Shown: positions 1 through 64,000, numbered from the stretch's first letter. The stretch is DNA of 64,000 nucleotides from Acidobacteriota bacterium (GCA_040005235.1 JBDTZG010000027.1:1-64000); one strand, 5' to 3'. Translations and numbers: made by a program. Notes: generated from the sequence alone by a model not told the origin.

Positions 1-719
1 TCGCCGCCGATCTCGCGCAGGCTCTCTTCCGTCTGGATGTAGACGCCGAGATGCTCTTTGAGCAGCAGCGACGCAAGCGACACCGCCTCTTCCGGAGCGA
101 CCGTGCCGTTGGTCCAAACTTCGAGCACCAGCTTTTCGTAATCGGTGGTCTGACCGAGACGCGCCGCGCCGACCCGGAAGTTCACGCGCCGGACGGGGCT
201 GTGCGCCGAGTCGACCGGAATCCAGCCGATACCGAGCGACTCGTCGAAGTTGCGGTCCGCCGAGACGTAGCCGCGGCCCCGCTCGATCTTGACCTGGAGC
301 TTGAACCGCGCCTCTTCGTTCAGAGTCGCGATGTGGATGTTCGGATCGATGATCTCGATCTGCGGATCATCGGCCATGTGCTTGGCAGTCACCTTGCCCG
401 GACCCGCGACGTCGATCGCCAAAACTTTGGCGTCTTCGCTGTGGAGCCGGATCGGCACCTGCTTCAAGTTCAGGATGATGTCGGTGACGTCTTCGACCAC
501 GCCCGGAACCGAGGAGAACTCATGGAGTACCCCTTCGATGTGAACCGCGGTGATCGCCGCTCCCTCGATCGAGGAGAGCAGACAACGGCGCAGCGCGTTG
601 CCCATGGTGGTGGCAAAACCGCGCTCGAACGGCTGGGCAGTGAACTTGCCGTAGCTCGCCGTCAGTGTTTCTTTTTCTATTTCGACGCGCCGTGGGCGCT
701 GAAAACCCTTCCAAAGCAT
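1..719 (-). CDS. rpoA: RNA polymerase alpha subunit (3' end outside window)
   Basis: Translated by hand from ATG at 719: MLWKGFQRPRRVEIEKETLTASYGKFTAQPFERGFATTMGNALRR...HEFSS; follows rpsD. Confidence 0.97.
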   Translation of the reverse strand, partial: MLWKGFQRPRRVEIEKETLTASYGKFTAQPFERGFATTMGNALRRCLLSSIEGAAITAVHIEGVLHEFSSVPGVVEDVTDIILNLKQVPIRLHSEDAKVLAIDVAGPGKVTAKHMADDPQIEIIDPNIHIATLNEEARFKLQVKIERGRGYVSADRNFDESLGIGWIPVDSAHSPVRRVNFRVGAARLGQTTDYEKLVLEVWTNGTVAPEEAVSLASLLLKEHLGVYIQTEESLREIGG

Positions 720-753
720 GCTCGCTGGCTCCTTCGCGTAGTTGCCGACCGGT

Positions 754-1383
754 TTAGCGGCTGTACAGCTCGACGATCAACTGCTCCTGGATCGGCAGTT
801 TGATGTCTTCGCGCGCAGGAAGGCGCGTGACTTTGCCCGACACATTGTCGGCGTCCAGCTCCAGCCACTCCGGAATCCCGCGGCCGCGGGCGGTTTCGAC
901 GCTCGAGCGGACCAGCGGATTCTTCTTGCTCGCCTCCTTGACCGTGACCGCCTGGCTGGCTTTCACCTGGTAGGAAGGCACCGAGACCTTGCGGCCGTCG
1001 ATCAGGACGTGGCCGTGCCGAACCAACTGACGCGCCTGGGCGCGCGATCCGGCGAAGCCGAGGCTGAAGATGACGTTGTCGAGTCGCCGTTCCAGCATGA
1101 TGAGGAGGTTTTCGCCCGTGATCCCCTTTCGGCGATCGGCCTCCTCGAAATAGGTGCGGAACTGGCTCTCCAACACGCCATAGATGCGCTTGACCTTCTG
1201 CTTCTCGCGCAACTGCAAACCGTAGCCCTGGATCCGGCGGCCGCGGCGATTGCCGTGCTGGCCCGGCGGATAGGCCCTACGCTCGATGGCGCACTTTTCC
1301 TTGAAGCAGCGGTCACCTTTGAGGAACAGCTTGATCCGCTCGCGACGGCACAGCCGGCAAACGGGTCCGCAATATCTTGCCAC
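754..1383 (-). CDS. rpsD: 30S ribosomal protein S4
   Basis: [15 protein letters not shown]...LERRLDN...ARQLVRHGH...LIVELYSR. Confidence 0.99.
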
Positions 1384-1494
1384 GTTGTTTCTCCTGACGT
1401 CCTCTCCTCGACGCTACGAGGAATTCATCTGAGGAAGACGAGGGCGAGCACCCCGGAACGCCCGAGGTTCACTCGCCGGTCCCTCTCGCACGCC

Positions 1495-1902
1495 TTAGAC
1501 GCGGCGGCGCTTGCGCGGTCGGCAGCCGTTGTGCGGAATCGGCGTCACGTCCTTGATCGACTTGACCTCGATTCCGGAAGCCTGGAGGGCACGGACCGCC
1601 GATTCGCGGCCGGCTCCCGGACCCTTGACCAGCACGTCGACCGTGCGGACTCCCGAGTCCTTGGCGCTGTTGCCGGCGCTCTGCGCTGCGACCTGCGCCG
1701 CGAACGGCGTGCCTTTGCGCGAGCCTTTGAAACCGATGCGGCCGGCCGACGACCATGAAAGGACATGTCCTTCCGGGTCGGAGATCGACACGATCGTGTT
1801 GTTGAAGGTGGCTTGGATGTGCACCACGCCGTGGGGCACGTTGCGCCGTTCCTTCTTCTTGCCCGCCTTGCGATCCTTCTTCGGAGCTGCTGCCTTCGCC
1901 AT
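1495..1902 (-). CDS. rpsK: 30S ribosomal protein S11
   Basis: HIQATFNNT...[14 protein letters not shown]...[12 protein letters not shown]. Confidence 0.99.
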
Positions 1903-1967
1903 GATTCTCCCTGGGGGCGCACCCGCTCCTCGCTTGGAGGAGCGGAAAGCGCTCGGTCCTTACTTCC

Positions 1968-2351
1968 TTACTTCTTCGTCGCTTTCTTCTTACCGGCGAC
2001 CGCGCCACGCCGCGGACCTTTGCGGGTGCGTGCATTGGTCGAGGTCCGTTGCCCGCGAACCGGAAGGTTCTTGCGGTGACGGACCCCACGGTAACAGCCG
2101 ATCTCCATCAGCCGCTTGATGTTCTGGCTGATCTCTTTGCGCAGATCACCCTCGACGCGCCCCTCGTCCGTGATGACCTTACGGATCCGGCGTGCTTCGT
2201 CCTCGGTCAGATCCTTGACCCGAGTAACCTCGGGGACCTGAGCCTCGGTGAGGATGCTCTTCGAACGCGTACGGCCGATGCCGTAGATGTAGGTCAAGCC
2301 GATCCAAACCTGCTTGTTCTGGGGCAGGTCTACTCCTGCGATGCGTGCCAT
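1968..2351 (-). CDS. rpsM: 30S ribosomal protein S13
   Basis: [10 protein letters not shown]...LTYIYGIG...[14 protein letters not shown]. Confidence 0.99.
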
Positions 2352-2370
2352 AGCTCGTTCCTATCCTGAC

Positions 2371-2484
2371 CTATCCCTGGCGCTGCTTGTGTTTCGCGTT
2401 CTCGCAGATCACCCGCACTACGCCCTTGCGGCGGACGACCTTGCACTTCGGGCAGATCCGTTTGACCGACGTCCGTACTTTCAT
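2371..2484 (-). CDS. rpmJ: 50S ribosomal protein L36
   Basis: Below the ORF-track cutoff; translated by hand as [37 protein letters not shown]. Confidence 0.98.
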
Positions 2485-2505
2485 CACCCACTCCTTCGTC
2501 CGCGC

Positions 2506-2727
2506 CTACTTCAAGCGGTACACGATTCGACCGCGGTTCAAGTCGTACGGCGAGAGTTCGACCAGAACTCGATCGCCGGGCAAAATCCGGATGAAATGCT
2601 TGCGCATTTTGCCCGAAATGTGCGCCAGAACCTGGTGCTTGTTTTCGAGCTCGACGCGAAACATCGCGTTCGGCAGCGGTTCGACGACTACCGCCTCGAC
2701 CTCGATCGCTTCTTCTTTCTTCGACAA
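2506..2727 (-). CDS. infA: translation initiation factor IF-1
   Basis: [12 protein letters not shown]...HISGKMR...PGDRV...ELSPYDL. Confidence 0.99.
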
Positions 2728-2751
2728 ATTTCGCTCCCGCTCGTCTCGGCT

Positions 2752-3504
2752 TTAAGAAGGGCTCGCGCCCAAAACCCGATAGCCGAAAGGCGTCACCGCG
2801 ACCGAGAACTCGAAATGAGCCGACAGCGACCCATCTTCGGTCCGCGCGGTCCAGCCATCCGCGTCCATTTTTACCCCGGCGCTCCCGGCGTTGATCATCG
2901 GCTCGATCGCCAACACCATGCCGGGCTTGAGCTTGGGCCCTTTGCCCGGCTTCCCATAGTTCGGTACCTGCGGGTCCTCGTGCAGCGAAGTCCCGATGCC
3001 GTGGCCCGAGAACTCCCGCACCACCGAGTAGCCATTGCGCTCGGCGTGCGCCTGCACCGCGTGGCCGATGTCGGAAAGCCGACCGCCCGGCCGAACCTGC
3101 TCGATCCCGAGCAGCAAAGAATTTCTCGTCACGGCGAGCAGGCGTTCCGCCTCCGCCGAGACCGGCCCCACCGCGAACGTTCGCGCCGCGTCGCCGAAAT
3201 AACCTTTGTACTGCACTCCGCAGTCGATCCCGACGATGTCGCCGGAGACCAGCGGCAGCTCATTCGGAATGCCATGAACGATCACGTCGTTCTTGGCGAT
3301 GCAGAGCGTCGCCGGATAGCCCCGATAGTGCAGGAACGCCGGCACCCCGCCGCGCGAGCGAATGAACTGCTCGGCAAATCGGTCGAGGTCGGCGGTCATC
3401 GCCCCCGGCACCACCCGCTCGGCGAGCTGATCGAGCACATCATGCACGATCCGGTTCGCCTGATCCATCAACTCGATCTCGCCCGGCGTCTTGAGCACGG
3501 TCAT
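2752..3504 (-). CDS. map: methionine aminopeptidase type I
   Basis: HGIP, GHGIG...LHEDP, AIEPMIN, SAHFE motifs; lies after adk. Confidence 0.98.
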   Translation of the reverse strand: MTVLKTPGEIELMDQANRIVHDVLDQLAERVVPGAMTADLDRFAEQFIRSRGGVPAFLHYRGYPATLCIAKNDVIVHGIPNELPLVSGDIVGIDCGVQYKGYFGDAARTFAVGPVSAEAERLLAVTRNSLLLGIEQVRPGGRLSDIGHAVQAHAERNGYSVVREFSGHGIGTSLHEDPQVPNYGKPGKGPKLKPGMVLAIEPMINAGSAGVKMDADGWTARTEDGSLSAHFEFSVAVTPFGYRVLGASPS

Positions 3505-4091
3505 GACCGCCCACCGATACCATCGAGCGCCGCGATCATCTGCCGCGTCACTTCCTGGATCGACTGGAAACCCGAGATCGGCCGAACCAGGCCCCGCTCG
3601 CCGTAATACGCGACCAACGGCTCGGTTTCTTCGCGATATATACGCTGCCGATCGCCCACGACCTCCAGTGTGTCGTCTGCGCGGCCGCGCGCGAGCATCC
3701 GGCGAATCAGCTCCTCTTCCTGAACCTCGACCAGCAGAACGCAGTCGATGCCCCCGTCGCCAAGGATCCGATCCAGCGAATGTGCCTGAGGCAACGTCCG
3801 CGGATATCCGTCGAGCAGAAAGCCGCGCGAGGTATCGGGTTGGCCCAACCTCTCGGCTACGACTTCAAGCATCGTCTCGTCGTCCACCAAGAGGCCCAGC
3901 TTCATGAGACCCTGGACCTTGCGGCCGAGCTCCGATCCGGCGGCGATTGCGCTCCTCAACATGTCTCCAGTTGAGATCTGCGGCACGCCAAGCTGCTTTG
4001 AAAGAACCTCCCCCTGGGTTCCCTTGCCTGAGCCCGGAGGTCCTAAAAGGATCACCCGAAAACGGGCGCCACGGTCATCCCCTTCGCCCAC
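3501..4091 (-). CDS. adk: adenylate kinase (short-LID type)
   Basis: GPPGSGKGTQ, STGDMLR, LDGYPR; short RGRADD lid. Confidence 0.97.
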   Translation of the reverse strand: MGEGDDRGARFRVILLGPPGSGKGTQGEVLSKQLGVPQISTGDMLRSAIAAGSELGRKVQGLMKLGLLVDDETMLEVVAERLGQPDTSRGFLLDGYPRTLPQAHSLDRILGDGGIDCVLLVEVQEEELIRRMLARGRADDTLEVVGDRQRIYREETEPLVAYYGERGLVRPISGFQSIQEVTRQMIAALDGIGGRS

Positions 4092-5457
4092 GAATCCTTC
4101 CCCGCTTCATGAAGCCCTCGTAGTTGCGCATCACTAGCTGGCTTTCGATCTGCTGGACCGTGTCCATCGCAACGCCGACGACGATGAGCAGCGAGGTACC
4201 GCCGAAGTAGAAGTTGATCCCCATGCCGTTGGTAAACCAGTTCGGCAGGACTCCGTCGAGGGTCGCTCCCAGGAACGGAATCTGCTGCACGTGGATACCG
4301 GTGAGCAGGAACTCCGGCAACACCGTGACAGCGGCCAAATAGAGCGCCCCCACCAGGGTCAAGCGGGTCAAGATCCGATCGATGTATTCGGCGGTCCGCT
4401 TGCCTGGGCGGATGCCCGGGACGAAGCCGCCGTATTTCCGCATGTTTTCGGAAAGATCGGCCGGATTGAAGATGATCGAGACGTAGAAGTAGGCAAAGAA
4501 CACGATCGTCACGATCTGGAGCAGGTAGTAGAGCGGCGCGCCGTACGAGATGAAGCTCACCATCTTCAAGACCCACTCGTTCTTTACGAACTGGGCGATG
4601 GTCGTCGGGATCATTACCACGGAGCTTGCGAAGATGACCGGGATGACGCCGCCGGTATTTACCCGCAACGGCAAATAGGTGCTCTGCCCGCCGTAGACCT
4701 TCCGTCCGACCACCCGCTTCGCATACTGAACCGGAATGCGCCTTTGCGCCCGCTCCATGTAGACGATGAACGCGACGACCAGCAACATGAACCCGAGAAG
4801 GATGATCATCCCGAACGCCGAAAGCGTCTCGTTCTTGATGCCATTGATCGAGTTGCCGATCGCGGGGACCAAGCCGACCACGATGCCGGCGAAGATGATC
4901 AACGAGATCCCGTTGCCGATGCCCCGTTCGCTGATCTGCTCGCCGAGCCACATGATGAACGCCGTGCCGGTCGTGAGCGTGAGCACCGTGAACAGGCGGA
5001 AACCCCAGCCCGGATGCGGCACAACGGGAGCCTGGCCCGCGGTGGTCTGCGCTTGCAGCCAGGTCGAGATGCCGAGCGACTGGATGATCGCGATGATCAT
5101 CGCGCCGTACCGGGTGTATTGCGTGATCTTCCTGCGGCCGAGCTCACCCTCTTTGGATAGCTTCTCGAGGTAGGGCCAGACCACGGTCAGCAGCTGCAGG
5201 ATGATCGACGCCGTGATGTACGGCATGATCCCGAGCGCGAAGACCGTGAACTTACCTAAGGAGCCACCGGTGAAGGTGTTGAAGAAGCCGAGGAAGCTGT
5301 TCTGCATCTGCGCCATCAGCTCGATCAACGCATTCGGATCCACTCCCGGCGTCGGGATGTGGCAACCGATCCGGTAGACCGCGAGCAGTCCAAAGGTGAA
5401 CAGAACCCGCTTGCGCAGCTCCGGAATGGCGAAAATATTACGGAAACTATCGATCAC
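4075..5457 (-). CDS. secY: preprotein translocase SecY
   Basis: LGIMPYITASII, GIGNGISLIIF, PGIRPG, GGTSLLIVVGV. Confidence 0.99.
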   Translation of the reverse strand: MIDSFRNIFAIPELRKRVLFTFGLLAVYRIGCHIPTPGVDPNALIELMAQMQNSFLGFFNTFTGGSLGKFTVFALGIMPYITASIILQLLTVVWPYLEKLSKEGELGRRKITQYTRYGAMIIAIIQSLGISTWLQAQTTAGQAPVVPHPGWGFRLFTVLTLTTGTAFIMWLGEQISERGIGNGISLIIFAGIVVGLVPAIGNSINGIKNETLSAFGMIILLGFMLLVVAFIVYMERAQRRIPVQYAKRVVGRKVYGGQSTYLPLRVNTGGVIPVIFASSVVMIPTTIAQFVKNEWVLKMVSFISYGAPLYYLLQIVTIVFFAYFYVSIIFNPADLSENMRKYGGFVPGIRPGKRTAEYIDRILTRLTLVGALYLAAVTVLPEFLLTGIHVQQIPFLGATLDGVLPNWFTNGMGINFYFGGTSLLIVVGVAMDTVQQIESQLVMRNYEGFMKRGRIRGRRG

Positions 5458-5906
5458 CGCAGTTCCTCGCAGCTCCCGCCCGCCGCCTCGATCTTGGCCC
5501 GGGCCGACTTGCTGAACTTGTGAGCCGTCACCTTGAGCGCTTTGCCGATCTCGCCGTCACCGAGCACCTTGACCCGTTCGCCCTTGCGCACCAGACCGAG
5601 CTCGACGAGCGACTCGGGGGTCACGGCGATCGAGGCTTGCGCCGCTTCGGCCAGATCGGCGAGCACGGCGAGATTCACGATGTCGTATTCCGTCTTCCAG
5701 ATGTTGGTGAACCCGCGCTTCGGTACGCGCCGGACGAGCGGCATCTGGCCGCCTTCGAATCCGAGACGCCCCTGATAGCCGGTTCGCGAGCGCTGGCCTT
5801 TTTCGCCCTTGCCGGAGGTCTTGCCAATTCCGGATCCCGGGCCGCGGCCTACCCGCTTCTTGGAGTGCTTGCTCCCCTTCGCCGGGGACATCTCGTGCAG
5901 CTTCAT
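5454..5906 (-). CDS. rplO: 50S ribosomal protein L15
   Basis: RVGRGPGSG...FEGGQMPL..R.PKRGF. Confidence 0.99.
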   Translation of the reverse strand: MKLHEMSPAKGSKHSKKRVGRGPGSGIGKTSGKGEKGQRSRTGYQGRLGFEGGQMPLVRRVPKRGFTNIWKTEYDIVNLAVLADLAEAAQASIAVTPESLVELGLVRKGERVKVLGDGEIGKALKVTAHKFSKSARAKIEAAGGSCEELR

Positions 5907-5908
5907 GG

Positions 5909-6145
5909 CTAGACCTCTTCCACCTGGAGCAAATAGCCGACCTTCGCCAACACACCGCGCAGAGCCGGCGAGTCCTGCCGTTCGACTACGTCATGCATGC
6001 GCCGAAGTCCAAGCCCGCGGACCGACTCCTCGTGTCCTGGCTTCGTGCTGATCGTGCTGCGGATCTGACGGATCCGCAGCCGTTTCGTCTCGGCGACCGG
6101 CGCTTCCGCCTTTGCCGCCGCTTTTTTTTGAGCCCTTGCAGCCAT
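5909..6145 (-). CDS. rpmD: 50S ribosomal protein L30 with Ala/Lys-rich N-terminal extension
   Basis: ATG at 6145; LRIRQIRS...LGLRR...DSPALRG; lies between rpsE and rplO. Confidence 0.93.
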   Translation of the reverse strand: MAARAQKKAAAKAEAPVAETKRLRIRQIRSTISTKPGHEESVRGLGLRRMHDVVERQDSPALRGVLAKVGYLLQVEEV

Positions 6146-6155
6146 TGCCCGCTCC

Positions 6156-6686
6156 CTAGCCTCGCACCAATTTGACCGTCGGAACGCCAGCCTGCGGCGG
6201 CTCGATGCCGCGCAGCCGGAAGACGTCCTCGGGCTGACGCAGGCTGAGCAGCGCATGGAACGTGGCTTTCACCACGTTGTGCGGATTGGTCGTGCCCAGA
6301 GACTTGGTCAAAATGTCCTGGATACCCGCGGTCTCGATCACCGCCCGCACCGGTCCGCCGGCGATTACGCCCGTGCCTTCCGAAGCCGGCTTGAGCAGAA
6401 CTCGCCCCGCGCCATAGACGCCCAAGGTCTCGTGCGGGATGGTGGTTCCCCGCGTCGGCACCTGGATCATATTACGCTTGGCGATCTCGATCCCCTTGCG
6501 AATCGCAACCGGGACCTCTTTCGCCTTGCCCGCACCGTATCCGACCCGACCCTTGCCGTCGCCGATCACCACCAGGGCGGAGAACGAAAAGTTCTTGCCA
6601 CCCTTGACGACCTTGGTCACCCGGTTGATGTGGACGACCTGCTCGAAAAACTCGCTTTCGCGCTCGAACTCACGTTCCCTGGCCAC
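6156..6686 (-). CDS. rpsE: 30S ribosomal protein S5
   Basis: [11 protein letters not shown]...GTGVIAGG. Confidence 0.99.
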
Positions 6687-6701
6687 AGCTCGCCTCCGAC
6701 C

Positions 6702-7088
6702 TCAAAATTGAAGCCCGTTCTCGCGGGCCGAGTCGGCCAGCGCCTTGACCTTGCCGTGGTACACGTAACCACCACGATCGAAGACCACTTTGTCCACGCC
6801 GTTCGCTTTCGCGCGTTCCGCAACCGCCGCACCGACCACCTTCGCGGCATCGATCCCGGCGGATCCGCCCGAGAGCTTTGCCTTGAGGTCGGCGTCCAAG
6901 GAATTCGCCTGCGCAAGCGTCACGCCGCGATCGTCGTCGATGATCTGCGCGTAGATGAAGCGCAGACTTTTGTAGACCGACAAGCGCGGCCGAACCGCGG
7001 TGCCATGCACCCTCTGGCGTACCCGCAGGTGAGCCCGCTCGCGGCGCGCCCGCTTTTTCAAGAGCTGCTTCGTCAGATGCTCGGTCAT
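6702..7088 (-). CDS. rplR: 50S ribosomal protein L18
   Basis: RPRLSVYKS...[14 protein letters not shown]. Confidence 0.99.
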
Positions 7089-7090
7089 CT

Positions 7091-7633
7091 CTACTTGCCT
7101 CCGGCCTTGCCGACCTTGCGGCGGAGGACCTCGTTGGCGAATTTGACGCCCTTGCCCTTGTAGGGGTCGGGCTTCCGGAGGGAGCGGATCTCGGCGGCGA
7201 CCTGGCCGACCTTCTGGCGATCCGCGCCCGAAATGGCGAGCTTGCCCGCCTTGGCGTCGAGGTCGATCTTGATCCCCTCCGGGATGTTGAACATCACCGG
7301 GTGGGAGTAGCCGAGCGCGAACTGCACTTGGGCGCCCTTCAGCTCGGCGCGGTAGCCGACGCCGATGATCTCAAGATTCTTGACGAAACCGGCCGACGCG
7401 CCTTCGACGGCGTTGGCCAGCAAAGCCCGCAGCAACCCGTGCTTGGCCCGCTCGGGACCGGACTCGCCGGGCCGCGCGACCGTCACGCCGCCATCGTCCA
7501 TGGTCACCGGGTAGCCGGGAAAGATCGCCTGGCTGACCTTGCCCTTGGGGCCTTCGGCCGTGAAGACTCCGTCGTGGACCTTGACCTCGGTCCCCTTGGG
7601 AATCGGAATGATTTTTCTACCAATGCGCGACAT
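7091..7633 (-). CDS. rplF: 50S ribosomal protein L6
   Basis: MSRIGR...GVGYRA...LGYSHP...PDPYKGKG. Confidence 0.99.
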
Positions 7634-7657
7634 CGGTGGCTCTCCTAGGCAAGCTCT

Positions 7658-8062
7658 CTACCAGAGACGGCAGAGGAGCTCGCCCCCCACGCGGCGCTCG
7701 CGCGCCTGTTTGTCCGACAGCAACCCTTGCGAAGTCGACACGATCGCCATCCCGAGACCGTTGCGCACCTCGGTGATCTCGTCGGCGCCCATGTACAGAC
7801 GACGTCCCGGCTTGCTCAGACGTTCGACATAGTTGATCGCCGGCTGGCCGTCCGCGCTGTAGCGAAGATAGATGCGAAGCGTGTCGTTCAACGCTCCCTC
7901 TTCCCGGAGGCGCTTGACGCTGCGGATGAAGCCTTCGTTCTCAAGGATTTTGCAAACCTCCTCCTTGAGGCGCGACGCCGGAATGTCCAGCCGGTCGTGC
8001 TTGGCCATATGCGCGTTGCGAACGCGCGCCAGAAGATCCGCAATCGGATCGGTCATGCTCAT
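7658..8062 (-). CDS. rpsH: 30S ribosomal protein S8
   Basis: ATG at 8062, MSMTDPIADLLARVRNA...SKPGRR...VGGE. Confidence 0.98.
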   Translation of the reverse strand: MSMTDPIADLLARVRNAHMAKHDRLDIPASRLKEEVCKILENEGFIRSVKRLREEGALNDTLRIYLRYSADGQPAINYVERLSKPGRRLYMGADEITEVRNGLGMAIVSTSQGLLSDKQARERRVGGELLCRLW

Positions 8063-8088
8063 CGTGCTCTCCTTAGATCCAAGCGGGC

Positions 8089-8274
8089 CTACCAGCTGGC
8101 CTTGATGACGCCGGGCAGATATCCCTGGAGCGCCAGGTCCCGGAGGTGAATGCGGCAGAGCCCGAACTTGCGGTAGACACCACGCGGGCGGCCACATACT
8201 CTACACCGGTTCCGGTGGCGAACCGAGAACTTTGGCTTCTTTTTCGTCTTTGCGATTTTCGCAGTCGTCGCCAC
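8089..8274 (-). CDS. rpsN: 30S ribosomal protein S14 type Z
   Basis: 61 aa; [11 protein letters not shown]...LCRIH...LPGVIKASW. Confidence 0.98.
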
Positions 8275-8283
8275 GGAGGTCTC

Positions 8284-8892
8284 CTAGCGCGGGAACGGCA
8301 TGCCGAGCTCGCGCAGGAGAAACAGCGCACGCTCGTCGTTGCCGGCCGTTGTCGTAATCGTGATGTTCATCCCCTTGGGCTTCTCGACCTTGTTGTAGTC
8401 GACCTCCGGGAAGATCAGGTGGTCCTTGATGCCGAGCGTGTAGTTGCCGCGGCCATCGAAACTCTTCGTGGGGATGCCGCGGAAGTCGCGAACTCGGGGC
8501 AGGGCGATCGCGATGAGGCGATCGAGAAACTCCCACATCCGCTCGCCGCGCAGCGTGACCCGGCAGCCGATCGGCATGCCTTCGCGCAGCTTGAAGGCCG
8601 CGATCGATTTCCGGGCACGGGTGACCACCGGCCGTTGGCCCGCGAGCGCCTGCAGCTCCTCGACCGCCTCGTCGAGGATCTTGACGTTCTGGATCGCCTC
8701 GCCCATGCCCATGTTGAGCGAGATCTTCTCCAGGCGGGGAACCGCCATGGGGTTCTCGATCCCGAACTCCTTCATCAGGCGCGACACGACCTCGCCCTCG
8801 TATTGCTGCTTGAGCCGAGGAACGTATCCCTCGCGCCGCTCGGTCGGCCCGACCGTCGACAGCTCGCGGTCTTCCGTCTTCTTCTTCGCCAT
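8284..8892 (-). CDS. rplE: 50S ribosomal protein L5
   Basis: [11 protein letters not shown]...PRVRDFRG...FDGRGNY. Confidence 0.99.
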
Positions 8893-8938
8893 GGTCAGCC
8901 TTTCCGCCTATTCCAATCTTTGAGCCGCAACCCGAGCT

Positions 8939-9286
8939 TCAAAACTTCGCGTTGCACTTCTTGCAAACGCGCACGCCTTTGCCATCCTCAAGTCGAGCGC
9001 GACCGACCCGCGTCGGCTCGCCGCACTCCGGGCAGATCACCTTGACGTTCGACAAGTGAATCGTCCCTTCGCGCTCGAGGATGCCGCCCTGCACGCCCTT
9101 CTGCGGGTTCGCCCTAGTGTGGCGCTTGATCATGTTCACGTGCTCGACGACAGCCCGACCTTCGCCCGGCATGACGCGAAGCACTCGGCTTCGCACGCCC
9201 CGGTTCCGTCCGGCCATCACCAGCACCTGGTCGTTCTTTTTGACCTGCGCCTTCGGCGCCTTCTGCGTTTTTTCCATCTCGCTCAT
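8939..9286 (-). CDS. rplX: 50S ribosomal protein L24
   Basis: KKNDQV...GGILEREG.IHLSNV; C-terminal CxxC..CxxC. Confidence 0.98.
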   Translation of the reverse strand: MSEMEKTQKAPKAQVKKNDQVLVMAGRNRGVRSRVLRVMPGEGRAVVEHVNMIKRHTRANPQKGVQGGILEREGTIHLSNVKVICPECGEPTRVGRARLEDGKGVRVCKKCNAKF

Positions 9287-9323
9287 GGTGTGAGCTCCCG
9301 TACTTAATTCCAGCCCTGACCTG

Positions 9324-9692
9324 CTAGATGACTTCCGGCGCGAGCGAGACGATCTTCATGAACCGACGCTCACGAAGCTCTCTGGCCACCGGGCCGAAGA
9401 CGCGCGTTCCGATCGGCTCGCCGTCGTCCTTGATCAACACCGCGGAGTTCGTGTCGAACCGAATGTAGCTGCCGTCTTTACGACGCTGCTCCTTGGCCGT
9501 CCGCACGATCACCGCTTTGACCACCTGGCCCTTCTTGACCGTGCCGTCGGGCGACGCCTCTTTGACCGACGCCGTGATCGTGTCGCCCAAGCGGCCGTAC
9601 TGGCCGGTCGAGCCACCCCGCATGTGAATGCAGAAGATCTTCTTGGCGCCCGAGTTGTCGGCCACGTCCAGGATCGTTCCCATTTGAATCAT
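9324..9692 (-). CDS. rplN: 50S ribosomal protein L14
   Basis: MIQ...VADNSGAK...[12 protein letters not shown]...SLAPEV. Confidence 0.99.
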
Positions 9693-9702
9693 GGCTCGCT
9701 CC

Positions 9703-10017
9703 TCACTTCGCCCGCTTCAAGATCTCGCGCACGCGCCAGCGCTTGGTCCGCGACAAGGGGCGGCTCGAAACGATCGCCACCTGGTCGCCGATGTTGCACT
9801 GCAGCTCGTCGTGCGCCGCGAATTTGGTCGTCTTCTTCATCCGGCGGTGATAGAGACGGTCGTTGACCAGGATCTCCACCGCAACGATGACCGTCTGGGT
9901 CATCTTGTTGCTGACCACCGTGCCCACCTTGGTCTGGCGCCGGTTCTGGCGCGCGGCCGCAGGTTCGATCGAACTGATCGGGCTTTCGACTGTTGCTTCC
10001 TCGGTCATCTCGCTCAT
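9703..10017 (-). CDS. rpsQ: 30S ribosomal protein S17
   Basis: GTVVSNKM...AHDE...GD.V...RPLS.TKRW. Confidence 0.98.
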
Positions 10018-10059
10018 GGTGCTTTCGTTCCTTTATCCATCGACCCGCCGGTCCCTGAT

Positions 10060-10287
10060 TCAGCCGCGCGCGGAGCTGCCGGCGGCAGTCCGCTTCGCGG
10101 TGAGGACCGTCAACACGCGTGCGAGATCCCGGCGTACCTGACGCACGCGGGCCGGCTTCTCCAGCTGCCCCGTCACCTTCTGCAGACGCAGGGCGAAGAG
10201 CTGCTCGGCGAGATCCTTCTCTTTTTGCAGCAGCTCGTCGACCGTACTGTCGCGCAGCTCCACAGGCTTCAACGTGGCATTGGCCAT
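10060..10287 (-). CDS. rpmC: 50S ribosomal protein L29
   Basis: ELR...LFALR.Q..TGQL...VRRDLAR.LT. Confidence 0.97.
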
Positions 10288-10294
10288 GATCGAG

Positions 10295-10714
10295 TTACCT
10301 CAGCTCCTCGTGCCGGGACACGAAACGGGTCTTGATGCCCAGCTTGTGGGACGCGAGGCGCATCGCCTGCTCGGCGATCTCCTGGGTCACCCCTTCAAGC
10401 TCGTAAAGGATGCGAGCCGGGCGAACCACCGCGACCCACTCCTCGGGATTTCCTTTGCCCTTGCCCATGCGGGTTTCGAGCGGCTTCTTGGTGATCGGCT
10501 TGTCCGGGAAGACCCGAATCCACATCTTGCCGCCGCGCTTGACGGCGCGCGAGATCGCGATGCGGGCGGCCTCGATCTGACGGGCGGTGACCCAGCCCGG
10601 TTCGAGCGCCTGCAAACCGTAGTCACCGAAGGCGATATAGCTACCGCCTTTCGACATCCCGGCACGCCGGCCGCGATGTTGCTTTCTGAACTTGACCTTC
10701 TTCGGCATCAACAT
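10295..10714 (-). CDS. rplP: 50S ribosomal protein L16
   Basis: [11 protein letters not shown]...RQIEAAR...RMGKGKG. Confidence 0.99.
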
Positions 10715-10744
10715 GGCTGAATCCCCTGACTTGCCGCAGCGCCC

Positions 10745-11395
10745 TTAGGCCGCGGTCCGACGGCTCTTTTCCTTGAGCAGATCGCCTTTGTAAACCCACA
10801 CCTTGACGCCGATGATGCCGAAAGTGGTGTTCGACTCGGCGAGGCCGTAATCGATGTCCGCCTTGAGCGTGTGGAGCGGCAGGCGTCCTTCCTGGTACCA
10901 CTCGGTGCGCGCGATCTCGGCGCCGCCCAAGCGACCCGCGACCATGATTTTCACGCCCTTGGCGCCGAAGCGGAACGCCGACTCCATCGCCTTCTTCATC
11001 GCGCGACGGAACGAGACGCGGCGTTCCAGCTGACCGCCGATCGATTCCGCCACCAGCTGGGCGTCGAGCTCGGGGCGCTGGATCTCCTGAATGTTGATAT
11101 GGACCTCGCGGCCCATCTCTTTCTGGAGATCGTCGCGCAGCTTGTCCACTTCCGCGCCGCGCCGGCCGATGATGATGCCCGGCCGCGACGTATAGATCGT
11201 CACCCGCAGCTTGTCGGCCGCCCGCTCGATGTCGATTTCCGAGACGCCGGCATGGCCGAGGCGTTTCTTCAACTGACGCCGAAGCTTCAGGTCCTGGTGC
11301 AGGGTGTCGGCATAGTTGGCGTCCGCGTACCAACGCGAATGCCAGGTCTTGTTATAGACGAGCCGAAACCCGTAAGGATGTGTTTTCTGGCCCAC
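10745..11395 (-). CDS. rpsC: 30S ribosomal protein S3
   Basis: [11 protein letters not shown]...RPGIIIG...[10 protein letters not shown]. Confidence 0.99.
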
Positions 11396-11407
11396 AGTGT
11401 CTCTCCC

Positions 11408-11800
11408 TTACCTTGAGTCTTTTCGAGCCAGGCCTGAGGCCTTGCCGTCGGCCTTCTTGGTGTCGAGCTTGGTGTCCAGCTTGATGGTGACGTGGCTCTG
11501 CCGCTTCAGGATGCGGAACGCGCGTCCCATCGGCGCCGGCTGGATGCGCTTGAGCATCGGCCCGCCGTCGACGAAAATCTCTTTGACGTAGAGCTTGTCC
11601 ACGTCGACATGGCTGTCGCGGTTCTCGGCATTGGCGATCGCCGACTTGAGCAGCTTTTCGATCGGCGCCGCCGCGCGCTTGTTGGTCGAGCGCAGCAGGT
11701 TCACCGCATCTTGTACCGCTCTGCCGCGAATCAGGTCGGCCACCAGCCGAACCTTCTGCGCCGAGCCCTGGAGAAAGCGAAGTCGAGCTGTTACTTCCAT
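11408..11800 (-). CDS. rplV: 50S ribosomal protein L22
   Basis: KVRLVADLIRG...SAIANA...MGRA..I.KR.SH. Confidence 0.99.
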   Translation of the reverse strand: MEVTARLRFLQGSAQKVRLVADLIRGRAVQDAVNLLRSTNKRAAAPIEKLLKSAIANAENRDSHVDVDKLYVKEIFVDGGPMLKRIQPAPMGRAFRILKRQSHVTIKLDTKLDTKKADGKASGLARKDSR

Positions 11801-11843
11801 GATCTCATCCCCTGTAACCGAAAGGCGCTTGCCGTACGGCGCC

Positions 11844-12131
11844 TCACTTCGGCCTGGCGCCCTTCTCCGCCTTCTTGCCGGTGTGCCCGCGGAACGTGCG
11901 GGTCATGGCGAATTCGCCCAGTTTGTGCCCGACCATGTTCTCGCTCACGTACACCGGGATGAACTTGGTCCCGTTATGCACCGCGAACGTGTGACCCACC
12001 ATGTCGGGCGTGACCGTCGAGCGTCGCGACCAGGTCTTGATCACTCGCTTGTCGCCCTTCTCGTTCATCGCCGAGACCTTGGCGAGCAGGTGGTCGTCGA
12101 TGAAATAACCTTTTTTGAGCGAACGCGCCAT
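11844..12131 (-). CDS. rpsS: 30S ribosomal protein S19
   Basis: MARSLKKG...KTWSRRS...MVGHKLGEF. Confidence 0.99.
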
Positions 12132-12156
12132 GTGTCACCGTCCTCCGGACGAATTC

Positions 12157-12984
12157 TTACTTACGATTCCTGCGCCGCACGATCATTTCGTCCGTACGCT
12201 TGTTGTTGCGTGTCTTGTAACCCTTGGTGGGCACGCCCCACGGAGTCGTCGGATGACGTCCGCCGGAGGTCTTGCCCTCGCCGCCGCCCATCGGGTGGTC
12301 GACCGGGTTCATCGTCACGCCGCGGTTGTGCGGCCGGCGACCGGTCCATCGCGTGCGCCCGGCCTTGCCGAACGACACGTTCTCGTGGTCGAGATTGCCG
12401 ACCTGGCCGATCGTGGCGAAGCACTCCACGTGGACCTTCCGGACCTCGCCCGAAGGGAGCTTCACCTGCGCCCAGGCACCGTCCCGGGCCATCAGCTGCG
12501 CTCCCGCTCCGGCAGCGCGGACCATCTGGCCGCCCTTGCCGATCTTGAGCTCGATGTTGTGGATCACCGTGCCAAGCGGAATCAACCGCAAGGGCAGGGC
12601 ATTTCCCACGTTCACTTCAGCCTTCTCGCCCGACATCACCTGCGCGCCGACCGCGAGGCCGTTCGGGCAGAGAATGTAGCGCTTCTCGCCATCCACATAG
12701 TGCAGCAGCGCAATGCGCGCCGAACGGTTCGGATCGTATTCGATCGCCGCCACTTCACCCGGGATGCCGTGCTTTTCCCGTTTGAAATCGATCGCGCGGT
12801 AACGCCGCTTATGACCGCCGCCACGCCACCAACTGGTGAGCGCACCACTATTGTTCCGGCCGCCCGTCGAGCTCTTGCCCTGGGTCAGGCTCTTTTCAGG
12901 CCGATCCCGGGTGATCTCGTCGAGCGTCAGGTGTGTCTGGAATCGGCTCGCCGCGTTGGTCGGCTTCCTTTGCTTGATCGCCAT
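12157..12984 (-). CDS. rplB: 50S ribosomal protein L2
   Basis: EYDPNRSA...[13 protein letters not shown]. Confidence 0.99.
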
Positions 12985-13025
12985 CTTCCGTGATTCCTTC
13001 CCTGGGCGGTTATCGAACTACCGCC

Positions 13026-13316
13026 TCAAGCACCCTCGAAGAACTCGATCGGCTTTTCGCCGTCGGCCAGCCGCACGTAAGCTTTCTTCCAGTCCGGACG
13101 CCGGCCGACCGAACGGCCCTGACGACGAACCTTCCCGTGCTGATTTGCAATGCGAACCTCAGCCACTTTGACCTTGAACTGGGCTTCGATCGCCTTCTTG
13201 ACCTGAATCTTGTTCGCGGTGACCGCGACCTCGAAGGCGACGATGTTGCGCTCTTCGCGCAGCTCGGTCGACTTCTCGGTGATCAGGGGACGGCGAATCA
13301 CATCCTGGACTCTCAT
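13026..13316 (-). CDS. rplW: 50S ribosomal protein L23
   Basis: ATG at 13316 overlaps the rplD stop; RPLITEK...ANK.QVK.A...WKKAYV. Confidence 0.97.
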   Translation of the reverse strand: MRVQDVIRRPLITEKSTELREERNIVAFEVAVTANKIQVKKAIEAQFKVKVAEVRIANQHGKVRRQGRSVGRRPDWKKAYVRLADGEKPIEFFEGA

Positions 13317-13939
13317 TTCGCGAGCACCTCCACCAGCCGGTCGAGAGCGGACGTGCTGATCACGAAGTGCCGCCGGTCCACGACGTCGTAAACATTGACC
13401 GCGAGAGCGTCCACCGTCTTCAGCTTCGGATGGTTGCGCACGGCGAGGTTGAGCTCGCGGTTTTCGTGGGTGTCGACCAGCAGGACTTTGCCCTCGAATC
13501 CGAGCTTGGCGAGCTTCGCTCCGAGATCCTTGGTCTTGTGCGAGCTGAGACCCAAGGTGTCGATCACGAAGATCTCGGACTCGGCGAGCTTCCTCGAAAG
13601 CGCCGACTTGAGCGCATTCCGCTTCTCGCGCGGCGAGATGTCCTTCTCGTAGCTGCGCGGCTGCGGACCGTGCACCGTGCCGCCATGGCGCCACTTCGGG
13701 TTGCGGATGTCGCCGGTGCGGGCCCGCCCGGTCCCCTTCTGGCGCCAGAGCTTCTTGCCCGAGCCGGAAACCTCGGAGCGATCCTTCACCTTGTGGGTGC
13801 CGCTGCGGCGAGCAGCAAGCGTAGCCACCACGACCTCGTGGATCAGGTGCTCGTTGTAGGGATAGGCGAACACCGACTCCGGCAGCTCGATCTCGCGCAC
13901 CGCCTGGTTATCGAAGTTCTTGACCGCGATCTTCATCAT
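13313..13939 (-). CDS. rplD: 50S ribosomal protein L4
   Basis: RSEVSG.GKK.WRQKGTGRAR.G...GG..HGP. Confidence 0.99.
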   Translation of the reverse strand: MMKIAVKNFDNQAVREIELPESVFAYPYNEHLIHEVVVATLAARRSGTHKVKDRSEVSGSGKKLWRQKGTGRARTGDIRNPKWRHGGTVHGPQPRSYEKDISPREKRNALKSALSRKLAESEIFVIDTLGLSSHKTKDLGAKLAKLGFEGKVLLVDTHENRELNLAVRNHPKLKTVDALAVNVYDVVDRRHFVISTSALDRLVEVLAK

Positions 13940-13968
13940 TTATGTCCTTGAGCTGGGTCCTTGGCAAA

Positions 13969-14595
13969 TCAGCCGCGCTTGGCCCGGCGAATTTGAACGT
14001 AGCTGTTGATGGCCCCGGGTACCGCACCGCGCACGTAGATCAGGTTCTTCTCGGCGTCGACTTTGACGACCAACAGGTTCTTGGTCGTGATCCGATCGCC
14101 GCCCATCCGGCCGGGAGCGCGCATTCCGGGGAAGACCCGCGACGGATAGGCCGAAGAGCCGATCGAACCGGGAGCGCGGTGATGCATCGAACCGTGGGTG
14201 TCCTTGCCGCCACCGAAACCGTGGCGCTTGATGACTCCCTGAAAACCCTTGCCCTTGCTGGTTCCGACCACATCCACGTACTCCTTTTCGGAGAACATGG
14301 AGGCCTTCACCTCGTCGCCCGGCTTCGGATCCTCGTCGGCGCCGAAATCGAACTCGGCGAGGGTGCGCGTCGGCGCAACGCCGGCCTTCTTGAAGTGGCC
14401 CGCAATGGGCTTGTTCGCCTTATACCGCTTGGCTTCCACGAGGCCGAGCTGGACCGCCTCGTAGCCGTCTTTTCCCGCCGTCCGCCGCTGGACCACCAGG
14501 CACGGACCTGCTTCGATCACGGTCACCGGAACGGCGTGGCCGTTCTCGATGTAGATCTGGGTCATGCCCAACTTTCGTCCCAACATGCCATCCAT
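13969..14595 (-). CDS. rplC: 50S ribosomal protein L3
   Basis: GRKLGMTQ...KGKGFQG.IKRH...HRAPGSIG. Confidence 0.99.
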
Positions 14596-14628
14596 CGCCG
14601 AGTCTCTCCTGGCCGCTTGCCGCGCCGC

Positions 14629-14946
14629 TTACTTACCGAATGCCTTGATCTCGACGTCCACACCTGCGGGCAGCTCGAGTTTCATCAGCGCGTCGACGGT
14701 CTGGCTGGTCGGTTCGAAAATATCGAGCAGCCGCTTATGGGTACGAATCTCGAACTGTTCCCGCGACTTCTTGTCGACGTGCGGAGAGCGGTTCACGGTA
14801 TAGCGCGAGATGTGCGTCGGCAGCGGGATCGGTCCCACCACGCGCGCACCGGTGCGCCGTGCCGTATCCAGGATCTCGTGCGTCGAGGTGTCCAGGATGC
14901 GGTAGTCGAAAGCCTTCAGGCGGATCCGAATCTTTTCGTTGACCAT
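14629..14946 (-). CDS. rpsJ: 30S ribosomal protein S10
   Basis: IRIRLKAFD...GPIPLP...[14 protein letters not shown]. Confidence 0.99.
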
Positions 14947-14982
14947 TGTCTGTTCTTTCCGTTCCGTCCGTTGCGGGTCGGT

Positions 14983-16188
<1,206 letters not shown>

Positions 16189-16282
16189 GGCGCCCGAATC
16201 CTCTCTCGACTCTCTGCTATCGCTCTAAAACCGGAATCTCGTTCGAAGTCTCGACTCGTAACTCGTTCTTGCTCTCGAAGCC

Positions 16283-18364
16283 CTAGCCTGCCGCCTTCGC
16301 CACAACCTCTTCGGCGACCGCCTTCGGCGCCTGCTCGTAGCTCGCGAACTGCATGCTGTAGTTGGCGCGCCCCTGGGACATCGACCGCAAGTCGGTCGAG
16401 TAACCGAACATCTCCGAAAGGGGTACCCGCGCCTCGATCACCTGGGCGTTGCCGCGCGCTTCCATCGACTGGATGCGACCGCGGCGCGAGGTGATGTCAC
16501 CGATCACGTCGCCCATATAGGTGTCCGGGGTCACCACCTCGACCGCCATCACCGGCTCGAGCAAAACCGGACGCGCCCGTTTGAGGGCATCCTGGAGCGC
16601 CATCGATCCGGCGATCTTGAAGGCGATTTCGGACGAGTCCACGTCGTGGTACGAACCGAAGATCAAATCGACTTCGAGCCCGACCAACGGGAACCCGGCG
16701 AGCGGTCCCGTCGAGGCCGCCTCGTGGATGCCCTGGTCGACCGGCTTGATGTACTCCTTCGGGATCACGCCGCCGACGATCTTGTTGTTGAACACGTAGT
16801 CTTTTTCGCCCGGACGGATGGTGATCTTCGCGTGGCCGTACTGGCCGCGACCGCCGGTCTGACGAACGAAGCGTGCCTCGCCCGTAGCCTCGGCCGTGAT
16901 CGCCTCTTTATAAGCGACCTGCGGCTTGCCGACGTTGGCGCTGACGTTGAACTCGCGCACCAGGCGATCGACGATGATCTCCAGATGCAGCTCGCCCATG
17001 CCCGAGATCAGGGTCTGGCCGGTGTCCTTCTCGGTGTGGACGCGGAAGGTCGGGTCTTCCTGCATCAGCTTGCCGAGCGCCATGCCCATCTTTTCCTGGT
17101 CGGCTTTGGTCTTCGGCTCGATCGAGACCGAAATGACCGGCTCGGGAAAGTTCATCGCTTCGAGCACGACCGGATGCTTCTGATCGCAGATCGTGTCGCC
17201 GGTGGTGACGTTCTTCAAGCCGACCGCCGCCGCGATATCACCCGCCCACACTTCGGAGATTTCCTCGCGCTTGTTGGCGTGCATCTTCAAGAGCCGGCCG
17301 ATCCGATCGCTGGTGCCCTTCTTCGCGTTGAGCACCGAGGTTCCCGATTCGACGCGTCCCGAATAGACGCGGAAGAAGGTGAGCTGGCCGACGTACGGAT
17401 CGGTCATGATCTTAAAGATCAAACCCGCGAACGGCTCATCGTCGGCCGCGCGGCGCGAGGTCGGCTGATCGGTCCCCGGATCGATGCCCTCGATCGCCGG
17501 TACGTCGAGCGGCGAGGGGAGCAGATCCACCACCGCGTCGAGCAGAGGCTGAACACCCTTGTTTTTGAATGCACTGCCGCAGACCACTGGATGAAGCTTG
17601 CCTTCGAGCACCGCTTTGCGAAGAGCAACCTTGAGCTCGGAGACCGAGATCGCCTCGCCGCCTAAGTACTTCTCCAGCAAAGCATCGTCGGTCTCGGAGA
17701 TCGCTTCGACCATCTTCTCGCGCGATTCGATCGCATAGTCGCGATCCTCTGCGTCGAGCGTGTCGATGCCAACGATCTCGTAGTCGGCACCCATGGCCTC
17801 GTCTTTATAAAGGATGCCGCGCAGCTCGATGAGATCGATGATCCCCTTGAGCTTGTCTTCCTTTCCCCAAGGAAGCTGGATCGGAACCGGACGCGCGCCG
17901 AGGCGCGAGACCATCATCGAAACGCAACGCTCAAAATCGGCGCCGACGCGGTCCATCTTGTTGACGAACGCGATGCGCGGGACGTTGTAGCGATCGGCCT
18001 GGCGCCAGACGGTCTCGGACTGGGGCTCGACGCCCGCGACCGCATCGAACACGGCGACCGCGCCATCGAGAACGCGAAGCGAGCGCTCCACCTCGGCCGT
18101 GAAGTCGACGTGACCGGGCGTGTCGATGATGTTGATCCGGTGGCCCTTCCAGAAGCAGGTCGTCGCGGCGGACGTAATGGTGATGCCGCGCTCCTGCTCT
18201 TGCACCATCCAGTCCATGGTGGCCGTTCCCTCATGAACCTCACCGATCTTGTAGTTGACCCCGGTGTAGAAAAGGATCCGCTCGGTGGTGGTCGTCTTAC
18301 CGGCATCGATGTGGGCCATGATGCCGATGTTTCGCGTGTCTTTGAGGGGTGATTGCCTGGCCAT
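16283..18364 (-). CDS. fusA: elongation factor G
   Basis: [31 protein letters not shown]. Confidence 0.99.
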
Positions 18365-18452
18365 GATTTCGACTGCCTCTGCGATCTACCTTACGAGTTC
18401 GGTTACGGGCTGCAGCGTTTCGGTCGCGACTTGACGAATCGGGTCGCGCGGA

Positions 18453-18923
18453 CTACCAGCGGTAATGGGCGAAGGCTTTGTTCGCCTCGGCCATACGGTG
18501 CGTGTCTTCGCGCTTCTTGATCGCGGTGCCGCGCCCTTCGGCGGCGTCCATCAGCTCCGCCGCGAGGCGGGCGCGCATGGTCTTTTCGCCCCGCGCCTGA
18601 GCGGTCGCGATCAACCAACGCATCGAAAGGGCCAGGCGACGGGCCGGCCGCACTTCGACGGGTACCTGATAGGTCGAACCGCCGACGCGGCGCGATTTGA
18701 CCTCGACCGAAGGCTTGACGTTCTCGACCGCCTTCTTGAACACCTTCATCGGATCGTCGCCGGTCTTTTCCCGGATCGCGTCCAGGGCGGCGTACAAAAT
18801 GCGCTCGGCGGTGGTCTTCTTACCGTCGCGCATGACGACGTTGACGAACTTGGTCACCAGCTGCGAGTTGTACAAGGGATCCGGCAGGATCTCTCGCTTG
18901 GGTACTTCTCTGCGCCTCGGCAT
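18453..18923 (-). CDS. rpsG: 30S ribosomal protein S7
   Basis: MPRR...[12 protein letters not shown]...[12 protein letters not shown]. Confidence 0.99.
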
Positions 18924-18970
18924 TGTTTCGTGTTCCTCTGGCCGTGTTCTCTAGCTCTAGATCGGAGAAG

Positions 18971-19345
18971 TTACGACTTCGGCCGCTTGGTGCCGTACTT
19001 GGAGCGGCTCTGTTTGCGGCCGTTGACGCCGACGGCGTCCAGCGTGCCGCGGACGACGTGGTAACGCACGCCCGGGAGATCCTTCACTCGGCCGCCGCGG
19101 ATGAGCACGATCGAGTGCTCCTGCAGGTTGTGGCCGACGCCCGGGATGTAGGTGGTCACCTCGATGCCGTTGGTCAACCGCACGCGAGCCACCTTGCGCA
19201 GCGCGGAGTTCGGCTTCTTCGGCGTCTGGGTATAGACGCGGACACAGACGCCCCGCTTCTGAGGGGACCCCTGAAGGGCCGGAGCTTTCGTCTTGTAGAC
19301 GACCTTCTCGCGCCCCTTGCGCACCAACTGATGAATCGTAGGCAT
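18971..19345 (-). CDS. rpsL: 30S ribosomal protein S12
   Basis: [10 protein letters not shown]...[12 protein letters not shown]. Confidence 0.99.
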
Positions 19346-19581
19346 ACCGTTCCAATCTCCGTCGTATGTCCTGTTCCAAAATTCCCTATGGCCGTTACGG
19401 AGCGAGACGGGCCATCAGCCGCCAAAAGCTGGCAGCGAGACCCTGAGGAACCGCTCCTCACGATGTCCCGAGCGAGGAAGTGCGGCTCGGGAACTTGTCT
19501 TTAACTCTCGCGGGGAAATCCCCGCGGAGAAGACTCCGCCCCGGTCCCGGGAGGGACCCTCGGCGGCTGGGAAACCCGCGT

Positions 19582-19610
19582 ACCTTACCCGAAGGTGCCA
19601 GACCCGTCAA
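19582..19610 (-). promoter_or_regulatory. sigma70-type promoter of the str superoperon
   Basis: TTGACG-17 nt-TAAGGT on the minus strand, about 235 nt upstream of rpsL. Confidence 0.65.
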
Positions 19611-19705
19611 GAGACGGTTCGAGCAGCCGGACGGGAACCAGTTCGGCGGTGAGGCGCAAGATAGCGCATCGGGACCTGAAGGGGAAGGGGGTTAGAGAAG
19701 TTCGC

Positions 19706-20617
19706 TCATTCCGGCCCCCACCGCCCAAAGAGAGCGGTCGGCAGCACCCGGCCGGTCGCCCGTTCCGCCAGGCAGATCTCGCCGCTCTCGATGGTTCCTC
19801 CCAGCCCTCCGAGCGTCTCTAGAAGCAGGTAGTGCAGGCTCGCAAACGAGGCGCGGATGGCGTAGGTGGTGAGCACAAGGAAGAGAGCCTCGGGCGCAAG
19901 AAGCTGGCGGCAGAGCGCGAGAACCTCGGGGAGGTCGTCGAAAAGCTTCCAGACCTGCCCCTGATCGCCGCGGCCGAATTTCGGCGGGTCGAGGAAAATG
20001 CCGTCGTAGCTCCTGCCGCGGCGGACCTCGCGACGCAGGAACGCGACCACGTCTTCCGCGATCCAGCGGATCGACCGCTCGTCGAGCCCTGAGAGCGCCT
20101 GGTTCTCTTTCGCCCATGCGATCGCCTTCTTCGACGCGTCGACGTGAGTGACCTCCGCCCCGGCGAGCGCTGCGGCGATCGACGCCGCTCCGGTGTAGGC
20201 GAACAGATTGAGAACGCGCGGCGCGCGGCCGGTCGCCCGGGCGGCGGCAATTCTCTTTGCCGCCCAATCCCAATGGCTCGCCTGCTCGGGAAAGAGGCCC
20301 AGATGACGAAAGGGCGTAAGACGCGCCGCGAGCACTACACCCCCCGCCCGGCCCGGATACGAGATCGGCCAGCTCTCGGGCAGCGGTTTCGGGCTGCGCC
20401 AGTTCCCCGAGTCCTCCGCGCTTCCGGCCTCGAAGATCGCATCCGCGGCAAGCCATTCGCGCTCCGGCAGCGACCGCCGCCACATCGCCTGCGGCTCAGG
20501 GCGGATCACCCGGACCGCACCGTAGCGTTCGAGCTTGGCGCCCGCGCCGCTGTCGAGCAGGGCGTAGTCGGTCCAGGCCGCGGCGACCAGGAGGCGGCAT
20601 TCAGGGTTTTTCGGCAT
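19706..20617 (-). CDS. class I SAM-dependent methyltransferase (RlmI/RlmK-like)
   Basis: VLNLFAYTG, VTHVDAS, FLDPPKFG. Confidence 0.88.
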   Translation of the reverse strand: MPKNPECRLLVAAAWTDYALLDSGAGAKLERYGAVRVIRPEPQAMWRRSLPEREWLAADAIFEAGSAEDSGNWRSPKPLPESWPISYPGRAGGVVLAARLTPFRHLGLFPEQASHWDWAAKRIAAARATGRAPRVLNLFAYTGAASIAAALAGAEVTHVDASKKAIAWAKENQALSGLDERSIRWIAEDVVAFLRREVRRGRSYDGIFLDPPKFGRGDQGQVWKLFDDLPEVLALCRQLLAPEALFLVLTTYAIRASFASLHYLLLETLGGLGGTIESGEICLAERATGRVLPTALFGRWGPE

Positions 20618-20688
20618 CGGCCGGGATTCTAGCCCGACCGCTATGGGCCTCGCTTCGCGGCCGGAGACCTGATAGAAACCGCCGCACC

Positions 20689-21648
20689 ATGACCCAAATC
20701 GGATCTAGTTCTCGCCGTCAGGCGATCTGCCCTTGGCTTGCCTTCGCTTTCTTCTCCGTTATTTTTTCCGCCTGTGGAGGCAGCGGCTCTTCGGAGCCCG
20801 CCACTCCGGCGGGTCAGGTCGCCGCGGCAACGACTTCCGAGATCGGCTCTACCGATGCGACCAATGGCCCCCGGCGCCATATCTCGCGCTCCGGCCGCAC
20901 CGCTTCGGAGCGCGGGCACTTGCGCTTCAGCTACGCCAAGGTCACCAATCCGGACCACGTCGAGCTCAAGAAGATCTTCCACGACGAACGTTACTTCGAA
21001 GAGGTGGTGGAGGATCTCGACAAGACGTTGGTCCTGCCGCGCAATCTCGACGTCAAGCTGCAGGAATGCGGTGAAGTGAACGCCTTCTACGACCCCGAGG
21101 ACAAAGCGGTCCATCTTTGCTACGAGCTGCTCGACCATTTCCTGGAGATCTTCGGCACAGACGCCAAGACCGACGAGGAGAACGAAGAGGCGGCAGGCAA
21201 GGCGATCGCCGCCCTGACCTTTGTCTTCTACCACGAGCTGGGGCACGCGCTGATCGATCTATACGACCTCCCGGTTACCGGTAAAGAGGAAGATGCCGTC
21301 GACCAGCTCGCCACCGTGATGCTGCTCGAAACCTGGGATGGCGAGGAAAGCGAGCTCGCCCTTACCGCGAGCGCCGAATGGTTCGACTCCTCCGCCGCGG
21401 AGCGCGAAGAGGACCCCGACATGGCCGACGAGCACGCCTTGGACGAGCAGCGCTATTACAACCTTCTCTGTTGGACCTACGGCAGCGACCCCGACTACTT
21501 CAAGGACCAGCTGGAAGACTGGCAACTCCCGGAAGAGCGCGCCGAACGCTGCCCCGAGGAGTACCAGAAGATGTCGCGCTCCTGGGACCAGCTCCTCGGT
21601 CCGCACATGGTGGAGGTGCCGGAGGATGAGGAGACTCCGGCGTCGTAG
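20689..21648 (+). CDS. DUF4344-family putative metallopeptidase lipoprotein
   Basis: Lipobox FSAC; CGEVNAFYDP, LCYEL, HELGHAL, GKEEDAVD, QRYYNLLCW.YG. Confidence 0.85.
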   Translation: MTQIGSSSRRQAICPWLAFAFFSVIFSACGGSGSSEPATPAGQVAAATTSEIGSTDATNGPRRHISRSGRTASERGHLRFSYAKVTNPDHVELKKIFHDERYFEEVVEDLDKTLVLPRNLDVKLQECGEVNAFYDPEDKAVHLCYELLDHFLEIFGTDAKTDEENEEAAGKAIAALTFVFYHELGHALIDLYDLPVTGKEEDAVDQLATVMLLETWDGEESELALTASAEWFDSSAAEREEDPDMADEHALDEQRYYNLLCWTYGSDPDYFKDQLEDWQLPEERAERCPEEYQKMSRSWDQLLGPHMVEVPEDEETPAS

Positions 21649-21693
21649 AGAGGCGAGGCGGCTCGGAAACGAAGAAACCGCTATTCTTCCTCA

Positions 21694-22611
21694 ATGCCCT
21701 CCACTCTCGTCAAAATTGCCCGTAGGATCGGCATAGCGGCGCTCTCAATCGTCGGGGCCGCGGGCTTGCTGGAGCTGGTCGCCGCGATCCGGGTCCATCG
21801 GTTGCGAGATGAGCGCTCGGACCTCGGCGACCGATTGTTCGCCGAGATCCGTGGCGAGGGCGAGCCGGTTGTGTTCATCGCCGGGCTGCCGGCCACCACG
21901 TGGTTCTGGCAGGGGGCATTCGATCCTCTGGCCGCGGGGCATCGTCTGATCTTCGTCGATGCGCTCGGTTTCGGCCGGTCGCCGTTCCCGAATGGGGACT
22001 ACACCCTCGACGACCAACTCGGCGCCCTGCGGCGAACGCTCGTCGCGGCGGGTGCCACCCGGCACGTGACGTTCGTCGCACACTCGTTCGGCACGGTACT
22101 CGCGGCCTATTACGCGGCGCGTTACCCCGGCGAGGTCGATCGATTGTTCCTGCTCGGAACGCCGGTCTTCGACGACGAGGCCGAGGGGCGGGCGCACATC
22201 CGCGAGATGTCGTCCATGTCGGGGCTGTTCGTGCTCAATCCACTGCTCGCCCGGGAAGCCTGCAAATTTCATGAGGCGCTCGCCTCTCCCGTTCTGGCGC
22301 GGCTGGTGGCGGCCTCTATGCCCGATAGTCCGCCGGAACTCGCGAGCGAAGCCATGAAACACACCTGGCGGTCGTTCCGCGGCAGTCTGGACATCCTGCT
22401 GCACCGGCCGATCGCGACTCCGCTCGCGGAGATCGGATCTAAGGTCACTTTCGTCCAAGGGCGGCAGGATCGCGTCACCTCGCTCGGGCGAATCCGCACC
22501 CTCGCCGCGGCGATCGGCGCCAGGGTTCTCGCCACGGACGACGAGCACCTCACCTATCCGCGGCGCAGCGCGGGTCGGATTCGGGCGGCGATCGGGCTGG
22601 CGGAGCCCTGA
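21694..22611 (+). CDS. alpha/beta-fold hydrolase
   Basis: DALGFGRS, AHSFG nucleophile elbow, G.QD, C-terminal His; N-terminal TM segment. Confidence 0.85.
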   Translation: MPSTLVKIARRIGIAALSIVGAAGLLELVAAIRVHRLRDERSDLGDRLFAEIRGEGEPVVFIAGLPATTWFWQGAFDPLAAGHRLIFVDALGFGRSPFPNGDYTLDDQLGALRRTLVAAGATRHVTFVAHSFGTVLAAYYAARYPGEVDRLFLLGTPVFDDEAEGRAHIREMSSMSGLFVLNPLLAREACKFHEALASPVLARLVAASMPDSPPELASEAMKHTWRSFRGSLDILLHRPIATPLAEIGSKVTFVQGRQDRVTSLGRIRTLAAAIGARVLATDDEHLTYPRRSAGRIRAAIGLAEP

Positions 22612-22640
22612 TCGCAGCCACGACAACTTTTGTTCACACC

Positions 22641-22669
22641 TTGAAATGTCTATTTTTTGGCCTTACTCT
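22641..22669 (+). promoter_or_regulatory. sigma70-type promoter
   Basis: TTGAAA-17 nt-TACTCT in an AT-rich spacer upstream of the Cys-rich peptide gene. Confidence 0.55.
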
Positions 22670-22699
22670 GTCGCTCTCTCTCACAAAGGAGAAGTGACA

Positions 22700-22987
22700 A
22701 TGACGCGACGCGTTGCAGTCCTCGGGTTGCTCCTGCTTTCGATCCCGCTCTCGCTTTTGGCGGCCGAAACCAACACATCCACCAAGAAGGATCCGCAAAG
22801 CGAGAAGCGAGGAGGAGCAGTGACCCTTCAGCAGCTTTTCGGCGACCAAGCTGAATCGGGAACGTGCTGCATCACTTGCTCAAGCGGAAGCCACTGGACG
22901 CTCCCGGTTGAATCCGTCGATGAATGCCTCGCGACCTGCGAAATAATCTGCGGCGGCCCTTGCGTTGAGGGCGGGGGCTGTTTCTAG
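22700..22987 (+). CDS. small secreted cysteine-rich protein (95 aa, 8 Cys)
   Basis: AAGGAG RBS and ATG at 22700; signal peptide; C-terminal CC-x2-C...C-x3-C-x3-C-x3-C-x5-C. Confidence 0.75.
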   Translation: MTRRVAVLGLLLLSIPLSLLAAETNTSTKKDPQSEKRGGAVTLQQLFGDQAESGTCCITCSSGSHWTLPVESVDECLATCEIICGGPCVEGGGCF

Positions 22988-23125
22988 GCCGCCCGGAACG
23001 CCGGCCCGAAGATGTCGCCGAATCCTGCCCTGTGCTCCACCAACTGGCCGATCGTGACCTTTCGCGCGACGGCGGCGTTCGGGTACTTGGGCAGGACCTC
23101 GATCAACTTGTCGTCGAGCAGGAGA
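22984..23125 (-). pseudogene. internal fragment of a beta-lactamase-family serine hydrolase
   Basis: LLDDKLIEVLPKYPNAAVARKVTIGQLVEHRAGFGDIFGPAF* resembles the LDD..YLP.YP...VTI.QLL.H.AG segment of this family; no SxxK region or plausible start. Confidence 0.6.
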
Positions 23126-23239
23126 CTCGCCCTCCTGGCAAAGCCGGGCGATAGCCTTCTTGGTGAAGATCGGGGTTCTCTACCTCGCGGTAGGCGGCAC
23201 ACCCAGCCCACGCAGGAGGCGTGCAAAGTTCCCCGATCT

Positions 23240-23593
23240 TTAAAGGAACGACGGAGGGGCAGCCTCACGCCGACTTCGGCGGCCGATGAAGATCCAGCAA
23301 AGAAGTCCCGAGACGCTCGCCGCCAGGAATCCGAGTCCCCATCCGTTCTCTCGGAGAGGCTGACCCTCCGAGACGGCCCAGATCAACCCATAGAGAAGAA
23401 GGGCTCCCGCCGCGGCGTGGATCGCCACGAACCAGCGGGAGAGGATGGCGAAGAGGTGGGGAAGCGGTCGCCAGATCGCGACCCCTGCGAGAATCCAGCC
23501 CACCGGAGCGGCGAACACTCCGATCAGAGAAATCGGTCCGAGCACCCCCTGTAAGGTTGCGGCGAAGGGGTCGGGGTAAAACGCCGGATCCAT
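23240..23593 (-). CDS. hypothetical membrane protein
   Basis: 117 aa with about three hydrophobic segments. Confidence 0.55.
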   Translation of the reverse strand: MDPAFYPDPFAATLQGVLGPISLIGVFAAPVGWILAGVAIWRPLPHLFAILSRWFVAIHAAAGALLLYGLIWAVSEGQPLRENGWGLGFLAASVSGLLCWIFIGRRSRREAAPPSFL

Positions 23594-23596
23594 CGC

Positions 23597-23734
23597 TCAG
23601 CGTCTGGAGGCGATGAGTGCCGGCCCGTTCTTGGACGGAATCATGGCTTCCACGATCCCGTTCGAAGGAGCCGGAGCGATCACGGGAGGCGGCGGAGGTT
23701 GCGGCGCGGACGGCGGACCTGAAATCGGATCCAT
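23597..23734 (-). pseudogene. 45-aa Pro-rich ORF, probably a truncated DUF4190-like membrane protein
   Basis: MDPISGPPSAPQPPPPPVIAPAPSNGIVEAMIPSKNGPALIASRR*; GGAGG-like RBS upstream; stops where the TM segment would begin. Confidence 0.4.
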
Positions 23735-23880
23735 GAGGCTTCCTCCCCGGAAGAGTCAGACATCGGCACGGCAGGGAACGAGTGTGGGAGCATCGTCTCC
23801 CAGCGAGAAGGAGTACGCAAGTGGCGAAGTCACGCGAGCCTTGCCACGAAGCAACGCATCGAGGGCACGCGACCGAGCGT

Positions 23881-24372
23881 GAAGCAACGCAAAAGAGGCC
23901 CCAAACCGGCCGACCGGCGGGCGAAGCCACAAAGAAATTCGCTGAAGCCACCGAGAAATTCACTGAAGTCACGCACAAAGGCGGTGAAGCAACGCATTCA
24001 GATACTCAGGTCACCCACCGAACTGCAAAAACTACCGAGCCCAGGGGTGAAGCCACCGACAAATACGCCAAAATGGCCAGAGAATCCGGCCGAGTGGGCG
24101 ACGATGGAGTCCGCTTGCGTGACTTCAGCGAATTTCTGTGTGACTTCAGGGGTTTTCTGGGCGACTTCAGCGAATTTCTCGGTGGCTTCAGTGAATTTCT
24201 CGGTGGCTTCAGTGAATTTCTCGGTGGCTTCAGCGAATTTCTGGGTGGCTCGACCGCTCTGCTCTGTGGCCCCGGCGATCGCCGCGGTGACTTTATCGTT
24301 TTGCCAAGGGGCTTGAGTGCTCGTCGCGATGGCTCGGGTGATTTCCTGCGTGGCTTCCGGTCCCGCGAGGTT
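23881..24372. repeat. two inverted arrays of 21-bp tandem repeats
   Basis: Left arm 23881-24090, unit like GAAGCCACCGAGAAATTCACT; right arm 24121-24372, unit like GGCTTCAGTGAATTTCTCGGT, which is the rotated reverse complement. Confidence 0.9.
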
Positions 24373-24531
24373 GCCGACTGCGGCATGTCGCCCTGAGCGA
24401 TCTCGTCCAGCGCGGCGACAAGATCCGTGGCCGGCTCGCGCGTCCCGAGTATGTTCCCAGAGAGGGGGGGTTGTTCATCCAAAGTGGTTGCCATCCTTGC
24501 CCATTCGTCCTACTCGAAGTAGGATTTCGGC

Positions 24532-24783
24532 ATGGCTACCGAAAAAGTTTCCCTCTCCCTGGAAGAAGACCTTCTGGCCGAGGCTCGCGCCGTCGTTGGA
24601 ATCCGTGGCCTCTCGGGCTACGTCAATCGCGCCCTCAGCCACCAGCTCCAGCGGGATCGAGTCGCGGCCCTGCTGGCCGATCTCGATTCCGAATTTGGCC
24701 TTGTCGATCCCCGAGTGGTAGAGGAGGTACGCAGAGCATGGCCGGCGCCCGCAGAAGCGATCAAGAAGCGCCGCACCGCCTGA
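24532..24783 (+). CDS. putative antitoxin, ribbon-helix-helix (CopG/VapB-like)
   Basis: KVSLSLEEDLLAEAR...GLSGYVNRAL; sits upstream of and overlaps the PIN gene; promoter TTGCCC-17-TAGGAT. Confidence 0.8.
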   Translation: MATEKVSLSLEEDLLAEARAVVGIRGLSGYVNRALSHQLQRDRVAALLADLDSEFGLVDPRVVEEVRRAWPAPAEAIKKRRTA

Positions 24784-25157
24784 TCCTCGATTCCGGCGCA
24801 GTCATCGGCTTGGCGCGGGGAGATCAAAGAGCCCGGGCCTTCTTGGCGCGCGCCCTGGATATGGATGCCTCAATCGAGATTCCGGTAGTGGTGGTCGCCG
24901 AGACGATTCGAGGCGACCCGCGCGACGCCCCGATCCATCGAATCCTCAAAGCTGTGGGTTCGGTCCCCGAAGCGCGCGAGTCTCATGGTCGAACCGCGGG
25001 GCGATTGCTCGGAGCGGCCCGGTCGGCGTCAACGATCGACGCACTGGTCGTAGCTCATGCCGTGGAAGCCGGGGGCGGCCAGATTCTCACTGGGGACCCC
25101 GATGATCTGGCGCCGCTTGCGGCGCCGCATCCTGAGGTCTGGATCCAGGCCCTCTAA
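24738..25157 (+). CDS. PIN-domain toxin (VapC-like)
   Basis: GAGGAGG RBS, ATG at 24738; LILDSG, VVAE, IDALVVA, LTGDPDD acidic PIN motifs. Confidence 0.88.
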   Translation: MAGARRSDQEAPHRLILDSGAVIGLARGDQRARAFLARALDMDASIEIPVVVVAETIRGDPRDAPIHRILKAVGSVPEARESHGRTAGRLLGAARSASTIDALVVAHAVEAGGGQILTGDPDDLAPLAAPHPEVWIQAL

Positions 25158-25219
25158 ACAGGCGCACGAATCCCCGAGTCGGTGCAGCTCTAAATTCAAT
25201 TTTTAGGCTGAGAGGAATT

Positions 25220-25295
25220 TGGTGGCCAGGGACGGAATTGAACCGCCGACACCGTGATTTTCAGTCACGTGCTCTACCAACTGAGCTACCTGGCC
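25220..25295 (-). tRNA. tRNA-Phe(GAA)
   Basis: GGCCAGGTAGCTCAGTTGGTAGAGCACGTGACTGAAAATCACGGTGTCGGCGGTTCAATTCCGTCCCTGGCCACCA; cloverleaf, GAA anticodon, encoded CCA. Confidence 0.98.
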
Positions 25296-25351
25296 AGGAA
25301 GGATCGGGCGATCCCAAGGGGACGCTTTTTAACAGTCGGCGGGTGGGCGCG

Positions 25352-25606
25352 TCAAGGCCGATCCGGCTGGCCGCGCTCGATCAGGCAGCGGACGGTGCCC
25401 GGGACGCCTTCGATTTCGCCGATTTCGATCAGACGATGGCCGGAGCGCTCGCACCAGATCGGCATGTCTTCGTTCATCGTCGGGTCGTCGCCCCAGACTT
25501 CGAGCAACTCGCCCGGCGCGACCTTGCGGATCTCGCGGACCGAGAGCAGGACCGGCAGGGGGCAGAGGGCTCCACGGACATCGAGGCGGTGCGGGGCGTC
25601 AGCCAA
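25352..25606 (-). CDS. TusA-family sulfurtransferase
   Basis: TTG start after AAGGAG; LDVRGALCPLP...GELLEV..DDP...D.P.WC..SGH. Confidence 0.9.
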   Translation of the reverse strand: MADAPHRLDVRGALCPLPVLLSVREIRKVAPGELLEVWGDDPTMNEDMPIWCERSGHRLIEIGEIEGVPGTVRCLIERGQPDRP

Positions 25607-25665
25607 GGTGGGGCTCCTTAAGGGGACTGCGCGCAATGGCGACCTAACCCCTAGAATAGCCGCGA

Positions 25666-26502
25666 ATGGAGTCGCCACGACAGGGTAGGGACGGGTTTCG
25701 ACCGGCGGAGCGGAGAATTGCCCGGGTCTTGGTCGCAATGCTGTGCTTGGGGTTGGCGCTCCCCGGCCTCGCTTGGACCCCCGAAATGCAGCGCCGGATC
25801 GCCACCGAGGCGGCGCGGCTGGGTCCGCGCGATCTCTTTCGCCAGATCGACAAGCACCGGCCGGAGTACGAGAAGGGGGCACTCGCGCCGTTTTCCGATC
25901 GCGATCCTAGCCGCCACAGCCGCAACGCGGACGGTACGGGAACTCTCGACCGGACCGTCGCCGAAGAGTCCGCCGCCGTGATCGCGGCGATCCGCGACCA
26001 CCGGCCGTTCGTCGAGATCGTCTCTCGACTCGGCCGGGTGAGCCACTACGTGGCGGACGCCAACAACCCTCTGGCCGCGTCGAACGAGGACCCCGAGGAG
26101 GGGCGCTACTTCGCCGATTTCTTGATCTACGCCGAGAGCGCCGAGCCGCGGCTGCCTTTGGTGTTTTACGGCCTGCCGCGCGGCTGGGACCGGCGACCAG
26201 ACCTTTCCGCGCTGGTGCGCGACGCCCTCACCCGTTCGCGCGGGTTCTACCCGACGATCGGCCGGGAGTATCGCCGGATCGATTTCGGCTCCGGCCGGTC
26301 GCTGTTCGACGACCGGTCGAGCGCCTTCGCGATCGCTTCGCTCGCCTTCAGCCACGCGGTGACCGACGCGGCGATCGCTCTGCGCACGATCTGGCTCCAA
26401 GCCGGCGGCGGCGACTCGCGAAGCCACTTACCTACGGCGGGAGACCGCATTCTTCCGGTTCCCAAGAGCGACGACCGCGCCGATCGGAGCCAAGGGCGGT
26501 AA
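25666..26502 (+). CDS. secreted protein with a phospholipase C/S1-P1 nuclease-like fold (degenerate)
   Basis: Signal peptide ends LA|W; LGRVSHYVADANNPL resembles the H..AD...PLH zinc motif. Confidence 0.5.
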   Translation: MESPRQGRDGFRPAERRIARVLVAMLCLGLALPGLAWTPEMQRRIATEAARLGPRDLFRQIDKHRPEYEKGALAPFSDRDPSRHSRNADGTGTLDRTVAEESAAVIAAIRDHRPFVEIVSRLGRVSHYVADANNPLAASNEDPEEGRYFADFLIYAESAEPRLPLVFYGLPRGWDRRPDLSALVRDALTRSRGFYPTIGREYRRIDFGSGRSLFDDRSSAFAIASLAFSHAVTDAAIALRTIWLQAGGGDSRSHLPTAGDRILPVPKSDDRADRSQGR

Positions 26503-26626
26503 GATGGGCGAACCGAAACGTTAGAGCACGGTGCCACAGGTGGCACCCGCAGGGAGATTTCCCCGCCTTCCAGTTGTCGCCTGATCTCCGGGCGCTTCGG
26601 CGATCGGCAGATTTCGACCCTCGGCC

Positions 26627-29600
26627 ATGACGACGACCCACCCGCCCTCGACCGCGACGACTTCTTGCCCCAATTGCGGCACGCGGTTGCGCTTTTCCTC
26701 GCCAGGGGACGCCCCGGTGCGGCTGCGCATCACCTGCGGCTCGTGCCAGACCAGCTTCGCCGTCCAATGGCCGGGCTCCGGGGCGATCGCCCAAGCCACC
26801 GTGTCGGCCGCGATCTCACAATCCGTTCCGGTCGCTTTCTCCGCGCCCACCACGCCGATCGCGACGCCCCAGGAGATCCGTCGCTCCGGTCATGGCGTCG
26901 CGGAGGGGGGTAAAAGAAGAGGTCCGACCTTTGTTCCGGGCGACGTTCTCGCCGAACGCTACCGGGTGCTGCGCTTTCTCGCCGAAGGGGGCATGGGCGA
27001 GGTGTTCGAGGTACTGGATTTGGAGCTCGGCGGGCGGCTGGCGGCAAAGACCGTGCGCGCCGACGTCGCGGCCGATCCGACGGCGCTCGAACGGTTCCGC
27101 CGCGAGATCCAGCTCGCCCGAAGGGTGACCCATCCGAACGTCTGCCGGATGTTCGACGTCGCCTACCACCGCCCGGAGCCGAGCGCGGCCGGCACGATCT
27201 TCCTTACCATGGAGTTACTGCTGGGGCCCACCCTCGCCGAGCGGATCGCGGCCGGCCCGATGGCGCCGGAGGCCGCCCTGCCGATCCTCCGCCAAATCGC
27301 CGCGGCGCTCGATGCGGCCCACGAAGCGGACATCGTCCATCGAGATCTGAAGCCGGCGAACGTGGTGCTGGTCCCCGGCCAGACCCCCCGCAAAGAAGAC
27401 ATGGTGCGCGCCGTGGTCACCGACTTCGGCCTGGCGCGGATCGACACCGCGAAAGGCTCGGCGGCCGAAGCGGCGATGACCATGACCGCGGCGGGATTCT
27501 TCATCGGCACGCCCGCCTACGTGGCGCCGGAGCAGGTCGAAGGGGGCGCGGTGACCTCCGCGACGGATGTCTATGCGTTCGGCGTCGTGATGTTCGAAAT
27601 GCTAACCGGCAAAGTGCCCTTCCTCGGCGAGACCGCTCTCGCGACAGCGGTCAAGCGCCTTCAACAGCCGGCGCCGTCGCCTAGGCTTCATGCCGCCGCG
27701 ATCGACGCGCGGTGGGAGGCGGCCATCCTGCGCTGCCTGGAGCGGCGGCCGGAGGATCGCTTTGCCCGGGCGGGCGATCTGATCGCCGCGCTCGAAGACC
27801 CGAGGCCCGTGCTCGCGCGGCAATCGGATCCGGCCCTCCCGATCGCCCAGCCGCCAGGCTCGTTTCCACCGACCGCCGAACCCTCCGAGGCTTTTGAGAC
27901 CCCTGGAGTCACCGAGATCCTCGGGCGCGGCCCGACGGTCCCCGTGCCGCCACGGCAAAAAGCTGCTATGTCGCGCAAACCGTTGCAGCTCGCTGCGCTC
28001 GCCGTCGTGATCCTGCTGTCGTTCTCGTTCGTCGCCTATCGCATCGTCGCCTGGCGCAACGAGCGGCGCCTGCAGGAGCAGATGCTCGACGCCACTCTGC
28101 CGGCTGAGCCGGTCGCCCCGCGGCGGGCGATTGCCGTGCTCGGCTTCCGCGACCGCTCCGGACGACCCGGGGCGGAGTGGCTCTCCGGAGCGCTCGCCGA
28201 GATGCTCGGCACGGAGCTGGCGGCCGAAAAGGGAGTGCGGGTGATCGCGGGAGAAGAAGTCGCCCGAATGAAGAGCGACCTCGCGCTCACCGACCCCGAA
28301 AGCCTGGCGCCCGACACTCTGGCGCGGCTGCGTACGGCCTCCGGCGCCGATTTCCTGGTGCTCGGCTCGTACACGGCGCTCGGGGCGGAAGCCGGCGGCA
28401 AGATCCGGCTCGACCTTCGTTTGCAGAACACCCAGAGCGCCGAGACCACCTCGATCGGCGAGACCGGCACCGAGGCCGCCCTGTTCGATCTGGTGACGAA
28501 AAGCGGCGCACGGCTGCGCCAGGCGCTGGGGCTCGCGGGGGAGAACGGCACGGGCGACGGCGGACCGGTAGGGGCCGCGCGCGCCGCGCTCCCGGCGAAT
28601 CCCGAAGCGGCGCGGCTTTATACCGAGGGCCTGGAACGGCTGCGCCGTTTCGAGCCGCTCGCGGCGCGCGACCTGCTGGTCCGCGCGGTGGCGGTCGACC
28701 CGAACAACCCGCTCGCCCACTCAGCCCTGGCTTCGGCCTGGGCCGCCCTGGGCTATGCCGGGCGGGCTGCGGAAGAGGCAAAGAAGGCAATCGACCTCGC
28801 GCGAGATCTGCCCCAAGAGCAGCGCTTGGTGATCGAGGGGCGCTACGCCGAAGCGAATGAAGACTGGGCGCGGGCGACCGAGATCTACCGTTCGCTGTTT
28901 CGGGTCTTCCCCGACGATCTGGACTATGGCCTACGCCTGGTGGCGGCGCAGACCGCGGCAGGCCAGGCGCAAGGAGCGCTTGCCACCGTGGCCGCCCTGC
29001 GCGCCCTTCCCGCACCGGCGCGGGAAGATCCGCGGATCGACCTCTCCGAAGCCACCGCGGCCGAGGCGCTCGCGGATTTTCCGCGCCAGCGCCAGAGCGC
29101 GGCCCAAGCGGCGGCTCGGGCGAGCGAGCGGGGCGCCCGGCTGCTCACCGCCCAGGCCCGCCTGTCTGAATGCCGGGCGCTGCGCAACTTGGGGCAAGCG
29201 GACGCGGGCCAGGCGGCTTGCGAAGCGGGCCGGGTGCTTTACGCAGAGGCGGGCGATTCCTCCGGGGTCGCCGATGCGCTCACCCAATCGGCGAACTTGG
29301 CGTTCGATCGCGGCGACCTTCCCGGCGCCCGCCAGCTCTACGAGCAGGCGCTCGCCACCTTCCGGACGCTGGGCAACAAGGGGGCCGAGGCAGGCGCGCT
29401 CAACAACATTGCGGTGGTCCTCCGGCGCCAGGGGGACGGAGCGGCGGCGGTGGGGCTTTACGAGCAGGTCTTGGCACTCTCCCGGGAGATCGGCAACCGT
29501 TACGGCGAGGCGAGCACCCTGGGCAATCTAGGAACCCTGTCCACCGGGCGCGGCGAGTTGGCCAAGGCGCGCGATCTGCTCGAACGCTCGCTGGCGATCC

Positions 29601-30478
29601 GGCGCGAGCTGGACGATCCCGCGGGTGTGGCCTCAGGCCTCGACAACTTGGGCGCCGTGCTCCGCCGTCAGGGCGATCTCCTGGGCGCCCGCCAGCGCCA
29701 GGAAGAATCGCTCGCGGCGCGCCGAAAAATCGGCCAGAAGGGGGGGCAAGCCGCCTCCCTCGTCGGCCTCGGAACGACGCTGCTCGACCAGGGTGATCTC
29801 GCCGCGGCCAGGAAGCGGTTCGACGAATCGCTCGCGCTGTGCCAAAAGCTGGGTAATCGGAGCCTCGAAGCCTCGGCACGGCACGGCATCGCGGAGGTGC
29901 TCGTCCGCCAGGGCGATCACAAAGGAGCGCTGGCCGCACACGAGGAAGCCTTGCGGCTGCGCTCCGACCTGGGCGAGAAGAGCCAGGAGGCGACCAGCCG
30001 GACGGGCCTGGCGGGTGCGCTGCTCGCCGCGGGCGATGCGCCGAGCCTAGCAAGGGCAGAGACCGAAGCCCGCGCCGCGGCCGAAGAATTTGGCAGAGAA
30101 GGAGCGATCGCCGATCAGGCGGTGGCGCTGAGCCTGGCGGGAGAAGCGGGCGAAAGGTCGGGGCACACAGCGCCCGCCCGGGCGGCGATCTCTCAGGCGC
30201 GCCACCTGATCGGTGGAGACGTCGCCAAAGAAGACGCCAAAGCGCGGCTGATCGTCGCCGTTCGCACCGCGCGATCCCTCCCCCCGGCCACCGCTCAAAA
30301 GGAGCTCGAAGCGGTGCTCGCCGAAACCGAAAAGCTCGGGCTCGTCGAGCTCCGCTTCGAAGCGAGCTTGGCGCTCGCGAACCTGGATCACTCTCCCGCC
30401 GGAGCCGCCCGGCGCGCCACGATCGCCCGCGAGGCGCAGGCCAAGGGCTACCTCGAATTGGCGCGCCGGGCGGGGTGA
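26627..30478 (+). CDS. Ser/Thr protein kinase with N-terminal zinc ribbon, TM, TolB-N-like domain and TPR repeats
   Basis: CPNC..CGSC; GGMGEV, HRDLKPAN, DFG, GTPAYVAPE; TM segment; many A.ALNN.G..LR.QG TPR units. Confidence 0.93.
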   Translation: MTTTHPPSTATTSCPNCGTRLRFSSPGDAPVRLRITCGSCQTSFAVQWPGSGAIAQATVSAAISQSVPVAFSAPTTPIATPQEIRRSGHGVAEGGKRRGPTFVPGDVLAERYRVLRFLAEGGMGEVFEVLDLELGGRLAAKTVRADVAADPTALERFRREIQLARRVTHPNVCRMFDVAYHRPEPSAAGTIFLTMELLLGPTLAERIAAGPMAPEAALPILRQIAAALDAAHEADIVHRDLKPANVVLVPGQTPRKEDMVRAVVTDFGLARIDTAKGSAAEAAMTMTAAGFFIGTPAYVAPEQVEGGAVTSATDVYAFGVVMFEMLTGKVPFLGETALATAVKRLQQPAPSPRLHAAAIDARWEAAILRCLERRPEDRFARAGDLIAALEDPRPVLARQSDPALPIAQPPGSFPPTAEPSEAFETPGVTEILGRGPTVPVPPRQKAAMSRKPLQLAALAVVILLSFSFVAYRIVAWRNERRLQEQMLDATLPAEPVAPRRAIAVLGFRDRSGRPGAEWLSGALAEMLGTELAAEKGVRVIAGEEVARMKSDLALTDPESLAPDTLARLRTASGADFLVLGSYTALGAEAGGKIRLDLRLQNTQSAETTSIGETGTEAALFDLVTKSGARLRQALGLAGENGTGDGGPVGAARAALPANPEAARLYTEGLERLRRFEPLAARDLLVRAVAVDPNNPLAHSALASAWAALGYAGRAAEEAKKAIDLARDLPQEQRLVIEGRYAEANEDWARATEIYRSLFRVFPDDLDYGLRLVAAQTAAGQAQGALATVAALRALPAPAREDPRIDLSEATAAEALADFPRQRQSAAQAAARASERGARLLTAQARLSECRALRNLGQADAGQAACEAGRVLYAEAGDSSGVADALTQSANLAFDRGDLPGARQLYEQALATFRTLGNKGAEAGALNNIAVVLRRQGDGAAAVGLYEQVLALSREIGNRYGEASTLGNLGTLSTGRGELAKARDLLERSLAIRRELDDPAGVASGLDNLGAVLRRQGDLLGARQRQEESLAARRKIGQKGGQAASLVGLGTTLLDQGDLAAARKRFDESLALCQKLGNRSLEASARHGIAEVLVRQGDHKGALAAHEEALRLRSDLGEKSQEATSRTGLAGALLAAGDAPSLARAETEARAAAEEFGREGAIADQAVALSLAGEAGERSGHTAPARAAISQARHLIGGDVAKEDAKARLIVAVRTARSLPPATAQKELEAVLAETEKLGLVELRFEASLALANLDHSPAGAARRATIAREAQAKGYLELARRAG

Positions 30479-30482
30479 GGGG

Positions 30483-30938
30483 TCAGTTCTTGTCCGCCAA
30501 GTCCTTCCACCCCTTGTCGGCGTCGACGATGAACTTCGCCTGATCCTTCTCCCACGACTTCTGGACCCCCTTGTCGTAGTTCACATAGAGCTTGCCATCC
30601 ACCACCTTCCAGATCGTCGGATCGGCGGTGACCAGGTGGCCTTTGGCCAAGCCGTAGGCGCAGTGGCCGCCGTATTGCGGGGCGTATTTCGCCGGGTTGG
30701 CCACAAAGGTGTCGCGGTGGGCTGCGCTGGCGAAACGCCATTTGGCGCCGTTCCACTCCTGGATGAACTCGGCCTTGCCAACAAGCGGCTTGCCCTCGAA
30801 ATAGCTGACGGCATCCCAACCCCGGAGGGCGAAGCCGTTTTTGTCCAAATCGAGCGGCGGAGCCCCGAAGGCCGCCCCGGCCAGCACGAACGAGAACGCG
30901 AGGACGGCGAGCAAGGCGAACGTGTATCGGTGACGCAT
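30483..30938 (-). CDS. secreted YHS-domain protein
   Basis: ATG at 30938; signal peptide; G.DAVSYF, WRFAS..HRD.F..NP.KYAPQYGGHCAYG. Confidence 0.9.
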   Translation of the reverse strand: MRHRYTFALLAVLAFSFVLAGAAFGAPPLDLDKNGFALRGWDAVSYFEGKPLVGKAEFIQEWNGAKWRFASAAHRDTFVANPAKYAPQYGGHCAYGLAKGHLVTADPTIWKVVDGKLYVNYDKGVQKSWEKDQAKFIVDADKGWKDLADKN

Positions 30939-31104
30939 GGTGTGAATCTCCTGAAGTGCAGCGGGTTTGCCGCGAAAGCCCTCAAAGCAGGATACCAGGG
31001 GCCGCCGGGGACGGTTCTGCGAGATCGAGGGTGGCACACTCCGATCCCGACATCTGGTTTGCCGGTCGGCACCGATCGGTTTCAACGAGTGGTAGTTTCC
31101 GCAG

Positions 31105-33534
31105 GTGTTTCAAGCCCTGATTCTCAGCGTGCTCTATTTGGCGACCGCTCTCGCCATGGCTGCGATCGCCCGGGCTGGCGTCGGATCGTCCTCCCGGGCG
31201 GCGCTGCTGATCCTCGCGCTTCTGCCGCTCGCCTATACCGCCGCGGGCTTCCTCCCCGGGCGGACGCTGGCGCCGACCGCCATACTTGCCGGAGTACCGC
31301 CCTGGGCCGGGCGCGAAGTCGCGGCCCTTTTCTCAACCGACGCCTCCGCGGCAAACTTGATGCTGCTCGATCCGGTGTCGCAAATGGAGCCCTGGCGCCG
31401 GGCGGCTCGCGAAGACTTGCTGTTCAACCCGGCGCAGGACGCCGGCGCGGCGCTCCTCGGGAACGGGCAGTCCGCCGCGCTGTTTCCGCTTGAGCTGGTA
31501 GCGCGCCTGCTCGAGCCCGCCAACGCGACCGTCTATTTGCAGGCTACGCGCTTGCTTCTTGCGGCGTTTGGAATGTTCGTCCTGTTGCGTTCGCTCGCCC
31601 TGTCCGAGCTGGCAGCGTTGGCGGGTGCAGCGATCTTCGTCGGCACCGGCTTCATTCAACTCTGGCGCACTCACCCCCATTCGTATGTGGCGGCGGTCGC
31701 CCCCTGGATTCTCTGGGGCCTGCTCGGCGTGGCGCGCCGCCCGCGACCGGGCGCGGCGCTCGCGCTCGGCGTGGCCGGTGCGCTTGGGGTAGCCGCTGGC
31801 CACCCGGAAACTCTTTTCCAAATTTTCCTGTTCGTCCTCCTCGTAGCGCTCCTAGCCCTCGCTATGTTCAAGCCGGATCGCCGTCGGCTGGTGCGCATCC
31901 TGGTCTGGGGTGGCGCCGCCGCGCTCCTTGCCTTTTTGCTCGCTGCCCCGGCGCTCCTGCCGTTCGTCGAAACGCTACGCACTTCCGCAGAATGGGACCG
32001 GCGGCAACATCATGTACCTCAGCGGTTCGAGATTCCGCTGAAACGTGCTCTGCCGAGGCTGGCTCCTGCGTTCGACCTTCTGGCGTTTGGCGATCCGATT
32101 GGAGGCACCTGGCTCGGGCCTGAGAACCTCGCGGAGCTAGGCGGCGGCTCTCTGGGGTCGGCGGCGCTGCTGCTCGCCCCGCTCGCCCTACTTGCACGCA
32201 AGCGGCGTGGGCTCGCCTTCATCCTGCTCGGTCTGGGCTTGGCCGGTCTGCTTGCCGCAGCCCACATGCCTTGGATTTGGTGGCCGTTCGGCGCAGTGCC
32301 CTTCCTCGAACGGACGCTGGTCAAACGCCTATGCCTCTGGTGGGCGCTCGGCGGCTCGGTCGCGGCGGCCATCGGCCTCGAGAACCTGCGCCGCGGACGC
32401 GGGCGGCGAACCGCAACTGCGGTCGGGCTGGTTCTTGCCGCCGGCCTGGCTGCCTTGGCCCTGGCGTATCCGACCGCTCGCACGATCTCCAACTTAGGGC
32501 TCGAGCTGGGCGCACTTGGGATTGCGCTCTGCGCCGGACTCGCGCTGCGGTCGAGGCGGAGCGGAAGGTTGGCAGCCGCTCTCGTGCTCGCCGCATTGAT
32601 CGCCCCCCGCGCGGGACTTTTCTCGCGCTGGGTCCCGCTCTCTTCGGCGGCGAGCTTCTACCCGGAAACCGAGCCGATCCGGGCGGTTAGAGGTCGGGCG
32701 GCCGGCTGGAGAGTCGCTGGTTTAGGCTCGGCACTCCTGCCTCAGTCGGCAGCCTTCTTCGGGCTCGAAGAGGTACGTGGGTACGATCCGATGACGTTCG
32801 CACCCTATGCCGAATTCATCGGCCACGCAGGAACTCCCACGTACCCAGGATGGACCAGGCTCTCCGAGCCGGCACAGCCGATTCTGTCGTTTCTGGGAGT
32901 GCGATTTATCTTCGGCCCGCCGCGTATGCGCGTACCGGCCGGCCTATTTCGGATCTACGGCGGCCGTGAAGGTACCGTTTTTGAGAATCCTGGCGCCCTG
33001 CCGCGATTGTTCATTCCCGCCTCGGTCGCCCTGGAACAGGTCCGGGAAAAGGCGATTGAGCGCGCTGCGAAGATCGGCGATTTTCGCCGGCTCGCGATCG
33101 TCGGAGAGGCCTCCGATCCAACCTTCGCGGTTCGGACCAACGGCGACGCGCGGGTCATGCATCTCGCCGTCTCGACCGGCCGAATCAAGGCAGCCGTCGC
33201 GTCAAGGACACGGAGCTTCGTCGCAACCAGCCAACCGGCGATCCCTGGATGGTTCTTGAAGATCGATGGAGTGGAAGCAACACCCGCCCGCGCGAACGGC
33301 GCCTTTCTCGGCGCCTGGGTCGAACCCGGGAATCATCTTTTAGCGTTTCGCTACACGCCCGCAAGTTGGACCTTGGGCAAGGGCTTGTTCGGAATCGGGC
33401 TTCTACTGGCGGGTCTCCTTGCCGTTAAGTCGCAGCGCGAGCGCCGAGGCGGGCCAAGCCGCCCCGGCGGGGTCGGAATCCGGGATGCGAAGCCGGCGAG
33501 TCAGTTCACGGTCCCGGTGACCGTAAACGAGTAA
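31105..33534 (+). CDS. YfhO-family multi-TM glycosyltransferase (GT-C)
   Basis: D...QMEPW, NP....GA.L.GNGQSA.LFPL, GHPET, GLEEVRGYDP, C-terminal PGW...NGAFLG..V.PG.H...F.Y.P. Confidence 0.85.
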   Translation: MFQALILSVLYLATALAMAAIARAGVGSSSRAALLILALLPLAYTAAGFLPGRTLAPTAILAGVPPWAGREVAALFSTDASAANLMLLDPVSQMEPWRRAAREDLLFNPAQDAGAALLGNGQSAALFPLELVARLLEPANATVYLQATRLLLAAFGMFVLLRSLALSELAALAGAAIFVGTGFIQLWRTHPHSYVAAVAPWILWGLLGVARRPRPGAALALGVAGALGVAAGHPETLFQIFLFVLLVALLALAMFKPDRRRLVRILVWGGAAALLAFLLAAPALLPFVETLRTSAEWDRRQHHVPQRFEIPLKRALPRLAPAFDLLAFGDPIGGTWLGPENLAELGGGSLGSAALLLAPLALLARKRRGLAFILLGLGLAGLLAAAHMPWIWWPFGAVPFLERTLVKRLCLWWALGGSVAAAIGLENLRRGRGRRTATAVGLVLAAGLAALALAYPTARTISNLGLELGALGIALCAGLALRSRRSGRLAAALVLAALIAPRAGLFSRWVPLSSAASFYPETEPIRAVRGRAAGWRVAGLGSALLPQSAAFFGLEEVRGYDPMTFAPYAEFIGHAGTPTYPGWTRLSEPAQPILSFLGVRFIFGPPRMRVPAGLFRIYGGREGTVFENPGALPRLFIPASVALEQVREKAIERAAKIGDFRRLAIVGEASDPTFAVRTNGDARVMHLAVSTGRIKAAVASRTRSFVATSQPAIPGWFLKIDGVEATPARANGAFLGAWVEPGNHLLAFRYTPASWTLGKGLFGIGLLLAGLLAVKSQRERRGGPSRPGGVGIRDAKPASQFTVPVTVNE

Positions 33535-36500
33535 GGGCTGTCGTTCGGATCATCGCTCAGGATCGAAACGGTGCCGCTCCAGTTGCCGGCGGTTGCGGCG
33601 AGAAGTCGCACTCGGAAATAGGCCGATGAGCCTGGTGCGACAGGCCCGACCGGCGTTTCAATCTGCGAGAATCCGGCGCCACCGACCAGGCTTGTCGCGT
33701 TGGTCAGATTCAGATTGCCGCTGCCGTTGTTGTCGATCCGAAAGCGAACAGAGATCGTAGTGTTGGCCGTTGTGGTGCCGATCGACACTGAAGTTCCCTT
33801 CGCCACAGCTGTGCCGTCGAATGCTTTCCATACCGAGATGTTTGGCACCGAGGCTGAGACTGTTCCTTGAACGCCGAAGGTGAACGGCGTTGCGCCAATT
33901 TCGTTGGTCTGTAGACTCACCGCACCGGTGTAGCCTCCGGCCGAGGCTGCAAGTAGGCGGACCCGAAAGATACTGCTCCCACCTGGGGCGATCGAGCCCG
34001 AAGGGGCGGTCCCGATCTGGCTGAACCCGGTACCGCTGACGAGCGCCGAAGGATTGGTGATTGTGAGCGCTTCATTTCCGTCGTTGAAGAGCGTGAACTG
34101 CCGCGAGACCGACGCTCCAACGACAGTGTTCTGCATGGTGTAAATCGTACCCAGCGAAATCAGGGTTCCGTCCTCACAAACGATACGGACCTGAGGGTGG
34201 ACATTGTCGACCGTCACCGACCGAGTGGCAATGCCGACGTTGGGGACGCTATCGTACGCCTTGAGGGTAAGAGTGTGCGTCCCTTCGCTCGCCGATGTCG
34301 TGTTCCAGGAAAAGGCGTACGGCGCCGTGGTATCACTGCCGATCAGGGCACCATCCAAATAGAGTTCGACGCGGGTTACCGCCACATTGTCAGCTGCGGT
34401 CGCCTGGACGGAAACTGTGCCGCGGAGAAGCGCTCCGTTCACCGGGGCCGTAAAGTTCACGCTCGGTGCACCGGTGTCGTTGTTAATCGTAAAGTTCCTC
34501 TGAAACGACCACGGATTGCCCGCGCCGTCCGTTGCGGTCACGGCCAGCGTGTGAAGTCCCGCGGAAAAGAGCGTCGAGTCGAAATAAGCTCGCCAACCGA
34601 CGAACGGACAATTGGGATCCCCAACCGGCACCGCGGCGCAAGCATCGGCCCGCCCCAGGCCGAAAGTGTAAGGACCATTCAGCGCGAGCGCCTGACCGTC
34701 GAGCTGGAAAGCCAGCGACACGACCCGATTCGCATCGATCGCCCAGCCGTTGATGAGTACCGCGTTACCCGAAACGACCAGGCCGGCGCTGGGACTGTCG
34801 ATATACACGTTGGGCGCGACGTTGTCGACCGTCACTGCCACGCTCGGCGACGTGCCACTGTTACCCGCGGTGTCGTACGCCTTGGCCAGCAGGCTATGGG
34901 CTCCCGCGGTCGTATTCGCGGTGTTCCAATTGATCGAGAACGGCGCGGTCGTGTCGGTCGCCAAGACCACGCCATCGAGATAGAAATCAACCTTGGCTAC
35001 CCCAACGTTGTCCGACGCTGCTGCCTGAATGGAAACTGTGCCGCGAAGTTGGGAGTTTGGGGCAGGCGAGGTCAGGATCGCTGTAGGAGCAGAAGTTTCG
35101 CCGAGGACTTGTATCGTGCGAAGTGGAGACGAGGTGCTGTTGCCGCAGGCGTCATAGGCCTGTGCCCGAACGGAGTGAGGGCCGTTCGCAACAGCGGCCG
35201 CATTCCAATTAACGGAGTATGGAACAGTCATATCCCCGCCCAAATTTTGCTCATCAACGTAGAAATCGACCCGTGCCACACCTCGGTTATCGGATGCGGC
35301 TGCCACCAGGGTCACTGCGCCGCTAACCGTGGCACCGACCGAGGGTGAGGTGATCTGCGTAGTAGGCGGCAAAATGTCACCGCAAGGACCGTTATCAACC
35401 GAGAACGGAATGCTGACTTCGGTTGGCCAGCCGGCGGGATCGATCGCGACAACCCCCAAGAGATGGCTGCCGTTAGTGAGTGAACTCGTGTCGTATGATC
35501 CAGAAAAACCTGAATCGTCGTTGCAGGCGGAGTGCTGGATGCCGTGAGGCAGCTCGCATGCCCTGGCATCCTGGAGGTTCGAGACGAAACCCTGAGGCCG
35601 GATTCCAATGCCGTCGATTCCGAAGGAGATGCTGACAGCACCGGTCAAGTCGGTAGCGAAGCCAGCCAAGCTTAGAAGGCCGGAGACGGCCTGGCTTTGT
35701 TGCGGGGAGTCGACCAGTAGAAAAGGTGCCAGCCCTGCCTGAAGATTGCCAACGGAATTTTCACCACTTACTCCAACCGAAGTACATTGCCAATCGCAGC
35801 TCGTCGAACTCCCACCACCCTCTTCGGTCACTGTAATGCAGGCGTAGGTGCAATCTAAACCACCACCCCATCGAGGAGAACTATCGTTGTAACAGGACCA
35901 GGGCGACTCGGAGCAGAAATCGACCGAGTGTCCACCCGCTACAAAACCCCCTGGACGGCCGAAAATGCGCGCGTTCTCGCACGGGTTTGCTTCCCCTGGT
36001 TCGGTCGCCTCAGAATTGCAAGCGTTCTGGCTATCATTCGTCGCATTAACAAATCTACAGTACTGACTGGCGCCGAGACCTGAGTCGGTCTCGGTTGATG
36101 GCGATTTCATCAAACCATGGCTACACCCGTCGTTGGGGTCGTCGTCCAGTCCCAAAGCATGACCGATCTCGTGCGCTATGACGAACGCCCCCCATTCGGA
36201 ATCCCAGCGGATCGTCCCGCCGGCAGAGTTAGGGAAGCACTCAAGGCCATGAGTACCGTCGCTGGGGCATTTTCCATAAAGCACTATCGTGTTCGACCCG
36301 CTGTCCCAAAGTGCCGGCGAAAAACCGCCGTGAGAGGAATCGGGGATAGCGGCCTCGTTAGGCCGGTAGTCGACGAGCATCGAGGTTCGGTACACGTCGG
36401 TCTTCATATCATCACCGCCAGCCGGACGATTTTGTTTCCAATTGACCTGAAAGGTGGGGAGACTTTTCTTCACAGGGCAGCCGCTGTTCCAGCGCTCGGT

Positions 36501-36749
36501 ACCCTGCTGCACTCTTGCCAGCGGGAGGAAGGTGGCGTTCCGGGCGGCTTCGTTCCCGTATAGAGTGACTGAACTAAAGCCGCTCTCTGTATTCCCAAAA
36601 AAGGGAAAGATCTTATCTGTGGTTCGGCCCTTTACGCAGATGGCTTGCGCAGGAAGCTTCGCAGAAAGACTCATCAGTATGACTGAAAAAATGACCGCAC
36701 TAAGACGTTGTACTTTCAAGATATTCATTCTTTCCAGCTCCTTGATCAA
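33501..36749 (-). CDS. large secreted metzincin-like protease with Ig-like (Big_7-type) and choice-of-anchor D-like repeats
   Basis: Signal peptide; HEIGHALGLDD followed by GLM Met-turn; three A.A.DN..V..V.FY.D Ig units; two C-terminal F...N.G...L...SA..GF.Q...FRVRL units. Confidence 0.82.
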   Translation of the reverse strand: MIKELERMNILKVQRLSAVIFSVILMSLSAKLPAQAICVKGRTTDKIFPFFGNTESGFSSVTLYGNEAARNATFLPLARVQQGTERWNSGCPVKKSLPTFQVNWKQNRPAGGDDMKTDVYRTSMLVDYRPNEAAIPDSSHGGFSPALWDSGSNTIVLYGKCPSDGTHGLECFPNSAGGTIRWDSEWGAFVIAHEIGHALGLDDDPNDGCSHGLMKSPSTETDSGLGASQYCRFVNATNDSQNACNSEATEPGEANPCENARIFGRPGGFVAGGHSVDFCSESPWSCYNDSSPRWGGGLDCTYACITVTEEGGGSSTSCDWQCTSVGVSGENSVGNLQAGLAPFLLVDSPQQSQAVSGLLSLAGFATDLTGAVSISFGIDGIGIRPQGFVSNLQDARACELPHGIQHSACNDDSGFSGSYDTSSLTNGSHLLGVVAIDPAGWPTEVSIPFSVDNGPCGDILPPTTQITSPSVGATVSGAVTLVAAASDNRGVARVDFYVDEQNLGGDMTVPYSVNWNAAAVANGPHSVRAQAYDACGNSTSSPLRTIQVLGETSAPTAILTSPAPNSQLRGTVSIQAAASDNVGVAKVDFYLDGVVLATDTTAPFSINWNTANTTAGAHSLLAKAYDTAGNSGTSPSVAVTVDNVAPNVYIDSPSAGLVVSGNAVLINGWAIDANRVVSLAFQLDGQALALNGPYTFGLGRADACAAVPVGDPNCPFVGWRAYFDSTLFSAGLHTLAVTATDGAGNPWSFQRNFTINNDTGAPSVNFTAPVNGALLRGTVSVQATAADNVAVTRVELYLDGALIGSDTTAPYAFSWNTTSASEGTHTLTLKAYDSVPNVGIATRSVTVDNVHPQVRIVCEDGTLISLGTIYTMQNTVVGASVSRQFTLFNDGNEALTITNPSALVSGTGFSQIGTAPSGSIAPGGSSIFRVRLLAASAGGYTGAVSLQTNEIGATPFTFGVQGTVSASVPNISVWKAFDGTAVAKGTSVSIGTTTANTTISVRFRIDNNGSGNLNLTNATSLVGGAGFSQIETPVGPVAPGSSAYFRVRLLAATAGNWSGTVSILSDDPNDSPYSFTVTGTVN

Positions 36750-36839
36750 AACGTCTTACGAACGATCCGTCTTCCTGAAATCGTCCAAAGCCAACCTCGG
36801 CTGAGCCCGCGTCAGGAATGCCAAACTTCAGAATTTTCG

Positions 36840-37652
36840 TCAGGTTGGATCAGGTCTACTCGAAAAAGCTCGAAGAATTTCTTCGAGGTTTCGGGGGCGA
36901 CGGTCACGGAGATACGAGTACGGTTGAGGTTCGATCTGCCCGTCGCGGATGACAAAGAAACTTCGCGGAGCGATGACCCAGTGAAGTCCGGATGGCCCGA
37001 AAGAACCTAAGATCAAGATTCGCTCGCCAGGCCGCGGCTGATGGAACCAAGGGTTTTGGTCGGTGCAGATCTTCTTCCCTTGAACCGTCATTGATCCGCC
37101 GGAGAGGACGACCGACACCTCGTCCGATGCCAGGCTGATTGGCTTGATCGTGCGCTCCACTCTCACGACAAGACGGGTTGCAACGACTCTTCGCCAAGCA
37201 TCCCAACCGGGCTCTTCGGATTCGACTGTCCCCACGAAGGTGACCTGGCTGTCCGCGATCATCCCTTCGAGGTCTGTCGCTTCTGGAATTGGATATGGAA
37301 ACTGAACGGAGCCGCTGTCAGTGCAAAGACTGACTTTGCCGGATGAGTTGAATGGACGATTTGATTTCGGCGGCCAATTTTCGATCCGCGCTCGGAGGAC
37401 TTCTCGTTGATCAGCGGAGAACGGAAGCTCCGTCAGCGGATAAGCCGCGATCAAAACTTCTGGAATGAACCAGGCCGATTCTTGGTTGGGGTCAAGCCAT
37501 AGGATCCCCTCACTCGAAACCTTCGGCTTCCTCACGGCCGCACCTGCGAAGCTTGATGCCGACTGGCAACTGCAAAGCAGGGAATATATGAAGACTGCAA
37601 AAATGAACACCGCTCCTCGGCCACCAAAATTTTGCGACATTGACTCTCCCAC
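36840..37652 (-). CDS. hypothetical exported protein/lipoprotein with OB-fold (TIMP/NTR-like) pattern
   Basis: Lipobox-like LCSC; ADS..FVGTV...VRVERTIK...V...GG...PGER.LILG. Confidence 0.55.
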   Translation of the reverse strand: MGESMSQNFGGRGAVFIFAVFIYSLLCSCQSASSFAGAAVRKPKVSSEGILWLDPNQESAWFIPEVLIAAYPLTELPFSADQREVLRARIENWPPKSNRPFNSSGKVSLCTDSGSVQFPYPIPEATDLEGMIADSQVTFVGTVESEEPGWDAWRRVVATRLVVRVERTIKPISLASDEVSVVLSGGSMTVQGKKICTDQNPWFHQPRPGERILILGSFGPSGLHWVIAPRSFFVIRDGQIEPQPYSYLRDRRPRNLEEILRAFSSRPDPT

Positions 37653-37709
37653 CTATTGCTCCCTAATCATACCTGAAGGACCAACACCACGGCGTTGCAC
37701 GCAAATGCA

Positions 37710-38771
37710 CTATCTGCCCAAAGCTTCCAGATCCAATACCTCGGCCGGATCGATACCCCGCGCCTGAACCAGCACCCGAATCTCCTCGCCCATCCCTTCG
37801 CCGTCGAGCAGATCCATCGCCTGGCGGCGAATGGTCGCATCGGCTCCGCGCAGCTCGTCGAACAGGCCGCAGGCGGTAAGCCAGAGCGCCTGGCGCCCGA
37901 GGACCACGGTGGTCAGGCCCTCCTGCTCTCCCGCGCCGATCAATGCCGAGAAATCGACGTGCGCGGTGAGATCCTGCCGGCCCACTTCGCGGAACGGATC
38001 GCGATGCGCCCGATGATGGCGGTAACAGCCGAGCGTGCCGTGAAACCGGATGCGGCCGTCCACCAGCTGCATTTTGGGGAAACCATAATCGCAGGTGACC
38101 AGCAGGCCGCGATCGAGCCGTCGAGCCAGCTCGCCGTAGAGCGGGCGCCAGCCGGGGGCGAGGTCGGCGATCTGGCCCGGGGCGAGATCGACATGCGGAC
38201 CGTCGAGCAGCTCGACCAGCGCGCGGTCCGACAGCTCGCCATGGCGCCAGGCGAAAGCGCCCTGCTCGTCGAGGTCGACCCACAGCTCCCCCACCCGCCC
38301 CGCTTCGCGCCCGACCAGACGGTGGACCGGCAGGGCGTCGAACAGCTCGTAGGAGAAGATCAGGCCGCGGACCGAGCGCGCTGGGATGAGGTCGAGCCGC
38401 TCGACGGATTCGACACCGGCGGGGAGCGGCCGGGCGACACGATCCCAAGCGCGCAGCCACCGGACGGGGCTACCCGGTGGAAAGGCCGCGACGGTGTTGG
38501 CCAGATGGACCCCCGTGCCGTACCCCGCCTCGAACAGCTCGGCCGGCAGCCCAAGCGCTTGGTCGAGCCGGCCGAGCAGCCGCGCGGTGACTTTACCGAA
38601 CAGCGGCGACCAGGAGGCGCCGGTGATGAAATCGCCCTCCTCGCCGATCGGCAGCTCGATCCGGTTGTAGTAACCGCCCACACCGTATAGAGCCTCTTCC
38701 ATGAACGTCGAGAAGGGGATCGGCCCGCCGGATCGAATGCGGGCCCTCAGGCGGTCGGCAGGAGTGGACAT
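37710..38771 (-). CDS. MidA/NDUFAF7-family SAM-dependent methyltransferase
   Basis: FM..ALY..GGYY...GDFIT, ELFDALP, DYG, GRQDLTAHVDF. Confidence 0.92.
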   Translation of the reverse strand: MSTPADRLRARIRSGGPIPFSTFMEEALYGVGGYYNRIELPIGEEGDFITGASWSPLFGKVTARLLGRLDQALGLPAELFEAGYGTGVHLANTVAAFPPGSPVRWLRAWDRVARPLPAGVESVERLDLIPARSVRGLIFSYELFDALPVHRLVGREAGRVGELWVDLDEQGAFAWRHGELSDRALVELLDGPHVDLAPGQIADLAPGWRPLYGELARRLDRGLLVTCDYGFPKMQLVDGRIRFHGTLGCYRHHRAHRDPFREVGRQDLTAHVDFSALIGAGEQEGLTTVVLGRQALWLTACGLFDELRGADATIRRQAMDLLDGEGMGEEIRVLVQARGIDPAEVLDLEALGR

Positions 38772-38853
38772 GGAGGCGGACTCTATGGGATCTCCGCCGG
38801 AACGCGGGGCCGGCCCGGGCCGGCCCGCCTCTCAGGCTACAATCCCCCTTCGC

Positions 38854-39915
38854 ATGAGCGAATCCCGCGCCACCGCCTCGACCGCGCCGACGACCGAACG
38901 CCTGCTCGACCTGATCGACGCGATGGCCGGTCGGCCGGTCGTACTGGTCGCCGATTTGGTGGTCGACCGGTTCCTGACCGGCACGCCGAAGCGGATCAGC
39001 CGCGAAGCGCCGGTCTTGATCCTCTCCTACCAGGGCGAACGGATCGCGCCGGGCGGCGGAGCGAACGCGGCGGCCAACGTGATCGCGCTGGGTGGCCGGC
39101 CCCTCCTGCTAGGCGCGGTGGGCGACGACGCGAACGGCTCCGACTTGCTCGCCGACCTGACGGCACGCGGCATCGACGTTTCCGGAGTGCTGGTCCGCTC
39201 CGACTACCGGACGCCCACCAAAGTGCGCATCCTGGGCGGCGGCCGGCATTCGATCAAGCAGCAGATCGTCCGCTACGACATCGAAGACACCTTGATTTTG
39301 ACCGACGCCGATCGCGCCGCGTTCGTCGCCCGGCTGGAAGCGTGGCGCGCCGCGACGAACGGCGACCTTTCGACCGCGATTCTCTCCGACTACGGCTATG
39401 GCACCGTCGAGCCGGCATTCCTCCCGCTTCTGCGCGCGGCGCTCGGCCCCGATTCGACCCTGCTGTGCGACAGCCGCTACCGGCTGGGCGATTTTCGCGG
39501 CCTCGACGGCGCGACGCCGAACGAAGAGGAGGCCGAGGCTCTCCTCGGACGGCCGATCGAGGACGCTCCGGAGCCGCTTTACCAAGCGGGCAGAAAATTG
39601 CGCGAAACGCTCGGCGCCGGCTTTCTTCTGGTCACCCGCGGCAGCCGCGGCATGAGCCTGTTCGAAGAGCGGGGCGCCGTCCACCTGCCGGTTCATGGCA
39701 CCGACCAGGTGGCGGACGTGACCGGCGCGGGCGATACGGTGATCGGCACTTTCGCCCTGGCGCTCGCCGCGGGAGCGATGCCGCTCGAAGCCGCGCTGCT
39801 CGCCAACTATGCCGGCGGCATCGTGGTGATGAAAATGGGCACCGCGACACTTTCGCGCGAAGAGCTGGCCCTCGCCGTGCGCAGAGATCGCCGGCCGATC
39901 GAAGGGCTCCGATGA
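38854..39915 (+). CDS. hldA: D-glycero-manno-heptose-7-phosphate kinase (RfaE domain I, PfkB family)
   Basis: RISREAPV, GGGANAAAN, SDYGYG, TPN..E, DVTGAGDTV, K.GTA. Confidence 0.85.
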   Translation: MSESRATASTAPTTERLLDLIDAMAGRPVVLVADLVVDRFLTGTPKRISREAPVLILSYQGERIAPGGGANAAANVIALGGRPLLLGAVGDDANGSDLLADLTARGIDVSGVLVRSDYRTPTKVRILGGGRHSIKQQIVRYDIEDTLILTDADRAAFVARLEAWRAATNGDLSTAILSDYGYGTVEPAFLPLLRAALGPDSTLLCDSRYRLGDFRGLDGATPNEEEAEALLGRPIEDAPEPLYQAGRKLRETLGAGFLLVTRGSRGMSLFEERGAVHLPVHGTDQVADVTGAGDTVIGTFALALAAGAMPLEAALLANYAGGIVVMKMGTATLSREELALAVRRDRRPIEGLR

Positions 39916-40388
39916 GCCGGATCGTCACGGTCGACGAGCTGGCCTCCGAGCTTCCGGCGCTCCGCGCCGCGGACAAGAAAATCGCGTTCGCCAACGGCCA
40001 TTTCGACCTGATCCACGTCGGCCATCTGCGTTACCTTCAGGCGGCGAAGGCGGAAGGGGACGTGCTGATCGTGGCGATCAACGACGACGACTCGGTCGCC
40101 CGGCTGAAGGGCGGCGGACGGCCCATCGTTCCGGCGGCGGAACGGGCCGAGCTGCTCGCCGCGCTCTCGGCCGTCGATTTCGTGGTCGTCTTTTCGGGCG
40201 ACTCCCCCGCCCCTTTGCTCGCCAAGTTGCAGCCGGACGTTCATTGCAAGGGCACCGACTACGGAACCCCCGAGCGGGTGCCGGAGTTCGAGACGGTGCG
40301 CGCCTATGGCGGACGCACCGCCCTGGTCGGCGACCCGAAGGACCATGCGACGAGCGATTTGATCTCGAAGGTTCGGGCGCTGCCCTGA
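39912..40388 (+). CDS. hldC: heptose-1-phosphate adenylyltransferase (RfaE domain II)
   Basis: ATG at 39912; NGHFDLIHVGH, NDD.SV..LKG..RP, KGTDY. Confidence 0.88.
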   Translation: MSRIVTVDELASELPALRAADKKIAFANGHFDLIHVGHLRYLQAAKAEGDVLIVAINDDDSVARLKGGGRPIVPAAERAELLAALSAVDFVVVFSGDSPAPLLAKLQPDVHCKGTDYGTPERVPEFETVRAYGGRTALVGDPKDHATSDLISKVRALP

Positions 40389-40404
40389 CCGGAAAGCCGA
40401 GCCT

Positions 40405-41445
40405 TTGCGCATTCTGATCGTCAAGACGAGCGCGCTCGGCGATGTCGTCCACGCCCTGCCTGTCCTCGGCGCGCTTCGCCGGCACTTTAGCGCGGCACGG
40501 ATCGCCTGGGTCGTCGAAGAGTGGATCGCGCCGCTGCTCGCCGGGCATCCTGACCTCGACGAGGTGATTCCGGTCCGGCTCGGCGCCTGGCGAAAGCGTC
40601 CCTTCTCCGGAGCGACGCTGCGTGAGATTGCGGCGCTTCGCCGTCGCGTCGCCCTGTTCGCCCCGGAGATCGCGCTCGATCTGATGGGCAACCACAAGGC
40701 GGGGTTGCTTTCGGCGCTTTCTTTTGCCGATCGGCGCCTAGGGCCGGCGCGGCGGTTCCGCCGTGAACCTTCGAGCGCGATCTGGATCAACGAGGGGGTG
40801 GATCTGCCCGAAGGGCAAGGCGGTCACGCGGTGGATCGTATGCTCGCCGTGCTCGGCGGGCTGGGGTTGCGGCAAGAGCCCGCGGCGTTTCAGCCGGAAA
40901 AGATCCTCTCAGGATCGGACGCCGAAATCCTCGGCGGTATCGAGCCACCGCCGAGATTCGCCCTGCTCCACCCCGGCGCCGGCTGGGGCAACAAGAAATA
41001 TCCCGCGGCGCGCTGGGGCAGGGCGCTGGCCGCCCTCGCCATCGAGTCCGGTCTGCAGGGTCTCGTCGCGTCAGGTCCCGGCGACCGATCGCTGGCCGAC
41101 GAGATCGTCGCGGCGAGCGGCGGTGCGGCACGTTCGGTCTCCGCGGAGATCCCCGCTTTTGCGGCGCTCGCCCGGCGGGCGGAGATCGTCCTCGGCGGCG
41201 ATTCCGGACCGACCCACCTCGCCCACGCGCTGGGCCGGCCGGTGCTGATGGTGATGGGACCGACCGATCCGGTGCTTCATGGGCCTTATGGTGCCCCACA
41301 GCTCGCGCTCGCGAAAAGGCTGCCGTGCAGCTTCTGCCATCGCCGGTTCGCCGAGGCGAAGGCCTGCCTCTTGGAGATCGCCCCACGCGAGGTTGCGGCG
41401 CGCGCCGTAGAGATCCTCCGATCTAACGGTTTCTCAAGCAGTTAG
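40405..41445 (+). CDS. LPS heptosyltransferase (GT9, WaaC-like)
   Basis: ILIVKTSALGDVVHALP, HPGAGW..K.Y, GGDSGPTHLA. Confidence 0.9.
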   Translation: MRILIVKTSALGDVVHALPVLGALRRHFSAARIAWVVEEWIAPLLAGHPDLDEVIPVRLGAWRKRPFSGATLREIAALRRRVALFAPEIALDLMGNHKAGLLSALSFADRRLGPARRFRREPSSAIWINEGVDLPEGQGGHAVDRMLAVLGGLGLRQEPAAFQPEKILSGSDAEILGGIEPPPRFALLHPGAGWGNKKYPAARWGRALAALAIESGLQGLVASGPGDRSLADEIVAASGGAARSVSAEIPAFAALARRAEIVLGGDSGPTHLAHALGRPVLMVMGPTDPVLHGPYGAPQLALAKRLPCSFCHRRFAEAKACLLEIAPREVAARAVEILRSNGFSSS

Positions 41446-41555
41446 GCCGCTCCCGGAATTGACCCTCGATTCGAGCGGCTGTTATGCTCGATCTCGAATA
41501 CAACGCTTTCTGTCAGTCTTAAGCGCGCCTGCTCCGACTCCCCCGAGGACTTGAC

Positions 41556-43352
41556 ATGGCTTTCGGCAAGACCCCTGCACCTCCCGAGCCCCGCATCCGG
41601 CCGTCCGGCTCCTCGGCCCAATCGACGAACGCCGCCAACTCCGCGAAATTCGGCGAGATGCTGATCCGTGCGGGCAAGATCAACGAGATGCAGCTCCAGG
41701 AGGCGCTAAACCTACAGAAGGATCAGGGCGGACGGCTGGGCACCAACCTGGTCAAGCTCGGCTATATCAGCGAGAAGGCGCTGGTCGAGGCGCTGTCGCA
41801 ACATTTCGGCGTTCCCGCGGTCGATTTGAACTCGATGGAAATCGACGAGAACGTGCTCAAGATCATTCCGGCCGACATCGCCCGGAAGTACACGATCCTG
41901 CCGGTCTCCAAAGCGGGGGCGACGGTCACCGTCGCGATGATCGACCCGACGAACGTCTTCGCGATGGACGACGTGAAGTTCATGACCGGCTACAAGGTCG
42001 AGCCGGTGGTCGCCTCGGAAACCAGCATCCGCGGCGCGATCGATCGGGTCTACGGTTCGACCCACGCGATCGAGCTCAAGAAAGTGATGGAGGGGCTTTC
42101 GGAAGAGGCGAGCAGCGACCTCGAAGTGCTCGACGAGGACGAAGACCTCGACCTTGCGACTCTCGAAGAGGAATCAGAGCAGGCGCCGGTCGTCAAATTG
42201 GTCAACATCGTCCTTTCCGATGCGATCAAGCGCGGCGCCTCCGACATTCACATCGAACCGTACGAAAAAGAGTTCCGCGTCCGCTACCGGATCGACGGCA
42301 TCCTCTACGAGATGATGCACCCGCCGATCAAGCTGAAAGAGGCGATCACCAGCCGCATCAAGATCATGGCGAAGCTCGACATCGCCGAGAAGCGGATGCC
42401 GCAGGACGGCCGCATCAAGATCAAGACCAAAGTCTCCGGCCGGGTGAAGGATCTCGACTTCCGCGTCTCGGTGCTGCCGACCCTGTTCGGCGAGAAGATC
42501 GTCATGCGGCTGCTCGACAAAGACAAGTTGATGCTCGACATGAGCAAGCTTGGCTTCGAGGGCGACGCTCTGCGCCGCTTCGAAAACGCGATCTTGAAGC
42601 CGTACGGCATGGTGCTGGTCACCGGGCCGACCGGTTCGGGAAAGACCAACACGCTCTATTCGGCGCTGTCGCGAATCAATACCCCGGAGGTGAACATCCT
42701 CACCGCCGAAGACCCGGTCGAGTTCAACCTGCCGGGGATCAACCAGGTCCAGATGCGCGAACAGATCGGCCTCAACTTCGCGGCCACGCTCCGCTCGTTC
42801 TTGCGCCAGGATCCGAACATCATCCTGGTCGGCGAGATCCGTGACTTCGAGACCGCCGAGGTGGCGATCAAAGCCGCGATGACCGGCCACCTCGTGCTCT
42901 CGACCCTGCACACGAACGACGCGCCGTCCTCCGTGCACCGTCTGATGAACATGGGGATCGAACCGTTCCTGGTCGCCACTTCGGTCCACATGATCGTGGC
43001 GCAGCGGCTGGTCCGGCGGACCTGCACGTTTTGCAAGGAGCCGGCCGACGTGCCAGCGACCGCCCTCTTGAACGCCGGCTTCTCGGAAGCCGAATCGCGC
43101 ACGCTCAAGCTGTTCAAGGGACGGGGCTGCGAGCGCTGCAGCGCCACCGGCTACAAAGGCCGGATCGGCCTCTACGAAGTGCTGGAAGTGGATGACGACA
43201 TCCGCGAGCTGATCCTCTCCGGCGCCAGCTCCTACGAGCTGCGGGCCAAGGCGATTCAGCGCGGCATGCAGACCCTGCGCGACAGCGGCATGCAGAAGGT
43301 CCGCGACGGCATGACGACGGTCGAGGAAGTCCTGCGCGAAACGGTTTCGTAG
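41556..43352 (+). CDS. pilB: type IV-A pilus assembly ATPase
   Basis: MshEN-like N-terminus, ASDIHIEP, GPTGSGKT, EDPVE, LRQDP, TGHLVLSTLHTND, tetracysteine motif. Confidence 0.95.
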   Translation: MAFGKTPAPPEPRIRPSGSSAQSTNAANSAKFGEMLIRAGKINEMQLQEALNLQKDQGGRLGTNLVKLGYISEKALVEALSQHFGVPAVDLNSMEIDENVLKIIPADIARKYTILPVSKAGATVTVAMIDPTNVFAMDDVKFMTGYKVEPVVASETSIRGAIDRVYGSTHAIELKKVMEGLSEEASSDLEVLDEDEDLDLATLEEESEQAPVVKLVNIVLSDAIKRGASDIHIEPYEKEFRVRYRIDGILYEMMHPPIKLKEAITSRIKIMAKLDIAEKRMPQDGRIKIKTKVSGRVKDLDFRVSVLPTLFGEKIVMRLLDKDKLMLDMSKLGFEGDALRRFENAILKPYGMVLVTGPTGSGKTNTLYSALSRINTPEVNILTAEDPVEFNLPGINQVQMREQIGLNFAATLRSFLRQDPNIILVGEIRDFETAEVAIKAAMTGHLVLSTLHTNDAPSSVHRLMNMGIEPFLVATSVHMIVAQRLVRRTCTFCKEPADVPATALLNAGFSEAESRTLKLFKGRGCERCSATGYKGRIGLYEVLEVDDDIRELILSGASSYELRAKAIQRGMQTLRDSGMQKVRDGMTTVEEVLRETVS

Positions 43353-43384
43353 ATCCACGCGACCCTTCGGGCCGCAACAACAAT

Positions 43385-43948
43385 TCAGGCCCGGCTGTCC
43401 CACAGGACGTCGGCGATGCCGCGCCGGTGGTTTTCGGCCCGGGCGATGACGAACAGGGCGTCCGACAGGCGGTTCAGGTAGCGGATCGTCCAAGGGCCGA
43501 TCTGTTCCAGTCGCCCGAGAGCGACCAGCTCTCGTTCGGCGCGACGACAGACGGTGCGCGCGACGTGAAGCTGCGCGGTTCCGAGCGCGCCGCCGGGCAG
43601 GATGAAGTTCTGGAGCGGCCCCACCTCTTCGCTCAACCGGTCGATCAACGATTCGAGCGCGAGAACGTGGCGTTCCTCGATCGTCGGGACGGGAAACCGC
43701 GCCTTGTCCTCTTCGAGAATGCACAGGTCGGAACCGAGATGGAATAGCTCGTTCTGAACCCGTAGAAGCTGGCCGCAAAGCTCCTCGTCCAGACCGCAGG
43801 CGATGGCGACGCCGATCTGAGAGCTCAGCTCGTCCACCGTGCCATAAGCCCCGATGCGAGGCGAATCCTTCTCCACTCTCTGGCCGCCACCGAGCGCCGT
43901 CGTTCCATCGTCGCCGGTGCGGGTGTAGACCTTCGTGATGCGTGGCAT
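43385..43948 (-). CDS. PduO-type ATP:cob(I)alamin adenosyltransferase
   Basis: [42 protein letters not shown]. Confidence 0.95.
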
Positions 43949-44123
43949 GGCTGGCTTTTCCGAGATTTAAGGGGAGAACGGCGCTACTGAAGGAAAGCAT
44001 TCGCCTGTCGACGAAGCGATCGAGCTTCGCAACAACGGCTCACCCCTCCCGGCTCTCGACGGCGACCGGCTCGATCGACTGCTACGATTTCGATCGACAC
44101 CGGCCCTTGATCGAAACTGCGGT

Positions 44124-44333
44124 TTACTTGGCGGCCCGGGCGGCGGCACGGGCAGCGCGACGCGCCTGTTCTCGGCGCTCGGCGACGTTCATGGGCGATT
44201 TGTCCGCTCGTCCCTGGCCGGAGAGCTTGCGGATGACATCGGCAAAATCAACCGGCTCGGGCGCCGGCTTGGCAGACTTGGGCTTCACGGGCACAGTGGG
44301 GCGCTTGGCCACCGCTTTCGCTGGTTTCGGCAT
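44124..44333 (-). CDS. small basic hypothetical protein (69 aa)
   Basis: ATG at 44333, 6 nt after TGnCATGCT; Lys/Pro/Ala/Arg-rich. Confidence 0.5.
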   Translation of the reverse strand: MPKPAKAVAKRPTVPVKPKSAKPAPEPVDFADVIRKLSGQGRADKSPMNVAERREQARRAARAAARAAK

Positions 44334-44515
44334 GGCGTAAGCATGCCACAGCCAAGCCCCGAGAGGAAGATCCAATTTTCGTCCGCCTGATACTAGAAAT
44401 TGCATGATTTCAATGACTTCGCGGTCCATCGAGGATTTGAAACGGCTTCCTGAATCTCCCCAGCGAGCGTTCGTCGACACGCTGTGAAAGCCTGAGCGGC
44501 GATAGACTACCGCTC

Positions 44516-44911
44516 GTGAGCGTCCGCCTCGACAAGTGGTTGCAGGTCGCCCGAATGTTCAAAACCCGCACCCAGGCGACCCACGCCTGCGAGCTGGGCC
44601 GCGTTCAGGTGAACGGACAAAATGCCAAGGCCCACCGGCATTTATCCCTGGGTGACAAAGTGGAGCTGTCCCAGGGAGATTGGCTGCGAATCTTGATCGT
44701 CCTTGAGCTGGTGGACCGTCCGGTGCCGAAAGCGGCGGCCGCTACAGTGTTCGAAGATCTGAGCCCGCCCCGCCCGGAGTTGGAAGTCGACCCGATCCGC
44801 CGCCTGCAACGCCGGCCCCCGGCTCTTCGCGAGGCCGGCGCGGGCCGGCCAACGAAGAGGGATCGCCGGGATATCGAGCGCTGGGAGGGAGGCGAGGGTG
44901 AGCCGGAGTAA
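44516..44911 (+). CDS. hslR: S4-domain RNA-binding protein (Hsp15)
   Basis: VRLDKWL..AR.FKTR..A...C..G.V.VNG; GRPTKRDRR. Confidence 0.92.
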   Translation: MSVRLDKWLQVARMFKTRTQATHACELGRVQVNGQNAKAHRHLSLGDKVELSQGDWLRILIVLELVDRPVPKAAAATVFEDLSPPRPELEVDPIRRLQRRPPALREAGAGRPTKRDRRDIERWEGGEGEPE

Positions 44912-44950
44912 GGCTGTTAAAGTTTTGTCACGAACCTATCTGGCTTTCGA

Positions 44951-44979
44951 TTGACCAAAGGTGGACGAGGGTCTACGAT
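44951..44979 (+). promoter_or_regulatory. sigma70-type promoter of carH-like gene with TnnAC repeats
   Basis: TTGACC-17-TACGAT; TTGAC/TGGAC/TCTAC at 11 and 10 bp spacing. Confidence 0.6.
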
Positions 44980-44987
44980 CCACCGCT

Positions 44988-45950
44988 ATGGCGGACATCC
45001 CATTCGACCTGGCCCGGCACCCCATCGGCGTGGTGGTCCGCAGGACCGGACTCAAACCGGACCTGATCCGCGCCTGGGAACGGCGCTACGCGGCGGTCGA
45101 GCCTTCGCGCTCCGCGACCGGGCGCCGCCTCTACTCCGACCTCGACATCGAGCGGCTGGTCCTTTTGCGTCAGGCGGTTCAGGCAGGTCGCGGGATCAGT
45201 CACGCCGCGGCTCTCGACAAAGAGCAGCTGCGCACTTTGATTCGAGAGGATCGACCGAACCCGGGTCCCGCCCGCCTTCCCCCCGCCGACCTCTGGAACG
45301 GCCAGGTCACGGCGGAGGCGGTCCTCGCCTCATGCATTTCCGCGGTCGAGCGCCTGGACGTGATCGAGCTGGAGTTGCAGCTCGAAAGGGCGGCGGTGGC
45401 GCTCTCCCAGATCCACATGATCGAGAGGGTGCTGGTGCCCATGATGCACTCGATCGGCGACCTCTGGCAGCAGGGCACCTTGCGCCCCTCCCACGAGCAC
45501 ATGGCCTCCGCGGTGATCCGCTCGTTCTTGGGCGAGATGCGCAGCGCCTACCAGCCGCCGAGCCAGGCGCCGCATCTGATCGTCACCACCCCGGCCCGCC
45601 AGCACCACGAGCTGGGGGCGTTGATCGCCGCGGCGACCGCCGCCACCGAAGGGTGGAGCATCGTTTACCTCGGCCCCGACCTGCCGCCGGAGGACATCGC
45701 AGCTGCCGCCCACCAGCGGGGGGCGAAGGCGGTAGCTTTGAGCATCACGTTTCCGCCCGACGACTCTCGCCTCGCCGACGATCTGCGCCGCTTGCGGCGC
45801 ATGCTGGACCCGCGAATCCAGGTGGTCGTAGGAGGGCGCTCGGCGGGACACTATGAGCCCGTGCTCAAGGAGATCGGTGCCCATTCCGTGGCCGATCTGA
45901 CGGAGTTCCGGCGCGCCTTGGCCAAGCTGCGCGTTCCGTCCTCTGTCTGA
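44988..45950 (+). CDS. MerR-family B12-binding photoregulator (CarH/LitR-like)
   Basis: IRAWERRY...R.YS..DI.RL MerR HTH; W-x9-EH (WQQGTLRPSHEH); HELG; YLGPDLP. Confidence 0.9.
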   Translation: MADIPFDLARHPIGVVVRRTGLKPDLIRAWERRYAAVEPSRSATGRRLYSDLDIERLVLLRQAVQAGRGISHAAALDKEQLRTLIREDRPNPGPARLPPADLWNGQVTAEAVLASCISAVERLDVIELELQLERAAVALSQIHMIERVLVPMMHSIGDLWQQGTLRPSHEHMASAVIRSFLGEMRSAYQPPSQAPHLIVTTPARQHHELGALIAAATAATEGWSIVYLGPDLPPEDIAAAAHQRGAKAVALSITFPPDDSRLADDLRRLRRMLDPRIQVVVGGRSAGHYEPVLKEIGAHSVADLTEFRRALAKLRVPSSV

Positions 45951-45957
45951 GCATTCC

Positions 45958-46009
45958 CAGACAAGATCTGGACAGAAACATTGACACGCCGTTGACGAGA
46001 ATCTAGACT
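45958..46009 (+). promoter_or_regulatory. promoter TTGACA-17-TAGACT overlapped by five tandem nnGAC direct repeats (CarH-type operator)
   Basis: CAGACA, TGGACA, TTGACA, TTGACG, TAGACT with GAC at 45960, 45971, 45983, 45994, 46006. Confidence 0.72.
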
Positions 46010-46045
46010 GACTTCCGTGGAGCCTAGGTTCTCTGCTTCGGAGGA

Positions 46046-46333
46046 ATGATCATGGAACGGTCAGCCGTCGGTTTTCTCCGCGTCGCATCGGCGCCGCGCA
46101 TGATGGAACGCCTACAGCAGGGGGACGACGGAAGCGGGCCTCGGCTGATCAATCGCCGACGCCCCGACTTCCTTCCCGACTTCATGGAAGTGGAAAGGCT
46201 GCACGCTCTCGGCAGCCACGGGTCGGATCGGACCGCACGCGTGGCCGCCCGAATCCTGGCTCTTGCGGCGCTTACTCGCCGAGAAACTCGCCAATCGACG
46301 CCAGCGGCGCAATCCGATCGCAAAGGATCTTGA
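46046..46333 (+). CDS. small orphan ORF downstream of the CarH operator
   Basis: GGAGG RBS with ATG at 46046 or 46052; 3' end overlaps the convergent AI-2E gene. Confidence 0.4.
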   Translation: MIMERSAVGFLRVASAPRMMERLQQGDDGSGPRLINRRRPDFLPDFMEVERLHALGSHGSDRTARVAARILALAALTRRETRQSTPAAQSDRKGS

Positions 46334-47381
46334 GGACGGCGGTGATCGGCACGGCGAGAATGGCTCCCGCGACACCCCACAGCCAGGTCCAGAACGTCAA
46401 GCTGAGGAAAATGACCACCGGATTAAGGGTCAGGCGGCGTCCCAGGACCAGCGGCGACACGATGTAGGCCTCGGTCACGTTGAGCACGAGGAACGCCCCG
46501 ATCGGCAGCAGCGCCTGCGCCAAAGGCTCGAAGGTCAAGAAACCGAGCAGGCCGAACAAGACGTAACAGACGCCGGCCCCCAGGTAGGGAATGTAGTTGG
46601 CGATCGCGACGACGACTCCCCAGAGCACCGGGTTCGGCAATCCGATCCACCACATGGCAAGGCCCGTGCTCGCGCCCAACCCGACATTGATGAACGTGAC
46701 CGTCATCAGATAGCGCGAGACCTCGCCTTGGAGGGCTCGGACGATCTCCGCTCCTTGGCGCTTGCTGGCCATGGTGGGCAACACCCGGATCAGCTTGCGC
46801 AGGAACAGATCGCCCGAGGCGAGCAGAAAGAAGACCAGGATGAACATGACGAGTGCGCCCGCGGCGATCTCGGTGGCCTGGTTGGCCAGGCGGATGCCAA
46901 GCGATGGCTGGTTCACCGTCACGTTTTGACTGGTCGCCGATCCGACCTGGGTGATCTTCTCGACCTGCTCGGTCGCCTTGCCCAGCGTTTGGACCGGCTT
47001 TTTCAGGTCGCGGAGGCGCCGCTCGACCCGACGCATGCTCTGCGGCGCTTTTCCCATCCAGTCGTAAGCGGGCTGCGCCAGCTGATAGACGGCAAAACCG
47101 AGGCCGCCGAGCAGAGCGAACAGGACGATTCCGGCACCCAAGGGAGCGGGAATGCGCAAGCGCCGCTTGAGAAACCGGACCACCGGTTCGAGCAGAAGGG
47201 TGAGAAGTCCGGCGAGGACCACCGGGAGCAGAAACGACCGCGCGGCGTAGAGCGTGTAGAAGGCGGCGAGCAGAAACAACCCGGTGAGCGGCCCATTGCG
47301 GATGCCCAGGGCGCGGGCGATCGAACCTTGCGGCGCTTCGTCCGGAGATTCGGTTTGAGACTCAAGGGTTTCGGGGGGCAC
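46272..47381 (-). CDS. AI-2E family transporter (PerM-like)
   Basis: GTG at 47381; NYIPYLG, EAYIVSP.VLG..L.LNP, WG..GAILAVP. Confidence 0.92.
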   Translation of the reverse strand: MPPETLESQTESPDEAPQGSIARALGIRNGPLTGLFLLAAFYTLYAARSFLLPVVLAGLLTLLLEPVVRFLKRRLRIPAPLGAGIVLFALLGGLGFAVYQLAQPAYDWMGKAPQSMRRVERRLRDLKKPVQTLGKATEQVEKITQVGSATSQNVTVNQPSLGIRLANQATEIAAGALVMFILVFFLLASGDLFLRKLIRVLPTMASKRQGAEIVRALQGEVSRYLMTVTFINVGLGASTGLAMWWIGLPNPVLWGVVVAIANYIPYLGAGVCYVLFGLLGFLTFEPLAQALLPIGAFLVLNVTEAYIVSPLVLGRRLTLNPVVIFLSLTFWTWLWGVAGAILAVPITAVLKILCDRIAPLASIGEFLGE

Positions 47382-47404
47382 GCAACATCCTTCCGCAAGA
47401 GACT

Positions 47405-48586
47405 CTAGCAGGGTTCTGCGAAAGACCCCCGCTTCCCGCCGGCTTGCGCCAACAAGGCGACGGTCTCGGTGAAATTTCCGACCACTTCGCAGCATTCATC
47501 GAACAACCAAGTAGAAACGCCCGCGGCCTCGCGAGCCCGGATCGCCACGGACCTTTCGGGCAACGGCAGGCGGAGCTGCGCCGGGCGTTCGGACGGTTCT
47601 CGGTCGGCTTTGGTGTCGAGCACTCCGGCCTGCCATCCCCGTTCACCGAGGAACCGGGCGAGCGCCGCCGAATAGCCATGGGTCGCGAGAACGCGTTCGG
47701 CACCGCTCTCTTCGATCGTCTTCAGCAGATCCCCCCAGCCGGCGTGATCGGAAACGACGAAGCCTCGGTCGAAGCTCGAACGGCGCACCCGGTCGGGCAG
47801 GAGCATCCAGCCCGAGGCGAATGCGGTCTTCGCGCGACCGAACCGGCGCATCCAAAGCGAGCCGAAAGCCGCGGGCGGAGCGACGATCAGATCGCCCGCG
47901 AACGAGCCGCGGCTTTGCGGATCGATCCGCCGCGTGGCCGGCAGAACGACGCCCGCGCGGAGGTAGATCTCGTTGATCGCCTCGATCGCTCCATGGGTCC
48001 GAATCGTTCGTCCCGCGACGTGCGGCAGCAGCTCGGCGAGCAGCCGCTGCGCTTTGCCGAGCGAATAGGCGCAGAGCACCGAAGCGCGCCCCGCCGCCGT
48101 ATTTTCCCGCCACCAATCGGCGATCTCGGCAGCCACCGTCGAGGTCTCCTCCCAGCGGTAGATGGGCAGAGCGAAGGTCGCCTCGGTGATGAAGGTATGG
48201 CAGCGGACCGGCTCGAACGGCGCACAGGTAGGGTCGGCCTGGCGCTTGTAGTCGCCTGATACGACCCAAACCTCGCCGCGGTGCTCGATCCGCACCTGCG
48301 CCGAGCCGAGCACGTGCCCGGCGGGATGAAACGACACGTCCACCTCGCCGATCCGCCGCTTCTCTCCGTACGGCATCGCTTCGATTCGCGCCTTCGGCAG
48401 GCGGTGCTCCAAGACGCCAAGCCCGGGGGAGGCGGCCAAGTACCCCGCCGATCCCGAACGGGCATGGTCGCCGTGAGCATGGGTGAGCACCGCCCGCTCG
48501 ACCGGCCGCCAAGGATCGATCCAGAAACCGCCTTCGGCGCAATAGAGGCCGCGACCGTCGAGCGCCAGGAGCGGAGCGCGGATCAG
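47405..48586 (-). CDS. ligase-associated DNA damage response exonuclease (MBL/beta-CASP)
   Basis: GLYC...F.IDPWRPV.RAVLTHAHGDHAR, PAGHVLGSAQ, SGDYK, ITEATFALP, YSLGKAQR, SDHA; homology extends up to a CTG at 48586. Confidence 0.88.
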   Translation of the reverse strand: MIRAPLLALDGRGLYCAEGGFWIDPWRPVERAVLTHAHGDHARSGSAGYLAASPGLGVLEHRLPKARIEAMPYGEKRRIGEVDVSFHPAGHVLGSAQVRIEHRGEVWVVSGDYKRQADPTCAPFEPVRCHTFITEATFALPIYRWEETSTVAAEIADWWRENTAAGRASVLCAYSLGKAQRLLAELLPHVAGRTIRTHGAIEAINEIYLRAGVVLPATRRIDPQSRGSFAGDLIVAPPAAFGSLWMRRFGRAKTAFASGWMLLPDRVRRSSFDRGFVVSDHAGWGDLLKTIEESGAERVLATHGYSAALARFLGERGWQAGVLDTKADREPSERPAQLRLPLPERSVAIRAREAAGVSTWLFDECCEVVGNFTETVALLAQAGGKRGSFAEPC

Positions 48587-49683
48587 ATCTCTCCCTCATC
48601 CTCAAACAGCTCCAGCTGCGTGAGGCCGGCGCCGTGGACCAGGCTCGATAGCGTCACGCCGAGCAGGCGAACCGCGCGGGTCGGCGCGTCGGTGGCATGG
48701 CGCAGCAGGCCGCGCGCCGCGCGCAAGATCGTTCGGGCCTCGCAGGTCGGCCAGGCGAGGGTACGCGATCGGGAAAGGGTGGTGAAATCCGAATAGCGGA
48801 CCTTGAGCGTCACCGTGCAACCCGCGAGGTTCCGTTTCTCCAAAGACGCCGCCACTTCGACCGCCATCCGTTCGAGCTCTTGTTCCATCGGCTCCAGGCC
48901 GCGCAAATCTTCGGCGTAGGTGTTCTCGGTCCCCAGGCTCTTCCTTTCTTGGTGGATTTCGACCGGCCGCTCGTCGACGCCGTGGGCGAACTCCCAGAGT
49001 ACCCGGCCGTGCCGGCCGAAGCGGACGACGAGATCCTCGGGCTCGCGAAAGCGGAGGTCCGAGACGGTCGCGATCCCCATCTCGGAAAGCGCCCGCTCGG
49101 TCGCGGGGCCCACGCCATGCAGCCGGCGAACGGGCAGCGGCGCCAGGAATTCGAGCACCTTCCTCGGCGGCACCACGGTCAGGCCATCGGGCTTGTTGAA
49201 GTCGGAGGCGATCTTGGCGATCAGCCGGCTGGGGCCGACACCCACCGAGACCGTGAGACCGCGCTCCTCGCGCACCCGGCGGCGGATCTCTTTGGCAACC
49301 GCGGTCGCCGTGCCCCAAGAGCCAAGGTGCTCGGTGACGTCCAGGTAGGCCTCGTCGATCGACACCGGTTGGAGGATCGGCGTGATCTCGCGATAGATCG
49401 CAAAAATCTTCTCCGATTCCTTGCGGTAGCGCCGAAAATCGGGCGGCAGAAAGACCGCCTGCGGGCAGAGCCGGACGGCGCGGGAGGACGGCATGGCGGA
49501 GTGAACGCCGAACGCCCGCACCTCATAGGAGGCCGCCGCGACCACCCCACGCGACTCGGGCCGCCCGCCCACGATCACCGGCTTGCCGCGCAACGAAGGG
49601 TCGTCGCGCATGTGAACCGCGGCATAGAAGCAGTCCAGATCGCAATGCAGGATGCGGCGAAAGGCGGTGTCGGATTCGGACAA
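48583..49683 (-). CDS. dinB: DNA polymerase IV
   Basis: ILHCDLDCFYAAV, ASYE.R.FGV.SAMP, SIDEAYLD, KPDG, GVG. Confidence 0.96.
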   Translation of the reverse strand: MSESDTAFRRILHCDLDCFYAAVHMRDDPSLRGKPVIVGGRPESRGVVAAASYEVRAFGVHSAMPSSRAVRLCPQAVFLPPDFRRYRKESEKIFAIYREITPILQPVSIDEAYLDVTEHLGSWGTATAVAKEIRRRVREERGLTVSVGVGPSRLIAKIASDFNKPDGLTVVPPRKVLEFLAPLPVRRLHGVGPATERALSEMGIATVSDLRFREPEDLVVRFGRHGRVLWEFAHGVDERPVEIHQERKSLGTENTYAEDLRGLEPMEQELERMAVEVAASLEKRNLAGCTVTLKVRYSDFTTLSRSRTLAWPTCEARTILRAARGLLRHATDAPTRAVRLLGVTLSSLVHGAGLTQLELFEDEGEI

Positions 49684-49790
49684 AGTGGGCCTGGGCGACC
49701 CGGCATCACACCGGGAACGCCGCCGACTTTACGCCGCGATCACGCCTCAATTCAACCACAGACCCGGACGAGCTTTCCACTAGCGATCGC

Positions 49791-49825
49791 CCGAGCGTTT
49801 GAGGTCGCAAATTGCGACCTCAAAC
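49791..49825. repeat. 35-bp direct repeat, left copy, containing a 29-bp palindrome
   Basis: CCGAGC-GTTTGAGGTCGCAA-A-TTGCGACCTCAAAC. Confidence 0.95.
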
Positions 49826-49916
49826 ACGGGGCGCGGCGGCATTCTCAAACTCGTTTCCCGGAATCATCGAGAAGTTGACCCCCCTTTTACGTCTTAGCTG
49901 GCAAAGGAGAAAGTAC

Positions 49917-50468
49917 ATGGCGAAAAAACCAGCCACCACCGCCCAGCTACGTAAAGCCACCCAAGCCGTCGAGAGCGCAATCATCGTCCTCAGGGGAGAG
50001 CGAGTCCTGCTCGACTCCGACCTTGCCGAGATCTACGGCGTTCCGACCAAGCGACTCAACGAACAGGTGAAACGGAATCGCCGCCGGTTCCCTGCCGATT
50101 TCGCGTTTCAACTGAGCGCGCCGGAGACCGACGGTTTGAGGTCGCAAATTGCGACCTCAAACGCGGGGCGCGGCGGTCGCCGCACGCGGCCCTTCGCGTT
50201 TACCGAGCACGGCGCAATTATGGCGGCCAACGTCCTCAGCTCGCCTCGGGCGATCGCCGCGAGCGTTCTCGTGGTCCGAGCCTTTGTTCGAATGAGACAG
50301 GCACTGGCGCCTCATGGGGAGATCGCCCGCAAGCTGGAAGATCTGGAACGGCGAACGGACGAGCGGTTTCACGAAGTCTTCGCCGCAATTCGAGCTTTGA
50401 TGTCCTTGCCGGCTGCTTCGCGTCGGCGCCGCATCGGCTTCTCGGTTGCTGAAAAAGCTGGCCCGTGA
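49917..50468 (+). CDS. ORF6N-domain DNA-binding protein
   Basis: AAGGAG RBS, ATG at 49917; RG.RV.LD.DLA..YGV.TK.LNEQVKRN..RFP.DF.FQL...LRSQIATS..GRGGRR..P.AFTEHG. Confidence 0.92.
   Translation: MAKKPATTAQLRKATQAVESAIIVLRGERVLLDSDLAEIYGVPTKRLNEQVKRNRRRFPADFAFQLSAPETDGLRSQIATSNAGRGGRRTRPFAFTEHGAIMAANVLSSPRAIAASVLVVRAFVRMRQALAPHGEIARKLEDLERRTDERFHEVFAAIRALMSLPAASRRRRIGFSVAEKAGP
50134..50162. repeat. 29-bp palindrome inside the ORF6N coding sequence
   Basis: GTTTGAGGTCGCAAATTGCGACCTCAAAC encodes LRSQIATSN. Confidence 0.95.
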
Positions 50469-50486
50469 GACTTGAATCTGGGGTCG

Positions 50487-50521
50487 CCGAGCGTTTGAGG
50501 TCGCAAATTGCGACCTCAAAC
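50487..50521. repeat. 35-bp direct repeat, right copy, containing a 29-bp palindrome
   Basis: Identical to 49791-49825. Confidence 0.95.
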
Positions 50522-50545
50522 GTCCGGGCTCGCCAACGGCGGGAA

Positions 50546-51964
<1,419 letters not shown>

Positions 51965-52038
51965 GGGATGGAATGTCCTTTCGGTGGAGAGTGCTTCCAG
52001 GGCGTATGGTAGCGAGTGGCTATCCCATCGTCCAAAAT

Positions 52039-53076
52039 CTAGGGTGGAGACGCGGCGTGTTCCGCCGGATCGCGCCAGGGCTCGACGGGAACGTCGCGGA
52101 TCGGCCCGGGCGGCGGCTCTTCGAGCACCCACAGCAGATGCGAGACGAATTCCTCGGGGCACTCAGCCTCCGGGGTATGGCCGCACGCCGCGATCAGGAG
52201 GAATCGAGCTCTGGGCAGCTCTCGGGCGTAGCGTCGTCCGAGGTCGGGAGGAAACAGCTTGTCGGCGCCGCCCCAGATAAGATCGGTGGGGGTATTGATC
52301 GCTGCGAGCCGGCCGTCGAGAAAATCGCGGCGGGAAAAGCTCGCGAAAATGCGCGGCGCCGGCCCTTTCTGCATTTTCTCGACCACATCGTCGAGCAGGA
52401 ATCCCGGCAGCGGAGGAATCCGCGGCCCGAGGATCGCCTCGGTGAAAATTCGCGCCTCGGCCCGGTTGTGCACCAGGAACTGAACCTTCGGCGGGTAGAG
52501 CAGGCCGCCGGTGTCGACCAGGACCATGCGCGAGATCCGCTCCGGATGGCGCTCCGCATAGAGCAGGGCGACCCAACCGCCGAGCGAATTGCCAATCAGG
52601 ATCGGCGGCGGCCGGGTCCCGGCATGCGCCGCGAGCAGCGCTTCGAGCCCGGCCACCTCGTCGGAGATCGACAGCGGCCCCTTGGCCGGTGCGCTGTCGC
52701 CGTGCCCGGGCAGATCGATCACGATCAGCCGGTGGCCTTTCAACAGTGCGGGGACCGACTGCGCCCAGACCCCCGCGTCGTTGCCCAGACCATGGATCAG
52801 GACGAGATCCGGACCGGGAGATTCTTTGACGCCGCCGATCCAGTAGCTGAGCTTGCCGCGTGGGCCGGGCATCGTTCGATGTTCGAGCCCGGCCCACGAC
52901 AGTCGCAGGCGAACGAACGCGCGCCAAAGGCCGAGCGGGTTGACCCAGATCGCGAGGCCGGCCGAGACGACCAGGATCGCCAAGGCGGCAAGTAGAGGCA
53001 GCGCCCGCCGCAGCCGGGTCTTCTTCCGCGGCGGAACCGAAACGTCGCCCTCTTCGAGCCGGGACATTTCGCTCAT
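52039..53076 (-). CDS. alpha/beta-fold hydrolase, membrane-anchored
   Basis: LIHGLG, DLPGHG, GNSLGG, WG.AD, CGH. Confidence 0.88.
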
Positions 53077-54453
53077 TCAGCCGACTTCCATGACGTCCGC
53101 GAGCATCGCCCGGACGATGGGCAGCTCCTCGGGCAGCCAGCTCGCAAATCCCTCGCTCGCAAACAGCTCGGCGTCGCCGGGGTAGGTCGGGACCAGGTAG
53201 AGCGGAAAGCGGGCGAAGATCTCGCGGTCGGAGCGCTTCCTGCGGGCCTGGATCGCGCTCCGCTTCGCCGCCGCATCGTCCAGATGGCCGAGCAGGTAGG
53301 CCACGGTGCGAAACTGCGCGATCGTCCGCTCGTCGGTCACCCGGGGCGAGCGCGCCTCGGCATCGCGCGCCGGATCGGACCCGAGGCGCGCGGCGATCTT
53401 GACCAGCACCCGACGGAGCGATTCGCGCCAGCCATGGCGGCGAAACCTGCGGACGATTCCCGCCGGGGTCCAGGGCTCGCGGGGCGGCGAGATCGGAGCG
53501 GCGCGGGCGGCAGGCACAGCCCCCGACTCCCCCGCCGGACCGCGTTTGCCGGGCGCGGTGTTGGCGATCCAGCCGGCATAAGGGTCGATCGCAAACGCCG
53601 CGCCGCCCGGGTTGTTTTCGACCAGCATGCTCTGAGTGCGCGAGAGGAAGGCCAGCAGGACCGCGGGCATCAAGCGTTCCCAGGTCCCCGCCTCGTAATT
53701 CTTGTAGGCGGTCAAAAACGCGTTCCGTTCAAACAGGAAACCGCGATTGAACAGGCCGAGCAGGTCGCTCGTGGCGCTCGATCGATGATGGACGACGGCT
53801 CCCGGGGCAAACGTCACCCGCTCGCCGCCCGACCAAAGGCGCCAACCGAGATCGACGTCCTCGAGGTAGGCGAAATAGGCTTCGTCGAATCCGCCCGCGG
53901 CGAGAAACGAGCTCTTGCGGATCAGCAGATTGCCGCCGCAGGCAAACAGCAGCTCCTCGCCCTCGGCGGGCACTTTCGCCCGGTCGAGCGGCCGGCGGTA
54001 ATCGATCTGAAATGCATGCCCGTCGAAAGTCATCGCGCCACGCGCGAAGTCGAGCCGCTCGCCCGTCCAATCGACGATCTGGCCGGAAACCGCCGCGACA
54101 TCGTCGGCCGCGGCCGAGAAAGCCGCCACCAGCCCCAAGAGCCAATCCGGACGGGGGCGCGTGTCGTTGTTCAAAAACGCCACCGCATCGCCCGAAGCTT
54201 CGGCCACCAGGCGGTTGTTGCCGGCGCAGAATCCGAGGTTGACGGGGCTCTCGACCCACCGCAGGTTGGGGAGCCCCGAGGGCGGGTTGCCGCGCAGCCA
54301 TTCCGCCGTGCCGTCGGTCGAGCCGTTGTCGAGCACCAGGATCTCCCACGGCACGCCCGGGTCGTTCTGCCGGCCGAGCGCTTCGAGACAGGTTTCGAGG
54401 TGATGACGGCCGTTCCAGGAGAGGACGGCGACCGATACTTTGGCTGGCTTCAT
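53077..54453 (-). CDS. GT2 glycosyltransferase
   Basis: DNGSTDGT, NLGF..GNN, LNND, GGFDE.YFAY.EDVDLGWR. Confidence 0.92.
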   Translation of the reverse strand: MKPAKVSVAVLSWNGRHHLETCLEALGRQNDPGVPWEILVLDNGSTDGTAEWLRGNPPSGLPNLRWVESPVNLGFCAGNNRLVAEASGDAVAFLNNDTRPRPDWLLGLVAAFSAAADDVAAVSGQIVDWTGERLDFARGAMTFDGHAFQIDYRRPLDRAKVPAEGEELLFACGGNLLIRKSSFLAAGGFDEAYFAYLEDVDLGWRLWSGGERVTFAPGAVVHHRSSATSDLLGLFNRGFLFERNAFLTAYKNYEAGTWERLMPAVLLAFLSRTQSMLVENNPGGAAFAIDPYAGWIANTAPGKRGPAGESGAVPAARAAPISPPREPWTPAGIVRRFRRHGWRESLRRVLVKIAARLGSDPARDAEARSPRVTDERTIAQFRTVAYLLGHLDDAAAKRSAIQARRKRSDREIFARFPLYLVPTYPGDAELFASEGFASWLPEELPIVRAMLADVMEVG

Positions 54454-55745
54454 CGGTTCCCAAACATCCTTCGGACCCGCCGCCTCAGACGAAACGCGAG
54501 AGAATCGGCGGGGGCCGAAGTGGGCAGCGCCCGGGCGAAGCGCTCCTTGGTCGGGTCGAGCCGCGGCTCACGGCAGAACGCGACCAGCGGCGCGAGCGCC
54601 CGCTCCCAACGAAACCCTTCGAGCAGCCGGGCGGCGCCGGCTCGATAGGCTCCGCCCTCGACGTCTTCGACCGCTTCGACCAGGGCCGTCCCGAGCGCCG
54701 CAGCGTCTCCCGCGGGAACCACCCGACCGGCGCCGTGCTCGACCAGCATTCGGCTCATCGCGCCCCCTTCGCTCGTGATCACCGGGCAGCCCGCGGCGAG
54801 CGCATCGAGAAACCGGGTGCGCAGCGAAAGTCGCGTTTCAAGGGTCGGCCGGTGCGGGGCGACCAGAACGTCGACGTCGCGCAGCAGGTCGTAGCGCCGT
54901 TGGGAAGGCACCCAATCGAGCAGCTGCACCCGGGTTCCCCAGATGCCGCGGCGACGGCAGCGGGCTTCGACTTCGCCAAGCAGGCGCTGCGGCGTGCTTT
55001 CGGGGTTCGGGTTGGCGATCAACAGGAGGGTCCAATCGGGGCGGTCGAGGCCGTCTAGGGCGTCGAGCAACGTCCAAGGATCGTACCAGTCGTAGAGGCC
55101 GCCGAAGAGCAAGCGCTTCTCGCCCGGCCGACGCGGCGGAAGATACGCCGCGTGGGGCGGCAATTCCTCCGGCACCCCGAACGGCACCGGGGCGATCAAC
55201 CCCATGAGATCGGGATCGCCCGCCAGCCGCTCCGGATTCACCCGGCCGAGCGCGGCCAGGAACCCGAGATAAAACGTCCGCTGTTCCTCCGACGAGCAGA
55301 GAAAGAAATCGCCGCGCGACATCTGGAGCACCCAGGTCGCATGGTCGTTGCGGTAGGGATCGAGCCCAAGGCTCGGGACGTAGGCGAAGTTTTCGATCAG
55401 CCATGGGTCGTAGAGGTCGATCGCCACCGGCAGCGCACCGCCACCAAGGCCCGAGGCCGAACCGAGCTCGACCACCGCATCGTTGCCGAGCTGGCCCTGG
55501 GCGACGACCGAGGTGCAATCTGCACACAGCGCCCGGAGCCGGCCGCGCTCGAATCGGGCGACCTCGGAAGCCTTTAGCGGCACCGCGGCGAGCATCTCTT
55601 CCGTTGTTGCGGGGGAGATCAGCCGGACCTCAACCCCCAGACCGGGCAGCCGGCGCGCCAGCTCGGCGTAGCGGATGCCGATGCCGGCCATCCGCGGACG
55701 GATCGGCTCGCTCGACAGGATCGCGACGCGGGGGGTGGGAGGCAT
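54450..55745 (-). CDS. GT4-like (GT-B) glycosyltransferase
   Basis: MAG.GIR..ELA, DLYDP, GG.YDW.DP, E...S.RTR.LD.LA.G.P. Confidence 0.8.
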   Translation of the reverse strand: MPPTPRVAILSSEPIRPRMAGIGIRYAELARRLPGLGVEVRLISPATTEEMLAAVPLKASEVARFERGRLRALCADCTSVVAQGQLGNDAVVELGSASGLGGGALPVAIDLYDPWLIENFAYVPSLGLDPYRNDHATWVLQMSRGDFFLCSSEEQRTFYLGFLAALGRVNPERLAGDPDLMGLIAPVPFGVPEELPPHAAYLPPRRPGEKRLLFGGLYDWYDPWTLLDALDGLDRPDWTLLLIANPNPESTPQRLLGEVEARCRRRGIWGTRVQLLDWVPSQRRYDLLRDVDVLVAPHRPTLETRLSLRTRFLDALAAGCPVITSEGGAMSRMLVEHGAGRVVPAGDAAALGTALVEAVEDVEGGAYRAGAARLLEGFRWERALAPLVAFCREPRLDPTKERFARALPTSAPADSLAFRLRRRVRRMFGNR

Positions 55746-55760
55746 CGGAATTCGGCGAAA

Positions 55761-57719
55761 TCAGCGGAGCAGCTTGTGCAGGCGCCAGGCGCGCGTCGCT
55801 TCCATGGTCCGGATCAACCCGTTCAGCCGCTCGATCTCGGCATACGTGCGACCGAGGTGCGCCGTCTGCTCGTCGATCGTTCCGCGCAGCGCCTGCGCTT
55901 CGGCGTAGAGCCGGGTCAGATCCTCGACCTGGCGGGCGAGATCGGCCGTAAGCCGCTCGTTCTCCCCGCCAAGCGCCGCCTCAGCGCCGTGGGCGGAATG
56001 GTAGCGCTCCTCCCAGGCGAACCGTTCGGCGGAAACCTGCGAGTGCGCCCGTTCGAGCAACTCGAACTGAGCGGTCTCCGCGGCCAACTCTCCGCGCAAA
56101 CCTGCCACTTCGGCCTTCCGGCGCGCCGCCTCTTCGCGCGCCTCGACCTCCTCGCGACGGAGGGTGTCGACCGCGCGGGCGAGCAGATCCGGCCCGATCC
56201 GCCCGGCGTGCTTGCCGATCACCCGCTCTTTGACCGCGAGAAAATCGCTCCGCTCGCGCGGCCGTTCGCCGAAAACGTGGTGCGGCGCGCCGCGGAAGTG
56301 GCGGTATTCGCAGGTGACGGCCGCCAGGTGGTGAAACGGCGCGAGCGCCGCGAGCCGGATCAACAGGTCCCAATCCTCGAAGAACGGCAGCGACGCATCG
56401 AGCGGCCCCGCCGCTAGAAGCAACTGCCGCTCGATTAAAACGGTATTGAACGGGATGTAGTTGTCGAGCAGCAGCAGATCGGGATCGAAATCGCGGCTGT
56501 AGGGTAGGCGCCGCTCCCGGCAGATCCACCCCGCGGCGCCAGTCGAACCGCCCAGCTCATAGATCGCCACCGCGGCGTCGGTATAGGCGATTTGGACTCC
56601 CGCCCCTTGGACCAGGGCTGCGAGCGTCGCCAGATGCTCGGGGGCGGCCAGATCGTCGTCGTCGAGGAACGCGAGATAAGCCCCGGTCGCCGCCTCGATG
56701 CCCGCCTGGGCCGCCGCGGCCCGGCCGCGGGTTTCCCCCAGATCGACGCGCACGATCGGAAAGGGGAAATCCGCCGGAATTTGCGGCGGCGCCCCGCCGT
56801 CGTTGACCAGCACGACCTCCACCCGAGTATAGGTCTGTAGGGCAACAGAGGCGAGCGCCTCGCGCAACAGCTCCGGGCGGTCTTTCGTCCGCACGACGAC
56901 CGAGACGCTGGGGCCCTCCCGCACCTCCAGCAGGTCGGGCAGGCCGCCCAGATGGCGGATCAGCTGGGCGCCGCTGCGGGTGCGGAAATCATCCACGGTC
57001 AACCGGCGATAGCCCTCCGCAAGATCGACCCCCGGCGCCAGCGACAGCGTCCGGTGGCGCCGCAGCCCCAGCGCCGCGTTCCAATACGGATGGCGCTCGG
57101 CCTGGCTCCGGTGCGCGGCAAACGCCCGTTCGAGCAGATCGGCCTCGGCCGAGACATCCACCAGCAAGTCCGGATAACCCGGGCGGTTCACCTCGTAGAC
57201 CAGGATGCGCAGATTTTCGAAATCCGAGAGGGCGCCGTCGGAGGACGTCGATCCCGACCGCAGCGGCGCGAGGAGGCGATGGAGAGCCGCAAATGCCGCG
57301 CGATGATCGGGGCTCGCTTCGAGCGGCGAGGGAACCAGCAGCAGCTCCGGCCGCTGGGACAGGATCGCGCGCCGGATGCCCGCGGCGATCTCATCGAGGT
57401 GATCGGAGAGAGCGCCGTCCGGCAGATCGAGGGCGTCGCATCCGGAAAGCCCCAGAATCTCCGCCGCGCGCGCCGATTCGTCGCGGCGCCGCGCCCGATA
57501 AGCCGCTCGATCTTCCACTCTTTCAATTCCGCCTTCCGTTCCTCCACCGCCGTCGGACAGGAACAGCACCCGGACGGCGGAGCCCGAGGCGGCGAGTTGG
57601 GCGAGCAGGCCGCCAGGACCGAGCACCTCGTCGTCGGGATGCGGGGCGATCGCGAGCGCGCTCGCCGCGGCGACTCGTTCGCTCGTGCCGGGGGGTGAGG
57701 TGTTGAAGGTCGAGGTCAC
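55761..57719 (-). CDS. PIG-L deacetylase + GT2 glycosyltransferase + coiled-coil fusion
   Basis: APHPDDE, SPDH; SVVVRT.DR...VNDGG...FLDDDD...EDWD; helical C-terminal tail. Confidence 0.88.
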   Translation of the reverse strand: MTSTFNTSPPGTSERVAAASALAIAPHPDDEVLGPGGLLAQLAASGSAVRVLFLSDGGGGTEGGIERVEDRAAYRARRRDESARAAEILGLSGCDALDLPDGALSDHLDEIAAGIRRAILSQRPELLLVPSPLEASPDHRAAFAALHRLLAPLRSGSTSSDGALSDFENLRILVYEVNRPGYPDLLVDVSAEADLLERAFAAHRSQAERHPYWNAALGLRRHRTLSLAPGVDLAEGYRRLTVDDFRTRSGAQLIRHLGGLPDLLEVREGPSVSVVVRTKDRPELLREALASVALQTYTRVEVVLVNDGGAPPQIPADFPFPIVRVDLGETRGRAAAAQAGIEAATGAYLAFLDDDDLAAPEHLATLAALVQGAGVQIAYTDAAVAIYELGGSTGAAGWICRERRLPYSRDFDPDLLLLDNYIPFNTVLIERQLLLAAGPLDASLPFFEDWDLLIRLAALAPFHHLAAVTCEYRHFRGAPHHVFGERPRERSDFLAVKERVIGKHAGRIGPDLLARAVDTLRREEVEAREEAARRKAEVAGLRGELAAETAQFELLERAHSQVSAERFAWEERYHSAHGAEAALGGENERLTADLARQVEDLTRLYAEAQALRGTIDEQTAHLGRTYAEIERLNGLIRTMEATRAWRLHKLLR

Positions 57720-60043
57720 TGGATGTATCCAAGAGCGCGCAGGCTCTTTTCGGTTTCCTCGCTCGCGGCGGCCGAGGCCGGCCGCGAGAGATCCCCGCGG
57801 CGCCAGAGCCAGAGCGTGCCGCCCGGCGCGACCAGCGGGAAGCGCCTTGCTTCGAGCGCCGAGCCGGCCACCGGGCCGCCGGCATAAGGCGATCCGGCAC
57901 CCAGCCGGATTTCGGTCGATCCAAGCGGCTTGCGGGCGATCTGCGCCGCGATCGAGACCGGCGCGCCGGTCTCGCCGTGGATCAGAAAGCCCTTGCCGCG
58001 CAACGCGCTCGACTCGCAGAGCAGATCGAAGCGCACCGCGGCGCCGACGATCTCGACCCGATCTCCCTGCGCCAGGAACAGCGGCAGGATGCTCTCCGGA
58101 GCCCGCTCGAAGGCGATGCTACCACCGAGTCGGGCACCGGCCGGGCAAGGCCGGACCGCCACGCGTAGGCCGTGCAACTGCTCGTCGAGCTGGGCGGAAA
58201 GGATCGGGTCGATCGACGAAAGCGGCGGCCGAGCGGCGGCCGGATCACCGATCAGATTCTTCTTTTCGTGCGGATCGGCCACCAGGTCGAACAGCTCGTC
58301 GGTCGGCATCCGTCCGAGATCGAGCGTCCAGAGGTGGGCCTGCAGCTCGTCCTCGGGCGCGAACGGCTGCGATCGATTGAAGCGAATCCGTTTGCTCCGG
58401 TCGAGAATCGTGGCGACCCGCAACGGACCGCTCGCCAGGTGTTGGGCAAAAGCCGGCTTCCTCGGCACCCCCCCTCGCCCTTCGAGCGCCGGCAACAGGT
58501 CGACGCCGTCCCAGGCCGGATCGGCCTTCGCCCCGATCGCCGCGGCGAACGTCGGCGCGAGATCGAGCAACCGGACGACGCCAGGCAGGCGCTTGCCCGC
58601 CGGGATTTTGCCGTCCCAACGGAAGAACAACGGCACATGGATCTGCTCGTCGTAGAGCGTCTGGCCATGCTTCCAGCCGCCATGGTCGAACAACTCCTCG
58701 CCGTGATCCGCAGTCACCACGACCAGGGTGTTTGCCAGGACCTCGGGCGGGATCGCCGCGAGCAGCCGGCCCACCTGGGAATCCGCGTAATGGATCTCGC
58801 TGTCGTACAGCGCCGCGATGTGTACCAGGTCGCGCGCCGGATCGTCGAGCTTCAGGCGGCCGGTATAAATGCCGTGAATCCAATCGACGCCGATCTTGCC
58901 GTGGTAGTCCGGATCGAACGTGGAGACGCCGTTTTTCAATTCCGGCGAGTCGTACGGGTCGTGCGGATCGATGTAATGAACGTAGAGGAAGAACGGCCGT
59001 TCGGCGCCCTGCGAATGGGCTGAGAGCCATGGGAGCGCCCGGTCGGTCAAGCCTCCGCCATGGAGGTTCATCGAAACCGGATCGGGCAGCGGGGTGTAGA
59101 ACGTGCCGAAGCCGCGGGCGAAGCCGTTGCCCTCATGGAGGGTCGGATTGCCGACGAATCCGGCGGTCGCATACCCCGCGAGCGCGAACCTTTCGGCGAT
59201 CGAAGGAACCTCTTTCGGCAGCGCGAACGTTTCGACCGGATCGCCGAGAAACTCGCCCGGGTAGCGTCCGCTCATGATAGCCGCGAGCGACGGCAGGGTC
59301 CAGGGCGCCTCGCTGTAGGCGGTCTCTACGGTGGTCCCTTGCTCCGCCATCCAGTGTGCGATCTGCGGCGAAGTGTCGCGCTTGTAGCCGTAAGGCGTCA
59401 GATGGTCGGCGCGCATCGTATCGATCAGGATGAACAGGACGTTCGGGCGCGCATCCCCTGGCCGCGCCTGATCGCTTGTCTCGGTCGAAGAGAGCCGCGC
59501 CGGACCCCACGCGATTAGCGGCGTTGAGCGGTCCTCGGCGAGCAGGCCGATCAGGGTAGGCCGGACGGTGAGCGCGACCTTCTCGCCGGCCCAGGGCGAA
59601 AGATCGGCTTCTAGATCGAGCCAGCGCGGCGCTTCGGCCTTCGTCCTCTTCGCGACCGCCACCACCTCGCGACCGGATTCCCCTTCGACCTCGACCGAAA
59701 CTTCGAGCGCTTTGGCCACCTGCCAGCCGAGCGGCAGGGCTTGGATCCCCAGGTGCAACCGTCCCCCCTCCGGAACTTTCCCCCGCCAGACCCAAGGCTC
59801 GACCGAGGTGATCACCACCGGCCGGCTCTCGCGGTCGATCTCCAGAAGTTGGAGCGCCGGGCTGCGGGTGAACGCGAGGCCGGGGCGGCTTTGCCTCCCT
59901 GCGGCCACCGCGGCGACCCCGACCGAATAGCGCTTCGCGCGCACCTGCTCGCCGAGGTCGAAACGCGACGCCGGGCCAGGGCCGCAAGCGACCAGCGCCA
60001 GCGACGCGAGAACCAGCAGAGGAGTACGTTCAGACCAGGTCAT
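57716..60043 (-). CDS. sulfatase-like (alkaline phosphatase superfamily) lipoprotein with Thr at the nucleophile position
   Basis: LVAC lipobox; PNVLFILIDT.RADH, APWTLPS, HYIDPHDPY, YD.EI, ADHGE, HGQTLY.EQ..VP. Confidence 0.85.
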   Translation of the reverse strand: MTWSERTPLLVLASLALVACGPGPASRFDLGEQVRAKRYSVGVAAVAAGRQSRPGLAFTRSPALQLLEIDRESRPVVITSVEPWVWRGKVPEGGRLHLGIQALPLGWQVAKALEVSVEVEGESGREVVAVAKRTKAEAPRWLDLEADLSPWAGEKVALTVRPTLIGLLAEDRSTPLIAWGPARLSSTETSDQARPGDARPNVLFILIDTMRADHLTPYGYKRDTSPQIAHWMAEQGTTVETAYSEAPWTLPSLAAIMSGRYPGEFLGDPVETFALPKEVPSIAERFALAGYATAGFVGNPTLHEGNGFARGFGTFYTPLPDPVSMNLHGGGLTDRALPWLSAHSQGAERPFFLYVHYIDPHDPYDSPELKNGVSTFDPDYHGKIGVDWIHGIYTGRLKLDDPARDLVHIAALYDSEIHYADSQVGRLLAAIPPEVLANTLVVVTADHGEELFDHGGWKHGQTLYDEQIHVPLFFRWDGKIPAGKRLPGVVRLLDLAPTFAAAIGAKADPAWDGVDLLPALEGRGGVPRKPAFAQHLASGPLRVATILDRSKRIRFNRSQPFAPEDELQAHLWTLDLGRMPTDELFDLVADPHEKKNLIGDPAAARPPLSSIDPILSAQLDEQLHGLRVAVRPCPAGARLGGSIAFERAPESILPLFLAQGDRVEIVGAAVRFDLLCESSALRGKGFLIHGETGAPVSIAAQIARKPLGSTEIRLGAGSPYAGGPVAGSALEARRFPLVAPGGTLWLWRRGDLSRPASAAASEETEKSLRALGYIQ

Positions 60044-60986
60044 AGTCTCCCATCGAGTAGAAGAAGCCCGCGGCGCTTGCCACCGGATCGGGTCCATCTT
60101 GCCGGCCGCGGCAGCCGAGGACGATCCGCTCCTCGGTGGGGTGAAGCCCCAGCTCGGCCAACTCGTCGTCCAGGTCCTCCCGCCCCGCCGGGGCCGGCCA
60201 GACCGTCCAGCGCTCGATCCCGGCGGCGGCGAGATCCGCGGCGATCCCGGCGAGGCTCGTCCGCCAATCGACGCCGGGCGGCAGCCAAAGCTCGGTCACC
60301 TGCGCCTCCCGGCCGGCGAACGAGACGACGGCCAGTCCAGCCGCCCCGGAAACCTCCGGACGGTAGACGCGGTAGTAGCGTTCCGGCCGGGCATGGTAGC
60401 GCCAGTTGAGGAACGCCGCCGAGCGCACCACGCCGAATTCGCCTCCCGAAGCCGCCCAGATCTCCGCGGAATCGTCGGGCGCGACGTCGCTCCAGGGGAT
60501 CTCGTGCCCTTCCGCCACGGCCGCGACGTCGCCCACGAGCGGGCCGATCTCGGCTAGCGGCCGATAGCCGAACACCCGTTGGCCGAGCCGGAAGTGGCGG
60601 TCGCTCGGGAAACCGAAGATCCACGGCGCGTCGCCTTCGGCCGGCAGGTCGGCGAGCAGGGCGCGCCCCAGATCGACCAGCGGCGGCCGGAGATGCGGCG
60701 ACCGCTCGGTCGCGACCCAATCGACCAACTGCCAGATCCCCCCTTCGCCGCCGCGCCAACGGGCCGCCAGGCGGAGCGCTCCGGCGTGGGCGAGGATCTC
60801 CCCGCCGGGGGTGCCGGCCGCCCCGATCGCCGCCACCCAACTGCGCCCCTCGCCCGGGAGGTGGCGGTATTTCCACAGCCACTCGGCTTCTCTAAGCGGC
60901 CGGCCGAACCGGCGGTCGAACAACTCGGAAAGGCCCGGTAGATCGTCCGGCTCGGTCGGCCGGATCTGGAGCACGGAGGAGATCAC
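60030..60986 (-). CDS. GNAT-family N-acyltransferase
   Basis: GTG at 60986 coupled to the upstream stop; IRP...D...L.ELF, W.WKY, FGFP, RS..FLNWRY. Confidence 0.75.
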   Translation of the reverse strand: MISSVLQIRPTEPDDLPGLSELFDRRFGRPLREAEWLWKYRHLPGEGRSWVAAIGAAGTPGGEILAHAGALRLAARWRGGEGGIWQLVDWVATERSPHLRPPLVDLGRALLADLPAEGDAPWIFGFPSDRHFRLGQRVFGYRPLAEIGPLVGDVAAVAEGHEIPWSDVAPDDSAEIWAASGGEFGVVRSAAFLNWRYHARPERYYRVYRPEVSGAAGLAVVSFAGREAQVTELWLPPGVDWRTSLAGIAADLAAAGIERWTVWPAPAGREDLDDELAELGLHPTEERIVLGCRGRQDGPDPVASAAGFFYSMGDYDLV

Positions 60987-63295
60987 GCCGGCCGTTCTCC
61001 CCGCTCGCGGCGTCGGAGGGCAAAGGCGGCCAAAAGAGAAAGCGGCGTGAGGAGAGCCCCAGCCGCGAGCCCCGGCGGCCGATAGGTCAGATCGATCTCC
61101 CACCGTTCCCTCTCCCCTTCGGGAAGATCGATCGCGAGAGCTGTCCCAGCATCGGCCGGTTCGACCGCCAGCTCGCGCTCGGCCCGCTCGGTTCGTAAGA
61201 CGCCCCGCCAGCCGCGCGCCCAGGTTTCCGCCACGACCAAGCGGCGAGGGGGTGGATGCCTTGCGCCGTCGGCAGGCACCGCGATCCGCCAGAGCCCCGG
61301 CTCCGCCTCCTCGACCGTCAAATCACCGGCCGCCCCCCCCGAACCCGCCCAACGCACCCGCGGCAACGCCGTCGGCCGTTCCCAAACCCGGGCGTCGCCC
61401 CCGGCGTAGGCGAGGCGCCAGCCGGACACCGGAGCCGCCTCGGCCGGTCCCCCGAGCACCCAGCGCAGGCCCCAACGGTCGAGGCGCGGATCGCCCCAGC
61501 GCTCGATCGGCCGCAGATAGACCGGGTCCGAAGCCCCAAGCGCGCCATAGGCGGCTTCGAAGCTTGCGAGCTTCACCGGATCGTCGCCGCGCAGATCGCG
61601 CAGGCCGTACACCATCCCCGCGTTCGGGCGGAGCTGCTCGCCGAGCGCCGCTACCCTGCCGGATTGGCCCTTCAGGAAGCGCACCGCGCCGGTCTCCGGA
61701 TAGAAGCGGGAGAACGGCAGCCCCGGCACGATCCGCCCGTGAGCGATCAGCAGATCGATCACCAACAGGGCCGGCAGGCAGAGTACGACCCGCCAACGCC
61801 CTTCGATCGAGAGCTTCAACGAGAGCGCCGCGGCGAGCGCCAACCCTAAAACCACCAAGGTCCACGCGAGCTGCCCGGCGGCGAGATCGTGCTCGCGGAG
61901 CGGCCCGCCGAGGGCGATCCAAGCTGCCGCGAGCATCGCCGCCGCGACCGCGCCCCCCGCGAGCAGGCCGCGCCCTTTGCCGGCCAGCCAGCGATCGATT
62001 CCGACCGCCCCGAGCAGCGGCAGGCCCAGCTCCAGGCCGAAGATCAACCGATGGTGGGCTGCCCGACCGAGCAGCGGCAACGCGGCGAGCAGATCGTGGA
62101 CGCCCGGCAGGTGGTAGGCCCCGAGAAAGCAGAACGCCACGATCGCCGCGAGACCGAGAACACGGCGATCGGTTCGCCAGCCGCCCAACCCCGCCGCCGC
62201 GAACGGCAGCCCGAGCGCCCCGGCGTAGACGGCGGTCGCCGAATAATTGAACGGCCCCCACCAGGTTCCGAGCGCGGGATGGCCGTAGAGCTGCGGCAGA
62301 ACCAGCCGCAGCGGCTGGAGCAGCAGAAGGCCAAAGGGAGGCGAGGGACCCGAAGCCGTCGCGGCGCTTCCCCATTTGGCTGTAGCCGGAAGGAGCAGCG
62401 CGAGCGGTAGGATCTGGACCGCGGCGATCCCCGCGGCGAGCGCCCAGGCCGCGACGAAGCGGCCCCAGGTCGAAAGCGTCCGGCCGGCCGAACCGCGAAC
62501 CAGCAGATAGAGCCCGGCGAGCAGCGCCGTGTGCATCGACGTTTCCGGATGGCCGCCGAGCAGTTGAAACCCGGCCCCAAGCGCAAGCAACGCGCCGCCC
62601 GATCGGCCTGCCGCCAGCCGCTCGACCGCCCAGAGCACCCAGGGAACCAGCGCAAGGGCGTTGCCCATCGGGAAAAGTAGAAAGCTCACCAGCATGCCGG
62701 AGAGCGGAAATCCGATCGTCGCCCACAGGGCGGCCGGCCGCGAAAGTCCGATCTCCCGCGCGAACAACCAGGCGCCGCAGCCGGCGAGAACGATCCGCAG
62801 CCAGGGGAGGACGACGAAACCGATCTGGAGCGGCAGCAGAGCGAACAGCAGGTGGAGCGGAAAGAGCGGCGCCGATTGGCCGTTGGCCCCAAACGGCGCA
62901 CCGGCGAAGGAATAAGGATTCCAGCCTGGCCACCGCCCGGCGGCCAGCTCGCGCTTTAAAAACACCAGCCAGGGCTGGATCTGGAACGTGACGTCGCGTA
63001 GGACCGGATTGCCGGAGAGGCCGGCGAGCCCCGCTTCGCTCCCCGCCCAAGGGGCCACCGCTGCGAGATCCGCCGCCGGGCTGGGAATGCCGTCAGGGAT
63101 CGACAGTGCGGGGGCGAGCAGGGCGATGCCCATGCAGCCCGCGACCGCCCAGGGGAGCCCCAACTCGCCGAACCGGGACCGGAGCCCCGTCTCGTCGGGA
63201 GTCTCCGCCGAAACCGCCGGTTGCCGTCTCGGCCAGATCAATGGGAGGAGCGCCGCGAGCGCAAGCCACGGCAACGCGGGATTTATCGGACTCAC
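60983..63295 (-). CDS. YfhO-family multi-TM glycosyltransferase (GT-C)
   Basis: GTG at 63295; D..FQ.QPW, WNPY..AGAP..ANGQSA.LFPL, GHPET, YGL.D.RG.DP. Confidence 0.85.
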   Translation of the reverse strand: MSPINPALPWLALAALLPLIWPRRQPAVSAETPDETGLRSRFGELGLPWAVAGCMGIALLAPALSIPDGIPSPAADLAAVAPWAGSEAGLAGLSGNPVLRDVTFQIQPWLVFLKRELAAGRWPGWNPYSFAGAPFGANGQSAPLFPLHLLFALLPLQIGFVVLPWLRIVLAGCGAWLFAREIGLSRPAALWATIGFPLSGMLVSFLLFPMGNALALVPWVLWAVERLAAGRSGGALLALGAGFQLLGGHPETSMHTALLAGLYLLVRGSAGRTLSTWGRFVAAWALAAGIAAVQILPLALLLPATAKWGSAATASGPSPPFGLLLLQPLRLVLPQLYGHPALGTWWGPFNYSATAVYAGALGLPFAAAGLGGWRTDRRVLGLAAIVAFCFLGAYHLPGVHDLLAALPLLGRAAHHRLIFGLELGLPLLGAVGIDRWLAGKGRGLLAGGAVAAAMLAAAWIALGGPLREHDLAAGQLAWTLVVLGLALAAALSLKLSIEGRWRVVLCLPALLVIDLLIAHGRIVPGLPFSRFYPETGAVRFLKGQSGRVAALGEQLRPNAGMVYGLRDLRGDDPVKLASFEAAYGALGASDPVYLRPIERWGDPRLDRWGLRWVLGGPAEAAPVSGWRLAYAGGDARVWERPTALPRVRWAGSGGAAGDLTVEEAEPGLWRIAVPADGARHPPPRRLVVAETWARGWRGVLRTERAERELAVEPADAGTALAIDLPEGERERWEIDLTYRPPGLAAGALLTPLSLLAAFALRRRERGERPA

Positions 63296-64000
63296 ACTTT
63301 GCCTCGGGGGTTTTTGAAGCCAGGACGTCGCCGCAGGCGCATCAGGACGACGTCTCGCAGCGCCGAAAACGCCGCGCGCAACGGATCGACTTTCGAAGCG
63401 GCGGAATTGACCCAGATGACCCCCACCTCGGCGATCCGGAGCCCGCGCTTCCTGGCCAGCCAAAGCAGCTCGACGTCGTAGGCGAAACCGTCAATCGAAA
63501 GATCCACGGCGAGAGAGCGCGCCACCTGGCCATCGAACAGCTTGAAGCCGCATTGGGTGTCCGCGATCCCGCCCACGGCGAACAGGCGGATCACTTTGTT
63601 CCCCGCTTTGCCCAAAAGCACGCGGTAAAACGGCTGCCGCTCGCGCACGTCGGCCCCGCGGATCGCGCGGCTGCCGATTGCGATCTCGGCCTGATCTAAG
63701 TGCCCTTCGAGCTTCTCGATCTCCTCGATCGGGGTCGAGAAGTCGGCGTCCGAGACGAGCACCCGCTCGCCGACCGAAGCGAGCAGACCGGCTTTCACCG
63801 CCGCCCCTTTGCCGCGATTTTTCGGCAGGCGGATCGCGCGCACGCCCTGGCCGGCGAACCGCTCGGCCACCTCGACCGTCCGATCCAAGCTGCCATCGTC
63901 GGCGACCAGGATCTCGAAGCCCTGACCGGTCCGCGCCTGCCGTGCCGAGAGAAAGGCGATCGCGCTCTTTAAGCTCGGCCCCAGCCGCTCCTCCTCGTTG
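63292..64000 (-). CDS. polyprenyl-phosphate glycosyltransferase (DPM/DPG-like GT2), 5' end outside window
   Basis: NEEERL, DDGS.D.T, NRGKG.AV..G, SDADFS, DTQCGFKLF, FAYDVE. Confidence 0.92.
   Translation of the reverse strand, partial: NEEERLGPSLKSAIAFLSARQARTGQGFEILVADDGSLDRTVEVAERFAGQGVRAIRLPKNRGKGAAVKAGLLASVGERVLVSDADFSTPIEEIEKLEGHLDQAEIAIGSRAIRGADVRERQPFYRVLLGKAGNKVIRLFAVGGIADTQCGFKLFDGQVARSLAVDLSIDGFAYDVELLWLARKRGLRIAEVGVIWVNSAASKVDPLRAAFSALRDVVLMRLRRRPGFKNPRGKV

Follow-up and report, generated by a model that had tools for sequence, protein, structure and literature searches.

The ORF6N gene described here carries within its coding sequence a palindrome that is kept family-wide at the DNA level, and in this acidobacterial genome two further perfect copies of the palindrome bracket the gene. 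The conserved palindrome, the compensating changes within it, and the covariation of its bases with residues of a predicted recognition helix make it very probable that the ORF6N protein recognizes its own site in the form of a symmetric dimer, as judged from sequences and a structure model. On balance, we consider the gene and its three sites to be a self-contained module, in which the protein would read its own sites in negative autoregulation and which might be lost through the repeats that flank it. The features in the window—the whole stretch of 64,000 nucleotides that was analyzed—are the following:

49791..49825, no strand: copy A, a 35-bp direct repeat made up of CCGAGC and the palindrome at 49797–49825
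49826..49839, no strand: extension of copy A, 14 nt, with 13 of 14 bases equal to the coding sequence after copy B
49917..50468, plus strand: ORF6N gene, 183 amino acids plus stop, Pfam PF10543
50046..50075, plus strand: codons of the predicted recognition helix, residues 44–53 (KRLNEQVKRN), from the AlphaFold2 model and covariation
50134..50162, plus strand: copy B, in-frame palindrome encoding LRSQIATSN (residues 74–82), the family-wide intragenic site
50487..50521, no strand: copy C, the second 35-bp direct repeat, with its palindrome at 50493–50521

The palindrome comprises 29 nt, GTTTGAGGTCGCAA-A-TTGCGACCTCAAAC, and its three copies (49797–49825, 50134–50162, and 50493–50521) are spaced by 337 and 359 bp; 100 dinucleotide shuffles gave no match to it. 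Copy A is placed in the intergenic region of the divergent dinB and ORF6N genes, with its centre 106 nt 5′ of the ORF6N start codon and its edge 91 nt from the ATG, and is a candidate upstream operator. Copy C is centred 41 nt past the stop codon, in the interval that separates ORF6N from the convergent fumC. Both outer copies are preceded by CCGAGC, and hence form perfect direct repeats of 35 bp (49791–49825 and 50487–50521). The 14-nt extension of copy A is, going by its sequence, a putative trace of conversion from copy B or of its duplication. An earlier note on this DNA had described this very arrangement—exactly three copies at these spacings, a middle copy in frame that encodes LRSQIATSN, perfect direct repeats through the shared hexamer, a left copy that continues like the coding one, and an opposite strand that reads LRSQFATSN. 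All of this is found in the sequence: the window search yields three copies and the genome no fourth, the middle copy supplies residues 74–82 of the open reading frame 49917–50468, the 14 further bases of the left copy bear one mismatch, and the minus strand of copy B reads as described.

Throughout the genome (G000; 6,224,448 bases in 140 contigs), these three are the only copies of the palindrome even if up to seven substitutions are allowed, and a single 14-nt arm at up to one mismatch is likewise present at these three copies only. Hence, the palindrome belongs to the ORF6N gene. A REP-like element spread over the genome, which the earlier note had named as speaking against its reading, is thereby excluded, three copies in 6.2 Mb being all there are at this tolerance. 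REP sequences and REPINs occur in tens to hundreds of dispersed copies, and the RAYT gene that they flank encodes a Y1 (IS200-like) transposase. The window shares with them a single-copy gene flanked by short palindromic repeats, but differs in that its palindrome totals three copies and no transposase domain is present, as Pfam finds ORF6N only. An assembly artefact, another outcome named as adverse, is unlikely as far as contigs show. In two runs, which may be the source samples, Logan contigs are interrupted at the 35-mer, yet a 721-nt contig spans A, B, and C; in a third run, a contig of a relative about 95% identical covers A and B, and the assemblies of the congeners G002 and G007 have three copies each. 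Contig depths, from which no reading is possible, are 11.2 for the cassette and 15.4 and 15.7 for the flanks in one run (X1), and 9.8 against 9.6 and 8.3 in the other (X2).

The conservation of the internal palindrome was assessed on 90 genes—the window gene, nine from genomes of the same bacterial family, and 80 from genome_contigs loci—of which five were dropped beforehand for their short open frames. Of the remaining 85 genes, 78 show complementarity in 10 or more of 11 arm pairs at the codons that correspond to copy B, as compared with 2 of 900 control windows taken from the same genes. One locus (L107) has no palindrome at this position and was omitted from the later counts, which refer to an alignment of 84 rows. 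In these 84 aligned sites, 95.4% of the cells are paired, whereas slid controls reach 23–44%. Nine of the 12 arm pairs show double changes, and the doubly changed cells amount to 147, compared with 36.5 in shuffles (0 of 500 as high). These compensating changes alter the protein, giving RSQ.ATS, RSQ.VTS, RSQ.VIS, RFQ.GTS, RYQ.GTS, RCQ.GTS, RLQ.ATS, and others. In five genes, the core is even the same at the DNA level but is translated with a shift of one base, as VV[TA][ND]CDH—hence, it is the DNA and not the peptide that is conserved. The suggestion that the motif codons are palindromic beyond what synonymous codons predict holds as well: resampling with each gene's own codon usage gives 4.67 expected pairs versus 10.41 observed; 78 of 79 genes are significant at p ≤ 0.05, and the window gene has p = 0.0005. 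The SQ[I/F]xTS motif, which the earlier note had named, is real and is seen in the ORF6N alignment. On viral contigs, 29 of 35 distinct ORF6N genes bear the internal palindrome. Among the matches listed for the ORF6N, KilA-N, RhuM, and PDC-S05 literature, supplements aside, there is no description of such a palindrome. In hairpin-forming DNA, compensating changes may come from template-switch mutation without selection; such mutation would leave the covariation with the helix unexplained.

This covariation was measured by mutual information and contingency tables, with raw counts that are inflated by kinship among the 84 genes. Leaving aside the residues that the palindrome itself encodes, the protein columns most informative on the variable bases are residues 49, 46, and 50 where positions ±5 and ±4 are concerned, and residue 45 where ±8 and ±7 are. 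All 40 genes with a CG core have R46 and E49, 29 of the 30 with a CA core have Q49, and the four with a TG core have R-Q-Q; outer GG is accompanied by K45 in 42 of 43 genes and outer GA by R45 in 11 of 14. The window protein, with K45, R46, E49, and Q50, and its sites, with GG-T-CG-CAA, correspond to what this code predicts. When the helix and palindrome columns are left out of the tree, at least 30 changes of core class are counted along it. Six independent pairs with good branch support differ in core class; E49 goes along with CG in 5.9 of them and runs counter to it in 0 (median sign-test p 0.03).

In the AlphaFold2 model of the window protein (mean pLDDT 80), helices 33–40 and 44–53 are in a helix–turn–helix arrangement, with a pLDDT of about 96 there, and residues 45, 46, 49, and 50 share one face of helix 44–53. 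The residues 74–82 encoded by the palindrome form the end of helix 68–77 and a low-confidence loop, which according to the model would be a place that can tolerate a sequence imposed by the DNA. Long C-terminal helices (110–146 and 149–162) follow, and the model contains no effector or catalytic domain. Fold matches range from Z 3.4 to 6.3 and include the baculovirus Orf22 N-domain, Dachshund/Ski, the centromere-binding domain of pSK1 Par, RacA, Mbp1, and MerR-type domains. Hereby, the best ones—the Orf22 N-domain and Dachshund at Z 6.1–6.3—are middling, as is the APSES domain of Mbp1 (1bm8_A; Z 4.5, rmsd 3.9, 85 residues aligned). Foldseek returned nothing for the model at E ≤ 0.001, and the sequence search of solved structures returned coiled-coil noise only.

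By sequence, the protein matches Pfam ORF6N (PF10543) over residues 21–106 with E 6.2e-31 and 107 bits against a cut-off of 27.8; no other Pfam family was found, and none of the NCBIfam models matched. It is the single PF10543 match and thus the sole ORF6N gene of the genome. Further matches are the PDC-S05 profiles of PADLOC (PDLC04869, E 5.9e-47; PDLC04856, E 6.8e-44; PDLC04849, E 2.1e-33) and 'anti-repressor' families of PHROGs (phrog_4792, E 4.3e-18). The best relatives, among contigs representing one genome per species, are 44–61% identical and come from many phyla, and the GC3 of the gene is 0.69 compared with 0.84 for dinB and 0.79 for fumC. The neighbourhood consists of dinB and a ligase-associated exonuclease on the divergent side, the convergent fumC, a transporter, a hydrolase, and glycosyltransferases. 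All 16 neighbouring ORFs scanned, within about 12 kb, are of housekeeping types with no integrase, transposase, phage, or defence gene among them, which agrees with the absence of an integrase or transposase stated by the earlier note.

Flanking sites are more widespread than the arrangement of the window. With a family-level definition of the site, the flanks of 84 loci contain 42 further sites, whereas 0.1 are expected in shuffled flanks. Upstream sites are present at 28 of the 84 loci (33 sites, of which 23 lie 130 nt or less from the first codon matched) and downstream sites at nine, five of which are located 11–41 nt past the stop. Sites on both flanks are found at five of the 84 loci—the window, its orthologue in G002, two paralogous modules of genome G021, and L055, whose sites are distant and unlike—and at none of the 35 viral genes. 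In metagenomes, 58 of 80 loci with the exact 29-mer carry it inside an ORF6N gene and three have the both-flank layout, one of them resembling G007 itself. The core class of a flanking site equals that of the gene's own internal site in 24 of 42 cases, compared with 15.3 on permutation (29 of 2000 as high). The covariation of flanking and internal copies, which had been proposed base for base, hence holds only in part. Since many flanking sites are noncognate, simple autoregulation does not fit every locus.

At the dinB–fumC site, for which the earlier note had suggested a search for an allele with a single copy, the congeners are polymorphic. The gene is present in G002, G003, and G007; G004 bears one perfect palindrome and no gene; and G001, G005, and G006 have neither. 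A solo form is also seen in a 620-nt metagenome contig from a relative about 95% identical, in which the left flank of A is joined to copy C. In both solo alleles, the position is exactly that of the repeat. G004 (98% complete) has no PF10543 match, and genome G011, which carries a solo palindrome of the CG class, has ORF6N genes of other classes throughout—the lack of a cognate gene in both is what a deletion scar predicts. The 35-bp direct repeats thus mark a gain/loss polymorphism of gene, solo, and empty alleles. Its direction is presumably loss rather than gain; a tree of fumC, a single gene from 11 genomes, does not settle the order within the genus, and solo and empty alleles are either losses or ancestral. 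Recombination between the direct repeats is the simplest cause of the solo alleles, and insertion into a pre-existing palindrome is possible. Measured against the G006 allele, which is empty, and going by our reading of the sequences, the insert reaches about 35 nt to the left of A and 28 nt to the right of C, and hence its ends are not at the palindromes.

Taken together, these findings are best accounted for as follows. A winged-helix-type ORF6N protein, presumably as a symmetric dimer, would recognize the palindrome over 25–29 bp with K45, R46, E49, and Q50 of helix 44–53. It would find three identical cognate sites—A upstream, B in the coding sequence, and C just past the stop—and repress its own gene independently of a host promoter, when bound to A near the promoter and when bound to B as an intragenic roadblock. 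The long C-terminal helices might also link the three sites to one another, as happens with lac O3, O1, and O2. Recombination of A with C would delete the gene precisely and leave one palindrome, so that the solo alleles of the relatives could result from the direct repeats. Physical binding, the dimer state, repression, and looping are what we infer for the protein; a simple sigma-70 scan showed no promoter-like site. The earlier note had proposed a regulator with its binding site written into its own gene, and this part is favoured by the compensating changes and the helix covariation. Control of the divergent dinB operon, which it had added, is not needed, as congeners without the ORF6N gene have the same dinB.

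The lac operators O3, O1, and O2, with looping by LacI, provide a familiar counterpart, and gal OE/OI is similar. Common to the lac system and the window are three cognate palindromic operators, one of them intragenic and a few hundred base pairs off, at spacings of the same order. Here, however, the intragenic site is located in the regulator's own gene, holds the same codon position across phyla, and dictates protein sequence, and binding, oligomer state, and bridging are proposed from sequence and model. Binding sites embedded in the gene of their binder are also represented by parS inside parB/spo0J and by the lambda ori iterons inside gene O. Those are segregation and replication sites with more copies elsewhere on the replicon, whereas the ORF6N sites are at the gene itself only.

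A different purpose of the sites would follow if the ORF6N protein were an anti-phage effector and the palindromes cognate self elements that restrain it or exempt its own replicon, strengthened by the flanking copies—as with BstA and aba. The binding step is common to this reading and to autoregulation. We regard such a defence role as rather unlikely, even though it would be compatible with all the evidence. The protein belongs to the candidate family PDC-S05 (E 5.9e-47), and a representative of this family is reported to lower T7 and T5 plating by a factor of about 1000 in E. coli B (bioRxiv 10.1101/2024.09.26.614923). The tested protein had a Virulence_RhuM domain in that account, however, and is therefore probably a longer relative and not the 183-amino-acid form; the window protein is a member by profile only. 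BstA (Owen et al. 2021, PMC8585504) is reported to have a KilA-N-like N-terminal domain and to be suppressed by a cognate 63-bp element overlapping its own gene, in homologue-specific pairs. With respect to location and pairing, the same holds for copy B, which is inside its own coding sequence and has bases that covary with helix residues. The genome has no other cognate site and, hence, the protein no regulon, and the frequency of the internal palindrome in viral genes fits with defence too. On the other side, aba is situated at the gene start and, according to PMC8585504, needs terminal direct CCCGCC repeats and has no palindrome; BstA is described as prophage-borne with two predicted domains, while the window gene encodes 183 amino acids and is chromosomal, amid housekeeping genes and with no phage or defence gene in the 16 neighbours scanned. 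The model, moreover, offers a DNA-binding domain and long helices but no effector domain. Somewhat less probable still is a minimal cassette that moves or excises, for which the palindromes would be the recombination sites of a 696-bp unit, acted on by ORF6N or a host enzyme, and the solo copies its targets. The occurrence, among members of one genus, of gene, solo, and empty alleles at a single place in the chromosome, the solo allele of the close metagenome relative, and 8 of the 80 metagenome loci that carry the exact 29-mer without ORF6N within 800 nt would suit such an element, as would the GC3 below that of the neighbours and the best relatives in other phyla. The solo CG-class palindrome of G011 adjoins the orthologue of the left neighbour of a G021 module; as a clean empty site of that module it was rejected, as only this left neighbour is orthologous (73% amino acid identity) and the right flank is not. 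Against movement, however, the genome holds one copy of the module and no free target site, there is no integrase or transposase among the 16 neighbours and no catalytic domain in the model, the insert ends beyond the palindromes, and sites on both flanks are rare (five of 84 loci, none of the 35 viral genes, and three of 80 loci in metagenomes). Plain recombination of the 35-bp direct repeats suffices for the solo alleles, with G004 and G011 lacking a cognate gene. The cassette of the earlier note hence survives insofar as the repeats mark a presence/absence polymorphism, whereas nothing shows its movement, given the lack of a second copy, a free target, and a recombinase. A dif/Xer element was rejected on two observations: the congeners G001, G005, and G006 (97, 85, and 93% complete) have no match at up to two mismatches, and the palindrome has a centre of 1–3 nt. 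The central region of dif is 6 bp.

Each copy also folds into a stem of 13–15 bp with z-scores from −3.3 to −5.8, and copy C between convergent genes occupies a terminator-like place. The copies might thus act as RNA, as stabilizing or terminating stem–loops, with the coding copy as a translational or RNase signal. We deem this very improbable. Sense-strand mismatches are G/T and T/G in 11 cases but A/C and C/A in 23, and because mismatches compatible with G–U pairing show no enrichment, the conserved feature is not an mRNA hairpin. Furthermore, no T-run follows copy C on either strand, a terminator scan reported none of the copies, no Rfam family came near threshold, conserved sequence blocks lie between copy A and the ATG, and an RNA hairpin leaves the covariation with residues 45, 46, 49, and 50 unexplained. 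An inversion or conversion device, in which the self-complementary copies flip the 3′ or 5′ half of the gene as an off-switch or for a new C-terminus, appears extremely improbable. It could draw on the B–C inversion, after which four of five loci tested retain an open frame as far as the distal palindrome, and on asymmetric centres that occur in both orientations within one locus (GAT/ATC in L018, GTT/AAC in L013). Yet the open antisense frame is the fully complementary one, which needs only the absence of TTA, CTA, and TCA codons and is open in 19 of 27 GC-rich genes of the family with or without a downstream copy; an alternative C-terminus by inversion is rejected on this base rate. Inversion between A and B leaves an open frame in one of five loci only, and Logan contigs, which hide rare forms, have no strand-changing joints at the copies. 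For the device put forward in the earlier note there is hence no sign of inversion, while gene conversion among the copies agrees with the patchy identity of their flanks.

Turning from these alternatives back to a protein that reads its own sites, the implications of binding, if true, extend beyond the window. The ORF6N family would constitute a very large natural data set, in which each gene carries its own target and an amino-acid-to-base code (K/R45, R/V/A46, E/Q/K49) can be read from each gene. The specificity of a poorly understood, widespread, phage-associated DNA-binding fold would become directly testable. The family presents a clear case of a DNA-level constraint that dictates protein sequence, as the same core is even read in two frames, and the window contributes a lineage with three such sites in and around the gene. 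The comparative evidence connects flanking copies with precise gene loss that leaves a solo site—loss being the presumed direction—and helps to read orphan palindromes. A further reading, which is speculative and which we think unlikely, takes ORF6N modules as portable units of a gene and its address: the coding palindrome would be an inseparable tag of cognate identity, the flanking copies, in lineages like that of the window, would make a cassette that is lost precisely, and perhaps regained, at a solo palindrome, and the codes would be lineage-specific. The tag might control a BstA-like anti-phage DNA-binding protein, or exempt its carrier from attack, and a helix-to-base specificity of each lineage's own would avoid cross-talk between sister modules.

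The copies themselves have changed in a telling manner among the three genomes with triplicated sites. Between G000, G002, and G007, the palindrome of A is conserved at 27–29 of 29 positions and A and C together at 25–29, whereas the adjoining 40 nt are 50–82% identical. Copy C is identical in G007 (29 of 29), and in G002 (25 of 29) it has one arm pair broken and the centre base flipped. In copy A of G007, a change in one arm is matched by a change in the other (GATTGAGG..CCTCAATC), so that this noncoding site remains symmetric. The sequence to the right of A is similar to that following B in G000 and G003, and to that following C in G007, and this patchy extra identity suggests, at the level of sequence, conversion among the copies.

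Outside the window, the palindrome occurs as a solo copy, on both sides of an ORF6N gene and in arrays; at two contig ends of a congener that carries the gene between dinB and fumC (G003), its region is error-ridden.

L184:794-822, solo copy, exact 29-mer, no ORF6N gene within 800 nt
L205:549-577, solo copy, exact 29-mer, no ORF6N gene within 800 nt
L145:422, 815 and 1224, both-flank module with three sites
L214:41-251, palindrome array upstream of an ORF6N gene
L216:99-170, palindrome array upstream of an ORF6N gene
L172:737-815, reverse strand, tandem palindromes within an ORF6N coding sequence
L006:1-130, error-ridden palindrome region, end of G003 contig C81
L129:1-130, error-ridden palindrome region, end of G003 contig C75

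The flanks of metagenome contigs L184 and L205 are 77–87% identical, and both retain the solo 29-mer—hence, a solo site can be maintained among related organisms. In L145, both flanking sites share the compensated change TTTGCGG..CCGCAAA, which is absent from the internal site; flank copies can thus evolve jointly and separately from the coding copy. At some metagenome ORF6N loci, three to five palindromes of differing core class (the variable core bases) form arrays. These mixed-class arrays (L214, L216, and L172) look as if they had collected the sites of several sister proteins.

The two error-ridden contig ends account for the G003 assembly being broken at copy C. In Logan contigs of sequencing run X2, the gene contig (window 49796-50516) has a depth of 9.8 versus 9.6 and 8.3 for its flanking contigs; in run X1, the values are 11.2 versus 15.4 and 15.7, and X1 is possibly a mixed population including the solo allele—a mixture that contig depths cannot reveal.

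Two further ORFs of the window were identified.

47405-48490, minus strand, ligase-associated DNA damage response exonuclease (TIGR04122, E 3.5e-119)
44961-45950, plus strand, MerR-type HTH and B12-binding domains fused in one ORF

The exonuclease ORF, which has no Pfam match, lies directly downstream of dinB. By its domain make-up, the fused ORF would be a CarH-like light- or B12-responsive regulator.
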